A stretch of DNA of 64,000 nt. Source: Mytilus californianus. Taxonomy: Eukaryota. The position numbers were made by a program, and so were the translations under genes. The DNA is taken from NCBI RefSeq assembly GCF_021869535.1, contig NW_026262701.1:44516001-44580000 (forward strand), given 5' to 3'. Shown here one piece after another: positions 1 through 64,000 of the stretch. The first letter of the stretch is position 1; each line of letters begins with the position of its first letter. The notes under the pieces were generated by a model. The model was not told the origin of the DNA, did not search any database, and saw only the letters and a list, made by a program, of their open reading frames with translations.

Positions 1-53
1 AAAATTGGTATCCCATGAATTATTATGAATCCACAGTACTATATTATACTTAC

Positions 54-151
54 TTAAGGTTAGGTTTAGTAGAACCAATTTTTTTAAGAAGCCCAGCAAT
101 CCTATCTAGTTTATCATGTTCTTTAGAATTTTTCATTGTAGAGATGACATC
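54..151 (-). CDS. Coiled-coil protein exon (DVISTMKNSKEHDKLDRIAGLLKKIGSTKPNL); gene continues beyond the window
   Basis: Acceptor catattttcag, donor AA|GTAAGT, 98 nt, phase 0 to 2, open frame. Confidence 0.85.
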
Positions 152-684
152 CTGAAAATATGAAAAAATATTTTTACATGGTACATTCCAAAGTTTCCAA
201 TCATAAATCATAACATTAATTATTCAATTGCCATAAAGAAATAATTGTTCAATTCTCATGTAATTTCTGTTCCCTCATGACTGCAGTCACTTATTCATCT
301 GTAAATACAGTACAGTTCATAAAAATATTTAAAATAGGTCCCAATTGTGGTGATTTCAGAACCAATATTGACACTGTCATGGGGTATTTATCATAATATT
401 GATAAATATTGTCCAATCAGGAACTAAGCTAAATTAATATTTTTCTTTTTTTCAGGTATCCAATTGACTCTTCAACATTAAAATTTATGATTAAAACCTG
501 TACTTTCAACAGATCTAAGACTTTAAGATAGTTAAGTGCACTATTCCAATTAGTGATTTCTCCTTTACTATAAATCTCATATCATTGCACTTACTTTATT
601 TTGCAAAAATGGCCATCACCAAACTTTATTTTTTTATTTTTCAAGAAACTTTTCTATTTGTTTAATTGAAATTTCTTTTTTTAC

Positions 685-717
685 CTCCATGCAAATCAAC
701 TTTCTACTGATCAATGA
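685..717 (-). CDS. 33-nt in-frame micro-exon candidate (SLISRKLICME)
   Basis: Acceptor atgttttgcag, donor GAG|GTAAAA, phase 0 to 0, no stop codon. Confidence 0.55.
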
Positions 718-791
718 CTGCAAAACATATTGTATGGTTTTATAGAAAAATTTCATAATGTAAAGAAGTTTTTTCCGGTTATTATGTATAC

Positions 792-935
792 CTTTGCCAA
801 GTCTAATGCTTTAGATTTCTGAACAACCAAGCAATCCTTTCCTAACATGATCCTTTTTAATGCCACATTCTCATTATGAGCTATAACTATATCTTCTCTT
901 AATTTTTCTGTTTGTTCCACATCTTGTTCTACATC
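792..935 (-). CDS. Coiled-coil protein exon (DVEQDVEQTEKLREDIV...KALDLAK)
   Basis: Acceptor gtgattttcag, donor AAG|GTATAC, 144 nt, phase 0 to 0; lies within ORF 753..974. Confidence 0.9.
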
Positions 936-1424
936 CTGAAAATCACAAACGAAATAAAAAACATCACAAATCATTTTTAATATGATGATTTGATTTAATA
1001 AATATTATATTAATTTAAAAAAATCTTAATCAATGCCATTGTCACTAACCCTAATTTTTTCAGTGCATTCTCGCAAAGCCTTCCTTGCATCTGTTGCCAT
1101 TTAAACTTACCCATAACTTATTATCCTTTGCATTCACAAACAGCAATGTGCTTACCCTAAGATTATCTTTGAATTCTATGGAAACCATCCACAGTTACCT
1201 TGATTTAATCCACAGCCTTCATAGGAATTCTCAAAAAAAAAATTTCGCTGGTGGTCTTTGGAAAAAAATCTACTGGTACTCACTAACATTTCTATTGCAA
1301 AATACCAAAATTGTGTCTGTTCTTTGCAAAATTTGGTGGTCAAAACCTTCGAAACCGCCACTTTTCAAGAACTCTTCCTCCAGAGCCATGGAATCCAATG
1401 TCATTCATCCTGAGCTTTGTATTC

Positions 1425-2995
1425 TTTCATCAGCCATCCTAGCAGCTAATGTCATTAATCACTTACCCTAAGTTTATTTTTGTATTCTCCCACAGACTTC
1501 CTAGCAGCCAATGTCATAAATCACTTACCCTAAGTTTATCTTTGTATTCCCTCACAGACTTCCTAGCAGCCAATGTCATTAATCACTTACCCTAAGTTTA
1601 TCTTTGTATTCCCCCACAGCCTTCCTAGCAGCCAATGTCATTAATCACTTACCCTAAATTTATCTTTGTATTCTCCCACAGCCTTCCTAGCAACCAATGT
1701 CACTAATCACTTACCCTAAGTTTATCTTTGTATTCTCCCACAGCCTTCCTAGCAGCCAATGTCATTAATCACTTACCCTAAGTTTATCTTTGTATTCTCC
1801 AACAGCCTTCCTAGCAGCCAATGTCATTAATCACTTACCCTAAGTTTATCATTGTATTCTCTAACAGCCTTCCTAGCAGCCAATGTCATTAATCACTTAC
1901 CCTAAGTTTATCTTTGTATTCCCCCACAGCCTTCCTAGCAGCCAATGTCATTTATCACTTACCCTAAGTTTATCTTTGTATTCCCCCACAGCCTTACTAG
2001 CAGGCGATGTCATTAATCACTTACCCTAAGTTTATCTTTGTATTCTCTAACAGCCTTCCTAGCAGCCAATGTCATTAATCACTTACCCTAAGTTTATCTT
2101 TGTATTCCCCCACAGCCTTCCTAGCAGCCAATGTCATTTATCACTTACCCTAAGTTTATCTTTGTATTCCCCCACAGCCTTCCTAGCAGCCAATGTCATT
2201 AATCACTTACCCTAAGTTTATTTTTGTATTCCCCAACAGCCTTCCTAGCAGCCAATGTCATTAATCACTTACCCTAAGTTTATCTTTGTATTCTCTAACA
2301 GCCTTCCTAGCAGCCAATGTCATTAATCACTTACCCTAAGTTTATCTTTGTATTCTCCCACAGCCTTCCTAGCAGCCAATGTCATTAATCACTTACCCTA
2401 AGTTTATCTTTGTATTCTCCCACAGCCTTCCTAGCAGCCAATGTCATTAATCACTTACCCTAAGTTTATCTTTGTATTCTCTAACAGCCTTCCTAGCAGC
2501 CAATGTCATTAATCACTTACCCTAAGTTTATCTTTGTATTCTCCCACAGCCTTCCTAGCAGCCAATGTCATTAATCACTTACCCTAAGTTTATCTTTGTA
2601 TTCTCCCACAGCCTTCCTAGCAGCCAATGTCATTAATCACTTACCCTAAGTTTATCTTTGTATTCCCCCACAGCCTTACTAGCAGCCAATGTCATTAATC
2701 ACTTACCCTAAGTTTATCTTTGTATTCTCCCACAGTCTTCCTAGCAGCCAATGTCATTAATCACTTACCCTAAGTTTATCTTTGTATTCTCCCACAGCCT
2801 TCCTAGCAGGCGATGTCATTAATCACTTACCCTAAGTTTATCTTTGTATTCTCCCACAGCCTTCCTAGCAGCCAATGTCATTAATCACTTACCCTAAGTT
2901 TATCATTGTATTCTCTAACAGCCTTCCTAGCAGCCAATGTCATTAATCACTTACCCTAAGTTTATCTTTGTATTCTCCCACAGCCTTCCTAGCTG
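1425..2995 (-). repeat. 62-bp minisatellite, 25 copies, derived from an exon 3' end plus splice donor
   Basis: Motif cacttaccc recurs every 62 bp from 1460 to 2948 (24 x 62). Minus-strand unit: gtaagtgattaatgacattggctgctaggaaggctgtgggagaatacaaagataaacttagg. Confidence 0.97.
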
Positions 2996-3098
2996 CCACC
3001 AGTAAAGCTGTCTTCTCATTGGATTCCTGTTTGTAAGCATCTATTTCTTCCTTCAGTTCCTTTATTTCATCTTTTAACCTTGGTATTGTTTCTAAGTT
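2955..3098 (-). CDS. Coiled-coil protein exon (NLETIPRLKDEIKELKEE...GEYKDKLR)
   Basis: Acceptor acttttcttcag, donor AGG|GTAAGT, 144 nt, phase 0 to 0. Its 3' end is the first unit of the 62-bp minisatellite. Confidence 0.9.
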
Positions 3099-3307
3099 CT
3101 GAAGAAAAGTTTGTATTCAATTTATTAAAACCTGATTATGAAAACTTTGTTGTACTCCCTTCAAACCTTAATACCTAAATATTTTTAACAAATGATTTTA
3201 GCACTGTTCCTTTGCTTTTCATGTGCACAAAGTGATTTGTGTCATGAATTGATACAACATATCCTTTTTCCTTTAAAAAATGCAGGTAAATCTTTGAACA
3301 CTGTTGA

Positions 3308-3563
3308 GGGGGCCTCGGTGGACAAGTGGTCTAAGGAGTCATAATTCTGTATCACTAGCCTGCCAACACTCAGATTGTGAGTTTGAACCCCACACGTGGT
3401 AGGTGCATTCGATTTCAATCTTGATTGACTAGGATTGTCAGATTTCCTGCCGACGGTTGATTATTCTCTCCGGGCAATCTGGCTGCCTCCACAATTAACA
3501 ACTGACTGCCATGAAATAGCTAATAGTGCTGATAGTGGCTTTAAACACCAATCAATCAATCAA
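3308..3563 (+). mobile_element. tRNA-derived SINE
   Basis: A-box-like tggacaagtgg, B-box-like gagtttgaacc, (caat)n tail; homologous copy at 7958. Confidence 0.75.
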
Positions 3564-6164
3564 ATGAAGACTGTTCATGGATTTCCCCATGTTTTTTCTG
3601 ATTTTTTTGGTGTTGTAAGGATTCATTGATTGTATATATACACTGAATATTTTTTTTGTAAGTAGCAATTTGGTAAAATTTCTCAAATTCTGAAGATTTC
3701 ATACTTTTTAAGATCACTGACAGACCAGGATGTAAAAATCTAAAGAATATCTTTGGTAAGACTCCGACTCCCTTTTTTCAAAGAGGCAAAACTTAATTAA
3801 ATTACTTCGGTAAATTTCCAGTTTCCTCAGTAAACTTCAAATATAAAATTTTGTAGGGCATAGTTGTCTAAAGCCAATCAGTAAATTCACTTACCTCTTC
3901 AAATCAACCCCTATTGTTTCTAAATATAAAGCACACATAGATTCCCTTAAGTGTCTTGGAAAGGAGAAAAAGGTCTGGATGCATGTATAGGTCATAAGAT
4001 GGCTTAACAGCCATCTGCTCCCAAAACAGATTATGTTAATAATGAATAAATATATTGTAGTACTGTATTAGGGTGTGTATAATACACACTTTCCCCCCAA
4101 GACATATAATTGATAGTCAGAGAGGATGCATATTATACACAACTGTAAACTCTACAGACGTTTTTTTTTATAAATAATATAATGGGTTTTTTTCATTACT
4201 GTATATATTCAAAGAGTTTTTTTATATTCAAATTTTTTTATTTTCATAAATGATGATTTTTTTTTTTTGTGATATTCAAAACTCTAAAATTTATAGTCTC
4301 TAATATCACCTTTATTTTTAAAATGGGTGCATGGTCATTTCCAATTCTTGAAGGGCTGTTAAAGACATTGATATTACAATTCCAGTGGGTGGTTGGAAAA
4401 TTAATCAAATTTTCAAAACTATAAACTGAAAATTGTCTTAATCTTGAGTAATTTAGAGAATGAAATGTATTATAAACACATGTCTATTGTAAAAGATTAT
4501 AATTTGCCATCCTAGTCCGTGTTCTTTTTGTTGATATGTTTTTGGGTTGCTGGCCCATTGTCATATATGCCACATTTCCATTTATTTGTATTCTAATTGT
4601 CATTAAATCGATTTTGGAACAGGCCAGAGAAAAATTCATGCAGTTTCTATAACTGGAGTTATTGCATGTACAATATGGCTAAGTTTAGAAACATAATTGT
4701 TTTCTTGACTATAACATTTATCGCTACATTTGAATCAAGTACAATGAAATAGTTTTAATGTGCAATTTTAAAAAAACTGGACCACAAAACGCATTTCCTT
4801 TCCATCATAGAGCAATAAATGAACAATTAAATAAATGAGAATGGAATATATAGATTGAGGCATGCTAGTATAACATCAAATACACATTCAGTTAGAAACA
4901 CTTTTTGTTTCTTTAATTGGCTGCAATTAAGGTACATTACATAGCAGGTGTCAAGGGCTCTTCTCAACAACAGAAAAGTTTAAAAAATCTTAAAAGTATT
5001 TTTAACCATTAGAAATATGTGTGCATAATGATACAGAAATGTTTTATGACAGATACATATTTTTTTTTAATTGACAGAAATATAATTAGGAATCTTCACC
5101 TAACTACACATTCATATAAAGAGACTTCAATAAAACATTTTATCTCAATTTTAGTTCTTTCAGTTTATTTGATATTACAAGCTGAAAATTATTCAATTAC
5201 TTTCTGTTATTTTCTATGATCTAAAAAACTATATTCATAATGTGTTAATAAACCAGTTCTGAATATCAAAGATGTTTTCAGCAACAATAGACAAAAGTTT
5301 AAACAGAAATCTAACATTTATACAAGTGAAAACCTATAAGTAGTGTATTAGGTGTCACATCTTCATATAAAGTTCAAAATAAAATGTTAAAACCCAAATT
5401 AAAAAAAATAAAAATTTAATTAAACCATTTTAATTTTTCTTACAAAAGCAATGATTCACAGAAGAAAACATTATATATGATTAATATTTTTGGACTGGTT
5501 CCTGGTGTTTATTGATTCTTTACATGTCAATAATGTCACCCAGCTGTAAAATTTAATGGCTTTTTAAAGATTACATTTTACATCTCCATTTAAAGATTTA
5601 ATGTGCTCTGATCTATATCACTATGTATCAGATCAACTGGAATAATTCAACCTTTCACACATTTTGAAAATAACAACCTGACATTTAACTGAATATTATT
5701 AGATATCTAAGAGATCTGAACGTGGACCACTATTCTTTTAAGAGGTGTTGTCAGTTCTTTTATGTAGGCATAATATTCCTTTGAAATTGATATTTAAGAA
5801 AATTTTCAGTTGACAAAAAAAGTAAAAATTTGTTTTTTTATAATGTACAGGTTTTCTTTTCAAATAATTTCATATTCCTTTTTGGTATTACTTTTGGTGA
5901 CCTCACTTCATGCTCTTCGTCAGTTGAAAATTCTAAATTTCAAATATTTTGTTTTGTTAATTGATTGCCATCTGCATGTAATGTTTGTCAATAAACATGA
6001 ATCAGACTTAGGACAATATTTAGGTTTAGCACCACTGAATAGGCATTTTTTTTAAATGTGTATATTCTACCTAGTGTAAATTATATAAATAATATGTGTA
6101 AGCAATTAGAACTCTTCATTATTTGCTGATAACTTGATATCTTATAATTTCACTAATTACTTCG

Positions 6165-7146
6165 CCATCTTGTAATCTAACTGATAACTTGGGTATCTTG
6201 TAATCTAACTATAACTTGGGAATCTGGAAATCTAACTGATTACTTGAGTATCTTGTAAGCTAACTGATTACTTGGGTATCTTGTAATCTAACTGATTACT
6301 TGGGTATCTTGTAATCTAACTGATTACTTGTGTATCTTGTAATCTAACTGATTACTTGACTATCTTGTAATCTAACTGATTACTTGGGTATCTTGTAATC
6401 TAACTGATTACTTGAGTATCTAGTAATCTAACTATAACTTGGGTATCTTGAAATCTAACTGATTACTTGAGTATCTTGTAATCTAACTGATTACTTGGGT
6501 ATCTTGTAATCTAACTGATTACTTGGGTATCTTGTAATCTAACTGATTACTTGGGTATCTTGTAATCTAACTGATTACTTGACTATCTTGTAATCTAACT
6601 GATTACTTGGGTATCTTGAAATCTAACTGATTACTTGACTATCTTGTAATCTAACTGATTACTTGGGTATCTTGTAATCTAACTGATTACTTGAGTATCT
6701 TGTAATCTAACTTATTAGATGGGTATCTTGTAATCTAACTGATTACTTGAGTATCTTGTAATCTAACTGCTAATTCAGTAGCTTGTAATCTAACTGATTA
6801 CTTGAGTATCTTGTTATTTAACTGATTACTTGAGTATCTTGTAATCTTAATTATTACTTGGTATCTTGTAATCTAACTGATTACTTGAGTATCTTGTAAT
6901 CTAACTGATTACTTGAGTATCTTGTGATCTAACTGATAACTTGAGTATCTTGTAATCTAACTGATTACTTGAGTAGCTTGTAATCTAAATAATTACTTGT
7001 GTACCTTATAATTTCACTGATTATTTATGTATTTTGTTATTTCCTTGATCACTTGAATATCATGTAATTTTACTGATTACTTGAGTAGCTTGTTATTTTA
7101 CTAATAACTTGAGTATCTTGTTATTTTACTGATTACTTGAGTATCT
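6165..7146. repeat. 28-bp minisatellite, about 35 copies, degenerating at both ends
   Basis: Unit tacttg(gg/ag/ac)tatcttgtaatctaactgat. Confidence 0.95.
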
Positions 7147-7957
7147 TTCCATTTTGTTTTAAGACCAGCTTCATTGTATAGGACTGTTTTGTCAGATCTG
7201 TAAAGATTTGATCAAAATAACTCCCTTGTCAAATTCAGTATTGTAGATTTGGGACAACTTTAAAAAAGTTATGATCTGAATAAAATGTAACCAACCAACA
7301 ACATTAAATATTTTACATAGACTATATTCTTGTTGTTGGATGGCTGTCACAGATTAAGTAGACTTAGCATGCAAAAGTATTTTCTGTAAAATTTAGTACT
7401 ACAAACAAAAACAAAAACAGTGATGTAAGCATTATAAGATAATTCGTTTTTAACATATGTCACATCTATATATATATGAAATAGAAAAGAATGCATGTTG
7501 CCCTTTTAACATTTGAAGGCTTAAATGACTTAAAATCTTCACCAATAATTGCAATTTAGACTATGTTTACATTTGATATGAATGTTCATTTCAACCAAAT
7601 GTCCTTGTATATTAAACATAGCCAAAACTTTGAATATCTAATGTTTATGGAGAGATTATTAAAGTCATTTAAACCTAAGCAGACCTTAGAATTGTAAATG
7701 TATCAATGTATTATCCTCTCAATGCTCTCCTATTTACCATGTAGTTTTAACTACAATTAAAAGGATTTCTCATTTAAAAATATTTTTATTTCATTTCAGT
7801 CAAATTGAAAATTACTTAAAATTGTTTTGTCTTCTGCAATTTGTCTACATACCATTTCCCTTAACCTAGTTGTAGAAAATGTCAAGAAATCAATATGGTG
7901 ATTTTTAGCATATATATGCTTTAGTTATCAATAATTAACTTTAAAAACATGCATAGT

Positions 7958-8197
7958 GGGAGCCTTAGTGGCAAAGTGGTTTAAGTAGTTCATCTACAGT
8001 TTCACAAGCCTGTTAACACTAAGGTTTGGAGTTCAAACCCCACTCATGTCAAGGTGCCTTTGACTATGATCTTAATTGACTAGGGTTGCCATTTTTCCTA
8101 CACTAAAAGGTTAGTGGTTCTCTACTGCTAATAAAAAATGGCTGCCATGACATAGCCATGTGCGCTTACAGTAGTATTAAGCAAAATCAATCAATCA
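7958..8197 (+). mobile_element. tRNA-derived SINE, same family as 3308
   Basis: tggcaaagtgg and gagttcaaacc boxes, shared core gatcttaattgactagg, (caat)n tail. Confidence 0.7.
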
Positions 8198-8882
8198 TGT
8201 TATAGCAAATTTTAGTAAGCATACAAACTTAAACATACATGTGTAAATAAGTCTCTCATAAAAATTGTAACATTGAATTATGGTACATTATTTGCTATAG
8301 ATGACCTAAATTTTAGTGTCACTGGTTTGCTATAATATTGACATGTAGTCTCTTTTATTCTCTTCAATCTAACTTAACTGAACAGACTTAACAATAGGTA
8401 CACATTTCCACAGACAGGAGCAACAATCTTTTAATAAGTAGAGACAATTCAAAGGTTCAAACAAGTGGCAATTACTCAAAATTTACCGTTATTTTTAGAC
8501 AAAATCCTTTATGGCAAACCTCATACATAGGACCAATTTAATTCACAATACTTAACCTATACTGTGAATGATATGTAACTATAATTCATACACCTTTTCT
8601 CTGTCATTAAAATGTTGGACTTTGATACTAAATGGCACTTGATAAAGTTTCTTTAGCATTTGTATTTTTCATTAACAAGTCTTTTAATTTATTGTACACT
8701 TGGGTTTTTGTCAATTGCTAATTTATTGGTAGCTAAGAGAAAACTTGGTCCAATTACAGTTGGGGGACTACGTGAAAACCTTTAAGAGCCTTTATTACCA
8801 AAATAAGACACAGGGAAAAACTAAGAGAAATCATAAGTAAGCCAGACTAAGAAAAAATAGATGATTTTGAATACACTCGTAC

Positions 8883-8978
8883 CTTTTCAATATTTTCGTT
8901 CCTCATTAGTTCATGTCTAACTTGATATTTCAAGTCTGTTAACTTTTCTCCCATTTCTATGATTTTATTATTGGCAGC
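8883..8978 (-). CDS. Coiled-coil protein exon (AANNKIIEMGEKLTDLKYQVRHELMRNENIEK)
   Basis: Acceptor gttttatttcag, donor AAG|GTACGA, 96 nt, phase 0 to 0. Confidence 0.9.
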
Positions 8979-9558
8979 CTGAAATAAAACATTTATAAAT
9001 AGTTACTTTTGATTCCTAAATTTGTTTAACATGTTTTAATTATTTGAAGTAGTATTAATGAGTTTTCTCCCCTTTTTCTGTTGTTTATAGCCCTTTCCAG
9101 GAACTCATTTGTGGAATCATGAATTTTACTCTATAATTATAATTTAAAGCATTCCCTTGTTTGGCAGGAGAACTGTTTTACAGCAATGAAGCTCAATAAA
9201 GGGTCCATGATTAGTGGTTTTGAATTCCTGTGCATTAAAAGAACAAATTTGGAAAATATGAATGTTTTATTAGCATTCCAAAATTCTTGTCAACAAACTA
9301 GAGTATAAAGCTTGAAATAATTGTAAATTTAAGTAAAACATAGTTTTCAATTTCTTCTCACTATTGCTCTGCACTGCAGCAAACCAGTATTTATTCCAGT
9401 ATACTATAGTGAACGAACATATCTTTAATTTAAATGCAATTTTTAAATCAGATTTGAATTTCAGAAGAGAGTTTATTGAAAGTGCTATAGATCAGGAGCT
9501 CTTTTCCCAAAGTTTTTTTTCTGAAATGATAATGACTTACAAGTACTTCCTCTACTAA

Positions 9559-10206
9559 AACAAGAGGCTCTCAAGAGCCTGAATCGCTCACATGTATTTC
9601 AGAGGAGAAGATTTTTAAATGTTAGCAAACTTGATGAACAAATTGTGTAAAATTGTCTTTAAAGGGCAATAACTCCTTAAGGGGTCAACTGACAATTATG
9701 ATCATATTTACTTTTTTGTGGTCTTACTTTGCTGAACATTATTGCTGCTTACAGTTTATATATATCTATAATAATATTCAAAATAATAACAAAAAACTGC
9801 AAAATTTTGTTAAAACTACCAATTCGGTGGCAGCAACCCAACAATGGGTTGTTCGATTCGTCTGAAAATTTCAGAGCTGATAGATCTTGACCAATTGAAC
9901 AATTTACCCATGTCAGATTTGCTCTAAAAGCTTTAGTTTTTGAGATATAAGCCAAAAACTGCATTTGATCCCTATGTTCTATTTTTAGCCATGGCGGCCA
10001 TGTTTGTCGATGGATCAAAACTTTGGATACAATTTATAAACTAGATACCCTAAGGAACATTCAGTTAAAGTTTGAAGGTATATGGCCCAGTAGTTTCAGA
10101 GGAGAAGATTTTTTAAATTGTTAACGACAACAGACGACGGATGACGATGGACGCCAAGTGATGGCATAAGCTCACATGGGGCCCTTCAGGCCCCGGTGAG
10201 CTAAAA
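9559..10206 (+). mobile_element. Helentron-type non-autonomous element (HINE, family A)
   Basis: 5' aacaagaggctctcaagagcc with subTIR gctcac, core with agtttcagaggagaagat, (gacg)n microsatellite, 3' hairpin gctcacatggggcc-cttca-ggccccggtgagc, flanked by A-runs. Confidence 0.8.
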
Positions 10207-10660
10207 ATGAAAACAACACTTAATAAATTTCACGCGTCTGAAGCCCTTTCTGGATTTACCTTCATCAGGAATGATCAAAGCCGAATATTTGAAAGCCAAG
10301 GATGTATAAGAACAGAAACAGTTTAAGAGCTATATAACCAAAAAGGACCTAAAATAATAGCCAAATCCATCTAAAGTCAGCTTTGCCTGAAGGAGTTGAA
10401 ACTTTAGTTTCTAAAAATTTCAAAATTTTATAACAGGCAATTTTAAAAAGGTTTGTTATAAATCATGTCAGTACCAAAGTACTGACTACTGAGCTGATGA
10501 TACCCTCAGGGACTGAAAGTCCACCAGCAGAGCTATCGACCCAGTGCTGTAAAAAATGAAAACAACAATTTATAAATTTCATGCGTCCAAAATGCTTTTC
10601 TGAATTTACCTTCATCAAGAACGCTCAAAGCCAAATATTTGAAAGCCAAGGATGTATAAG
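10205..10660 (-). mobile_element. Non-LTR retrozyme remnant: 350-nt monomer bounded by two type I hammerhead motifs
   Basis: Direct repeat with period exactly 350 (ttcatca at 10261 and 10611). The minus strand reads CUGAUGA-AGGUAAAUCCA-GAAA in copy 1 and UUGAUGA-AGGUAAAUUCA-GAAA in copy 2. Confidence 0.75.
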
Positions 10661-10797
10661 TAGCACTTCTTTGTGAAAAGAGTCACAAAGACAGTACATT
10701 GATCAGGCAAAGACAGTACATTGATCAGGTTATAAAGCAACTCTTGAAAATTTGAGAAAACTTTATATATAAAATATACAATTATGAAAACCTTTAC

Positions 10798-10873
10798 CTG
10801 TAACTGTTTACATGTATCTTCATACTTTGCTGTCATCCTACGTGTATCTCCTTCACGTTGACGTACCTCTACC
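10798..10873 (-). CDS. Coiled-coil protein exon (QVEVRQREGDTRRMTAKYEDTCKQLQ)
   Basis: Acceptor taatattttag, donor CAG|GTAAAG, 76 nt, phase 2 to 0. Confidence 0.9.
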
Positions 10874-12466
10874 CTAAAATATTACAGCAATGCATTAGGT
10901 ACGGATCTAAAATAGTCATAGTATCTTAAATAATAATGGTTTGCATGACTGATTAACTGTTGTTTGCTTCACATCCAGTGGGATTTTATATATGTCACTG
11001 ACAACTTTGTGAAGAGACCTAAAATCTAGAATTATGGCTGAAATTGTTTCCTTCATTGCTGATATAAGTGCATATATATCAAATAAAATGAAAAAAAAAA
11101 ACATGGTATCAATTTTTTTGGGGTCATATGTAATCCTATAATATAAGCCTATAGTTTTCTTTCAACGTTTTTATATCAGATATTTTTTTTTGTGGTTCAG
11201 TATTGAAAATTAAAAAAAAAATCCAATAAAAAAGAAAATGATATGGACACAGGAAGGCTTATATCATAGGACTAGGGTAATATGTTAAGAATACTTTAAT
11301 GAACTTTCAACACTTGTACTATATATGTCATTGAAATTGCAATAGAATGTAAACCAATAAAATTTGTGGAAGCTTCATTTTTTATTGGTGAATATATTTT
11401 TTCTTAGAAAATTTTTAAGTAGGAGAAAATAACATACTTATTGCATTTAACAAAAAAAGATGAGAACAATTTAATTAAGAAGATCCAAAGTTAATTTCGT
11501 AAAAATAAAATGCCACCATTTCCAGGTGCACACGTACAGATTTCAAATTATTCACAATATGTTAAATGTGCAATCCAATTAAGAGCGCAATGTTTCAAAC
11601 CTAAACAATGTAAACTATTATGCTCGTAGTCTTTTAATCCATTTGTTTCTTACATTTTTTGGATAACGTTGACATCGTTTACATAAACGATGTACGCGCA
11701 AAATAGTCACGCAGTTGTTGATCAATTATTGTTGAGACGTATAAACGATACGTTTGTTTCTGCATCTGTCGTTTAAATATTTATGAGCACGTGTTGTTTT
11801 CGCAAAGTTCTGGTCATTCTTTTTCCACACTTTTACCTGTTTGTTTACAGTGCGTCAATGTACGTAATCTATTTCTGTCTCACTACGCGGGGTCCATAAA
11901 GGTCATTAAGCCATGTATTTGATTCTAGCAGTTTAACGTTTAATAAACGATAGTCATCGATGACAAAATTTCGGGTTAGAAACAAATGCACTCTAAGATT
12001 ACCCGGTATATTTCTGCACTAGCTCATTTTTTTTTTTATTAGAATCATTGCTTAAATAAGATATATATATATTCTTTGTATGGAAATTTTTTAAGTCAAA
12101 ACCTACATTTTTATATATATTCCTACATCAAAAGATTTATTATCTTGAGTCCGTCCTACTGAAAGTTCAATAATAAAACAGTGACCAAGCAAGCATTATT
12201 ACCATATGTTATGACAATGGATCACCAACAATATTGCTTATTATATTTTAGCTTAACAAGTCCTATAAAAATTCAAGTATAATTGATGTCAATCACCGAA
12301 ATGATAATGTACAAACAAAGTAAATATACTACTAATCCTCAGATTTGCTTAAACAAACCACTTGTAAATATGACGTCCATAACATAAATGAAATTTACAT
12401 CTAAATGTGAACAATACACCTCGGGCTCGTACTACCGAAGTATAACAAATATTAGTATGTACTCAC

Positions 12467-12530
12467 TGAGTATATTCCAAGGTCTGTTTTGTTGTTTCTA
12501 GAATTAATTCGGCTTTCTCCACTTCAGAGG
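12467..12530 (-). CDS. Coiled-coil protein exon (ASEVEKAELILETTKQTLEYT)
   Basis: Acceptor tttttcatttttag, donor CA|GTGAGT, 64 nt, phase 1 to 2; bridges the neighbouring exons in frame. Confidence 0.88.
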
Positions 12531-13699
12531 CTAAAAATGAAAAATAAACATCTGACAATTTACAAAAGATTATCTCTAAAATATTGTTCTTTGTATATTT
12601 CTGTTAGAAAATGTTTTTATTTTAAGGTTTTGTATAATTGAACAATACAAATATTTAATTGAAATATATAATTTAATATTTCTTCATCACAATTAACTAG
12701 AGTACTGTTTTTATGGTTTAAAATGCTTATGCAATTAAAGATCATATCAAACCAAAAAAGAGTTTTCTTTTAAAAAGCATGATAAGATAAGTACACTGCT
12801 GTTTGAAATTATACAAAAATCAACACCAGGAGCTGTCTCATATACTATTTTGAGATGTAGGATCTATTTCTCATTAATGATCCCTCAAGAAATGATCAAG
12901 ATGGACTGCAACCAGTTACATTTTCAGAATGTAAAGTGCTTGTTTGTACATTTTGTACTCCAAAATAAAAAAATGTATCTTTGCTTTTGAAAATTTTGCC
13001 CAAAATGAATTAGATTCTGAAACAATGAATTGCTTTCCTTCATCTTGACCATTGCATGATGGATAAGCAACGGCATCTTTTCCTTTTCCATCAGATGGAT
13101 TTTGACGAAAACTTCACACCAATCTTAAATGTTCTATTGGAGTAGCAGTAGGTGATGCCTTTATATATTCCCAACAATTCATTTGTATGAGTACATATAA
13201 GTCATTCAATGATGATTCATTAAAATATGCCAAACCAATTCTATTTTTGGCAACAAACCTATCATTTGCACCTGGCATGCATTCTAAATCCATTAAATTT
13301 CCATTATCTTACAACAATATGCACAATATCTACATCTGTGTTTCCCTTAAATGGTTAAGACATTGATATGGACAATACCTATATGTCTTTACCATAAGAG
13401 ATTGATTTGCACAATAACCTCTGCATTAATCACACTATAAATGTTACAATAGATTTAATCAAAGTAAGATGTTATTATGCAATACTAAGCATTAATGTTC
13501 TTTTAAAAGAAAAAAAATCTGTCAATTAGATATATAAATCACCAAAAGTTTAAGAGAAAAATTTCTGAAACAGCTTTAATGGTATGATTAACAATTGTAT
13601 GTTTGCATAATTTATTCTTTCATTTTGGGCATCAATAAGAATTTATCCTAAAACCTGATTTGGATTGATTTAAAAATATATATGGCAGAATAATGCATC

Positions 13700-13880
13700 C
13701 CACTTCAGGTGTGGGAGGTCAAGGGAGGTTAAAAAGTAAAGACTTTAAAATTGATATGTTCTCTTTCTCTGCCAAGTATTTAGAAATGCACCTTATCTTG
13801 GCGTCAGAATAATGTGTGTTAGTAGGGTAGTGTGTCATCTTGCTGACTGTTATCTAAGCTGTATTATGTTAAGGCAAGAA
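13700..13880 (+). mobile_element. Degenerate SINE (Meta-domain-like)
   Basis: aagactttaaaattgatatg...tcagaataatgtgt resembles the copy at 38160. Family name is from memory. Confidence 0.4.
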
Positions 13881-13958
13881 TAGACAATAGGAAAATTGGA
13901 AACAGTGGCAAAACTTTATTATGAAGATTATATTGTCAAGTCAAATCTACAATTTTAC

Positions 13959-14142
13959 CTCTGATTTCCAAATTTCTAATCCTATCCTCCATATATTTGA
14001 CATCTCTCTGGTATTTCTCAATCTGATCTGACTTCTTTTTATTATCCTGGGAGAGTTTTTCAAACAGTTCCTGTGTCTTGATAAGTTTTTTTGTTGTATC
14101 ACTCTGTCCCATGAGCATTTGATCAACTTTCTTTTGAAGTTT
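13959..14142 (-). CDS. Coiled-coil protein exon (KLQKKVDQML...IRNLEIR)
   Basis: Acceptor ttttttctcag, donor GAG|GTAAAA, 184 nt, phase 0 to 1; lies within ORF 13936..14181. Confidence 0.92.
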
Positions 14143-14519
14143 CTGAGAAAAAAAGTAAAGTATAAATAACTTGGTTAACAAAATATGATTGCAATTACAA
14201 ATATACTGCTAAAATTATTGTCATTCACGTGCAAGTCATTTACTCAATTTTAATATTTTCTCTGACTTCATGCAGTCATCTATAATGGCGGATTCTTAAG
14301 ACATATATATCTGTTTCTTTCCTATATAAATCCTAATAATCAGATCAGTCACTTTCTACAATGATCAGGTCTCCACAATTGTATACAGTGTGCTTGTTTG
14401 ATAGATCTTAATAAAACCACTTTTTTTTATTCATGTAAACATTCACTGAGGATTTTTACACATTTACTGCATGATGCTAAGTTTTTTAGTTTAAAAAACA
14501 AGATTACCAAGATTTTTTA

Positions 14520-14830
14520 AGGAATGATGATGATGATGATCATTGATGAATTGGTGTTTAACAACCAGTGGCAAATATATCATGTATATCAGGACAGGAA
14601 CATGTTAATATTATAACCCTGCATTGTTATAAACTGACAAGCTTAGTTTGATTTTAAAACTCCCTAGTACAGTCCTCTGCAAGACATCTGTGATCTTAGC
14701 TAGACACATATTCTGACCCTGAACCAACAAGTCACTGACTTCTAAACGTTACATACAGTGTGAAGATGCAGCTATACCAATTTTACAATTTTCTTGTCTT
14801 CTGTGTGACCTGGCTATTGATCCAACCCAC
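14520..14830 (-). mobile_element. Degenerate SINE (Meta-domain-like) with (gat)n tail
   Basis: Reverse complement contains aaaattggtatagctgc...tcagaatatgtgtc, similar to 13700 and 38160. Confidence 0.4.
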
Positions 14831-16108
14831 ATCCGTCCACGCAAAACTTGAGCCCACTGCCGCAAAACTATTGAGGAGGTTCAAGATTTTCAAAGTATAA
14901 GAATAATACTGCATCAAAAGTGATAGAACTTTGGTGAAGTACAAATGTAAGTGAATGAAAATTACAACAGTACAAATTATTGATTTTAATTTGATGCACA
15001 GGATTCATGGTTCTAAAATGAATTTCTTGTATGTGGTTCTTGAATCAAGATATTAGAAATCATAGTTTAAGCGTTTATCCTATATGTAAGATATTGTATC
15101 AAGAAGCTTGTTCATATCTTAAATTATGTTTATATAATTATGCTATCAAGGAATTTGGTGCTGCTTCTCAAGTTTGACGTATAAGGCTTAAGGTTAACAT
15201 GTCATCATATTTTATTTGTAATACATCCTTTTTAGCAACTATATTTATAAAATGAGATGTCAGGTAAAGATATATGAGACAGCAATCCAATAACAAAAGC
15301 AGCTAAAGGACATCATTCTTTATGTGCCTGTCCCAAATCAGGAGCCTGTGGTTTAGTGGTTGTCGTTGGTTCATGTCTGTCATACTGGTTTTTCATAAAT
15401 TGCTTTGTTATAAATTAGGCTGTTAGTTTTCTCAATTGAATTGTTTCATATTATTCATGTTGGGGCCTCTATGGTATGATTTTCCTCATTGTTGAAAGCC
15501 ATATTATTGCCTTATAATAATTGCTTACATCCACTTCATTTGATTCTAAGTCATAAACATATATCTTGGGTGTTTCAAAGCATCATTCTTTTTTTATTTG
15601 GTGTTTCTATAAAATATTTTGGAAACTTGAGGTTACATGGTTTCTAAAGCTTGTAAACAGGAAAAAAAGGGTGAAAATAGATTGGTTAACTTCCAGTAAT
15701 GGTTATTATCCTATATGCAATGAAATGTTATGTGAAATTTTGTCTGTAGTACTGGACAGTATATAAATGTACTCATGTCAAGTATTTCTTTATTTGAAAC
15801 AAAGATAAAAACTGCACAATTTTTTGAAATGTGCCAATTATTTAACAAAGACTAATAGGGGAAAATCAAAGGTGGTATTACTCCTTCAACAACAAACTTT
15901 CCAACTAAATAAAAACATAAGGGTGTGACATACAACAGCTAAACATGGCCTTTTAATTATGGTGCGAGATCTGACTTCTAAAACTACCAGTACATGGACT
16001 TTCATTAAGTAGATGATAAAAAATCAGTGGCATTCGAGTAGTCAATTGTTTGAATAAACTATAGATGTGGTGATGGATCAAAGACATGTACAATCTGAAT
16101 CATGGCAT

Positions 16109-16325
16109 TAAGATGTCAACCAGCTAATTTGAACACTTGGATAACTAGGCCTCCCACAATATATCTTACGAACACGACAGTAAGATGTCAACCTGATAAT
16201 TAGAACACTCAGACAAAAAGGCCTCCCACATTATAGCTTACCAAACACGACAGTAAGATGTCAACCTGCTAATTAGAACACTCAGACAACATGGCCCCCA
16301 CACTATAGCTTACCAAATATGATAA
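16109..16325. repeat. 72-73-bp tandem repeat, 3 copies
   Basis: taagatgtcaacc at 16109, 16181 and 16254. Confidence 0.9.
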
Positions 16326-17404
16326 GATAATATATAGACTTTAAAAATAATTTTCATGTAACTCAGTAGGGGCCAATTGGATTTTAAAGTACATCTCATA
16401 AACTACAAGAAAAAAAGATTAATTTCATATAAATCCTGTCAGACACTCCGATGTCTTAACATTTAATTAAACTGAGCTCTCAATGACAAACTTCATGAAA
16501 TTGCATGTCAAAAAATAATAAATTTCCTTTGCAAGTATTAAGTGTTTCATTTTGGAAGAAATATCTTAAGTAATGCTCGTTAGAAAATTGTTTGGAAATT
16601 TGTGATATGATTGTGCAAGGTATTTGTCTTGCAGCCATGGTTTATTTCATTTTGATCACTCTTTTAGATAATAAATTTCAAAACACTCAAGGTGAAATTG
16701 ATTCAATTAAACATTCAACTTTTCAATAAACAAAAAGATATCATATATCAGTTTGTAATAGTACACTTTTTTTCCTGACCCTTGAATATCCTGGATCAAT
16801 TTCCGTTTAAAAGTTTAAATTATTTTGTCCTCTAACTTTTAAAAATGCTTGACATAGGTTTTGTACTTAATTGTTTAAGTTTTCAAAATCTATACAAATA
16901 TTTCAAATAATCAATTTTTGTAAAGCTTTTTAATTTGAAAGCAAAAAACTTTCGCTTTTTCCATGTGAATAAATCTAAATAGTGATATTTACAAATAATC
17001 AAAGACACAAAATCTTTGAATACCAAACTCAATTTGATCTCACACAAATTCAATTTTCATTTGAGTGTTATAAATGCTACCAAAACAAACATTTTTATCA
17101 CCTTTCCTTTTCAATACAAAGACATTTTTTACTTATTTATAGCAGATATTTAAACATTTAATCTATGTCGACAATAAATCTTATTGCAAATTTTTTTTTC
17201 TTTTTAATTTTCACTTTTCCCCAGTCATTACAGTTAAATGCAACCATAAATCTTAATTACATTGTAATAATTCGTTGAATCAAATAAAATATTGAAATTT
17301 TAACATCCTGGTGTCTCAGGCAAGTGCTATCCCTTACCAACAGTTATATAGAACAATCTTTTGAATATGAATAAAAGTAGATATCAGATTATATAAAAAG
17401 TAGG

Positions 17405-17640
17405 AAATGCCAAAACACATAATTAACAGCGCCTGGTGATGAAACATAACCTGACCGATTTTGGTCTTCGTCAGAAGCAGAATGAAGTAATAATACTTAA
17501 TAGTGGCACACTACCGGTAATTATATTTGTCATATTTTTTTCAGCTGATACACAAAATTAAAATGGCTTCAACCAATGAAAGCTCCATTGAAAGAAGCTA
17601 TTGTCGTTTAGAGACCTCTTTATGTCAGTTATTCTCTCTA
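17405..17640. mobile_element. Penelope-like pseudo-LTR remnant with an inverted hammerhead-bearing segment
   Basis: 17405-17520 matches 55750-55875 in reverse orientation; 17520-17640 matches 55885-56030 in forward orientation. Confidence 0.6.
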
Positions 17641-18691
17641 TTACTTTTGACTGTATGAGACAGCAACCTAACAACACAAACAACCAAAAGACTTTAGCCC
17701 TACAATGATTCTGTGGAAAAAACTGTATGTGACTAATATTTTACAGTAACAGAGAACCTGTTTTGAAACTTGATCATTAAAATATGAAAATGAGGTCAAA
17801 CAAAGGTGAACCCTCACAGAGTTACACAAATTTAGGCCTTACCACTAATTCTAAAGACCAAATATAATTGACTTTATTAAAGAAACTTAATAACTGAAGA
17901 ACTTTATGCTGATTTGATTAAGTCACTCATGAAAATGACTTAATATTCGAATCAACATAATCAAGGTCAACTGTCTAGGCCGGACAACAACTTCAGACAA
18001 AAAAGCCATCTTTATACCAAATATGGATTGGCTTGCTCTCCTTCCTTCAGGAATAAGAGGCTATAAACAATAGTTTAAGGTGTTATAGCTTAATCTTTGT
18101 TGTGTCAGGAAGTCAAGTAAAATAAAAGAATGTTATTACTTGAAAAAGTATAATTTTGTTGATTTTTAATCAAAATTGATCGTGGAAGATCATTCAACGC
18201 ATTATTAAAATTGATCGTGAAAGACAAGGCGTGACCAGACTTAATGACCAGAAAACAACATTTCTTTTACCAATTGATATACTTGTAATTAGTTGGAGTG
18301 TGTAATTACTTACTAAGAATGTAAATTAATGCTGTAATTTTTTTGGAGATATATATATATTAACCCATATTTAGACCTGTTTTCATTTAAAAGGCAATGT
18401 TATGTGTAACTATAGGCATCTAAGATAATAAGACCTCCAGGAGCATAAATTGTCGAAAAGTAAATATCTTTGTATATATTATGCTAAATGCATCCACGAA
18501 TGAGTGAAGCGAGAAGGGGTCTGGTGGTTTTCCTCTGGAAATATCTTAATATGTTTGTTTTTGTTTCCGTAAGGGTTAAATCAAAGAAGCTATATCATTT
18601 CATTTTACATACAGATGTATAGAAGATGTTCTTTTCATTAACAATACAAACTTTTCTGATTGGGTCCCATTAATAGTCATGAACAAGAGAT

Positions 18692-19137
18692 TACAGACAC
18701 CACATACACAGACTTTCAAACCGGTGCCCATGACTTTCAAACTGGCGCGCAAGACTTTCATACTGGCGCTCACGACTTTCAAGAACTGGTGTGCACAACT
18801 TTCAAACTGGTGCTCACAACGCTTAAACTGGTGCGCACAAGTTTCAAAGTCGTGCTCACCAGTTCTTGAATGTCATGCGCACTATTTTGAAAGTCGTGCG
18901 CACCATTTTAAAAATCGTGCCCACCAGTATGAAAGTTGTGAGCTCTAATTTGAAAGTCAAATGCGCACCAGTATGAAAGTCATGTGCACAAGTTTCAAAG
19001 TCGTGTGCACAAGTTCTTCAAAGTCATGCGCACAAGTTTCAAAGTCGTGAGCAAGATTATTCAGACTAGTGCTCACCAGATTAAATCTCTGGCAAACGAA
19101 AAAATGTATATTTACCTGACACTTATGGGGCTCTGTA
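18692..19137. mobile_element. Foldback-like MITE built from 21-bp subrepeats
   Basis: Left half resembles (actttcaaactggtgcgcacg)n and right half its reverse complement (gtcgtgcgcaccagtttgaaa)n; ends at|tacaga...tctgta|at. Confidence 0.65.
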
Positions 19138-20726
19138 ATTGTGCTTTACTATACTGACTGTATTATCAACTACAAAAACTTTTTTGTTGGCGTCTTTGTT
19201 TGATTTAACTGTAAGTGTGTTTGAATGTTGAATATAGTTGTGTTGTATGTCTGTGTATGTTTATACAATTTTGGCTGTTAGATCCAAGATATGGCCTCAT
19301 TAACCAATTATGCCTGTTTGGGTTGCTTACCCAATTTGGCAATATTAATGGAACATTAAACAACTGTCAAACAAGTGGGCGTATTAGCTAGCTAGAAATC
19401 AGATTTAACAATGTTTTTTCCAATTTTTACAAAAATCACCAAGGATCTTCGTTTGATAGATATGACTGTGCATAAAAATTAATGGAAATCAGATGAGAGA
19501 ATCTTAACTTTTCAAACAACATAAAACTTATGCAGGACTGACAGATGGACTTAGATTGTTAAAAGAAACTAGTCGGTGTGTATTATCAAATAATCAGATA
19601 CAATGGCATTGAACCATCATAGCCCTATTCACAAACAAAATATTGTCATGCAAATCCATTCTTTTGTTATACCAATTACAAATATGAAATATCATTTGTT
19701 TAAACAAAGATTTGATCGTTTTTGTGGATTTTTGCAATAATGAATACCGGTAAGTGGCAACAGAGCTTTCATGATCATCAAAATGTGGTACCCGATCTTT
19801 CATGAACAGAAATATCAATTTTTTTACAAATATTACCATGAAGTTTCTGATTAAACTGAATCAAAATAACTTTAAGAACTATTTTATACAGTAAAATTGA
19901 ACGATATTTTTAAGAGAAAGGTAGTTTATGCATTAGAAATTTGAAAAAAAATCATGTTTGTTTACATTTTATTTCTCGTAACTTTCGATGAGCAATCTGC
20001 CTTCTGTAGTTTTGTTAAAACAGTGTACTTTTAAGCCTTGGTTTTTCTCGGATACTAATCATAATGTTGAACCATTTTGACAGACAGTTTTATTTTTCTA
20101 ATATTTGTCACTATAATTGATTAAATTAGATTATTTACTGACATTGCATGTGTCTTCTTGATAAGTTTTATTCACGATCCTATACCAGATCTTTCATGAT
20201 CCAATCTCAATACTTGACCACCGTTACTTATTCTTTCACGATCATTTTCTCGATATACCGAATGACAGCTGTAAAGTTGCCTCTATGGTAATCATACTAC
20301 ATCTAATTTTAAATTAATGTGAATGAAAATGCTTAATTTATACTAGATCACTATAAATTGCTCTTATTCCTAAATGTTGTGGGCTAAGTGGAGAATCAGA
20401 AAATACCAATCAAGTCTAAGCTTTGTCCTGTTTCAGGAAAGACAATGTGATTTTTCCTAAAAGAGAGGCCAAAGAATACCAAAGGGACATTCAAACTCAT
20501 TAGTCGAAAATAAACTGACAAGGCCATGGCAAAAAAGGAAAAAGACCAAAGGACAAACAACAGTATACAAAATAACACCTCATAGCAATATTTTTAGGGG
20601 TTGCAAAATGCCTTTAACATTCCAATTTTGTTAAAAATTCTTAAAACTCAATGTAACCTCACTTAAAAGAAAATGTTACACTTTATCATTTCTACCCAAG
20701 TCTCATCATTTTATTTCTTTAATTAC

Positions 20727-20814
20727 CTCATTTTCAGTTTTTTGTTCATCATATTTTGTTTTGAAGACTTCAAGCTCTTCTACTTTTAACTTCAGTTCAT
20801 TCTTCTCTCTCTCC
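20727..20814 (-). CDS. Coiled-coil protein exon (EREKNELKLKVEELEVFKTKYDEQKTENE)
   Basis: Acceptor tttatttcttctgcag, donor GAG|GTAATT, 88 nt, phase 2 to 0, heptad-like E/K-rich sequence. Confidence 0.9.
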
Positions 20815-20974
20815 CTGCAGAAGAAATAAATACAATAACTATGACATACAGTTTCAATAAAATATATATTATACATTAAGTTTTCAAGCTTTCACTAAAA
20901 ACTGCACACTCTCCTGGTGGTACTCTCAGCATATAGGTTCAATAAAATTATAAATTTATATAATATATAATTAC

Positions 20975-21252
20975 CTTGCTTTTAAATCCATTTTAAAATT
21001 TAAATTAGCAGTGCTACTACCCCTCCTCATGATATGATCATTGGCCATTTTAAAAACAGAATTACGCTTCTGAGAAAACGCATGATTTTTTTCTGGAGCA
21101 ACTACACTGGTATCATCAGGTAGATCACTTGATATTGAGGACTCCACAGAAGGACTGCGTAATCTGGGACTACTAAAACTATCCCTACTCTCCAATTCTA
21201 TATCCTGTGACTCTTCTTTGTTTTCGTGTACCAAATGTTCATTTTCCATCAT
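20975..21252 (-). CDS. Coiled-coil protein gene, proximal first coding exon (MMENEHL...MDLKA-R), acidic and Ser-rich N-terminus
   Basis: ATG at 21252 with an in-frame TAA just upstream. Donor AG|GTAATT at 20974 in phase 2 joins in frame to the exon starting at 20814. Confidence 0.8.
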
Positions 21253-23116
21253 GTAGCGTACTTAAAACTTATATATATCTTCTTTTTTTTTTATCAATCC
21301 TACTTTTTAAATTCAAATAACGAATTTTCCAGTTGAATATATAAATCCTATATCTATTTATTCAACATCATTCAAATTGTTGTAAGCTTTACATTACATG
21401 TAATTCAAACACCATCCATCATGTTAAATGTAAAATTAATAATTCAAGGATGATATACAATGAAACAGAACATTTTGTATCCTAATCTGTTGCTCTCAAA
21501 ACGACATATCACTTCAAATCTGAATACTGTTCATATCAGCTTGCACTCGATGGGACAAGGTGATAGAAATATTGATAATAAATCCAACAATTGCAACCTT
21601 CCTTTAGTTTCTGATAATGGTATCCAGTTAAAAGGATCGGAAATCGTATATAAAAGTTTAGGAATTATTTCACCAATACACTTATTGTGTACACTCCTAA
21701 CATGAACTCGTAAATTATATGTTAAAAACTTAATGACTAAATTAGCAACAGTAAAATCAGCGAAATGAATGACTGCTTATGAATTGCTTTCTATTATTTA
21801 TTGTCACTTTTCCTTTTAAGATAGCCATCAGTCTCGTAATTTTTTGCATGGAATTTTTATTTATTCAGAAACGTAGGTAAATGGGTTTATTACAAATTTG
21901 CGACCCTAATGACAATTCTAAGTGGACCTAATCAATGCATCAAACATTTCCAAATGGAAAAAGGATCAAAGAATTTAATTCTAAATGATAAATGGGCTGG
22001 TTATGAGATCTAGAAATTATAATATAATTTCTCTATTGTTAATGTTAACAGTCAAACAAGTTAATTAATAACAAGTAATTAGTTCGTTAAAATAGAACAG
22101 AGTGCAAACTATATGCTATTCATTGATGAATAAAATTTGTTTTGGAAGTAAATCAGTACAATCAAAACACTGTGTAAAGTCCATTAACTTATTCTAACCT
22201 ACATTTAAAAGGACATGAAAACTTTAAATTTACAGTAATACTGAACATAAAATTAACTAGGTCTCTCAAAATTACTAAATAGATATAAACAAAACTGTTA
22301 CATGGGAATCATTTGCAAGCAGATAAAAAAAAAAGAAAAAGAAAAGAAAAGAAAAGAGTTCCAATATTCTCTCTTTGCATGTTAATATTTTATCTGTCCA
22401 AGGGCAATAACTAAAACATTTTCTGTTTGTTTTGGTTCTTTAAAACCTTTTAAAAATATCTTTGAGAAATCAAGTATCTATACAAATCCTTGGAGAAATG
22501 TAAGCTTGAGAGTAATTCATAAAATACAATTATAATTGATTTTTCCAAGGGGCATAACTCTTTTTAAAAAAAGTTGATTGCCACTGACTTATCTGAGTTT
22601 CTAATTATTGCTGATATACGCCCTCGATATTAACTTCATTAATATCTGGCAAGAATAGTACATGAACAAGCAGTTACAATGCAATTTTTGTTTATAGAAT
22701 TTTCATTTTTCAAAGGGAGATCACTCCTGAAAAAATTAATTGATCAGCACTGAGTTTTGAATATATCCCAAACATTGCTGATACAAACCTTTACTATAAG
22801 TTTGATAAAAATCTGGCAATAATTGTAACTTCAGACTGTAAGCCATTATACAATGCAATTTTACATATAATTATTTCCAAAGTGCATAAATCTTTTTAAA
22901 AAGTTAGCCGGCACTGATTTTCGAATTTGACTGAGACATTGTTAATATAAATTTCATAATAATCTGGAAAGAATTGTACACTTCATAGCACTAACAATGC
23001 AATTTTCCATAAAATTAATATTTCCTAGTGGCATAATTCTTTAAAATAAAATGCTCCGCTGGGCGCAGCTTGATACGACCGCAGAGGTCGAACCCTGAAC
23101 AGTTGGGGTAAGTATG

Positions 23117-25467
23117 TTGTAATATCATCCACGACTCACTTCGTGCTTACTGTTTGAAATGGATAAAACGGGAAAAAAGCTGACAAAAAATCTTTGGACT
23201 CTTTTTTTAATTCAGTAATGAAGATAGTTGATATACGTATACAACTTTTTAAAGAACATTTTACTTTTAACAACAACCATAAAAATCCTATTTCTCGTAT
23301 CAAACATAAACTAAAAGAACTAGCCAAGGAATTTGTTTTTGTCCCGCCTGATAAAGCTGCTAATAATATCATTATAGTTTGACGTAAATTTTACATTGAG
23401 GTTCTGCAAAAGGAAATCACGAATTCACCAACATTCCAACTGACTTCATTTTCAGAAAACAATATCTGTAACAAACATAAACTATTAGCTACTTCTTTAC
23501 AAGCAGAACCAAATACAATGAAAGTCCCAACTATGTACTGGCTTCCGAAGCTACACAAATCACCTTACAAATATAGATTTATTTCATCTTCAAGTCATTG
23601 TTCCACTACTAAATTGTCTATTCTACTTACTAGTACACTTGGTACAATCAAAAACCTGATAATAAATTGTTCAAATAAGGCCTTTGATAATAGTGGAATT
23701 AATTACTTTTGGAGTGTCAAAAACTCATTGGAAGTACTTGATAAATTGCATGCATATATTGGTGATTTTGAATCTGTTCAAAGTTTTGATTTTTCTACCC
23801 TATATTCCACTTAAATGCCTCATATTCTTATTAAGAAAAAATTCACACACCTAATTAAATGGGCATTTAAAAAGTCAGAATGCGAATACATATGTTCAAA
23901 CTCTTTTAGGTCATTTTTTAGTAGCAACAAACAAAAGAACTCGTCAATTGGACATGCTTTGATACTATATCTGCCCTTGAATTTTTACTTGATAACATTT
24001 TTGTTCACTTTAGAGATTCCGTATATCGTCAAGTTATCGGAATTCCAATGGGGACTAACTGTGCACCACTTATTGCGGACCTGTTTTTGTATTGTTATGA
24101 GTTACAATTTATGACTAAAATCAGCAAAGACCCATCGAAACAACATCTGATACAAAAATTTAACAATACTTTCAGATATTTGGATGATATTTTGGCTCTC
24201 AATAATGACGACTTCAGTATGTAAACTAAAGAAATTTATCCTGTTGAACTTACTTTAAATAAAGCTAATACTAACAATGACCACTGTCCTTTCCTCTATC
24301 TTGATATCTATATCATTAACGGGAAGCTTAATACAAAAATTTATGATAAAAGAGATGATTTTTCATTTCCTATCGTTAATTATCCATTTTTAGATGGTGA
24401 CGTTCCCTTGTCACCATCTTATGGTGTTTATATATCTCAACTTGTACGATTGGCTCGTGTATGTAACAACGTATTAGATTTTAGTGAGAGAAATTTATGT
24501 TTTACTGAAAAATTATTACACCAGGGATTTCGATATCATAAACTAGTCAAAACATTTACTAAATTTGATCATCGTTATAAGGACATCATTCGTAAATATA
24601 ACTCAACATGCAGACATCTTATACGTTCGGGTATTTCACATCCAATCTTTTATGGTATTATTCTTTACAAAGCACAAAAATGTCAGTATTCACCTCAAAA
24701 GCTAACAAAACCTTTAAACAGACTTATTAAGAAGGGACATAGTTACGATACTGTTGTCAGGTCATTAAAGATTGCATATTTTGGCTTTAATATTGATTCA
24801 CTTATAGGGTCTTTGCATCAGAATTAAACATATTTATTCTAAAACCAGTTGTTGGCATGACACGGGTTATGTTCTTCTCATATATTTTATGATGGTATAA
24901 TACTAAACCCCTAACAGGAGGGATTGTGCCTGATATTCATATGATGAAGACATAATCTATCAATCAGTTTAATTGAGGTCTGGAGCTGGCATGTCAGTAA
25001 CTGCTAGTAGTCTGTTGTTATTTATGTATTATTGTCATTTTGTTTATTTTCTTTTGTTTCCTATTCTGACATCAGACTCAGACTTCTCTTAAACTGAGTT
25101 TTACTGTGCATACTGTTGTACGTTTGTTTTTTCTACATTGGCTAGAGGTATAGGGGGAGGGTTGAGATCTCAAAAAACATGTTTAACCCCGCCACATTTT
25201 TGCGCCTGTCCCAAGTCAGGAGCCTCTGGCCTTTGTTAGTCTTGTATCATTTTTAATTTTAGTTTCTTGTGTATAATTTGGAGTTTAGTATGACGTCCAT
25301 TATCACTGAACTAGTATACATATTTGTTTAGGGGTCAGCTGAAGGACGCCTCCGGGTGCGGGAGTTTCTCGCTGAATTGAAGACCCATTGGTGGCCTTCG
25401 GCTCTTGTCTGCTCTATGGTCGGGTTGTTGTCTCTTTGACACATTCCCCATTTCCATTCTCAATTTT
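23117..25467 (+). mobile_element. 5'-truncated Penelope-like retroelement (Naiad-type: RT at C-terminus), decayed copy with candidate Sec codon and SECIS
   Basis: RT motifs DKAANN, WLPKLHK, SFDFSTLY, GIPMGTNCAP, RYLDD, YDKRDDF, SYGVYISQL. ORF ends at 24827 with no GIY-YIG after it. Lesions: frameshifts near 23178 and 23941, TAA at 23812 and 24222. In-frame TGA at 23380. Confidence 0.85.
24867..24955 (+). promoter_or_regulatory. Eukaryotic SECIS element (form 2)
   Basis: AUGAU (24889-93), 11 nt, AAA (24905-07), 23 nt, UGAU (24931-34). Helix II GGUAUAAU/AUUGUGCC pairs fully (two G-U). Apical mini-stem CCU-AAC-AGG. Long basal helix UUAUGU-CUUC-UCAUAU/AUAUGA-GAAG-ACAUAA. Confidence 0.8.
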
Positions 25468-25659
25468 ACACAACATTCAAGCTTGATACAGCACTGAATT
25501 TGGATTGTGATTAAATATTTGACACAGCATAGGTTTCTGACACAGAATGTTGTCTAAGAACTTGAAAATTTTAAATTTACCTATTCAAACCATATCATTA
25601 TTATTTGCTTTTATATATAAATCAGAAATAACCAATTTAAAATTGAAAATTTTAAAGAA

Positions 25660-26713
25660 AACTAGAGGCTCTCAAGAGCCTGTGTCGCTCACCTGTATTT
25701 ACTGATGCTTTGGAAATCATGTAAAATAAGGTTAAAATCATAATTAATAGTATTAGATATTAGATATTATAATGATATCTAAGATAATAACAAAAAACTG
25801 CAAAATTTTTGTAAAATTACTAACTCAGGGGCAGCAACCCAACAACAGGTTGTCAGATTCGTCTGAAAATTTCAGGGCAGATAAATCTAAATCTGATGAA
25901 CTTTTTTGCCACCTATCAGATTTGCTCTAAATGCTTTAGTTTCAGAGATATAAACCAAAAACTGCATTTTACCCCAATGTTCTATTTTTAACCAAGTCGG
26001 CCATGATGGTTGGAAGGCGGGGTCATCAGACAAATTTTTTAAAGTAGATACCCTAATAATGATTATGGCCAAGTATGGTTATATTTGTCTCAGTAGTTTC
26101 AGAGAAGAAGATTTTTGTAAAAGATTACAAAAATTTACAAAAAATTGTTAAAAATTGACTATTAAGGGAATAACTCCTAAAGGGGTCGACTGACAATTTT
26201 GGTCATGACAACTTATTTGTAGATCTTACTTTGCTGAACATTATTGCTGTTTACAGTTTATCTCTATCTATAATAATATTCAAGATAATAACCAAAAACT
26301 GCAAAATTTCCTTAAAATTACCAATTCAGGGGCAGCAACCCAACAACCGGTTGTCAGATTTGTCTGAAAATTTCAGAGCAGATAGATCTTGACCTGATAA
26401 TCAGTTTTACCCTATGTCAGATTTACTCTAAATGCTTTGGTTTCAGAGATATAAGCCAAAATCTACATTTTACCCCTATGTTCTATTTTTAGCCATGGCG
26501 GCCATCTTGGTTGGTTGGTGGGGTCATCGACACATTTTTTAAACTAGATACCCTCACAATGATTGTGGCCAAGTTTGGTTAAATTTGGCCCAGTGGTTTC
26601 AGAGGAGAAGATTTTTGTAAAAAGCTAACGACGACGGACGACGACGACGACGGACGACGGACGCCAAGTGATGAGAAAAGCTCACTTGGCCCTTCGGGCC
26701 AGGTGAGCTAAAA
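25660..26713 (+). mobile_element. HINE family A with duplicated core
   Basis: aactagaggctctcaagagcc start, repeated core, (gacg)n, hairpin gctcacttggccc-ttc-gggccaggtgagc. Confidence 0.8.
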
Positions 26714-29163
26714 AAATGAAAGAAAGAAAAAAAAAATCCCTCCCCCAAATTTGTTTAACCCCTTATGATTCATCACCCCCAAACTCAATCCCAGCCTTCC
26801 CTTTGTGGTATGGTACATTGCAGTACAATTTCAGAGAGATCCATAGTGTCACTTGGACACAAGTGATTGTCTGGAAACTAGAACAATGCTTGTTTTTTGG
26901 CTCCTTTTTGGCCCCAAATTCCTAAACGTTTAGGGCAATTACCCCCAAACTCAAACTAGCTTTCCCTTTATGATATGGAACCTTGTAGTACAATTTCATA
27001 AAGATCCATACACTAACACACAAGTTATGTCTGGAAGTTACAAAAATGCTTATTTTTGGCCCCTTTTTGGCCTCTCATTCCTTAACTGTTGCATGGTACC
27101 ATAACCTCCAAAATCAATCCCAACCTTCCTTTTGTGGTATTGAACCTTATGGTAAAATTTCATAGAGATCCATTCACTTAAACTAAAGTTAGAGTGCGAA
27201 AACCAATGTGTCTTTGGACGACGCCGGACGACAATGACATACCAATATACGACCGCAAATTTTTTTGCGGTCGTATAAAAAAGTTGATCTTCACCAATTT
27301 TCGAACTTGTCTGAGACATTGCTGATATAAATCCTTAATATAAATTTGATAAAAATCTGGCAAGAGTTGTACACGTGACAGGGCTCTCAAGACCTGACAG
27401 ATGGACAGATGCACAGACGCACCCCAGTTTTTCTTTGTGTAAGTTGTGAGGGGACCAATAATCAGACGCAAGAAAGGAAGAAAGATTATGGATAAATGTA
27501 AAAAAAATGTTATACATAAAAAATGTTTAACCCATGTTAAAGGCCTCACTGCAAATTTGAGATGAAGAATGTCAATAAATGTGCTTTTTGTTTTCTCACT
27601 TAATTGTGGTTAGACATTGGCATAAAGCAGTAATCATACATCTGCTCACCAATTTATTACCTAAAGTTGTCACTTCTATTTAAAATCTTTAACATCTAAA
27701 TGTATTGTGAAAAGTAAGTTAGAAAGATAACAGAGAAACTGAAGAAGGTCAGAGGTAAAATTTACTAAAAAATGGTTTAAATACAACAATAATGTAAAAT
27801 ATGTTCCTTGTTGGAATTTCTACACAAGAATTCTATCTAAATTTCATGCAGAGCTGTTTTAAAATATATCGTGAAACCAAAATCATTCAGGTGGAACAAA
27901 AGTTGACCTATCATTAAGTCAACTGATGTATGATGTAGTGTTACATGTAATAACTGCTTTCAACATCTAACAATTGTTTAAATAGCTTCTGATAAAATTC
28001 AATTTGGACCAACCAGTTATAATGTGGTTACAATATGGTTGGTTGTAAAACAGATTGAGTAGCTATTTACTCTAGATCTACATTATCTTTCAAAACACCA
28101 AAAATCATCAAAATTCAAACTGAATTGTTGTGCAACATTGTAATCATAGCATGATTACTATGTAAAAAATTCCAAGTATAGTCAAACACTCGAAAAAAAA
28201 ATTCAACCTATATAACGTTAGATAATTTAATGGTAGTAAGAAAATGAGTTAATTTGAAAACTTGTCAATAATATTCATAATTGTCCCATTTTATTTCATA
28301 TCAAAAGAAATAATTATCTTCTTTTAACATGGTCCTCTCAGAATACCCTTGGTGTCATATATTGAAACATTATTTATTGATCTCAAGATTACCCATAATC
28401 AAGTTCAAAACTGAAAAATAGATCAAGGATTTTCTAAAGTAAACATATTTCAGTCAAGTATCTGATAATCACTTAGAATTTCCAAAAAAAAATTCTAGAC
28501 CTAAGTTTTAAAAGTCAAATCAGCAATTAAATTATATCAAACATTTGGTTATTTTGTATGAAAGATCTATAAAGTTTTCTTTCAAGGCTTGTAAATATTG
28601 TTTTTTAGTATTACTTCAATTAACACAATATTATATCAGATTAAAAAGATCATAACGTCACAATAAAAGAAATTAGGCATATAATGGTATGGTCCATATC
28701 TTTATAATATATATCGATTATGAAACTGAAACTTCACTTCAAAGACTTTGATTTCTTATCATCTAAAACATCTGGATCCACTTGAATATTACATGTATGA
28801 GGGTCTGGATGAGGGGGGTGTCTTTCATTTCTTTATTCTGTACTTTATGCTCATTATTCTCTATTGCCCTCTATGCTGTATTTTAGCCCCGTACAGGCTC
28901 TCATATATTGTGTACAATTGGATTACAAATGTTAAGTGAGGGTATAATACCAGCTCAGTATTATAAGTGAGAGCTTGGGTACTGTTTACTGACATGGTTT
29001 ATTTCTTAAACGTTTCCGTTGATAAAAAAAGAAGTTAGTCAGAAACTTAAGTTCCAACTTCATCAAACATTAGGTTGACCTTTAATATAAAATTGGCTAT
29101 TATTCTATTTAGGTCCTTTTTGGTCATATAGCTCCTTAGAGTGAGTGATATTCAGTTATTTAT

Positions 29164-29357
29164 GAGGGGCCTGATGGGTTATTTTCGTTCTTCGTGATCA
29201 GCGCATTTTCGCTATCGTGATCTGTTTTTCTACAGATTTATTATTTTTTTTATATTTTCGTGATCCGTGTTCATGGAAATTTATTTTCTTGTGAATCTAG
29301 ATTGACAAAAAAATCAACTCGTGAATCCTGATGAGACCCCCCCCCATCAGGCCCCAC
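29164..29357. mobile_element. MITE with about 15-bp TIRs
   Basis: gaggggcctgatggg ... cccatcaggccccac (one mismatch). Confidence 0.7.
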
Positions 29358-30261
29358 ATTTATACATCCTAGGGTTTCAAATCTTTGGGTTTGAGACTTT
29401 CTGATGAAGGCAAACCAAGAAAAGTCCTTTGATTGCACATAATTTCATTTAATTGGATGCGAACTAAGCCAATATATTTCCTTGCTTGCAACTACCTTGG
29501 CTGTATATATTAATTTTATTTTATTGTAAGAGGCAAAACAGCGAACTCATTAGTTCAACCACCATGAATCATCATGTACTCAATGAGTTGAAGATTCATC
29601 TCATTTTCTTATATTTTATGCCACAAATGCTTGTGTCTTATTATAAAAAAAACCAAATTAATCTTACTGTTACCCTTTTCAGTACAAGTTTCAATTTCAA
29701 TACACACTTACTGTCAATGTTTGAATTAGTTAAAATTGAAATTCTATAAGTCCTTGACATTATAAAAGATTAGGTTCTTCAGTTTGAAAAAAATACAATT
29801 TAAAAGACAAAGTGCAATAAACAGATAAGCTTTTGTTAAATTTAGAAAAAAAGTCAAGCACAGATTGACACAAGTTCGTAATAAAGTTATAAAACTACAG
29901 ATACTCATATCTTTGACAGAAGTTTAAAGACCAGGAAGTAAATCAGATTAAAATTAACTGTAATAGTATACTGTCATCTTACCATAGCTCACTGAAAAAT
30001 AACATATATCATATATATATCTTGAATTTATAAGCAATGATCAAGGTCCACCTTTTTAAAAAAAATAAAAATCATACGCAAAAATGAACCATATAATTGT
30101 AAAAACGCATCAAAGATACTGAGGCTTATAGTTTAGTATTGTCTACATGATATACTCATTACTGGCATAATGAATCAAAAAAGGTTGAAGGCCAAATCAA
30201 TAAAAATTAATAAAACTGTTTGGGCCAATATCTTACTAAACTGCATGTGAAAACAACATTA

Positions 30262-32055
30262 GGGAACGACCATTTAACTTCAAGGGGGGGGTGGGTTATG
30301 GTTTTTTCCTAAAAAAATATTCTGATCCCCAATTGGATGAAAAAAAATATTCTGTTTAAGCAGAAGACAAAAAAAAATATTCTGAATCCAGATTTTCTCC
30401 ATAACTTATAGTGTTAAATTTTGAACAAAATAATTTGATTGAAAGAGTTGAAAAATTAAATAAAATTGTTCCTGCATAGCGCAAAAAAAAATTTCTGACT
30501 CAGACAACAAGAGTGCACACGCTGAAATGTCTCGCCTTCTTTACTAATCATTGATATTATGTTGATAGTCCTAAATATAAAGCTTTATTACAACTGTCAC
30601 ATAAACTTAACATTAACCAAGTAAACTAAACATTGACCAATGAACCATGAAAATGAGGTCAAGGTCAGATGAACCATGCTAGGCAGGCATGTACAGCTAC
30701 CAATTCTTCCATACAACAAATATAATTGACCTATTGCTTATAGTTTAAAACAGACCAAAACACAAAAACTTAACACTGAGCAATGAACCTTGAAAATGAG
30801 GTCAAGGTCAAATAAAACCTGTGTGACTGCCAAATAGATCATAAAATATTTCCATACACCAAATATAGTTGAACTATTGCATATAGTATTAGAAAAAAGG
30901 ACCAAAACTCTAAAAACTTAACTTTGACCACTGAACCATGAAAATGAGGTCAAGGTCAGATGACACCTGCCCGCTAGACATGTACACCTTACAATCATTC
31001 CATACACCAAATATAGTAGACCTATGGCATACAGTATAAGAAAAAAAACCAAAACACAAAAGCTTAACTATAACCACTGAACCATGAAAATGAGGTCAAG
31101 GTCAGATGACACCTGCCAGTTGGACATGTACACCTTACAGTCCTTCCATACACCGAATATACTAGACCTATTGCTTATAGTATCTGAGATATGGACTTGA
31201 CCACCAAAACTTAACCTTGTTCACTGATCCATGAAATGAGGTCGAGGTCAAGTGAAAACTGTCTGACGGGCATCAGGACCTTGCAAGGTACGCACATACC
31301 AAATATAGTTGAACTATTGCATATAGTACTAGAAAAAAAGACCAAAACTCAAAAACTTAACTTTGACCACTGAACCATGAAAATGAGGTCAAGGTCAGAT
31401 GACACCTGCCAGCTAGACATGTACACCTTACAATCATTCCATACACCAAATATAGTAGACCTATGGCATACAGTATAAGAAAAACAGACCAAAACACAAA
31501 AACTTAACTATAACCACTGAACCATGAAAATGAGGTCAAGGTCGGATGACACCTGCCAGTTGGACATGTACACCTTACAGTCCTTCCATACACCGAATAT
31601 ACTAGACCTATTGCTTATAGTATCTGAGATATGGACTTGACCACCAAAACTTAACCTTGTTCACTGATCCATGAAATGAGGTCGAGGTCAAGTGAAAACT
31701 GTCTGACGGGCATGAGGACCTTGCAAGGTACGCACATACCAAATATAGTTATCCTATTACTTATAATAAGAGAGAATCTAACATTACAAAAAATCTTAAC
31801 TTTTTTTTCAAGTAGTCACTGAACCATGAAAATGAGGTCAAGGACATTGGACATGTGACTGACGGAAACTTCGTAACATGAGGCATCCATAAACAAAGTA
31901 TGAAGCATCCAGACCTTCCACCTTCTAAAATATAAAGCTTTTAAGAAGTTAGCTAACGCCGCCGGATCACTATCCCTATGTCGAGCTTTCTGCGACAAAA
32001 GTCGCAGGCTCGACAAAAAACCATAACCACCACTTAAAGTTAAATGGTTGCTCCC
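30262..32055. mobile_element. PIF/Harbinger-type MITE (TTA TSD) interrupted by HINE family C
   Basis: TIR gggaacgaccatttaactt / aagttaaatggttgctccc, with TTA on both sides. Confidence 0.75.
30506..32016 (+). mobile_element. HINE family C with nine roughly 147-bp core repeats
   Basis: Starts aacaagagtgcacac; core motif (cc)atgaaaatgaggtcaagg about every 147 bp; 3' hairpin gtcgagc-ttt-ctgcgac-aaaa-gtcgcag-gctcgac. Confidence 0.85.
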
Positions 32056-32144
32056 TTACATGTTATCACCCTACATTGGCTATGGCTGTAAACTGTTATC
32101 TTCATTTTTCCAGCAACAAAACATTTTATTTATAGAGATCCAGT

Positions 32145-32345
32145 AGCAATATACAGTACATACATCACAGCAATATACAGTTGTACACAACAGTGAAATA
32201 TACACTAACATCACAGCAATATATAGTATGTACACCACATTGAAATATACACTAACATCACAGCAATATACATTATGTACACCACAGTGAAATATACACT
32301 AACATCACAGCAAAAATGAATATACACTATGTAAACCAAAGCAAT
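32145..32345. repeat. 46-47-bp tandem repeat, about 4 copies
   Basis: acatcacagcaa at 32162, 32208, 32255 and 32302. Confidence 0.85.
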
Positions 32346-32674
32346 ATACTTAACATTTATAAGTCTGGGTGTTTATTGTCATGCGCTTTTATAATTGCAG
32401 TAAACCATCTAATTGAAATGATGGAGCAAGCTAAATAGTAATACCTGGTGTAGAGTCTACATACTGGTAAGGTTATTGCATTATGTTTCACTTTTATAAG
32501 AACAATTCCAACTTTTAAAAGCTGTTTATATTTAATACCGTATTTTGAAAACAAAATATTGCTCCTCTTAAAATAGGTATTGAAATAAAGAGCCGCAGAA
32601 CCTACATGTCTTAAAGTCTGCAGCGCTTAAAAATATTATAACAAAATGGATTGCATTTGATATACTGAAATGTA

Positions 32675-33319
32675 AACAAGAGGCTCTCAAGAGCCTGAAT
32701 CGCTCACCTGCATTTCAGAGAAGATTTTTAAATGTTAGCAAACTTGATGAACAAATTGTGTAAAATTGTCTTTAAAGGGCAATAACTCCTTAAGGGGTCA
32801 GTTGACAATTATGGTCATATCAACTTTTTTGTAGATCTTACTTAGCTGAACATTATTGCTGCTTACAGTTTATATATATCTATAATAATATTCAAAATAA
32901 TAACAAAAAACTGCAAAATTTTGTTAAAACTACCAATTCGGTGGCAGCAACCCAACAATGGGTTGTTCAATTCGTCTGAAAATTACAGAGCTGATAGATC
33001 TTGACCAATTGAACAATTTTACCTCATGTCAGATTTGCTCTAAAAGCTTTAGTTTTTGAGATATAAGCAAAAAACTGCATTTGACCCCTATGTTCTATTT
33101 TTAGCCATGGTGGCCATGTTTGTCGACGGATCAAAACTTTGGATACAATTTATAAACTAGATACCCTAAGGAACATTTAATTAAAGTTTGAAGGTATTTG
33201 GCCCAGTAGTTTCAGAGGAGAAGATTTTTGAAATAGTTTACGACGACAGACGACGACGACGGATGCCAAGTGATGGCATAAGCTCACATGGGGCCCTTTG
33301 GGCCCCGGTGAGCTAAAAA
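32675..33319 (+). mobile_element. HINE family A, near-identical to 9559-10206
   Basis: Same short internal structure and same gctcacatggggccc hairpin variant. Confidence 0.85.
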
Positions 33320-33897
33320 TGAGTTTGACCAAATTTTCTGGAAAGATTCTTTAAGAACAGAGAGCAGCTGACCTAAATTCCAATTGTACTATATTTTATA
33401 AAAAACTTAATGTACTACCGGTACTAGCTACAACAAAACTATCTCACATTTAACCCTATAGCATGTCATTTCATGTCTTATTGTGTTGCTTAGTTTTCTG
33501 TCTAACAGATAAACACTTCAAATCTCTTTTTAGTATAAAAGCACAGTGGTCCATGGCAGTCATACGTTATGGTCCTGAACCTTATCGACTAAGATAGTAT
33601 CAATGTTATATCTCCTTGATAATGATGATTATGAGATAATGCCAATACAGTAATAGTCAACAATCAACTTGACAACCATGATTAATAAGCTGAGTGAACA
33701 GTAGAATAGATGATGATGTTCATGACCAGGGTGATAATGACAATGTGTAGGCACCAGAGTTAGCTTCTCAAAATCTCCACAGAGGGTTTTAAACACAAGA
33801 GTATGTGAGTTTTCTCTTATACATGTAATAAGTGTGTTTAATCTAAAATAAGCATTGGTTTTGAGTGAGCATATATGTCCTGTACTTCTTTGAATAC

Positions 33898-33944
33898 CTG
33901 TTTTGAGGGATTCTGTTTATATAATGAAGGTCATTCCTCCTCAT
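33898..33944 (-). CDS. Weak candidate alternative first exon (MRRNDLHYINRIPQN-R)
   Basis: Donor AG|GTATTC in phase 2; CpG-retaining sequence immediately upstream (33950-34260). Confidence 0.3.
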
Positions 33945-35793
33945 TGGGGAGTTTGTCTCCCCAAAAATTGGTAATGTTGGCCGATCTGAGGAGGACAACG
34001 ACAAAGAGGTTGTAAAGTTGATTATTGCGATAACAATTGAGCTGCGTCCGATAGCAATCGTCCTTATGCAAATGAATATCAATACATCTGTTAACCAATT
34101 TTGGGTTTAAAAAAATTTCTACGGAAAGTATGTAACTTTTTAAAAATTGAGTTGTTATAAGAATCCTACAAAAAAAACCAAAATTGATCTTTTATTTCGT
34201 ATTTGAATGTACCGAAATTAGTCAAAGTCATATACATGTACATGTACATGTATACCTGAACTTGCATAAGGTCGATTTCTATCCGATGCAGCTCATTTAT
34301 AGAATTCTACCTTTGAAAAGAACTGTTCATATTAATAGGTGGATAATGAGGATTATTACTATAATAAAGATTTTTTGTTTGAAAAGAAATGCACAAACTT
34401 TAAGTGAAGAACACCCATGATTGTGTTACACAAATTTGTAATAAGAAACCAATGATTTATATAGAAGTTACTATATAAATCCTTGAAGAAACCAAAGAAA
34501 AAAATATATAAAAACACAAAATAAAAGTATCCATTTTATATTAAGAAAGATATGTTGAAGATAAAGAAATTGTACAAATGTTCCTATAATGAAACAAATC
34601 AATTGACACAGTATATGTTTGTTCACTGGATTAAAGGACTACTTCAGACAAAATGTAAATTGTCCAGTGATAAAAGTCTCATTTCACACCTATGCTTAAA
34701 GGGGTACCAGATAGATAAAAATATTACTTCATACTTGTGTTAAAAGGGTACCAGACAAAGAGTCTGCCTTTTCCTATCAGTGCTCAAAAGGGAACCAGTC
34801 ATACAAAAGTCTTTTTTCACACCTTTGCTGAAAAGAGTACCAGATTTTATGTTTGCCAAATTTTATTGCATGTATTTTTTTAAGCAGACCAATGTCCACT
34901 TTCAAGTAAATTGGAAACGAATACATAATTTTCAATCGAAGTGCATTTACCTTTTTCTACAGACAATAAAAGTTTTTCTGCAATGAGAACTTTAAAAAAG
35001 GTGTTATTTCCAATTTTGAGCAAATTGTATAACAACCAAAGTTTGATGCTTGAATGGACATATCAGCAGCATTAAAACACTAAGGTGACCTAGCTGTTCT
35101 AGCAGAGAGAGAATGAAAATAGCAGCAGCAAAGAAGGTAGCCTTTTGATACTATATAATGAAACTAATGAAACAAAACTTATTCAAAAGTGGGTGGTCTC
35201 TGTTATATTTATTCATAACTTGTTTCAACTTTGTTAATTAGGCTACTTGCAATATGGTTCAGACATGTGATTGTACATTGTTGAAGACTGTCTGTTGACA
35301 AACCAGATGTATTTTGTTTGTGTTGTTGGGGTGCTGTTTCGTTGATGTTTATATAACCCTCATCTCCTTTCATTCAAAATGCTTACTAAAAATTAATTTA
35401 TTCTTACTCATTTCCATGGAAATAGAATGGTATCACATGCATGATCTTAGTTATTTATCACCATGGAGAACGATGACAACAAAATAGTTCTTAGTGATCC
35501 TATCATGGTCATTAATATTGATGATTGTCAAATTGATATAAAAGTTGGAAAAAATGAAAAAGTGCACCTTAAATCAATTTATCATCTTTTGCAACATTTA
35601 TTGGTGAGATGCAACTTTCTGGTCAAATATTACAATAGATCAGATATTCAAAAGATTTAAGTACAACCCCCCCTTTTATACCCCCAAATATGGTCTCCTT
35701 TCAAAAAAAGAAGAAAAAAAATAGAGACAGAATATTCAAAGACAACAGAAATCATTACTTAAAAACATTTCCATAGAAACGAAGACTGATTAC

Positions 35794-35939
35794 CTGTTTT
35801 CCTGTACTTTTTTCTCGTCCTGCTTTTTCTGATCCATAAGATGCCGTGCTAAGCTAGCAATATTGAACTTTTTTATGGGATTAACTTTCACATGTCCAGG
35901 AGACTCAGGTCTACAGGTTTCACTCGAACTTACAGACAT
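35794..35939 (-). CDS. Candidate upstream or alternative first exon (MSVSSSETCRPESPGHVKVNPIKKFNIASLARHLMDQKKQDEKKVQEN-R)
   Basis: ATG preceded by an in-frame TAA, 48 open codons with protein-like composition, donor AG|GTAATC in phase 2, compatible with the 20814 acceptor. Confidence 0.6.
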
Positions 35940-38159
35940 AATTTAATATATTTTTCAAAACTTTATTTTCCAAAAATGGGATTTTTTTATTTCTATATAT
36001 AAATTTTTTTCTAACTATTAATGTCTTTAATTAATGTTATTGTTCCACATAGCAATATCATTTATTTTTCATCAGAAATCAATGATGTTAGAAATAAGAA
36101 CCATTTTTATTAATCCTCCGAGGAATGAATAAAATCCAAAGCATCTGTTGATCCTATTGATTGTCTTGTATGTCCAACATAAGATTCAGATCTAACAATT
36201 CATATCCAAGTAAAAACAGTTGTTGAATTAAAAAAAAATTCAGATATCAAACTTCTGAATTCTTGAGAATAACTGTTTAAGAGATGCCATGCATTGTTGA
36301 TGAAGCGATTTTTTACATTGAAAAATCTAAATTCTTCTATAATTGAGCCACAATTGCCTAATGGTCCATTGAAGTGACCCTAAATACTCACAATTTCAAT
36401 TTTTAATTTTTAAATCCTAGCCCATTAAAAATAAGAAATTAAATCGTCTAGTACACAAAAGTTTATAATCTCAAGCAAACAAATTGTAAAAACATATCTT
36501 ATAAAATATTAAGTTTCTTTTTAAAATCCAATATATGTCATGCAATGAGTCCTGCAATCTTCACAATGTTGCCTTTAAAACTTTTAAAACTTCAATAGGT
36601 TCAGCACTCATAGTGGTCTATCATTCAAACGTCTTGATTTAGCTAATAGGTATATACAATCCTATATAAATGGTTCATATAAGTCAACACATGAAGCCAT
36701 AGACAACATTCAAATTTACGATTTAAATTTTAAGATGACTTAAATGACTTTTTCGGCTGATATAAACATCTATCTTATATTGAATCAAGTTTATTAAATC
36801 CTAAAATCAAATAGTAACAGAGTGAAAATGTCAAAGTTTCACATCCAATTTTAAGTTATAGCTTCCAATTTGGCACACAATTTCAAAATTTACATTCAAA
36901 CGAAGAATACATAAAAGGTATCACTATAATATTTTCCTTGGGTGTCACCCTTCCTTTTAAGTTACTTTAGTTTTTCATCATCAAACAATATAAGAGCTTG
37001 TTGTATATCAAATCCAGAATTAACACGACACTTTTCATAGTCAAGAACTGCTCGAATTATAATATCAAGTCAAATTTTATTGGACTATTTATTCAATTTT
37101 TTAAAAAATCATATAAAAAAAAATTTAAAGTTTCATATGTATGTTGACAGGCGTTGAATTGTGAATATTTTATTTATTACGTCAACAAATCAGCATTATA
37201 AAATATTGATCCTAGATAAGAGGATATTTTCTGCTCAACAGAAAAGCCCAAAATAAAAAATAACTACCATATAGCATTGTCAAAATTCAAACAAGTCTAG
37301 AACCTAAGACATACAAGTACATATTATTTCCAATTATTAAACATTTGTTAAACAGTGTGGCAACAAGCAATTAAATTTGCAGACTTTGATAACATTATAA
37401 ATCTTAAATGTATAATAACATATTATTTTCACCTAACTGTCGATTTTTATAAAGACCTTTACAACTATATTATGTAAGAAAATATTATAATTGTCAATAT
37501 AAGTACAAATTATTCCAGCAATAGGCCTATATTTACCTATTATGATTCACTGATTTTTCTTTATATAGAAACATTTAATAATTTGTATTTCTATTACTTA
37601 TCTAAATTCTAAGGGGTGTAACTCTAAATCAAATATAAGCGCACCTCATCATTTCTAAGACAAACTTTAAATATTTGATTAAACATAGATCCAAATGTTT
37701 TTTACTCACTGGATGTAATTATTTTTTAGCATAACTGAAAATCACTTAAACTGCCAAGCAACATCATAATATACAGTAGCTCAGAGCATATAGATAAAAA
37801 AAAATACATTTATGAATAGTACAAAGATCTTATTAAAAACACTTCCAGTTTAATCTGGAGTTAGCTCCCTTTACCTTCATTCTTACAATTTTAAATACAA
37901 AATAAGAAAAAATGGTTAGAACATGTACTCATCTATTTCCATGATAAAAAAATACCAACAAAGTGCAAATTTAAGTTCTTTTTGAAGTTTTTACTTTAAT
38001 CCATTAATATACATAAACAGATTTCAAAAGAGACACCACAATTTATTCTATAAAGTACAAATATCGTTGAAACCCTCATATATACCACATACAGATTGAT
38101 ACTATAGTCCTTAAAGTACTGTCTGTATTGCTTAAGTGACCCCAGGTTACATGACTGCC

Positions 38160-38330
38160 TCTAGTGGAGATGGTTGAGGGCTTGACCCTTAGTCAATGTC
38201 AACCAGACAATATAAAATTGGTATTTGGTAATCTGCTATTAACCTGCAGTATTTAATTGAGTAAGAGCAAAAATAGTTTGGTCAAGAGCAAGAATAATTT
38301 GTGAGTGTGTGTGAAAGCTGACTCGAACTT
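38160..38330 (+). mobile_element. Degenerate SINE (Meta-domain-like)
   Basis: gtcaaccagacaatataaaattggtatttgg...gagtaagagcaaaaa...caagaataatttgt. Family name is from memory. Confidence 0.45.
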
Positions 38331-38348
38331 TATATGCAATACAAAATA

Positions 38349-38554
38349 CCGTAAATTCAGAAATTATTGCGATGTTTTTATTATTGCGAAAAATGCGACA
38401 GGGTTATAATCGCAATAATTTAAACTCGCATATTGAAATTTTTTATATGAATTAAACAGGATTTTTCTCAATATCGCAAAAATTAAAATCGCATTTTAGT
38501 CTAAAATGACAAAATCGCAATAATAAATGCACGCAATAATTTCTGAATTTACAG
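38349..38554. mobile_element. MITE with TA TSD (Tc1/mariner-like)
   Basis: TIR c(c/t)gtaaattcagaaattattgcg at both ends, TA flanks. Confidence 0.8.
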
Positions 38555-39238
38555 TAGTAAAAGTGCATAAGGGAAATTTGTTTGTGATCATCAACAGTAT
38601 GCAAGAAATAAATCGACCTAGGATGTTCAAACTTTACCATGTTTACCAGGCACTTGACAGCCATTACAGTTCTGCAAAAATGTAAGTCCTTCGGTTTATC
38701 TATATCATCAGAGATTAAAAAATGAAATTGGCGTGAACTTTTCCAATCAACTGACTGAATCCTTCTTTTAAACATCAAATCTTTCTTAATCAAATATTTC
38801 TAAAATTTCTGTACTATTTATAGGAAACTTTTTTGGCTCGATCTACAGTCAATTTAGAAATGTTTGTGTGCATCTATTATTGGGAATATTGAAGAATGAA
38901 CACAATTATGAGATCTAGATTTAAATCATTGAGATTTCAAGAAATGCTGCTATCAAAATTTAAAATGTGATTATTTTTGCAAAACTAATACTGAATCAAT
39001 TTAGTAAATAGTAAAAACATTGTAAACATTACTGAAAATCCAGTAATTGAAACCTTTTTATACCAATTAAGTGAAGTAAAAAATAGTGAGTGTACATCAA
39101 AGGTTACTATATTTAGAAAAGTTTACTGAAACCAAATAAATCAGGAAAATATGATTATAGAGATTTATTCTATTAGTAAATTGTTAAAAAGACACAGATC
39201 AACTGTTTTCTTGCAGATTTTCGTTTAGCAAAGCTTAA

Positions 39239-39562
39239 GGGAGCTACCATTTGATTTTTATGGTGGGGGGGGGGGGGGCTAGGATGAACAATTTTGTCCT
39301 TTTTATTTTTCACTCTATTCCGTCCTGCCTTTTTTTTTTAGTTGTAATCTTTGTCCTGCCTTTTTATTTTTCACGCTATCCCATCCTGCCTTTTTTTTTT
39401 TATTACAAATTATCTTGACTTTTTTTACACAAATTGTCATCCTGCCTTTTTTTTTTGCCAAGTTGCTCATCCTGCCTTTTTTTTTACTCAAAACTCCTGT
39501 CCTGCCTTTTTTTTCAAATTTCATCCTAGCCCCCCCCCCTTAAAAATCAAATGGTAGCTCCC
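39239..39562. mobile_element. PIF/Harbinger-type MITE (TAA TSD)
   Basis: TIR gggagctaccatttgattttta plus G/C-run and ctaggatga; TAA on both sides; internal tcctgcctttt repeats. Confidence 0.85.
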
Positions 39563-40501
39563 TAATGTCTCTGTTAAGTTATGCTTGTGACTACAAGTGC
39601 CAAAGAAATCAATAAGTTGTTCTACAATGTTATCAATGATTATGTGAATTCCATCACAGCATCTTTACTTCAAAGTGTATAGTTCAGTTTGCTAGATTTA
39701 TAGGTGGCGTGTAGTTTAGGTTGCTTAAGATGCTCAGTATCATTATCATCGGCATTTTTCTTTTTACCTTAAGGAGTTACAAAGATGTTACATTATAGTA
39801 TTAAGCAATCAGATCATGAACACTCAGGTAACAAAAGGTTGACTGAAAAAGCTTGATCAGTTTGTTTGAGGTCATAATTAAGAATTCATGATTCACCTAC
39901 ATTAGACAAGCATACAACCAAAGTATGATGATCTCGAAAAACAAGGAGAGATTGACTGTGACTTCTACATGTATTTCACTGGTCTATATTTAACCACCTA
40001 AATGTCTAAAATATGATGAGTGATTTAAGGAGACACTGATAGCAACATCAGAATATTTCAAAAGGAAAACTTTGAAAAATGAATTCCTTATTCAATGTCA
40101 ACAAGAAAAACAAGAAAAACAAATGTTCAGAAATTGTCAATGACGCAGCAACTGTGGTTACTCAAAAAGCAGACGATAAAAACATCTTAATTAAGAAGCT
40201 TAGTCTCTATGATCATATTGGTAAAAAAAAATCCATCAAATTCCTGTACAACAGCTTCGATTACACTCTAGATCTATTCAAGTCATTCTATTTTTAAATT
40301 AAAATATCAAATTCTAGATAAAGCATACCTTACACTTTAGATCAATTAAAACAATTCCGTAAGACGAAAAAAACTGCATAAAGCATTTTAAAAAAAAAAC
40401 GCTTGCAGAAGGTTTTACACTAAAAGAAAATTACCTTAAATCACTGTGACTTCTCACTCCCTCCATTATAGAAATTATTAATTTGATAAAAGATTTCTTA
40501 C

Positions 40502-40530
40502 CTTTTTACATACCAATTATCCCTCGCCAT
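40502..40530 (-). CDS. Weak candidate alternative first exon (MARDNWYVK-R)
   Basis: gaaATGG start, strong donor AAG|GTAAGA in phase 2. Short enough to arise by chance. Confidence 0.25.
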
Positions 40531-41034
40531 TTCATGATTATAAAGACATAATCAATGTTGACAAATACGACTCTAAGTTTAAGCCCAAGGATACACAGAT
40601 ATTAAGTTTTTCTTTCAGGTCGTCTTTGTCATTGACCACATAGACACTCAAAGATTAATAAGTCTTATTGAAATATGTTACATTGAACAAAAAAGGCCAA
40701 CTCTTTAAAGGTGTTTATAATATTTTTCAATACACATCTGTACCAGGTTATTAAAATAAGTCGTGACTTTGTCAAAATTTGAAGACTAAAAAATAAATAA
40801 TGATTTAAAGAATGATTATACCAAATCGGTCATTTACGAAATGTTCATAATTATAAAGTTGATAGGTTCACAGCATGCAATTTAAAGTATAATATAAAAC
40901 ACTTTGTTTGTTTCATTAATTTTTACAATTTTTAATTGACCTATTAGGAAGAGAAATCATCATCATGATTTGAGTGCTTAAAGGTAGATAACTCCTGGCA
41001 TGATATCTGTACAGTTCTGAAAGAGCAAATAAAG

Positions 41035-41215
41035 GAGGGTGTGGATGGGGGTTTACAGAACAAGAGAATAATGGGCAATAAATATAAAGAATAGAGAAAA
41101 ATGGACAAAAAAATACAGAAAAGAGTATAATGAGGTGCTAAAATATAAAGAATAGAGAAAAATGGCATAACAAATTAAAGAATACAAAAATGAAGGATCC
41201 TCAATCCAGACCCTC
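41035..41215. mobile_element. MITE family gagggtctggat...atccagaccctc; other copies near 28800, 44128-44345 and 51821-53101 (last one split by HINE A)
   Basis: Shared TIRs and A-rich interior gagaataatgggc. Confidence 0.7.
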
Positions 41216-42450
41216 ATAAAGAAACGAACACAACTGCTCCTATGTAACATTGACCAACTTGAACTGGAAAAGTTAATATCAACCATACAAATTTAATAAT
41301 GTAATGGCCCTTAATGCCATCATCAAATTCTGTCTGTCAGATATACTTAAGCCAGTACATCAATAAAACAGAATTTGTCCACTGAATCCTAAAAAGGGCA
41401 ACAGTGCAACATATCCATCAGTTAACATTAATGAGTTATAAATTTCATATATTTCTGCACTCTATCTAATCAGGGGCACATAATCTTTTTAATGTTATCA
41501 ATAAAATTCAAATAACTTAAGGAAGGTTTCCAGAAAAAAAAGCAATCAATTTCAAAATGATGTACAGAAAACAACATGATGAACTAATGAAATACAACAC
41601 ACTTCAAGAAATAACAACTGTGACAAAGGAACAGCCCTTCATTGCAGTACTTCATCTTGACAATATCTAAAAGTTGCTAAAGAGCCTATACAGCAAGTTG
41701 GAGATTGTCCCACAGTTTGAACATTATAATCTTTGATGTTCATTAAATTTAAAAAAATATAAAAAATTAAAATTTGATGAAAGTATATTTTAAATCAAAG
41801 TACAAAATTTTTAAAGTTCTGTGGAATCTTTTCGTGGATTTAGGAAATTATTCTATTTTCATGGATTATTAATTTTGTGATTTTTGACTAATCCTGCAAA
41901 CAAGCTAGTTAAGTCTATAAGAAAATAGCATTTTATTGAATTGAGAAACTTGTGGGTCACCTTTACCTACGAATTCCAAAAATATTAGTACTCCACGAAT
42001 AATAATGAATCTTTAGTAACTAGTTCATTGAACTCATAATAAGTCATTGTGACCCTGCCATTTTTCTCTGATGTTACATTCAACAATCATTAATCAATTA
42101 CAGGTTGAGTGAAATGGATCCCATGTTACATTTCATTTTCTCATGTTTCAATTTGAATGACAGTGTTCTCCACAGATCCTTATAGCACTATGTTAATTTA
42201 ATGATGTACTATAGTGCTATTTGAACAGATTTTAAAATAGAACATATAACAATTGTGGTGCCATAATTTAGGGAAAAAACAGTGCTATTCCAAATACCAG
42301 CTTGGGAGAACACTAGTTCCAATAGTTTTACATTTAAGACAGAAAGCTGGGAATAAACTGAACTCTTTTATCTCGATCTGCACGAGATAGTCTTTAGTAA
42401 ATTAAAATGTAATAATCTTTAGGTCAAAAGGTTCCATTTGAAATAGTTTC

Positions 42451-42641
42451 CACTGTAGGTTGAAATAAACCACAAGATCAAAGGATCAACAAATATTATT
42501 TGTGTGAGATGTAAATATATTTTTATTTATAGGTTTAATTTGAGAAAGTTTTCACTGTAGGCTGAAATAAACCACAAGATCAAAGGGTCAACTAATATTA
42601 TTTCTGTGATGTAAGAGTATTTTTATTTATAGGTTTAATTT
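42451..42641. repeat. About 104-bp tandem duplication, 2 copies
   Basis: cactgtagg(t/c)tgaaataaaccacaagatcaaagg occurs twice. Confidence 0.85.
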
Positions 42642-43587
42642 TCAATAGATGAAAGACTACAGATCAGGATTGAAGTCACCTGATTAAATAATATTTAAAC
42701 TTATTTTCTTCAAATTTCAATAACCTTTAGTAAAATTAAAATGTCAAAACTTTGACATGATTACCTTTATATTAAAATTTTCTTGCATGACAAAAATTCC
42801 TTTAAATACTCTCATTATACTGACTTATATTTAAGTATCAAAAGGATACATGTGATATATAGAGAACATCATATGGGTTTTTTCAATATCACACCCTTAG
42901 ATCTGCTGAAAGGATTTTATTGGTTGAGAGTCAGTAACGGTGTGTGATATTGAAAATACCATATCATATATACACTTATAATATACATGTACCTCAAGTA
43001 AAACAAACGTAGATATTTTTTTATGTGACATAAAACAGATTAAGGGTTTGATACATTTTTTTGTAAAGCCGTTCGCAACAGTGACTGATACATCAATGAT
43101 GTGATGTCATACAGATTAAAGGGGTTTGTTAAAACCTTTGCAACAGTTTCTGATTTATATCATCATGGCTCACTCTGATACAGCATGATTGCCATTGATT
43201 GTATTACTCATAAAATTTTCTGTACCCGTATATAATTAATATTCATATAATATATATACTTAAATACTTGAAACAGTATCTACATTTGATCATGTGGTTT
43301 ATTTGAACTTTGGTTTATAGTTGTCTCATTGGCAATCATACCTCATCTCCTTATTTTCATATTAATACTTTTTACATGTACTAACCAATAAACTAATATT
43401 CTATGCATGATGAGCTACAATCAAAGCAAGTATTTTAATCAGAAGGGTAATTCCCAATGGAAATATCATCACAAAGGGCACAATTCAGTGGATTATCAGT
43501 CTTTAACAAGAGTGAGTTTAAGTAGATTGGATTTATTTCATTAATCAACAACAACAGTGTGCATGCTGAAATGTCTAATATATGTCT

Positions 43588-43755
43588 TATCACTGAACTA
43601 GTATACATATTTGTTCAGGGGCCAGCTGAAGGATGCCTCCGGGTGCGGGAGTTTCTCGCTGCATTGAAGACCCATTGGTGGCCTTCGGCTGTTGTCTGAT
43701 CTATGGTCGGGTTGTTGTCTCTTTGACACATTCCCCATTTCCATTCTCAATTTTA
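43588..43755 (+). mobile_element. Solo 3'-end fragment matching the tail of the Penelope-like element
   Basis: Nearly identical to about 25300-25468 and ends at the same ctcaatttta. Confidence 0.85.
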
Positions 43756-44784
43756 CTTCCATAGAACCATGATTCACCATGAAAATGAGGTAACTGTGTG
43801 ATGAACCCTGCCTAATGGTCAAGTACACCTTTTCATCATTCATACACCAAATATAGCTGACCTATTGCTATTATAGTATTTGATAAACAGATATAACTAA
43901 ACACAACAAAACAAATCAGACAATTAGTGACACAAATTTACTTCCAATACTTGTAGACATACCGTATGAGGATAGGTACATTATAGAAGTGGTAATCTTA
44001 ATCAGCAGGCTAGCCAGAAAAGTATCTTTATAGAAAAGGCTGATTCCATTTCAATTTTTACCAATGTGAAGCAAGAACTTCAAGAAAACTGCAAACCTTA
44101 TTTAAGCCTAAAACGAACACCATAAATCAGGATCTGGATGGGGTTTACTGAGAAGAGAATAATGGGCAAAAAATAAAGAAAAAGAGAACAATGGTAATTT
44201 AAGAAAAGAATACAAAGTACTGAGGTGCTATAATATACTGTTTAGAAAATTATAGAAATTTATGGTCCAAAAAATTAAGGATAGAGAAAATTGGCATAAA
44301 AATAAAAAAGATACAGAAATAAAGACCCCAATTCTAGACCCCCCAAAAAAATGTATTAAAAAAGGTGACATGAAAGGAGCTTGAATACCATGAAGAATAG
44401 AATACTATTAAGAACTGTTGCATCAGCTGCCTTTTGTATTGGATTATGCTTGCTCAAACTAGATAAGAGTCCTACAATTCAATGATCAGGTAGCAATTTA
44501 TTGTAGGTCTTGAAAGAATTCAAAATATTATAAGTTTTCACTTGTTTTACATAGTTTTAATATAAATGTTTTCTCAAAATACAATGTTGAAGCTCCAGAA
44601 GGTAGCAAAATAAATTAAATTTCATGACTTAGTCACTAAATGAAATATTAAGCCAAAAAAATTGTAATTGACAGTTTGCTTCTATTGTCTATATGATACA
44701 TGAAAAAAATATATAATAATAAATAAATTTATTAATGTCAACAGTCTTTCTGTAATTTTAAGAAATTCATAAAAAGATACTTAC

Positions 44785-44864
44785 TTTGAAGAATTATAGA
44801 AGTTTAGCCATTTATGTTTAGCATGAACAGACTGCACAACACTTGAAAATCCCCCTGCTTCCAT
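44785..44864 (-). CDS. Candidate distal first exon (MEAGGFSSVVQSVHAKHKWLNFYNSS-K)
   Basis: Start context actATGG, in-frame upstream TAA, donor AA|GTAAGT in phase 2. Confidence 0.5.
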
Positions 44865-47279
44865 AGTTGAAATTTAACTCCCGAAAAATGTAACAAAGAA
44901 AAATGTAACAATATTCAATATCCGTCTAAAAAGCAATTTTCCATCACTAATTAGGAAATAGTTCCATTTAAAAAGTCAATTAATCCACAAAAATATTTAC
45001 AAATCATATACTTGTTTAAGATCAATATCTGAGTTTCTATCAGAAAACTGCTGATTCTATGACTGACTATTGACAATAGACCAATTAAATCTGTGCCTTG
45101 TATTTTAGTCATAAAAGTTGCTTTTACTATTGCTTAACATGCCATATTAGATGAAATAAAAATAAAGAGAAATAAAAATAGTTATAAATCAGTTTTTAAT
45201 AGAAAATAAAACCTTTCGAATAAAATTTGGTAAGATAAACATATAGAAAACTCTGACCGAGCAGACGGTAATAATTGAACAAGATTTCTATAGCACCCTT
45301 GGACAAATTCTTTCATGATAAACCAGAGTTGCCAAGCATCATTATTTTGTTTGACTTTATCATGTATATTTCATATGTAAAGCCATCATTTCTTTTATCA
45401 CAAAAGCAGCATGATTTAATTTTAATAATTCTAAATCTTATTAAAGTTATGTCCATCAAAGCGCAAGAAAACATCAATTTTAAGGTCTGATAAAAGATTG
45501 AAAGAAACACTTTCTTGGGTGTCAATCATATTTTGTTAATTTATCTGAATTAAATTTGTTATATTTCATAATCTTTTTTATCAGAGGCTAAAGATGAACA
45601 TCATTGCCTCTGTCACTAATAAAGCGTTAAGGACATTCACATTTATTTGAAAATAGATATTTAGGTTGCAAATATTACGTCATTAATGCATGTACTTTTC
45701 TGCTATTAAATATGTCCTATAGAGTTATATATTCTTCAAAATTTGTATGTCTCAAAGACAAACTAAGTATATATGTGCTTTTTCTGTTTTGTGCAATCCA
45801 AAATGTCCAACTGGGAGTTACAATTTGTCCTTCAGTATCCTGCCAATGAGAAGACATGATTAAGTTTGCATTTTTGTTCAATAAAAAAAGATCCTACAGG
45901 GAAAACGGTACTATTACATTTTCCCAGCATTAGGTTGGCCTTTTGTGTACCCAAGGCAGGTGAAGGAAGTCAACTTAGGAGCACTGTGATTGGATGTAAG
46001 GGTACAATATATTTTTTTATTTATCTATGAATAACTGCAGTGTGTATATTTACAATATAAATTTTGAAACCTATTGAAATATTTTCTAGAGAATTATTCG
46101 AAAAGACTTCCAAAATTTCATAAATTTGGTGTAAAATGACGGTGGGCATGGATAACATAAACAAGCTCCGTTGGAAATTGGTCATGATAATATTTGGCTT
46201 CAATTTTTAAAACAGAATAATAAAGTACTAACACCACACATAACTGTTTTATCCAGGTTTTTATTATAAAAAGTGGTAAATTTAGAAAATGTTAGTATTG
46301 TCGCCTATATATGGCAGAATAAATAGTACCATTTTCCCTATACTGAAGATGGCCAGGGAAATCAAAATTATTCAGACTTCAGTTATATTACACTATTTTG
46401 AAGCTTTTAATTAGTACATTTGATTTTTATCACAAAGAATAGAAATTTTTCACTGAGAACAATATTGTGTTGAGAAAAGTGCTGAGTCATCATAATAAGT
46501 CAAATTGATGGGTACTGATATAAAACTTTATTCTAGGATTTCGATATTAACTATATTGTATGAAATGCACCAAACTATAGTTCTTTTGTATTTGTTTTCA
46601 CCTTTCGCAATGATTAATTCAATTGGAAACACCAGAACTCAAGTCGCAACAAATATCTTTAACTGAAATATTTGACTTTTTTGTTGTGTAATTCCCTAAA
46701 TGTATCACTTGGGTATTTCTGTAGACAATCTATTCAAATGGTAATTTGTCTGGTTAAGTTTGTACTGTTTATGGAGTGAGGCAATATTTGGTCATACTAG
46801 AAGCATTTTCAGTGTTGAAATTGTCCATCTAAGAAAAAAAGAGGCCCACTTGAGGCTAAATTTAAATAGAATTTATACTCTCCTGTGTAAAGAATTGTTC
46901 ACATTCTTGGCTATTCAGGCAGCAAATATTTCAATAGTGCTTCATTTTGTAGTTTCTTTCTTTTATTATATCAGGCATATATAATTTTTCATTTTCTACT
47001 GTTTGAAAGGACTTTTGTTGGAAATTAATACTCCCAAGGGACATAATTCAGCTTTTTACCATAATACAGGCAACAAAGGCAACTTTACAGCTGAGTATTT
47101 CGCATATTTAATGCTTAAAGTGTCTTATATCTTTGTTTTCATCATCTCAAGACAGAATAATGAATTTTATAACAAGCTCTGAAATTTTGAACCACAATAT
47201 GGCATATACTAAAGCATGGAATGGAGATTAGTATGAAAAATCTTGAATTTGTGATTATGTTGTAAATTTTGGATAAAAT

Positions 47280-48040
47280 TAGGGATGTCAACTCGATGAA
47301 GATTTACTAATCGATTACTCGTTGGATTTACAGAGCGATACTCGAATACTCGATCGGTAAAATATTTACAAAATAGAAACACAAAATTATACCAATTTTA
47401 TGTATTGTGGGGTGTTGTGTTGGGATTGTAAAACCCTCAACATTATTACCTAGGACTGTTATACCATAATTAATAGCTCATTTGCATTTACTACATGTAC
47501 TTATTATGTAAACTGGTAATAATCTAATCAAGTAATAAATTAACATCTATACAAAACTTATTACTCAAACAACAGTATTTGGGAACCGTAAAAAAACACA
47601 TTTAATGATCAACAAAGGGGTGATGCTTAGAACTTACTGATGACATTAATCTTTTTCTGAGGGTCGATACAGGGTGCAACGAATTTGTTCTGATTTAAAG
47701 ATATTATCTTGTCAACTTTTTCTGGAACGTAGCGATTTCTTAAATTTGTCAGGTAATGATGAAAATATATGTTCCTGTTCATATATCCTACATGTACCTC
47801 TGTTTGGAGGAAATTTAAATGACAGTTAAATGCAAACATTCGAATCTTATTTAAATTTTTATTAATTTTGATTAATATATATATTCCCGGTAGGTGCTCT
47901 CAATAAAAATATTGTTTTGTTTAAACTTAAAAAGTAACAACATTCTAACAGGAAACCGATTAGTCGAGTATCATTTTGGTAATCGATACTCTGTACTACC
48001 GAGCGATACTTGAGTACTTGAGTACTCGTTGACATCCCTA
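47280..48040. mobile_element. hAT-type non-autonomous DNA transposon
   Basis: TIR tagggatgtcaac / gttgacatcccta; perfect 8-bp TSD GATAAAAT (47272-79 and 48041-48). Confidence 0.9.
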
Positions 48041-48661
48041 GATAAAATGAATACAAATTGAATGGAACTGTCATCTTTATCTGTTTAAATGGAACTGTTT
48101 ATTATTCTTTTTAAATAAGATAAGATATGATGGGATACAGGTTGTTTATTAAGCCTTATTTGAAAGAAGTAGAGAAAGAGGTAAACCAGCATGTAGGGGT
48201 GGGGACATTAAATGATCCTTGTTTCTTTAAGTAATGGGAACATACAAGTATTTATTATAGCCAAGGTTTTCACATTAACCCAGTATTGCATTAATGGTGT
48301 CATAAGAATTCTTTATATCTTCATGTCACAGTACAAGGAGTTCCCTTCAATATCATGTCTCAGAAAACACACAGACATAATTGCAAACAAGTTTTAACCT
48401 TTTGGAAAAGCTATATAGTGTAACTGTGTTTTGTCAGCTTTTGTTTTTTAATGTTTGTGTGACTTTTTAGGGAAAAGAGGGGAGTTTAACTTTTTATTTC
48501 AAAAGTTTTTGTGAGTTTTTATTTTTTTTATTTTGGGATACTGTTCTTAAGGTTTCAGTTATATTATTTTTAGTTAGTTATTTGACATAAAATTAATCCT
48601 AACAAGGAAAGGCCAGTGAAGCAAAGACCAGTGACATAAGATCTGATGGTCATCGAATTTA

Positions 48662-49276
48662 AGGGCATACGATACAGTTACAGGGGAGGTAATGATGTCG
48701 CTATCTTAAAATGTTATTATTCGCAACATCAAACTGTGACATATCGGGATAAGATGCATTTTTCGACTGATTATTATCATTCAGACTGATTCAACTTGAA
48801 AATGAGTACACTTACCCTTCTTTTGAAAAATGACATTTGGCTTGATTTAGTATGAAGATTATTTGTGCCAATTTTATGAACCACATGCAATTACTGATGA
48901 TTTTTTTTTTAAATTAGATAAATATACATCTTAACTATAAAAATCATGAAAATTAAAAAAAAAAAAATGTTTCCAAAGAATTGTTACACAAATGCAAAGC
49001 ATGCTTATGTAGAGAAGATGTTCCAAATGTTTATACTAAATCTGTTTGTGTTTTTAAAACAAAAAAGTTTAAGGCATGTCTTTCCAAAGGATAGAAATGT
49101 CCACGAAACTGAAATTTGACCAGTAAATGACTTCAATTTAGACCCCATTTATCTCTTAAAGTAGCACATGAGGGTATACTGTTTATTACATATTTGAATT
49201 GACTCGGTAAAAAATAGCTTGTATGCAAACTTTCATCAAAAATTACATGTGGGATCAAAATAGTATTCTATGCCCT
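48662..49276. mobile_element. Non-autonomous DNA transposon with TTAA-like flanks (Kolobok-like)
   Basis: agggcatacgatac / gtattctatgccct; flanks TTTA and TTAA. Confidence 0.55.
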
Positions 49277-50203
49277 TTAAATGCTAGACTGTGAAAGGAA
49301 AATAAAACATACAATAGTAAAATCCAGAAAAAACTGATTCATTAAACCTAACAAGTTGTTAGATTAGACTGACACAGCCTTATCTGATGGAAATGACAAG
49401 TTAGGGGTGGTCAACCAAAATTAATCATAGAATCAGCTGTGTATATCATTTCCCTAAAGTTTGATAGCAATTGGACATTTATAGCATTTTTTGTTCTGTA
49501 AATTTTCTATTTTCTGTCATTATTTCAGCCACCATTGAAAGTCAAAAACCATACTATTTAAAGAGTTCATATTAGTATATCTTTTAACAGGAGATTTTAT
49601 AACATGTTACATCCATATCATTTGGACTTAAAGTTGACCTCATTGGCAATCATACCACATCTCCTCATTTTTATATGAAAAAATAAATGGAGAATGTGTC
49701 TATGGGCCAAAGATGTCCCCCCCTTGTAAATATGCAGGAGTCCACTTCCACATTCAGATGCAGGATTCACGTAGTTAAGACCGTTTTGTGATTATAAGCA
49801 TTGTGAATAAGTTTCATAAAATTTGGTTGTGGCAAACTAAAGTTAGAGAACAGAAACCAATTTTGGGGACGTACGCGACGGACGAACAGGACAGATGGAT
49901 CGACGGACAAGGGTAACACTTAATGCCAGGTCTGCTTTTTTTCAATTTCTACTTTTTTCAATCTTAGGCAAAGGTGACAGAAATGTTTGAAGGTGATTCA
50001 TTCATAAACCATAATTTTTAAAGAGGATCTGTAGGTATATATTAAATGAAGGTTTTGAGTAACAGTCCCATTACAAGATTTTAAGAATTTTTTGACAAAT
50101 ATTCTATATTTAGTTTCAGTGGCAGGAATATATTAGTAAGGCAGTTAGAATCGGTAACTACATGTATTACTCTTAACGGGCATCATTAATATAATATTTT
50201 GTG

Positions 50204-50999
50204 AAAGGGGCATTAGCTGTGAAATTCACTTCTATGGATTTGACTCAAACTCTTTAATTTGACTTATAACATGCTAAAATATTTACCAGAATTACAAAAG
50301 TTCCGTAGGAATTAACAATAAACAATGCATGCTATAGTAAAAAAGTATCAGCATTTTGGGTCCATTTTAGACTAGACACTTTTTGATAAACCACTGAGAT
50401 GACCTTTAAAGACTGCTGATGGCCATGTAACCTGATATTAATAGACAAGCACATGCTATAGTATACTGATTTTTATATTTTCATAGATTAAAAAAAAATA
50501 TGTTAATCATTGTTTTACCTGTATGTGAACAATTTTTTTATGGGCCCAATCAGTAAGTAAAAGGGTTCTTCCTGTGGATTGATTGTTTCACTATTAAATT
50601 TTTAGATTCTTTTCTCTTTAATAACTGATTGAACATGCCGAGGACATGTGCAAAACTGCGAACTATCTCCAACTAAGGGTCAAATTAAAGGTTGCATGCA
50701 TACAAACCCAAATCAGAGATCAAATTATTGTTTTGTAAGTTGCAAGACAACAATCTATAATAAAATGATGTTTTTGAGCTTATTTTTACAGACAGGCTTT
50801 TAATAATAAATTATTATTTCAATATCCCCCTATTTATTAATGTCTGAAACAAAAATCCTACTTTTCTAATATTTTGTTTTAATAGTAGCTTGAAATACCT
50901 ATTTAATGTTCATGATCCCAATATTGCTCATGAATCATTTCATGTATAAAATTCCAAGAAACATTTTCATAGGCTGAAATTTCACTGCTTGACCCCTTT
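50204..50999. mobile_element. Degenerate non-autonomous DNA transposon
   Basis: aaaggggcattagctgtgaaatt / aatttcactgcttgacccctttg imperfect TIRs. Confidence 0.4.
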
Positions 51000-51971
51000 G
51001 CCTATTAAATGGTCTTTTAAAGTTAAGTCTTAATGTAATTTCATATTCAGACAAAGAAAGATAACTCAATGCATTTTGGGGTATTTTTTTTTCTGAATTA
51101 AGCTAGGAATTTTTAATAATGCAAGTCACATTTTGTGCAACAAGCATGACAACCTATGTATATTGCTATAAAAATTGCATGTATGACAGTATGGGTGTTC
51201 CAATTCTATCATTTGGTGTTACCGCGTATAAATTCAGAAAAATTGTAGTAATTTTAATCTGAGTTTTTCTGTATTGAAAATAAATTTTAAGAGGATAAAA
51301 AAAGTTCTCCTCATTTTATGATTTATAGAATATTGGGCAGAATTTATATTGAATCAAATTGTAAAAAAGCTAGAATCATTGGTTTCTGGTAAAGATTTAT
51401 TAGTGGTAAAACAAACATTTTACATTACACGCTCAATGAATTCAAATATCAACAAAGCCCAAGAAGTTTATCATAATAAATGTTTATTAAAGATTAAGAT
51501 ACATTACATGACTGTGATTAAAGTTTATTTTAGAATTCTCACCTAGTAATAAATAACAAAAATATTAAAGTTTGTGGTTACGAAAACTTTATCTGATAGT
51601 TTTATACCTAGTATTTACACTGTAAAAGTCATTGCCATGAACTCTGATCTAGTAAAGTATAATCTTAATCATTAAATGCACACCTCTTTATGTTTGTTTT
51701 TTATATATATCTTATTTAACTGGTATCTGATCTTAAAATGTATAATGTGTAAATTCTAAAAAATTGCCAATTAAAAGTGGAAGAATTTTTATTACTGATA
51801 TATCTGAAAGACACTGTGATGAGGGTCTGGATAAGGTTTACAGAATAGAAAATAATGGGCCAAGTCTTCAGAAAAATGGACCAAAAAAAAAAAGAAAAAC
51901 AGAAAAGAAAATAATATGGTCATAAATTAAAAATAATAGAGAAAAATTATCATAAATTATAAGGAATATAG

Positions 51972-53048
51972 AACTGGAGGCTCTAAAGAACGTGTGTCGC
52001 TCACCTTGGTCTATGTGCATATTCAACAAAGGACTGTGCTCTCCAACATTGTAGATGAGAATAGAATTCATGACAAAAATATCTGTTATGTTGATCTTGG
52101 ATTGCTGATCATTTAGTCTGTTTAGTTTCTCTCCACCGGTATCTTCTTTAGTTTTTGCTCAAAACACAAAAGAGGGTAAAAAATACCTCATTTAAGGCTA
52201 TCACTCCTATGAAGAGTGACAGTCTAAGAACTTTATCAGCAAATTTGACTTGTTAGTAAATCTTGCCTTGCTGATAATTTTTGTGATTTAAAGTGTCTAT
52301 TTATCTATTATAATTTTTTATCATATAAGTCAAAACGCAAAAAAAATGGTAAAAATCATCATTAAAGGGCTGAATAACAGACAATTTCCTTCATTTTGTC
52401 TAAGTTGTAGATCTTGTCTTGCTGATCATTTTTGCTTATTTAAGTTTCTATCTATTTATTACAATTTTTAAGATATAAGGCAAAAACGCAAAAAAATGGT
52501 AAAAATCATCATCAAAGGCCATAACTCTAATAAGGAGACGACTGACCATTTCGACCATGCAAAAACTTTTGCTGATCATTTTTGCAATTCAAAATTTCTC
52601 CCTATCTAATATAGTTTTCACGATAATAGGCAAAAATGAAAAAAAATGGTAAAATTTGTCATTTAAGGCCATAACTCCTACAAGAAGTGTTCTGACAGTT
52701 TTGACGTAAACAAACAATTGGTAGAGCTCATCATTCTGAACATTTTTGCCCAGTCAGATTTTCTCTATTTATAACGGTTTTCAAAATAATAGACAAAACA
52801 TACATTTTATCCCTATGTTCTATTTTTAGCAATGTCAGCCATCTTGGTTGGCATGCAGGGTCATCTGCCACATTTTTAAAACTAGATACTAAAATAATGA
52901 TTGTGGCTAAGTTTGAATAAATTTGGCCCAGTAGTTTCAGAGGAGAAGATATTTGTAAAAGTTAATGATGACAGACGATGACGCCGGACGCCGGACACCA
53001 AGTGATGAGAAAAGCTCACTTGGCCCTGCGGGCCTGGTGAACTTAAAA
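51972..53048 (+). mobile_element. HINE family A (diverged, multi-core) inserted in a MITE
   Basis: aactggaggctctaaagaac start, repeated cores, (gacg)n, hairpin gctcacttggccc-tgc-gggcctggtgaac. Confidence 0.75.
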
Positions 53049-53654
53049 TGACCTAAAAAATTAAAGATTATAAAAATGAAAGCCCTGCCATACAGACCCT
53101 CTGTAATTCCTGAAATAATGATGAATTTGGTGACAATTTTTAAGACTTACATAAATATTCTAATTCCAAGATGAAAGGCAAAAATTGTTGCCTAAAATTC
53201 AATATATGAATCCATTTATAATCTCCTTAAAAATATGAGGTATATCTCTGATATCTTAAAATTGGTTTATAAACTTTGGTAAATCAGTTTTACAAATATT
53301 TAATACTGTCCTTGAAACTTCCAATAAACAAACATACAGTTGTTTGCTCTGACACACATACCCAATTTGATTGAATTACAGATCCTAGTGTGTCCAGGCT
53401 TTGCTCACAAGGATATGACAATATTCCTTTCTACATTCGATAGCTACAGTGTCAACCAAATTATTTTCTGTTTGATAAATTAGAAAATTTCTGAAAGTAT
53501 GTAACATAAGCTTACAGCAATCCCGAAAATCCTCAAAAAAATTTCAGAAATAAATTTAAGTAAAACATATTGTTTTAAGATTATCTGTGCTTCAATCAGA
53601 CTGCAAACATATATTATATAAATCATGTAAGATATATGATAAAATTTAGTCTGT

Positions 53655-53770
53655 TTGTTTGTTTGTTGATTTTTAACACCTTTTTTAGCGACCTTGCATG
53701 GCTACGGCCAGCTTTTATTAGTGGAGGAAGCCGGAGAACCTGGGGGAACCATCTACCTTTGGTAGGAATA
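53655..53770 (-). mobile_element. SINE 3' fragment with (gttt)n tail
   Basis: gtttgtttgtttgttg followed by ttttattagtggaggaagccggagaacc. Confidence 0.45.
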
Positions 53771-55791
53771 CTTTAGAGAGATATAGGAGATCTACTAGAC
53801 TTAATTGATCATTTAACCTTTTAATGGAATTGATATCTCTGGTATTTATGTCTCTGATAATTGTACTTTAATATACCGGGGATTTTATGAAATAAGTCTT
53901 AAAGTCCACAGAATGATTAAAGAAAGACAACTCTTTTCTTCCTTGTCTATTGTTCAGCAAGAAATAATTACGTAGACTCTTCATATTTAAAACAATTTGA
54001 AATTTTTCTCTGAAATACTGGTTTCATCACAGGGAGGTCAAATCTTCCACTTTAAGGAAAAAATATATACTTAATTATTTCTCCCTCATTTAAAGAAATT
54101 GTTGTACTGAGTAAAAAATAATGAATACTGTAAAAACACTATATGGTTATCAATCTAGCTGACATAATGTTCTAGATATAGATAATAAGTTCTTTAATAG
54201 TTTTTTTTCTATGAAATATTGACAGTTTAACTGCAAATTTTTAGATAAGATATAATTCCAAACATTATGTAAAATAAACCTCTTGCTGAAACCTTTTTAA
54301 AAATCTCCCATTTCGAAGGTTTAATGAAAAGTTGAAAACTTAACTTGTGAACTTTTTCTTGATTTCAAAAATCTTATAAATAAATGAACCAAAGATACAA
54401 ATGGCCAAGTTTCTTACCATTTTTCTGAAACAACCTGTAAATAAGTTAATGAATCAATCTGTAAAGTTTTAATGAACTAGGTTAAAAGCTGTTTGAGGAG
54501 TTGGCTGTAGCAAAACAATAAGTCTTTTGTAAACTGAATGTTCAATATGACATTCACCAGTATTTTAGTAGAAAATTACCTACTAGGCCTAATTGTTTTA
54601 TCTGGTCAGCAACTTTAAATTTCAGAATTACTTTATCATTTTATAGGCTCCCCTTTTTAAAAAAGTTATTTATCTTTGTACTTTTACAAAACTGTCTGTA
54701 CCAGTCAATTCGTTTAATTGGTTAATCTTACATTATTCAAGATCTGTTTGAGTATTAGAAGTATGAAACATGACACCTGACCTCATCTTTATTTCAAATA
54801 TAGCCACTGAACACAATATTCACATAATCAATACAAACAAAATCAAATGTGTTAAAAACAAATATTTAAAAGGTTAACTTGTTCAGAAAATTAAATTTCC
54901 TATATAATTCAATGCTTTAAAGTTCTTGTATAAACATACTGAATAAAAGTGCTGTTTACAAAAAAATGTAAAGTACAAGTCTATTTATCTTGTTCATTTC
55001 TAACACTGTCCTTCAATTATTTACTGTCCATTACTGAAATTACTGGTGCTGCCATCGCTTTGAGTGTCCACTTTTCTAACTAACAAGTTGGATGTACAGC
55101 TTCAATGAAGTATATTATACAGAGCTCGATCACCTTTAAGTTTATTTTTTTTTCTATTATTTCAAAAGACATAACTTAAGAAGTAAAAGTTTTGATATTG
55201 GACTTGAGGCATACCTTTAGTTATAATAAAAATAAACTGTTGACACAGAGATATGTCTCGCCTGTCGGCATAAATTCAGAAAAAGACAATCCATGGACAT
55301 TAACATTGCTAATTAATTCAAAATCGCTGGACGAGGAACTAGTGGGCAGGGCCTCAAAATAGTCTTCAAACTGATATGTACTACTAGTAATGCAACTTCA
55401 TACAAAATAGCATTTTGTTAGGGGTTGGGGGGATTATAGTTTAGACTTTTTTGGCCAAACACAAGCTAGAACATCAGGGCTGCATGACTACCATGTAATA
55501 CTATTATATTCGAAGACTTGATATTTAGGTGTATCATAAGCCAAAGATCAAGACTGCATGACTACCATGTACTTAAATTACAATGAAGACACCCTGTACC
55601 ACAATGTAAAAGCCTAAATTCGGGTTATACCATTAGGTAAAATGTTTACCGTAACATTATATAAAGTAATCGTAACCAAAGAAAATTCCACTGGACTTTT
55701 AGCAGTAAGGATCCGCCGGATACCTGATAACTCTAATCCGCCGTATACCGGATCTATATAAAAAAGGGTGCAACTATTAATCCACCATTCT

Positions 55792-55833
55792 GCCTCTGAG
55801 GAAGGTCAGTGAAGGACTGAAAACCGGTCAGGC
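55792..55833 (+). ncRNA. Minimal type I hammerhead ribozyme in a Penelope-like pseudo-LTR
   Basis: GCCU, CUGAGGA, A, GGUC/GACU stem II, GAAA, ACCGGU palindrome, C, AGGC closing stem I. Confidence 0.6.
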
Positions 55834-57258
55834 TGTGGATCAGCACCAGGTGCTGTTAGTTATATGTTTTGGCATATACTATATTTTTTATTTGTCAAAT
55901 TCTTTTCCTGATGATACACATAATTAATATGGCTTCCATTAACAAAAGTTCCATTTGGAGCTACTGTGTTTATATATATATATATATATACAGAGAGACC
56001 TCATATGTCAGTATACCATTACTCTATACTAACAAGAAACTCGGAGTTGGTTTATCATGTTTATTGTGGTGAAATTGGAGAAGGAATATCAATACAGGAA
56101 AAGTATGGTTAGAATGCATAAAATCTGTTTAAATAGATTCATGTATTGCTCAAATATCCAGCTTTAATATATACCCCTTAAACCAACTGAAAGAAAAAAT
56201 ATAAAATGGAAATGACCCAAGGACTCTACAGATCTACCAATCTGCTTTCAAAAGAGAGTCTCAAATTAAAAATCTACTTTTTGCTTAAAAATAACTTCAG
56301 ATATAAAAGTCTTCAAAAAAGATGGTGATCTAACGAAAATGGTTAGTTTCAAAAGAAGTGGTATTGTTTTTTTAAATATAGATTTTTTTTTGATAAATGC
56401 AATCCTTAGATTTTCGGTCTACTTCAAAAAATAAATCATATTAAATATATTTGGAATTTGCATTCAATAACTCTTGTTTTAAATCAACACAAATTAAAAC
56501 CTCTTTTCCCTTCTTGGATTTCTTTTATGGATTAGTTTGTTATACTTTTTTTTAGTTGCATGCATAGTAGTGACTGTTAAGGTGACAGACACATTTCATA
56601 AGACGAAAATAATAAAAATGTAAAAAGTAATAAAGAACGAAATTTTTACTGCAAAATAAATACTCTTTTCGGATTGATCCCTATTTTAACCTAACATGGA
56701 ATGTCATCTAGAGACACAATAAAACAAATGGAATGAGTAAAATTGAAATTTCCCCAGCTGTTTCCTGATGATGAAACCCCTAATGGTTGTCAAGAGTACA
56801 AAACATCATGTCATATCCTTGTTCTTTTTCATCTTAATCTTTATGAATAATTATGTGTACTTCTGTTAAAATTTTAATATGTTTGATAATATTGGAAAGT
56901 TTGAAGTTTTCTTAAGCACTTAAGCTTAGAATTAATATGATGTTCAAAGTAATAAAATTTTATGTTAAGATTTTTTTTCAATTAAGGTTGTTTATTTTTA
57001 GAAATGGAAACCATATTCATAAGTGCTTTTAAAAATTTCAACTCTTCTTTCATATATAACTATAAAAGCTAATGTTTACCATTGAAATTCAAATATTTAT
57101 TGATCTAAATTTTGTATGCTTATTGAATAATAACTGCATAAAAAAACAGATCAATACACATCTTTCCCAAAGAATAATTTGGGCAAAATAAATATGGATA
57201 GATATCATGAAACAAATTTCGCAAATATTCCTAACTTTTCATTTTTATTGCAAATAAT

Positions 57259-57543
57259 AACAAGTGAAACTGCGAGCTACTGCTCACTAATGATACCCCC
57301 AGCCCAAATATGCATTTGTTGTTGAGTGATGAATCTGAAAACGCATCACATGGTATTAGCTGACATATATAAACCCTGAAACCAAATTTCAGAAATCCTT
57401 ATGATGTAGTTCCTGAGAAAGATGCGACGAAAAATATTCATGGGACGGACGAACGGACCAATGGACGTACAGACGGACGGATGAACGGACGGACAGACAG
57501 AGGTAAAACAGTATACCCCCACTTTTTAAAAGCGGGGGTATAA
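57259..57543 (+). mobile_element. Short HINE (family D)
   Basis: aacaagtgaaactgcg start, (ggac)n, hairpin tataccccc-actttttaaaagc-gggggtata. Confidence 0.7.
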
Positions 57544-59617
57544 TAATTATGCTTATTGTATTAATATTGGTATGCACTTTTTTGAAATGATACAGTGCAT
57601 AAGCTTGCCAAATTGTAAAAAACAAGAAAATAGCACTTTAAAAACTTAAAGCATCTGAAGTGCTTGTCTGGATTTACTGTAATCAGAATTCCTCTAACCA
57701 AAAAAACTTGAAAACCAATGATGTTTAAATTTCAAAATACATGAGGTACAATATGACCAAAAGGGAGCTAAAAAGAATTATAGCCAAATTCATCATATTC
57801 AACTTTGCCTGAGGAAGTTGATGTCACCTTAGTTTCTTTAAAGATTCTAAATTGATCAACCCAGAATTAATACATATTCAATAATATTGAGCTTTTAGTA
57901 GGTCAAAAAATAATATCTGCAGAAAAACAATGCAAAGAAAATTCCTATGTACCTATTTCAGAAGAAAAAAAATGGTGAAATAGGCAGCCAGTATTTAATA
58001 AGGCAGAAACATTTACTAATTTGGCCTTATTAGTTAGTTTTTTATTATATCTAAATTTACTCCTGCAATTTACGTAAACATTGTTTCTATGGGCATGCAG
58101 AAACATATTAGCAAAAACATATGTCAGACCAGTAAATAACTGCATACAAATTTATCTTCCATTAAACACATTATCGTTCCTTTAACACAGTCATAATATG
58201 TTCTTTTTTAACTGTCAGCAAATTAAATTTACCCCCTATGTAAAATTTCGGCTTATTTTGATACCTAACAAGATTATAAGCTCATCACTTTGTAATATTA
58301 TAAAGAGATTCCGACTTGGTTTAAATTTACATAGTGTCAGATAAGAAAATCTTATTTGACGCACAGTTACTTCATAAAAAATCCTTTATTAACAAACAAC
58401 TACCACCTTGAGAGGAATTCTTTACACACGGACTGATCATTCAATAAAAAACTTTCATTTATGTTGTGTTTATTATAAGTATAATCAATGAAAAGATTAT
58501 GACAGTTTAAGCATTACCAGTACTTCAGTTTTCAAGCCTTATATATTGTGGTGACAGAAAGTCTTCAAGAAACTTTCATTGATAATTGTGAACACTTAAG
58601 GTTCACTTGGAAATATAATTCTACTATCTGTATGTACACCATTGCATTAAAGGAACATATTTAAAGCAAATAAAATGTTTAAAGAGAGTCCACAACACAC
58701 AATTTATTTAAGTCTTAGATAAATATATTCAAACATGGATGACGTCAGTTCTTAGAAACAATATCTGCAGTATTATTTTGTTGTAGTTGCAAGAGGGTTG
58801 TAACGGGGGGTATGTGCATGGTCGAATAGGAAATAAAAATTTTCATGATGAACACACAGTCATTAAAAATAGCTTGCACTTTGCTTTTTCACCAATTTTG
58901 AAGAAAACACAGTGAATAAAATGAGCTTCAAACACAACAAAATGTGAATTTTAACATGTTGCACAAAAATAATCCTTTACCACTTTCTTTCAGGAACTGC
59001 TTCTTGTTTATATGCTACAAGGAAATCAAATCCATCTTAAAAATATCCATTGGTCTCATAATTGATTTACAACATTCAAGTTCAATAAAAAAAAAAAAAT
59101 TTTTTAGCTTGTAAGTTAAAACAAAATTTTGTAGAGGGGCAGAATTCTCTTTTTCCAGAATTTAGGATTTAGTATTTATTTTTCTGCACTTTGGGATGAC
59201 ACTCCCTCCTATGAGTCCTACCCCTTGGTACTATAACAGACCATCTAATAGTAAAAATGCTAAGCTATAATTAAGGAACAATATAGGCTGTTAAATTGGC
59301 ATTATAATAGTTCAGAAATATTCTAATACAAGTCTAAATGATGTGTGCTTTATTAGTCTGCAATGTTAAATTTTGATTACTATTTACTACACAGATTTTT
59401 TAACAATTGTTGAAAAAGTATTCTATATCTTATAAAACTTAAAAATAATTCATTTGGATTATTTTCATGACAGAGGTAACAGTATGATATATTTCAAAGC
59501 ATAAGTAAATCTTTATTTCATTTAAAGTCTGGTTTTCATATATTCAATCAAAATAGAACATGAGATCAATGAAAGCTCTTTAACCAACCGAGTAATAAAT
59601 ATCTTATCCTATACTGA

Positions 59618-59905
59618 AACAAGAATGTGTCCATAGTACACGGATGCCCCACTCACACTATCATTTTCTATGTTCAGTTGACCATGAAATTGGGGTCAAA
59701 ACTCTAATTTGGCATAAAAATCAGAAAAATCATATCATAGGGAACATGTGTACTAAGTTTCAAGTTGATTGGACTTCAACTTCATCAAAAACTACCTTGA
59801 CCAAAAACTTTAACCTGATGCGGGACAGACGGACGAACAAACGAACGAACTGACACACAGACGGAAAAACATAATGCCCCTCTTCTTTTGGAGGTGGGGC
59901 ATAAA
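59618..59905 (+). mobile_element. Short HINE (family E); related fragment near 49690-49925
   Basis: aacaagaatgtgtcc start, (gacg/aacg)n, hairpin atgcccc...ggggcat. Confidence 0.7.
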
Positions 59906-60875
59906 AAAAGAAGATTATACCAGTAAATTATCCCAAATATAAAAAGAGGGGAGATTCCACATACACAAAATATTACTAAATAGTAACATGAATAAAATGC
60001 CATCTGCAAAGGGACACAACTCTTGTAAATGCAACTAACATGAAAATACTACAGTAACAATAGAAATTGATAATTTATGATAGATTCATACATAAATTTA
60101 TAAAAAGTTCATTCTTGCTTATGTTTGAAGTTAAAGATACTGTTAAAAGAATACCAAATAAAGCCCCCCCTTTTTTTTCTCATATCTGCTATTATTACAC
60201 TAGTAATTGAGAAACCAAAAACTGTTTTATACATTTGCTCTTCATTTAGAATTGACTGATTGCTTCCTACCACAAAAGAAACACATAAGTAGCTGTATTA
60301 TTATTTTATGGCAGACTTCATCCATGCATCAACATGCCTCCATGTTTGAAAATTATGACAAATCAAACACTAGATTTCTCTACCTTTGAAGTTTTGGTAT
60401 TGGTTTTATGTAATTATTATTGAAAACAGATCATAATACATGTGCCATTCAATAATTTTATTAATAAATGTAAATCATTAATTTATATACTGTATTAAAC
60501 CATCATATCTTCAAAAACAACTTATTCACTCACAAAGTCAATTATGTACTTCTCTTATACACATACTAGTTAACATATTGATTATAAAATTGTCCTTAAA
60601 TAGAAACCAAAAGAATTCATTCATTTGCGGTTTGATTAAATTAGTTTCTCTGTTTATCAAACACCTTCATTTTCTAACAAATCTATGAATTATTGATCCA
60701 ATATGGACCATTATTACTTTTTATATATTATAATCAGTAGAACCAGGTTAGGATCCAGGATTTTGAAAAGGGGGAGGGCCCTGGCAAGCCAACATTTAGA
60801 GTGATAATTCTATGTATTTATTATATATGTAGCCCCATAAGAAAGCTAATCTGCCTCTGAGAACAGGACGGAAAA

Positions 60876-61764
60876 ATGTGCTCCACCTGAGCAGCTGGAT
60901 ACGACTGCAGAGGTCCAACTCTGAACAGTTGGGGCAATTTAGTATGGACATAATATTCAAGCTTGATACAGCTCTCAATTTTGATCAGTATTTGTTGTTT
61001 CTTTATATAGATCAGAAATAATTTATGTTAGAACCAGCTTAGCCAGTATTAGAAAAGTCGTGTTTTTGGCCCCTATTTGGCCTCTAGTTTCTTAATGATT
61101 AAAGCGGCCACAACCCACAAAATCGACCCCAACCTTCTGTGTGTGGTATGGAACCTTGTGGTACAATTTCATAGAGATCCATTGACTAATACTTAAGTAT
61201 TTGTCCGGAAACCAGAAAAACCTTGTTCCTCCCCCCCCTTTTTTTGCCCCTTATTCCTGAACAGTTTGAGCCATAACCCCCAAAGTCAAACCCAACCTTC
61301 CCTTTGTGGTATGGAACCTTGTGTTTCAATTTCATAGAGATCCATAGACTAATACTTAAGTAATTGTCCATTAACCAGAAAAACCTTGTTTTTTCCCCAT
61401 TTTTTTACCCCTTTTCCTGAACGGTTTGAACCATAACCCCCAAAGTCAATCCCAACCTTCCCTTTGTGGTATGGAACCTTGTGGTACAATTTCATAGAGA
61501 TCCATACACTTATACACAAGTTATTGTCCGGAAACTTAGAAAAATGCCTTTTTTGGCCCCCTTTTGACCCCTTACTCCTTATTTAAAACAGTTGAGACCA
61601 TAACACCCAAAATCAATCCCAACCTTCCTTTTGTGCTATTGAACCTTGTGGTTAAATTTCATAGGGATCCATTCACTTATACTAAAGTTATTGTCCGGAA
61701 ACCAAATGTCTTCGGATAACGACGACATGATAGCAATAACGCAAATTTTTTGCGGTCGTAAAAA
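60876..61764 (+). mobile_element. HINE family B with about 5 tandem 125-130-bp cores
   Basis: 5' end homologous to 23049, cores ccaaccttcc...catagagatcc, 3' gcaaattttttgcggtcgta. Confidence 0.75.
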
Positions 61765-64000
61765 AAGTCTAAAGCCCAGGTTGATGGCTCATCTATAAAA
61801 GTGCATCATAATATATTTGGCCTTGCACTGACTTAATAATGAAAAAAATATAAAACTTTCTAACTCAATACAACACCATGTTAACTATAGCCATTCAGAT
61901 GATTTGCTTTCAAATCAAATGTGCTGTTTAATTCCAATAATTCATATTTATCATTCTTTACAATGACTTTACTCTTTAGCATCATAAGCCATGTCATCTC
62001 AAAACTATTTTATATTAAACAATACATACATTTAGGGGACTTAACCATTTGATATTCTGTGGTGGGGAAAAGGAGGGGGGAGGATTTTTTCCAGATTGAT
62101 CATTTATTTTCATCTTTTGTTATGCATGCTTATTTTTTTCATGGCTTAATTTGCAACACGAAAATTTTTTACACTTTTGTACACATTTTCATCCTGCATT
62201 TTGTGTTACCAAATATTCATTTTCATCCTGTCAAAGGTTATTAATTTTCAGTTCTTACCAGGCAGGTGATCAAAATTTAGCAAAGATAGTGCTAAGGAGT
62301 AATCTTACCACATCTTATTTTTACATATTGCTGAGCTGAGGTATCTGAGAAAAAAAATACCCAATATACATGTTAATACTTTAATTTTGATATTGCACAT
62401 GTACATGGTCATGCTTTTCTCAGATTACCTATTATATCTTTACACTAAATCCATTGGATGTGTACTAAATGATATTTTAGTCTGGGAGACCATGGTTTAT
62501 TATTTTTTCTTGAAATTGGGCTTCAAAGTAAATTTTAGTAACTGTGAGTAGAATTTTGCATCTATTTTGATAATCGATTTTGTGCTTAGTACAATCTGAT
62601 GAGTGAAGCCCTTTCCAACTGCTTTTGACATTATGATTTATATGATTGTGTTTTTCTTTAGCCTTTGGAGCTAAGAGCACAAGTATCATTTTTCTTCCCT
62701 TAATTTTTTTTAAAAATCCAAATTAAAGGAAACTTCATTGTTGTATTTTTTGTTAAGGGAGTACACTCCTTTGAAACTGACCCAACTTTTAAAGTCCTCT
62801 TCAGCTTTTATAATTTTTAAGACAGTATAATCAGGTACCTATTTTTTCACAAAGCAAAGTAGTTCTATTTCATACTGATATTTGACATACACCATATACA
62901 CCTGGGTATATCAGAGTTTAAATAAGTACCGTTGAGAATATTTCGAGAATAATTTATCATTAACACTTCAACAAAGATCGAGATATCTTGTATTAAGAAT
63001 ATGGAGAATACCAGACATGATCTTATCTATCAGAAAAAAATAGGTGAAATTAATTAAAAAAAAGTAAATCAACACTACAACCTTTTTAAGTGTTCTCATT
63101 TTTGTTCATTTTATTTTATGGAATATGTTTTAAAAGTCTTGCCATTGTATCATTACAAAGGAGGTCAGAATATAGATGGGACCTACAGCTTAGCTGCAAA
63201 GGAATAACTATTATAATTTAGTAATTTACAAATATCTGAAGATACTTTGAAGGTACTTGGTAAGAAATACTATTGAAGCGGCTGAATATCTGATAATTAA
63301 GCAGCATATGTCTAGAAAAGAACTTGTTATTTTAGTAACATTAAGCCATAAATGAACTACAACCCTGTTTTTCTTGGTCCATGGAACCATGGAAATATAT
63401 CAAAAAATTTGGTTAAGCACTAATTTTACATTATTCAAATACAAAACAAACAAATATACTTTTTTATATAACAACGGGCATAATAACTGTAGAAAAGTAA
63501 ATGTCAAGTCCTCAAAATTCTAACTTCGCAATTTTATGGTTACAGTTGACATATTTTGCATCTTACTGTGAATGAAATATTCTATTAAAGTGTTTGGTCT
63601 GGTGATAGTTAATTTTATACAAAAACCCTAAAAAACAAAATATTTTGAAAACAAAATAGGTCCAAATTTATAAATAGAAAGACTGAAATCCCTTGCATAA
63701 AGTAGATAAACATTTAAGTATAAACCAAAAGTTTGACATATGGACGGACACAATTACAAACAAACATACAAACAAGGATTTCTATACTCCCAAAACTCTC
63801 CAAGATATGTATATATCAATTTTCTTATCAACATGATTAATACTGCCTGATATGACAGCTACTAATATCTTGCAGTTGAGACTGTCATATCAATACACTA
63901 GTAACAATATATTAATTTTTAAATGCATACAATTCTTGTCATACCAATGTCTTCTAATGAATTTATATTCACTGCAATTAAAAAAGCTGACCAAAACTTT

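What the first reader, a model, noticed from the sequence alone, without database searches (positions are those of the whole stretch)
1425..2995. Minisatellite made of 25 tandem copies of an exon end and its 5' splice site
Seen: the 62-bp unit is the last part of exon 3098-2955 (coding ARKAVGEYKDKLR) plus AGG|GTAAGT and the first intron bases, leaving 24 extra perfect donors in the intron. Using any downstream donor reads GTA AGT GAT TAA, an immediate in-frame stop. Inference: the array may act as a copy-number-tunable splicing/NMD rheostat or U1 snRNP decoy cluster, or the cell needs a way to pick the first of 25 identical donors.
Basis: partly seen in the sequence, partly recalled or inferred. 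Interest (0 to 1): 0.75.

Follow-up and report, generated by a model that had tools for sequence, protein, structure and literature searches.

The report
Silent splice-donor minisatellite in mussel gene
In a California mussel gene, the last 43 bases of a coding exon and its splice donor are copied 25 times in tandem into the intron. The available RNA uses only the first donor, so this is one more example of a known and probably harmless repeat type ("mirage" minisatellites, as in human F7), not a demonstrated regulatory device.

Summary
A 62-bp unit (43 nt of exon end plus 19 nt of intron) is repeated 25.5 times at 1415-2998 on the minus strand. It gives 25 identical AGG|GTAAGT donors spaced exactly 62 bp apart. 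Read-through past the first donor stops at once (VSD*).

The gene is Mytilus californianus LOC127702297, a conserved ~680-aa coiled-coil protein with a C-terminal CAP-Gly domain. The exon is coding exon 7 of 14.

A spliced transcript contig joins exon 7 to exon 8 from the first donor and skips the whole array. All 22 annotated isoforms and gene products retrieved from five Mytilus species carry the same junction.

The array is lineage-specific. M. coruscus has about 19 copies, roughly half with mutated donors. M. edulis and M. galloprovincialis have only 3-4 decayed relic units. An unnamed mytilid-like contig has a different array at the same boundary. Pinctada and Tegillarca have none there.

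The type is already described: amphioxus "mirages", and human F7, IFI6, CBS, LMNB2 and PDGF. This scan has noted it repeatedly in this genome on other genes.

The rheostat and U1-decoy ideas have no support. Low-level use of the extra donors could not be measured.

The parts
1415..2998 (-). 62-bp x 25.5 tandem array. The first unit is the exon end plus the authentic donor; 24 further units lie in the intron.
   Evidence: TRF; unit-by-unit table; nhmmer with a unit profile finds 25 full units.
2955..3098 (-). Coding exon 7 of 14 (144 nt, 48 aa, NLETIPRL...GEYKDKLR) of LOC127702297, a coiled-coil CAP-Gly protein.
   Evidence: Translation; transcript contig piece 2954-3100; tblastn of XP_052062395.1. 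The exon and its end are conserved in Pinctada, Tegillarca and other molluscs.
2949..2957 (-). Authentic 5' splice site AGG|GTAAGT, the only donor seen in use.
   Evidence: Joint 934/935 to 2954/2955 with GT..AG ends in the X10 contig at depth 21.8; the joined form is absent from DNA runs X1 and X3.
1448..2935 (-). 24 intronic units, each with a pseudo-donor whose 9-mer is identical to the authentic one (G of GT at 2892 down to 1466 in steps of 62). Each unit also holds a weak AG (ctgctag|G) 34 nt upstream of its donor.
   Evidence: sequence read.
936..2954 (-). Intron 7, 2019 nt, phase 0. Of this, 1488 nt is the young array.
   Evidence: Joint. The orthologous introns are 1427 nt (M. coruscus), 613 nt (M. 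edulis) and 627 nt (M. galloprovincialis).
1397..1446 (-). First decayed relic unit with its donor lost (GGATGAAT). It is orthologous to the relic that directly follows the exon copy in M. edulis and M. galloprovincialis.
   Evidence: nhmmer E=9e-6; intron alignment.
1032..1224 (-). Three further decayed relic units (1151-1224, 1105-1144, 1032-1089).
   Evidence: nhmmer hits at E=3e-6, 0.03 and 3e-9. Counterparts exist in M. coruscus, M. edulis and M. galloprovincialis.
792..935 (-). Coding exon 8 (144 nt, DVEQDVEQ...ALDLAK), spliced to exon 7.
54..151 (-). Coding exon 9 (98 nt).
   Evidence: Joint 150/151 to 791/792; tblastn.
8883..8984 (-). Coding exon 6 (approximate limits), upstream partner of exon 7.
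   Evidence: The loose end at 3100 in the X10 contig reads ...NENIEK; tblastn.

Best explanation
This is a 'mirage' minisatellite: a tandem array born from a duplication that spanned an exon-intron boundary and then grew by unequal exchange or replication slippage. It is tolerated because the spliceosome commits to the most upstream donor, through exon definition and the 5'-to-3' oriented scanning shown for F7. The 24 copies behind that donor are simply removed with the intron. The array is young and homogenised in M. californianus. It is shared with M. coruscus but has turned over there. It sits on top of an older, decayed array that all Mytilus species share. The structure, the origin from the exon, use of the first donor in assembled RNA, and lineage-specific presence are shown. 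The growth mechanism, the way the first donor is chosen in a mussel, and neutrality are inferred.
For: First-donor junction in a 2175-nt transcript contig; the joined form is absent from DNA runs. All 22 annotated Mytilus isoforms and gene products retrieved read KDKLR|DVEQDVEQ. The exon end is conserved across bivalves and gastropods, so the array derives from the exon and not the reverse. The unit is unique to this locus. M. coruscus has about 19 units with species-specific variants, and 9 of its 16 aligned intronic units have an altered donor 9-mer. M. edulis and M. galloprovincialis have no young array, only relics. Other donor-side arrays occur in the same gene: L020:8162-8688 in M. californianus and L026:16160-16671 in Tegillarca. 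Six of about 78 donor sides carry copies, against 0 of about 78 acceptor sides. Published precedents exist: F7, IFI6, CBS, LMNB2 and PDGF (PMC1557585) and amphioxus mirages that do not disturb splicing (PMC3087553).
Against: All 24 extra donors in M. californianus are untouched, while 15 of the other 53 columns vary. The column-based probability is 0.067, so this is not significant. An array recurs at this same boundary in a second mytilid-like genome with a different unit. That could hint at a hotspot or a benefit, but with about 5% of donor boundaries affected in this gene, coincidence is roughly a 1-in-10 event. Contigs drop rare variants, and the raw RNA run gave no reads on the gene, so rare use of pseudo-donors is untested.
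Confidence: 0.8

Rival explanations
1. Copy-number-tunable expression. A share of transcripts uses a downstream donor, meets the TAA 12 nt later and is degraded by NMD. More copies would then mean less productive mRNA.
For: All 24 pseudo-donors are identical in 9-mer to the real one, and every one leads to an immediate stop. In human IFI6 and CBS the second and third repeated donors are used (PMC1557585). Copy number differs between species, 25 against about 19.
Against: No such transcript is seen in the assembled RNA or in any retrieved annotation. The M. edulis complex has no array yet the same gene and junction. Donors decay in M. coruscus. The same architecture occurs at unrelated exon ends.
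Confidence: 0.08
2. The extra U1-binding sites act as an intronic enhancer of exon-7 definition, or as a U1 sink or chromatin-retention element. Selection would then keep or regenerate an array at this boundary in mytilids.
For: Arrays or their relics stand at this boundary in every mytilid locus examined. Two of them have different unit structures. No donor is mutated in M. californianus. From general knowledge, U1 bound just downstream of a 5' splice site can promote exon inclusion (exon-specific U1 work).
Against: Relics in M. edulis and M. galloprovincialis have lost their donors, and the exon is still included in all models. Donor columns in M. coruscus are, if anything, more variable than the rest: 6 of 9 against 18 of 53, p=0.08. 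Outgroups splice the same 144-nt exon without any array.
Confidence: 0.07
3. Assembly artefact: the array is collapsed, expanded or invented by the assembler.
For: No read or contig examined spans the array. Short-read contigs stop at its edges.
Against: An independent assembly of M. coruscus has an array at the same place. Array k-mers are about 14x single-copy depth in DNA run X1. Copies differ by scattered shared variants, as real arrays do.
Confidence: 0.03

Closest known systems
Human F7 intron 7 VNTR (37-bp minisatellite whose first unit spans the exon 7-IVS7 boundary; PMC1557585)
   Same: The first unit spans the exon-intron border. The authentic donor is followed by identical pseudo-donors, and only the most upstream one is used.
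   Different: F7 has 5-9 copies of 37 bp with only 4 exonic bases. Here there are 25 copies of 62 bp with 43 exonic bases, in a mollusc. In F7, donor choice and functionality of the pseudo-sites were tested by mutagenesis. Here only the outcome is seen, in an assembled transcript.
Amphioxus 'mirages' (Adh3, globins BflGb6/BflGb9; PMC3087553)
   Same: Minisatellite-like tandem duplications of exon-intron boundaries in an invertebrate. Units are tens to about 160 bp long. Splicing is regular despite repeated GT/AG signals. They show concerted evolution, decayed array edges and length instability.
   Different: A different phylum and different genes. Here there is added cross-species evidence of decay, re-expansion and an older relic layer.
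Human IFI6 (6-16) intron 2 minisatellite (25 pseudo-sites), as summarised in PMC1557585
   Same: A similar number of reiterated donors behind the authentic one.
   Different: [quoted passage not shown] Here the unit is 62 nt (not a multiple of 3) with stops in all frames, and no such transcript is seen.
Other splice-donor minisatellites noted by this scan in the same genome (UPB1, WDR44, UBE3B, ANKS3 and others)
   Same: Same architecture and same genome. The follow-ups reached the same verdict of a silent mirage.
   Different: Those are unchecked AI notes. For this locus there is a transcript junction and a six-species comparison of the orthologous intron.

Membership tests
Mirage / exon-intron-boundary minisatellite (F7 IVS7 type) | Head-to-tail array of a unit of about 10-160 bp with several to tens of copies. 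| tested here: met
   62 bp x 25.5 copies, 95% matches.
Mirage / exon-intron-boundary minisatellite (F7 IVS7 type) | The first unit spans a real exon-intron boundary, so the authentic splice-site sequence is reiterated in the intron. | tested here: met
   43 exonic plus 19 intronic nt. The exon is confirmed by a transcript contig and a RefSeq protein.
Mirage / exon-intron-boundary minisatellite (F7 IVS7 type) | Regular splicing: only the authentic, most upstream donor appears in mRNA. | tested here: met
   Joint 2955 to 935 in the X10 contig; all 22 annotated isoforms and gene products retrieved. Caveat: rare isoforms are not measurable with contigs.
Mirage / exon-intron-boundary minisatellite (F7 IVS7 type) | Length instability (VNTR behaviour) and concerted evolution with decayed edges. 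| tested here: inconclusive
   Between species the feature is met: 25 against about 19 units, species-specific variants, and decayed distal units. Polymorphism within M. californianus could not be measured, because DNA contigs break at the array.
In-frame alternative-donor ladder (IFI6 type) | Unit length is a multiple of 3 with an open frame, so downstream donors add residues. | tested here: not met
   62 nt; GTA AGT GAT TAA; stops in all three frames within 15 nt.
Regulated unproductive splicing (poison element coupled to NMD) | Element conserved among related species, with the unproductive isoform detectable. | tested here: not met
   Absent from M. edulis and M. galloprovincialis; donors decaying in M. 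coruscus; no unproductive isoform in the contig or the retrieved annotations.

The most novel reading that the evidence does not exclude
Arrays of exon end plus donor are regenerated or kept at this particular boundary across Mytilidae: an old relic layer, a re-expansion in M. californianus and M. coruscus, and a differently built 22/151-bp array in another mytilid-like genome. The cause would be either that a run of U1 sites behind exon 7 is useful, or that strong 5' splice sites are themselves hotspots for tandem duplication in bivalve germlines.
Probability: 0.08. Interest if true: 0.6.

Novelty: new member of a known kind. Interest (0 to 1): 0.25.

Why it matters
On its own this is one more silent mirage minisatellite. 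It is useful mainly as a natural 25-donor test case for how the first 5' splice site is chosen outside mammals. It also gives a roughly dated example of birth, decay and re-expansion of such arrays. The wider question is why donor-side boundary arrays are so common in mussels, and that needs a genome-wide count rather than this locus.

Tried and rejected
1. Raw RNA reads (X21) gave no coverage of the gene, with about 6% of the run read. Donor usage could therefore not be quantified.

2. DNA contigs (X1, X3) cannot size the array. The depth sums are too crude to give a copy number.

3. Dispersed satellite or transposon origin is rejected. The unit is unique to this locus and the exon end is conserved in distant molluscs.

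4. I considered that array copies reading GTTAGA (Val-Arg) preserve an ancestral Arg codon. I rejected this because the mytilid-like L024 exon also reads GTGGGA (Gly).

5. Selection on the pseudo-donors shows opposite, non-significant trends in the two species, p=0.067 and p=0.08.

6. M. trossulus and Potamilus loci could not be fetched, because the product was not on record.

7. A fuzzy-regex scan timed out and was replaced by nhmmer.

8. Pfam on single exons gave only sub-threshold CAP-Gly halves, 19.7 and 15.8 bits. The domain call rests on those plus the precomputed PF01302 on the full-length orthologues.

Exons were searched one by one by reference, and full-length comparisons used database proteins only.

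Full report
**Observation**

Tandem Repeats Finder reports an array at 1415-2998 with period 62, 25.5 copies, 95% matches and no indels. Read on the minus strand, 25 GTAAGT hexamers lie exactly 62 bp apart, with the G of GT at 2954, 2892 ... 1466.

Cutting the array into units gives the consensus GGCTGCTAGGAAGGCTGTGGGAGAATACAAAGATAAACTTAGG|GTAAGTGATTAATGACATT. Only 44 differences occur across 25 units, and none falls in the 9-mer AGG|GTAAGT.

The first unit is the last 43 nt of an open stretch, 3098-2955, that translates to NLETIPRL...ARKAVGEYKDKLR. Reading past the donor gives GTA AGT GAT TAA. The other two frames also stop within 15 nt.

**The gene**

- The window is G000:C121:44516001-44580000 of a 1.65-Gb genome.
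- The contig length, 122,239,455, equals that recorded for XP_052062395.1, LOC127702297 of Mytilus californianus. That protein maps onto the window and the 20 kb below it as 14 coding exons at about 100% identity. The exon in question is the seventh, residues 219-266.
- The protein is about 680 aa of coiled coil followed by a C-terminal CAP-Gly domain. The two halves of the domain lie on separate exons and each scores below threshold on its own (19.7 and 15.8 bits). PF01302 is precomputed on the full-length orthologues.
- Orthologues exist across bivalves and gastropods. All of them keep ...ARKA/S-V/A-R/G-EY/F-K/R-D/E-x-x-R at this point.
- Pinctada and Tegillarca have the same 144-nt exon, with the intron at the same position and phase.

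The exon end is therefore ancestral, and the array was copied from it rather than the reverse. The unit occurs nowhere else in the genome, which rules out a dispersed satellite or a transposon.

**Which donor is used**

The one read-laying run covered window 1-6000. Run X10 was labelled only as a guessed RNA run. It holds a 2175-nt contig at depth 21.8 that lies on 3100-2954, 934-791 and 150-54. Its joints skip 2019 and 640 bases and have GT..AG ends on the minus strand.

The joined form is absent from the two DNA runs, so the contig is a spliced transcript. It uses the first donor and removes the whole array. Its loose end above 3100 continues into exon 6 (...NENIEK).

All 22 annotated isoforms and gene products retrieved from M. 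californianus, M. coruscus, M. trossulus, M. edulis and M. galloprovincialis read KDKLR|DVEQDVEQ.

There are limits to this evidence. The raw RNA run X21 gave no reads on the gene, and contigs drop rare variants. Low-level use of donors 2-25 is therefore untested.

**Is the array real DNA?**

Short-read contigs of X1 and X3 stop at the array's edges. Array k-mers in X1 stand at 179.5 against about 13 for single-copy flanks. X1 may be the sample from which the window was assembled, so this is not fully independent support. An independent assembly of the sister species carries an array at the same place (below). The exact number 25 remains unverified.

**Comparison of the orthologous intron**

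| Species (locus) | Intron length | State of the boundary |
|---|---|---|
| M. californianus (window) | 2019 nt | 25 homogeneous units, then 4 decayed relic units |
| M. coruscus (L021) | 1427 nt | about 19 units, 78-84% matches, with indels |
| M. edulis (L022) | 613 nt | exon copy plus 3-4 decayed relic units, no young array |
| M. galloprovincialis (L023) | 627 nt | exon copy plus 3-4 decayed relic units, no young array |

- The variants in the M. coruscus array are mostly private to that species. Nine of its 16 aligned intronic units have an altered donor 9-mer, for example TTAAGT, GTCAGT and GTAAAG.
- The relic units in M. edulis and M. galloprovincialis have lost their donors (ATGAAT, GTTCCT, GTAAAA).
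- The first relic in those two species is orthologous to the decayed unit that follows the young array in M. californianus (1446-1397). Further relics at 1224-1032 also have counterparts.

The history is therefore in three steps:

1. An old array existed at this boundary in the Mytilus ancestor.
2. That array decayed.
3. The exon-proximal unit re-expanded in the M. californianus / M. coruscus lineage, and turnover then proceeded separately in each species.

**Selection on the extra donors**

In M. californianus none of the 9 donor columns varies, while 15 of the other 53 do. The hypergeometric probability is 0.067. In M. coruscus the donor columns are, if anything, more variable: 6 of 9 against 18 of 53, Fisher p=0.08. 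The two trends point in opposite directions and neither is significant, so there is no consistent sign of selection for or against the extra donors.

**Beyond Mytilus**

An unnamed ENA contig, L024, has a protein 74-83% identical, so it is presumably another mytilid. It carries a differently built array at the same boundary, L024:3699-5094.

- A 22-bp unit (the last 15 nt of the exon, plus GTAAGT, plus T) is nested in a 151-bp unit that holds 85 nt of the exon end.
- The intron contains 25 GTAAGT, and read-through stops immediately (GTA AGT TAA).
- The duplication junctions differ from those in Mytilus. This is either an independent event or a remodelled array.

I scanned every exon end of this gene in seven loci. 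Two more donor-side arrays turned up:

- L020:8162-8688 in M. californianus: 59 bp x 9.1 copies, 82% matches, starting at the end of coding exon 10. M. coruscus has 2 copies there.
- L026:16160-16671 in Tegillarca: 40 bp x 12.9 copies, at another exon.

In all, 6 of about 78 donor sides carry copies and 0 of about 78 acceptor sides do. With about 5% of donor boundaries affected, a second hit on the same boundary in another genus is roughly a 1-in-10 coincidence. That is suggestive of a hotspot but is not proof.

The donor-side bias is what a tolerance model predicts. If the first donor is chosen, a duplication across a donor is harmless. A duplication inside an exon, or across an acceptor, would usually change the mRNA. 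This last point is inference.

**What is known**

- PMC1557585 describes the human F7 IVS7 37-bp VNTR, whose first unit spans the exon 7-intron boundary. The pseudo-donors are functional but silent, and a 5'-to-3' oriented scanning picks the most upstream site.
- Its introduction lists IFI6/6-16 (25 pseudo-sites, the first two of them used), CBS, LMNB2 and PDGF.
- PMC3087553 names such arrays 'mirages' in amphioxus Adh3 and globin genes. It reports regular splicing, length instability, concerted evolution and decayed edges.
- Earlier notes of this scan list at least 15 such arrays in this same genome, with the same verdict wherever they were followed up. I took the term 'mirage' from those notes and checked it in the paper.

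**Verdict**

- The best explanation is a tolerated boundary minisatellite that is removed with the intron because the first donor is committed (confidence 0.8).
- The rheostat/NMD reading (0.08) and the U1-site enhancer or decoy reading (0.07) are not excluded, but nothing here supports them. Several facts count against them: the array is absent from the M. edulis complex, the donors decay in M. coruscus, and the architecture is generic.
- It is a new member of a known kind, and interest is low to moderate.

Exons were searched one at a time by reference.

Noticed in passing
L020:8162-8688 (G000:C121:44514162-44514688, just below the window), minus strand: A second boundary minisatellite in the same gene: 59 bp x 9.1 copies at 82% matches. 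It starts at the end of coding exon 10 (...CTGTCTTCTCAT|GTAAGT). M. coruscus has 2 copies there.
   Followed up: partly
L024:3699-5094 (unnamed ENA contig, mytilid-like): The same exon-7 boundary carries a differently built array: a 22-bp unit (last 15 nt of the exon plus GTAAGT plus T) nested in a 151-bp unit. There are 25 GTAAGT in the intron. The species was not identified.
   Followed up: partly
L026:16160-16671 (Tegillarca granosa orthologue): A 40-bp x 12.9 array starts at the donor of a different exon (residues about 138-161) of the orthologous gene.
   Followed up: no
window 2979: In DNA run X3 the exon copy reads A instead of C on the + strand. This gives GTT, a synonymous Val codon. 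It is the same variant carried by array units 13 and 20, so it may reflect exchange between the array and the exon. The M. coruscus exon copy likewise shares its GTC variant with two of its intronic units.
   Followed up: partly
window 6126-7147: An unrelated 28-bp x 36.7 minisatellite (87% matches) lies in the middle of intron 6, not anchored at an exon.
   Followed up: no
window 3310-3564: A tRNA-like SINE of about 255 bp with thousands of copies at about 83% identity across the genome (4653 first-look candidates). It dominates read depth in 3401-3600.
   Followed up: no
window 20974-21261 and 35793-35939, minus strand: Two alternative first coding exons of the gene. This accounts for the several annotated isoform lengths.
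   Followed up: no
window 1310-1400: Read depth in 1201-1400 is about 100x single copy in DNA runs, and contig X1-1 ends at 1309. A high-copy repeat fragment therefore lies between the young array and the older relic units.
   Followed up: no

Follow-up and report, generated by a model that had tools for sequence, protein, structure and literature searches.

The 64,000-nucleotide stretch of DNA analyzed here (the window) harbors a dead copy, truncated at its 5' end, of a Naiad-type Penelope-like element; the family it belongs to is young and high in copy number and, with a probability we put at about 0.85, decodes four UGA codons as selenocysteine (Sec) by means of a SECIS element. This reading draws on sequence comparisons at three levels, namely the window copy itself, its near-identical relatives in the same genome, and a set of more distant families in which the same cysteine positions are written as UGA in different combinations.

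Local alignment places the window copy at positions 1797 to 4142 of a 4143-bp complete copy (L031:4201-8343) with 98.1% identity, so that the 5' truncation falls at about codon 434 of 1002. The ORF remnant encodes the C-terminal part of a linker, the DKA motif, the reverse transcriptase (RT) core with its RYLDDIL motif, and a thumb-like C terminus, now distributed over two frames. Frame 3, read from window position 23119, runs as ...VFVPPDKAANNIIIV-TGA-RKFYIEVL and stays open for another 143 codons (23383-23811) up to an in-frame TAA, just as the original prediction had stated. That prediction also placed a hairpin at 24867-24955, beginning 40 nt past the terminal TAA, and cautioned that the copy carries two TAA and two frameshift lesions; the hairpin is where it was said to be, and alignment to the complete copy maps all four lesions (Table 1). 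The limits proposed for the element (23117-24955) do lie within it but are too narrow, with the element extending farther on both sides, and the last ~115 nt of the copy correspond to a terminal direct repeat (pseudo-LTR) that also opens complete copies. Being 5'-truncated and interrupted by two TAA codons and two frameshifts, the window copy is dead and unable to make protein, and its own ORF, aligned to the complete copy, is not intact across the UGAs. The proposal that the TGA is recoded as Sec thus applies to the family, where fixed TGAs, cysteine columns, and a SECIS element speak for it, and fails for the window copy.

Table 1. Features of the Naiad-type element copy in the window (coordinates in the 64,000-nucleotide stretch).
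Feature	Coordinates	Strand	Basis
5'-truncated Naiad-type Penelope-like element copy	23115..25468	+	local alignment to complete copy
ORF remnant, codons about 434-1002	23115..24827	+	translations, lesion mapping, weak RVT_1 match
Lesion: net +1 indel, frameshift	23178..23180	+	alignment to complete copy
DKA motif (DKAANNIIIV, 23350-23379) followed by in-frame TGA (23380-23382)	23350..23382	+	predicted Sec site U4
Lesion: 3-nt insertion (23813-15) creating in-frame TAA (23812-14)	23812..23815	+	alignment to complete copy
Lesion: 1-nt deletion after 23941, frameshift; RT goes on in next frame	23941..23942	+	translation, alignment
Lesion: TAT>TAA nonsense substitution at codon 802 of the family ORF	24222..24224	+	alignment to complete copy
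Genuine terminal stop (TAA) of the family ORF	24825..24827	+	alignment, copy tally
SECIS element (predicted)	24868..24954	+	Rfam SECIS_1 match, fold, covariance
Rest of 3' UTR and tail	24955..25468	+	alignment to complete copy

The family to which this copy belongs is abundant. A first look at the 1.65-Gb assembly returned more than 4400 candidates for the 3' half of the element and about 2500 for the 5' half, and the best 40 candidates of each half are 94 to 100% identical to the query. Complete copies measure about 4.1 kb and are bounded by a 115-bp terminal direct repeat (L031:4201-4315 = 8229-8343). Twenty-eight copies, the window copy among them, share a sharp common 3' end but differ in their 5' ends and lie in unrelated flanks, which identifies them as separate retrotransposition events rather than segmental duplicates. 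Both read depth and contig depth climb steeply toward the 3' end of the element. As to the bias of Naiads for insertion into (TA)n microsatellites, one copy (L012) sits in a (TA)n tract and the loose ends of reads adjoining the element are rich in AT; most flanks examined are non-microsatellite. Between 72 and 83% of sampled 31-mers are found near-identically in DNA runs filed under four species labels, which indicates that the family is common to close relatives of the host. RNA reads from two raw-read runs fall on both strands, and their 5'-to-3' rise in depth parallels DNA copy number, so that they are neutral for or against specific sense transcription.

One complete copy contains a single 1002-codon frame from ATG to TAA that is interrupted by no stops other than four TGAs. 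These lie at codons 55, 86, 97, and 522 and are hereafter called U1 to U4. U1 lies in the context C-HAKK-U-LT-C, U2 in DIT-U-KTNS, and U3 in IIYLLT-U-NKPGCGIQYVGETG; U4, in DKAANNIIIV-U, is the TGA of the window copy. We fetched 37 genomic loci in all and assessed the family by per-column tallies and exact-pattern counts. Among 30 non-redundant copies, TGA is retained at U4 in 29 of 29 and, on the nine copies that could be tallied at the 5' sites, at U1 in 9/9, U2 in 8/9 (the ninth has a 4-nt insertion), and U3 in 9/9; the terminal stop is TAA in 29 of the 30 and TAG in one. Genome wide, a 34-mer centered on U4 that allows any codon but requires exact flanks of 15 and 16 nt occurs at 282 sites, of which 275 carry TGA, none TGT or TGC, and the others TAA, TTA, TGG, or AGA, in agreement with the original prediction, which had called for a codon tally at 23380. 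Two of the eight copies that span the whole ORF have no lesion besides the four TGAs. Stops arising by decay behave differently: in 22,082 codons we count 27 TAA or TAG and three extra TGAs, all scattered, together with 46 frameshifts. The four TGA sites are also absent among the 40 variant positions listed (there are 695 further ones), an observation of little weight. Since the copies are 97 to 98% alike, these within-family tallies mirror common descent from a single master and do not amount to independent selection.

The tallies show only the TGAs of the master, and we therefore fetched contigs of more distant relatives. A HMMER search with the 424-residue piece between U3 and U4 against 1.84 billion representatives retrieved 2667 relatives. 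In an alignment of 48 full-length relatives (at most 35% identity), the U1, U2, U3, and U4 columns are Cys in every Cys-type sequence that covers them, i.e., in 35, 41, 42, and 48 sequences, respectively; the TGA of the window copy thus aligns with Cys in 48 of 48, as the original prediction had supposed. This is the Cys located eight residues after DKA, and each of the four selenoprotein Naiads published so far is reported to have UGA there (Craig et al. 2021, PMC8557442).

Twelve families, including the window family and eleven from other assemblies (mostly metagenome contigs), harbor three to five in-frame TGAs each wherever enough of the ORF is present, and the RTs of these related families are about 50 to 80% identical to that of the window family. 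All 38 internal TGAs in the twelve families fall on five Cys columns, U1 to U4 and the first Cys of a CxC motif, and the same columns are Cys in the remaining families and in 12 all-Cys relatives. The combinations differ from family to family. The nearest families, L041 and L042 (77 to 80% identity), have TGA at U1, U2, U3, and CxC and Cys at U4 (TGT where read); L045 has TGA at all five columns; L038, L040, and L048 have it at U2, U3, and U4, and L049 at U2, U3, and CxC. In an IQ-TREE analysis, the twelve Sec-type families form one clade (support 100/100) apart from the 12 all-Cys relatives sampled, and the window family groups tightly with L041 to L043. Nei-Gojobori dN/dS between the window family and L041/L042 is 0.05 to 0.09 over 423- and 480-codon segments downstream of TGAs, with dS saturated in this comparison, which indicates strong purifying selection across the TGAs and shows that the whole frame was translated while these families diverged. 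Public gene calls carry the imprint of the same codons: of the 62 nearest predicted-protein clusters, 43 terminate exactly one residue short of U4, and in about nine others the last residue is the one preceding the CxC cysteine. Gene callers split the element into pieces of about 420 and about 435 to 490 amino acids.

The hairpin behind the ORF has the features of a SECIS element, as was originally predicted. Rfam SECIS_1 matches 24879-24943 with 29.8 bits (E 6e-4 in a 501-base search), under the gathering score of 35. The predicted element comprises an AUGA quartet (24889-92), a 10-bp helix 2 (24894-24903 paired with 24921-24930), an unpaired apical AAA (24905-07), a UGAU (24931-34), and an extended basal stem that reaches 24868/24954. 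It folds with -25.3 kcal/mol (z = -3.8), and none of 200 shuffles does as well. Two further copies of the family likewise have a SECIS_1 match where their ORF ends, and scores within the family range from 27.9 to 29.9 bits, all under the gathering score. Across families, SECIS_1 is found at the ORF end in 7 of 12, namely in the window family and in L038/L039, L041, L042, L043, L048, and L049, and the L049 match exceeds the gathering score at 37.4 bits. A core-motif scan adds SECIS elements in L044, L045, and L046; L044 has UUGA in place of the AUGA quartet and gives no Rfam match, and in L047 the 200 nt that follow the stop show no SECIS.

The structure appears to be kept in related families through compensatory changes. 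Eight matches were aligned with a covariance model that we derived from four sequences; in this small alignment of eight rows, which is fitted to the model and includes one probable chance match, 8 of the 10 pairs of helix 2 have changes on both sides and 93% of the cells are paired, vs 33 to 45% when the partner strand is slid by one to three columns, and 0 of 500 shuffles reached the observed values. This probable chance match is the second one to the model in the window (62424-62485, 21 bits, E 0.09) and lacks an AUGA core and an RT upstream. The sole control from an all-Cys contig (L050) has no SECIS match in the 132 nt after its stop, and it is a weak one because only that much 3' flank is available; L049, considered for the same purpose, was rejected because it is of the Sec type as well. 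The host genome encodes two tRNA-Sec genes, which score 79.6 and 77 bits against an Rfam cut-off of 47.

By architecture and motifs the family is a Naiad, and by its UGAs and predicted SECIS a putative selenoprotein Naiad. In the complete copy, a GIY-YIG endonuclease region (IIYLLT-U-NKPGCGIQYVGETGR) lies N-terminal to the RT, about 420 codons upstream of the DKA/RT part, and can be aligned with the GIY-YIG block in 42 full-length relatives; Pfam finds no GIY-YIG match on the ORF pieces, and in the window copy this region is missing owing to the 5' truncation. Zinc-finger-like motifs of the CX2-5CxxC and CCHH types are present as C-HAKK-U-LT-C and DIT-U-...-YLLT-U followed by His residues, and every relative that extends over these motif columns has Cys there. 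Between the endonuclease and the RT are found a KR-rich stretch (RKNRSHGRRKNRNQRK), the CxC motif PPSCNCSNS, and a GxKF/Y motif in SKGPKYRPP. The DKG motif is modified to DKA in the window and in nearly all relatives. The RT core motifs RYLDDIL and IGIPMGTNCAP are present and Pfam RVT_1 matches weakly (E 0.004, 17 bits vs a cut-off of 29.6), so that Pfam is of no use for classifying the element, and more than 3000 homologues are found at E <= 1e-20. The 115-bp terminal repeat and the tandem layout seen in L038 fit the pseudo-LTR or tandem structure of Naiads, and the variable 5' ends with a sharp common 3' end fit their 5' truncation. No hammerhead ribozyme match came up when three complete copies and the related contigs were scanned with Rfam by E-value.

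Taken together, these features suggest the following model. Source elements of about 4.1 kb with a 115-bp terminal repeat encode one protein of 1002 codons, which begins with a GIY-YIG endonuclease and continues through a CxC linker into a reverse transcriptase; UGA stands in place of four of its conserved cysteines, which belong to zinc fingers or to the DKA motif. About 60 nt downstream of the TAA, a single SECIS would recruit the SECIS-binding protein, Sec elongation factor, and tRNA-Sec of the host, and ribosomes would place selenocysteine at each UGA and thereby complete the protein. This protein would then use its own RNA as the template for insertions at new sites, most of them truncated at the 5' end. 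Both Sec insertion and the present-day activity of the family are steps that we infer from the sequences.

Two other explanations treat the TGAs as genuine stops. If they were plain nonsense, the family would be non-autonomous and dead, amplified in trans by other Naiads, and the TGA in the window would be decay. The window copy is clearly decayed, and the high identity within the family means that one mutated master could have handed its TGAs to all copies; yet all four internal stops of that master are TGA and sit on invariant Cys columns, whereas random stops in the copies are mostly TAA or TAG and lie at other places. The cross-family data already contradict this explanation, given that 38 of 38 TGAs fall on Cys columns in twelve families diverged to 50 to 80% protein identity and that the low dN/dS downstream of the TGAs shows translation of the whole frame; we consider it very improbable. 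That the UGAs are real stops between pieces of a gene (endonuclease fragments, linker, and RT) translated separately by termination and reinitiation strikes us as barely credible. Gene callers do divide the element in this way, but three of the stops lie inside the zinc-finger/GIY-YIG motifs, 10 to 42 codons apart, and would leave only non-functional peptides of the endonuclease; in relatives the protein is continuous and has Cys at these sites, and a SECIS is present.

An explanation that retains readthrough holds that the UGAs are decoded outside the Sec pathway, for example by near-cognate readthrough as Cys or Trp, and that the hairpin serves some other end, such as template recognition by the RT. 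Retroelement RTs often need a structured 3' end, and the hairpin of the window family does score under the SECIS_1 gathering threshold. Against this, the features conserved are those specific to SECIS elements, i.e., the AUGA/GA quartet, the unpaired AAA, and a 10-bp helix 2 with compensatory changes, and a related family passes the curated threshold. Furthermore, UGA is confined to Cys columns, where one family has UGA and another Cys in the manner usual for Sec/Cys exchange, and the published Naiad families gave grade-A SECISearch3 predictions (PMC8557442). We regard non-Sec decoding as unlikely and favor Sec insertion directed by the SECIS.

Recoding of UGA as selenocysteine by Naiads was already published in 2021 for clams and spiders, and the present comparisons would extend it to another, probably mussel, genome; a search of the available literature found no report of Sec Naiads after 2021 and none in mussels. 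What is added here is a predicted fourth Sec site in a bivalve family, a predicted fifth in its sister families, and evidence that points to one broad clade with site-by-site turnover between Cys and Sec. Whether the Sec-coding Naiads as a whole make up one large monophyletic radiation of dozens of families in public assemblies, with Cys and Sec exchanged family by family at five positions, is a broader proposal that we advance tentatively, at slightly less than even odds.

Selenoprotein-coding transposons have so far comprised four families in a single 2021 paper, in which Sec was also predicted. In the genome considered here a young family is present in hundreds to thousands of copies, some with uninterrupted ORFs, and its close sister families, set apart only by the choice of cysteines predicted to be Sec, provide a natural series that bears on the role of Sec in a zinc-finger nuclease or an RT and on Cys/Sec interconversion. 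The same material bears on whether SECIS elements scattered by transposons seed new host selenoproteins. Were the radiation to hold, this genome alone would contain thousands of SECIS-bearing 3' tails that could load the host Sec machinery or supply ready-made SECIS elements to host 3' UTRs. On a practical level, gene callers and transposable element annotators split such elements at every UGA, a fault that Sec-aware annotation would mend.

We compared the window family with the clam and spider Naiads by their published description (PMC8557442). Craig et al. 2021 reported four families of selenoprotein-encoding Naiads, from clams and spiders, all with UGA at the Cys that precedes GIY-YIG and at the one located eight residues past DKA, and with further UGAs at the first Cys of the CCHH finger in clams and at a Cys of the CX2-5CxxC finger in spiders (PMC8557442). 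U3 and U4 thus correspond to the common published sites and U2 to the one added in clams, and U1 falls on the second cysteine of CX2-5CxxC. The clam elements Naiad_Scon (Sinonovacula constricta) and Naiad_Mmer (Mercenaria mercenaria) have the same domain order as the window family (GIY-YIG, CxC linker, DKA, RT), the same UGAs at the first CCHH Cys, the Cys before GIY-YIG, and DKA+8, and likewise a SECIS just behind the stop. Contigs L038/L039 come close to the layout of Naiad_Mmer, with three UGAs and a SECIS that overlaps the first non-UGA stop. The window family departs from the clam Naiads in its fourth UGA, at the second Cys of a CX4CxxC finger, which was reported only for the spider element Naiad_Sdum (PMC8557442), and in its SECIS core, which lies about 61 nt past the stop at its start, compared with 1 to 21 nt. 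The sister families depart further from the published list in having a predicted Sec site at the first Cys of CxC (PMC8557442).

The Stegodyphus elements Naiad_Sdum and Naiad_Smim resemble the window family in their multiple UGAs at conserved Cys, among them those of the CX2-5CxxC finger, the pre-GIY-YIG Cys, and DKA+8, and in a 3' SECIS; the transition to Sec in spiders was inferred to be independent, and chelicerate Naiads are missing the IFD insertion (PMC8557442). With the Cys-type Naiads of mussels and other bivalves, the window family shares clade, architecture, very high copy number, pseudo-LTRs, and 5' truncation (PMC8557442). Mussel Naiads have been described only as Cys-type, with no reported UGA, and with a CX2-5CxxC motif lengthened by a 5-aa insert (PMC8557442), whereas the window family has the short C-x4-U-x2-C form without that insert and four UGAs. 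Finally, a host counterpart exists in the multi-Sec Selenoprotein P, very Sec-rich in bivalves according to Baclaocos et al. 2019 as cited in PMC8557442, in which several UGAs per mRNA are recoded processively under direction from the 3' UTR, as proposed here for the window family. Selenoprotein P is a host gene unrelated in sequence, whereas the window family is a mobile element in which a single predicted SECIS would serve UGAs located up to about 2.9 kb upstream.

Besides the Naiad copy, the window contains several repeats (see the table). The sequence abutting its truncated 5′ end (...GATACGACCGCAGAGGTCGAACCCTGAACAGTTGGGG...) is found again, in diverged form, 37 kb downstream, and is another dispersed repeat; on the basis of this flank, the copy appears to adjoin or lie within that repeat. 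Immediately upstream of the copy are several units of ~150 bp ('...caatgcaatttt...ggcataactc...'), which are too diverged to have been reported by TRF. A ~164-bp tandem repeat and a second array of similar units near the window end represent a satellite-like family that occurs twice within 64 kb.

Coordinates of repeats, SECIS elements, and related features
Feature	Location	Details
Diverged ~150-bp units	window 22500-23050	
Dispersed repeat	window 23057-23114	
Dispersed repeat, diverged	window 60880-60950	
~164-bp tandem repeat	window 26775-27178	2.5 copies, 77% matches
Second array of similar units	window, about 61060-61700	
SECIS region, complete reference copy	L031:7756-7825	
Palindrome, complete copy	L032:4297-4380	84 nt
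Tandem Sec-type Naiad	L038:1-6959	
SECIS matches	L038:2550-2617 and 6731-6798	
tRNA-Sec-like array	G000:C154:27755505-27807263	outside window

In the complete and otherwise uninterrupted reference copy (L031), the SECIS apical loop harbors a two-base change private to this copy (CUAAAC to CAUAAC) that cuts AAA to AA, and because of this change its SECIS is absent from the Rfam SECIS_1 matches at E ≤ 1. Insertions of Penelope-like elements are known to produce inverted 5′ duplications, and the near-perfect palindrome positioned exactly on the 5′ boundary of another complete copy elsewhere in the genome (L032) may be a duplication of this type; Rfam microRNA-family matches at this site are spurious and derive from the palindrome.

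A host contig contains at least 50 tandem units with a spacing of 728 bp, each matching the tRNA-Sec model at 42.8 bits, below the cut-off of 47; the units probably represent either a different tRNA with a long variable arm or a tRNA-derived repeat, arrayed in tandem.

Finally, a JGI metagenome contig (L038) harbors a related Naiad, predicted to read UGA as selenocysteine, as a head-to-tail tandem with two ORF sets. Here, the SECIS match overlaps the TAA and a UGA falls just within the SECIS match, which is the layout given for Naiad_Mmer, the selenoprotein Naiad of the clam Mercenaria mercenaria (Craig et al. 2021, PMC8557442).
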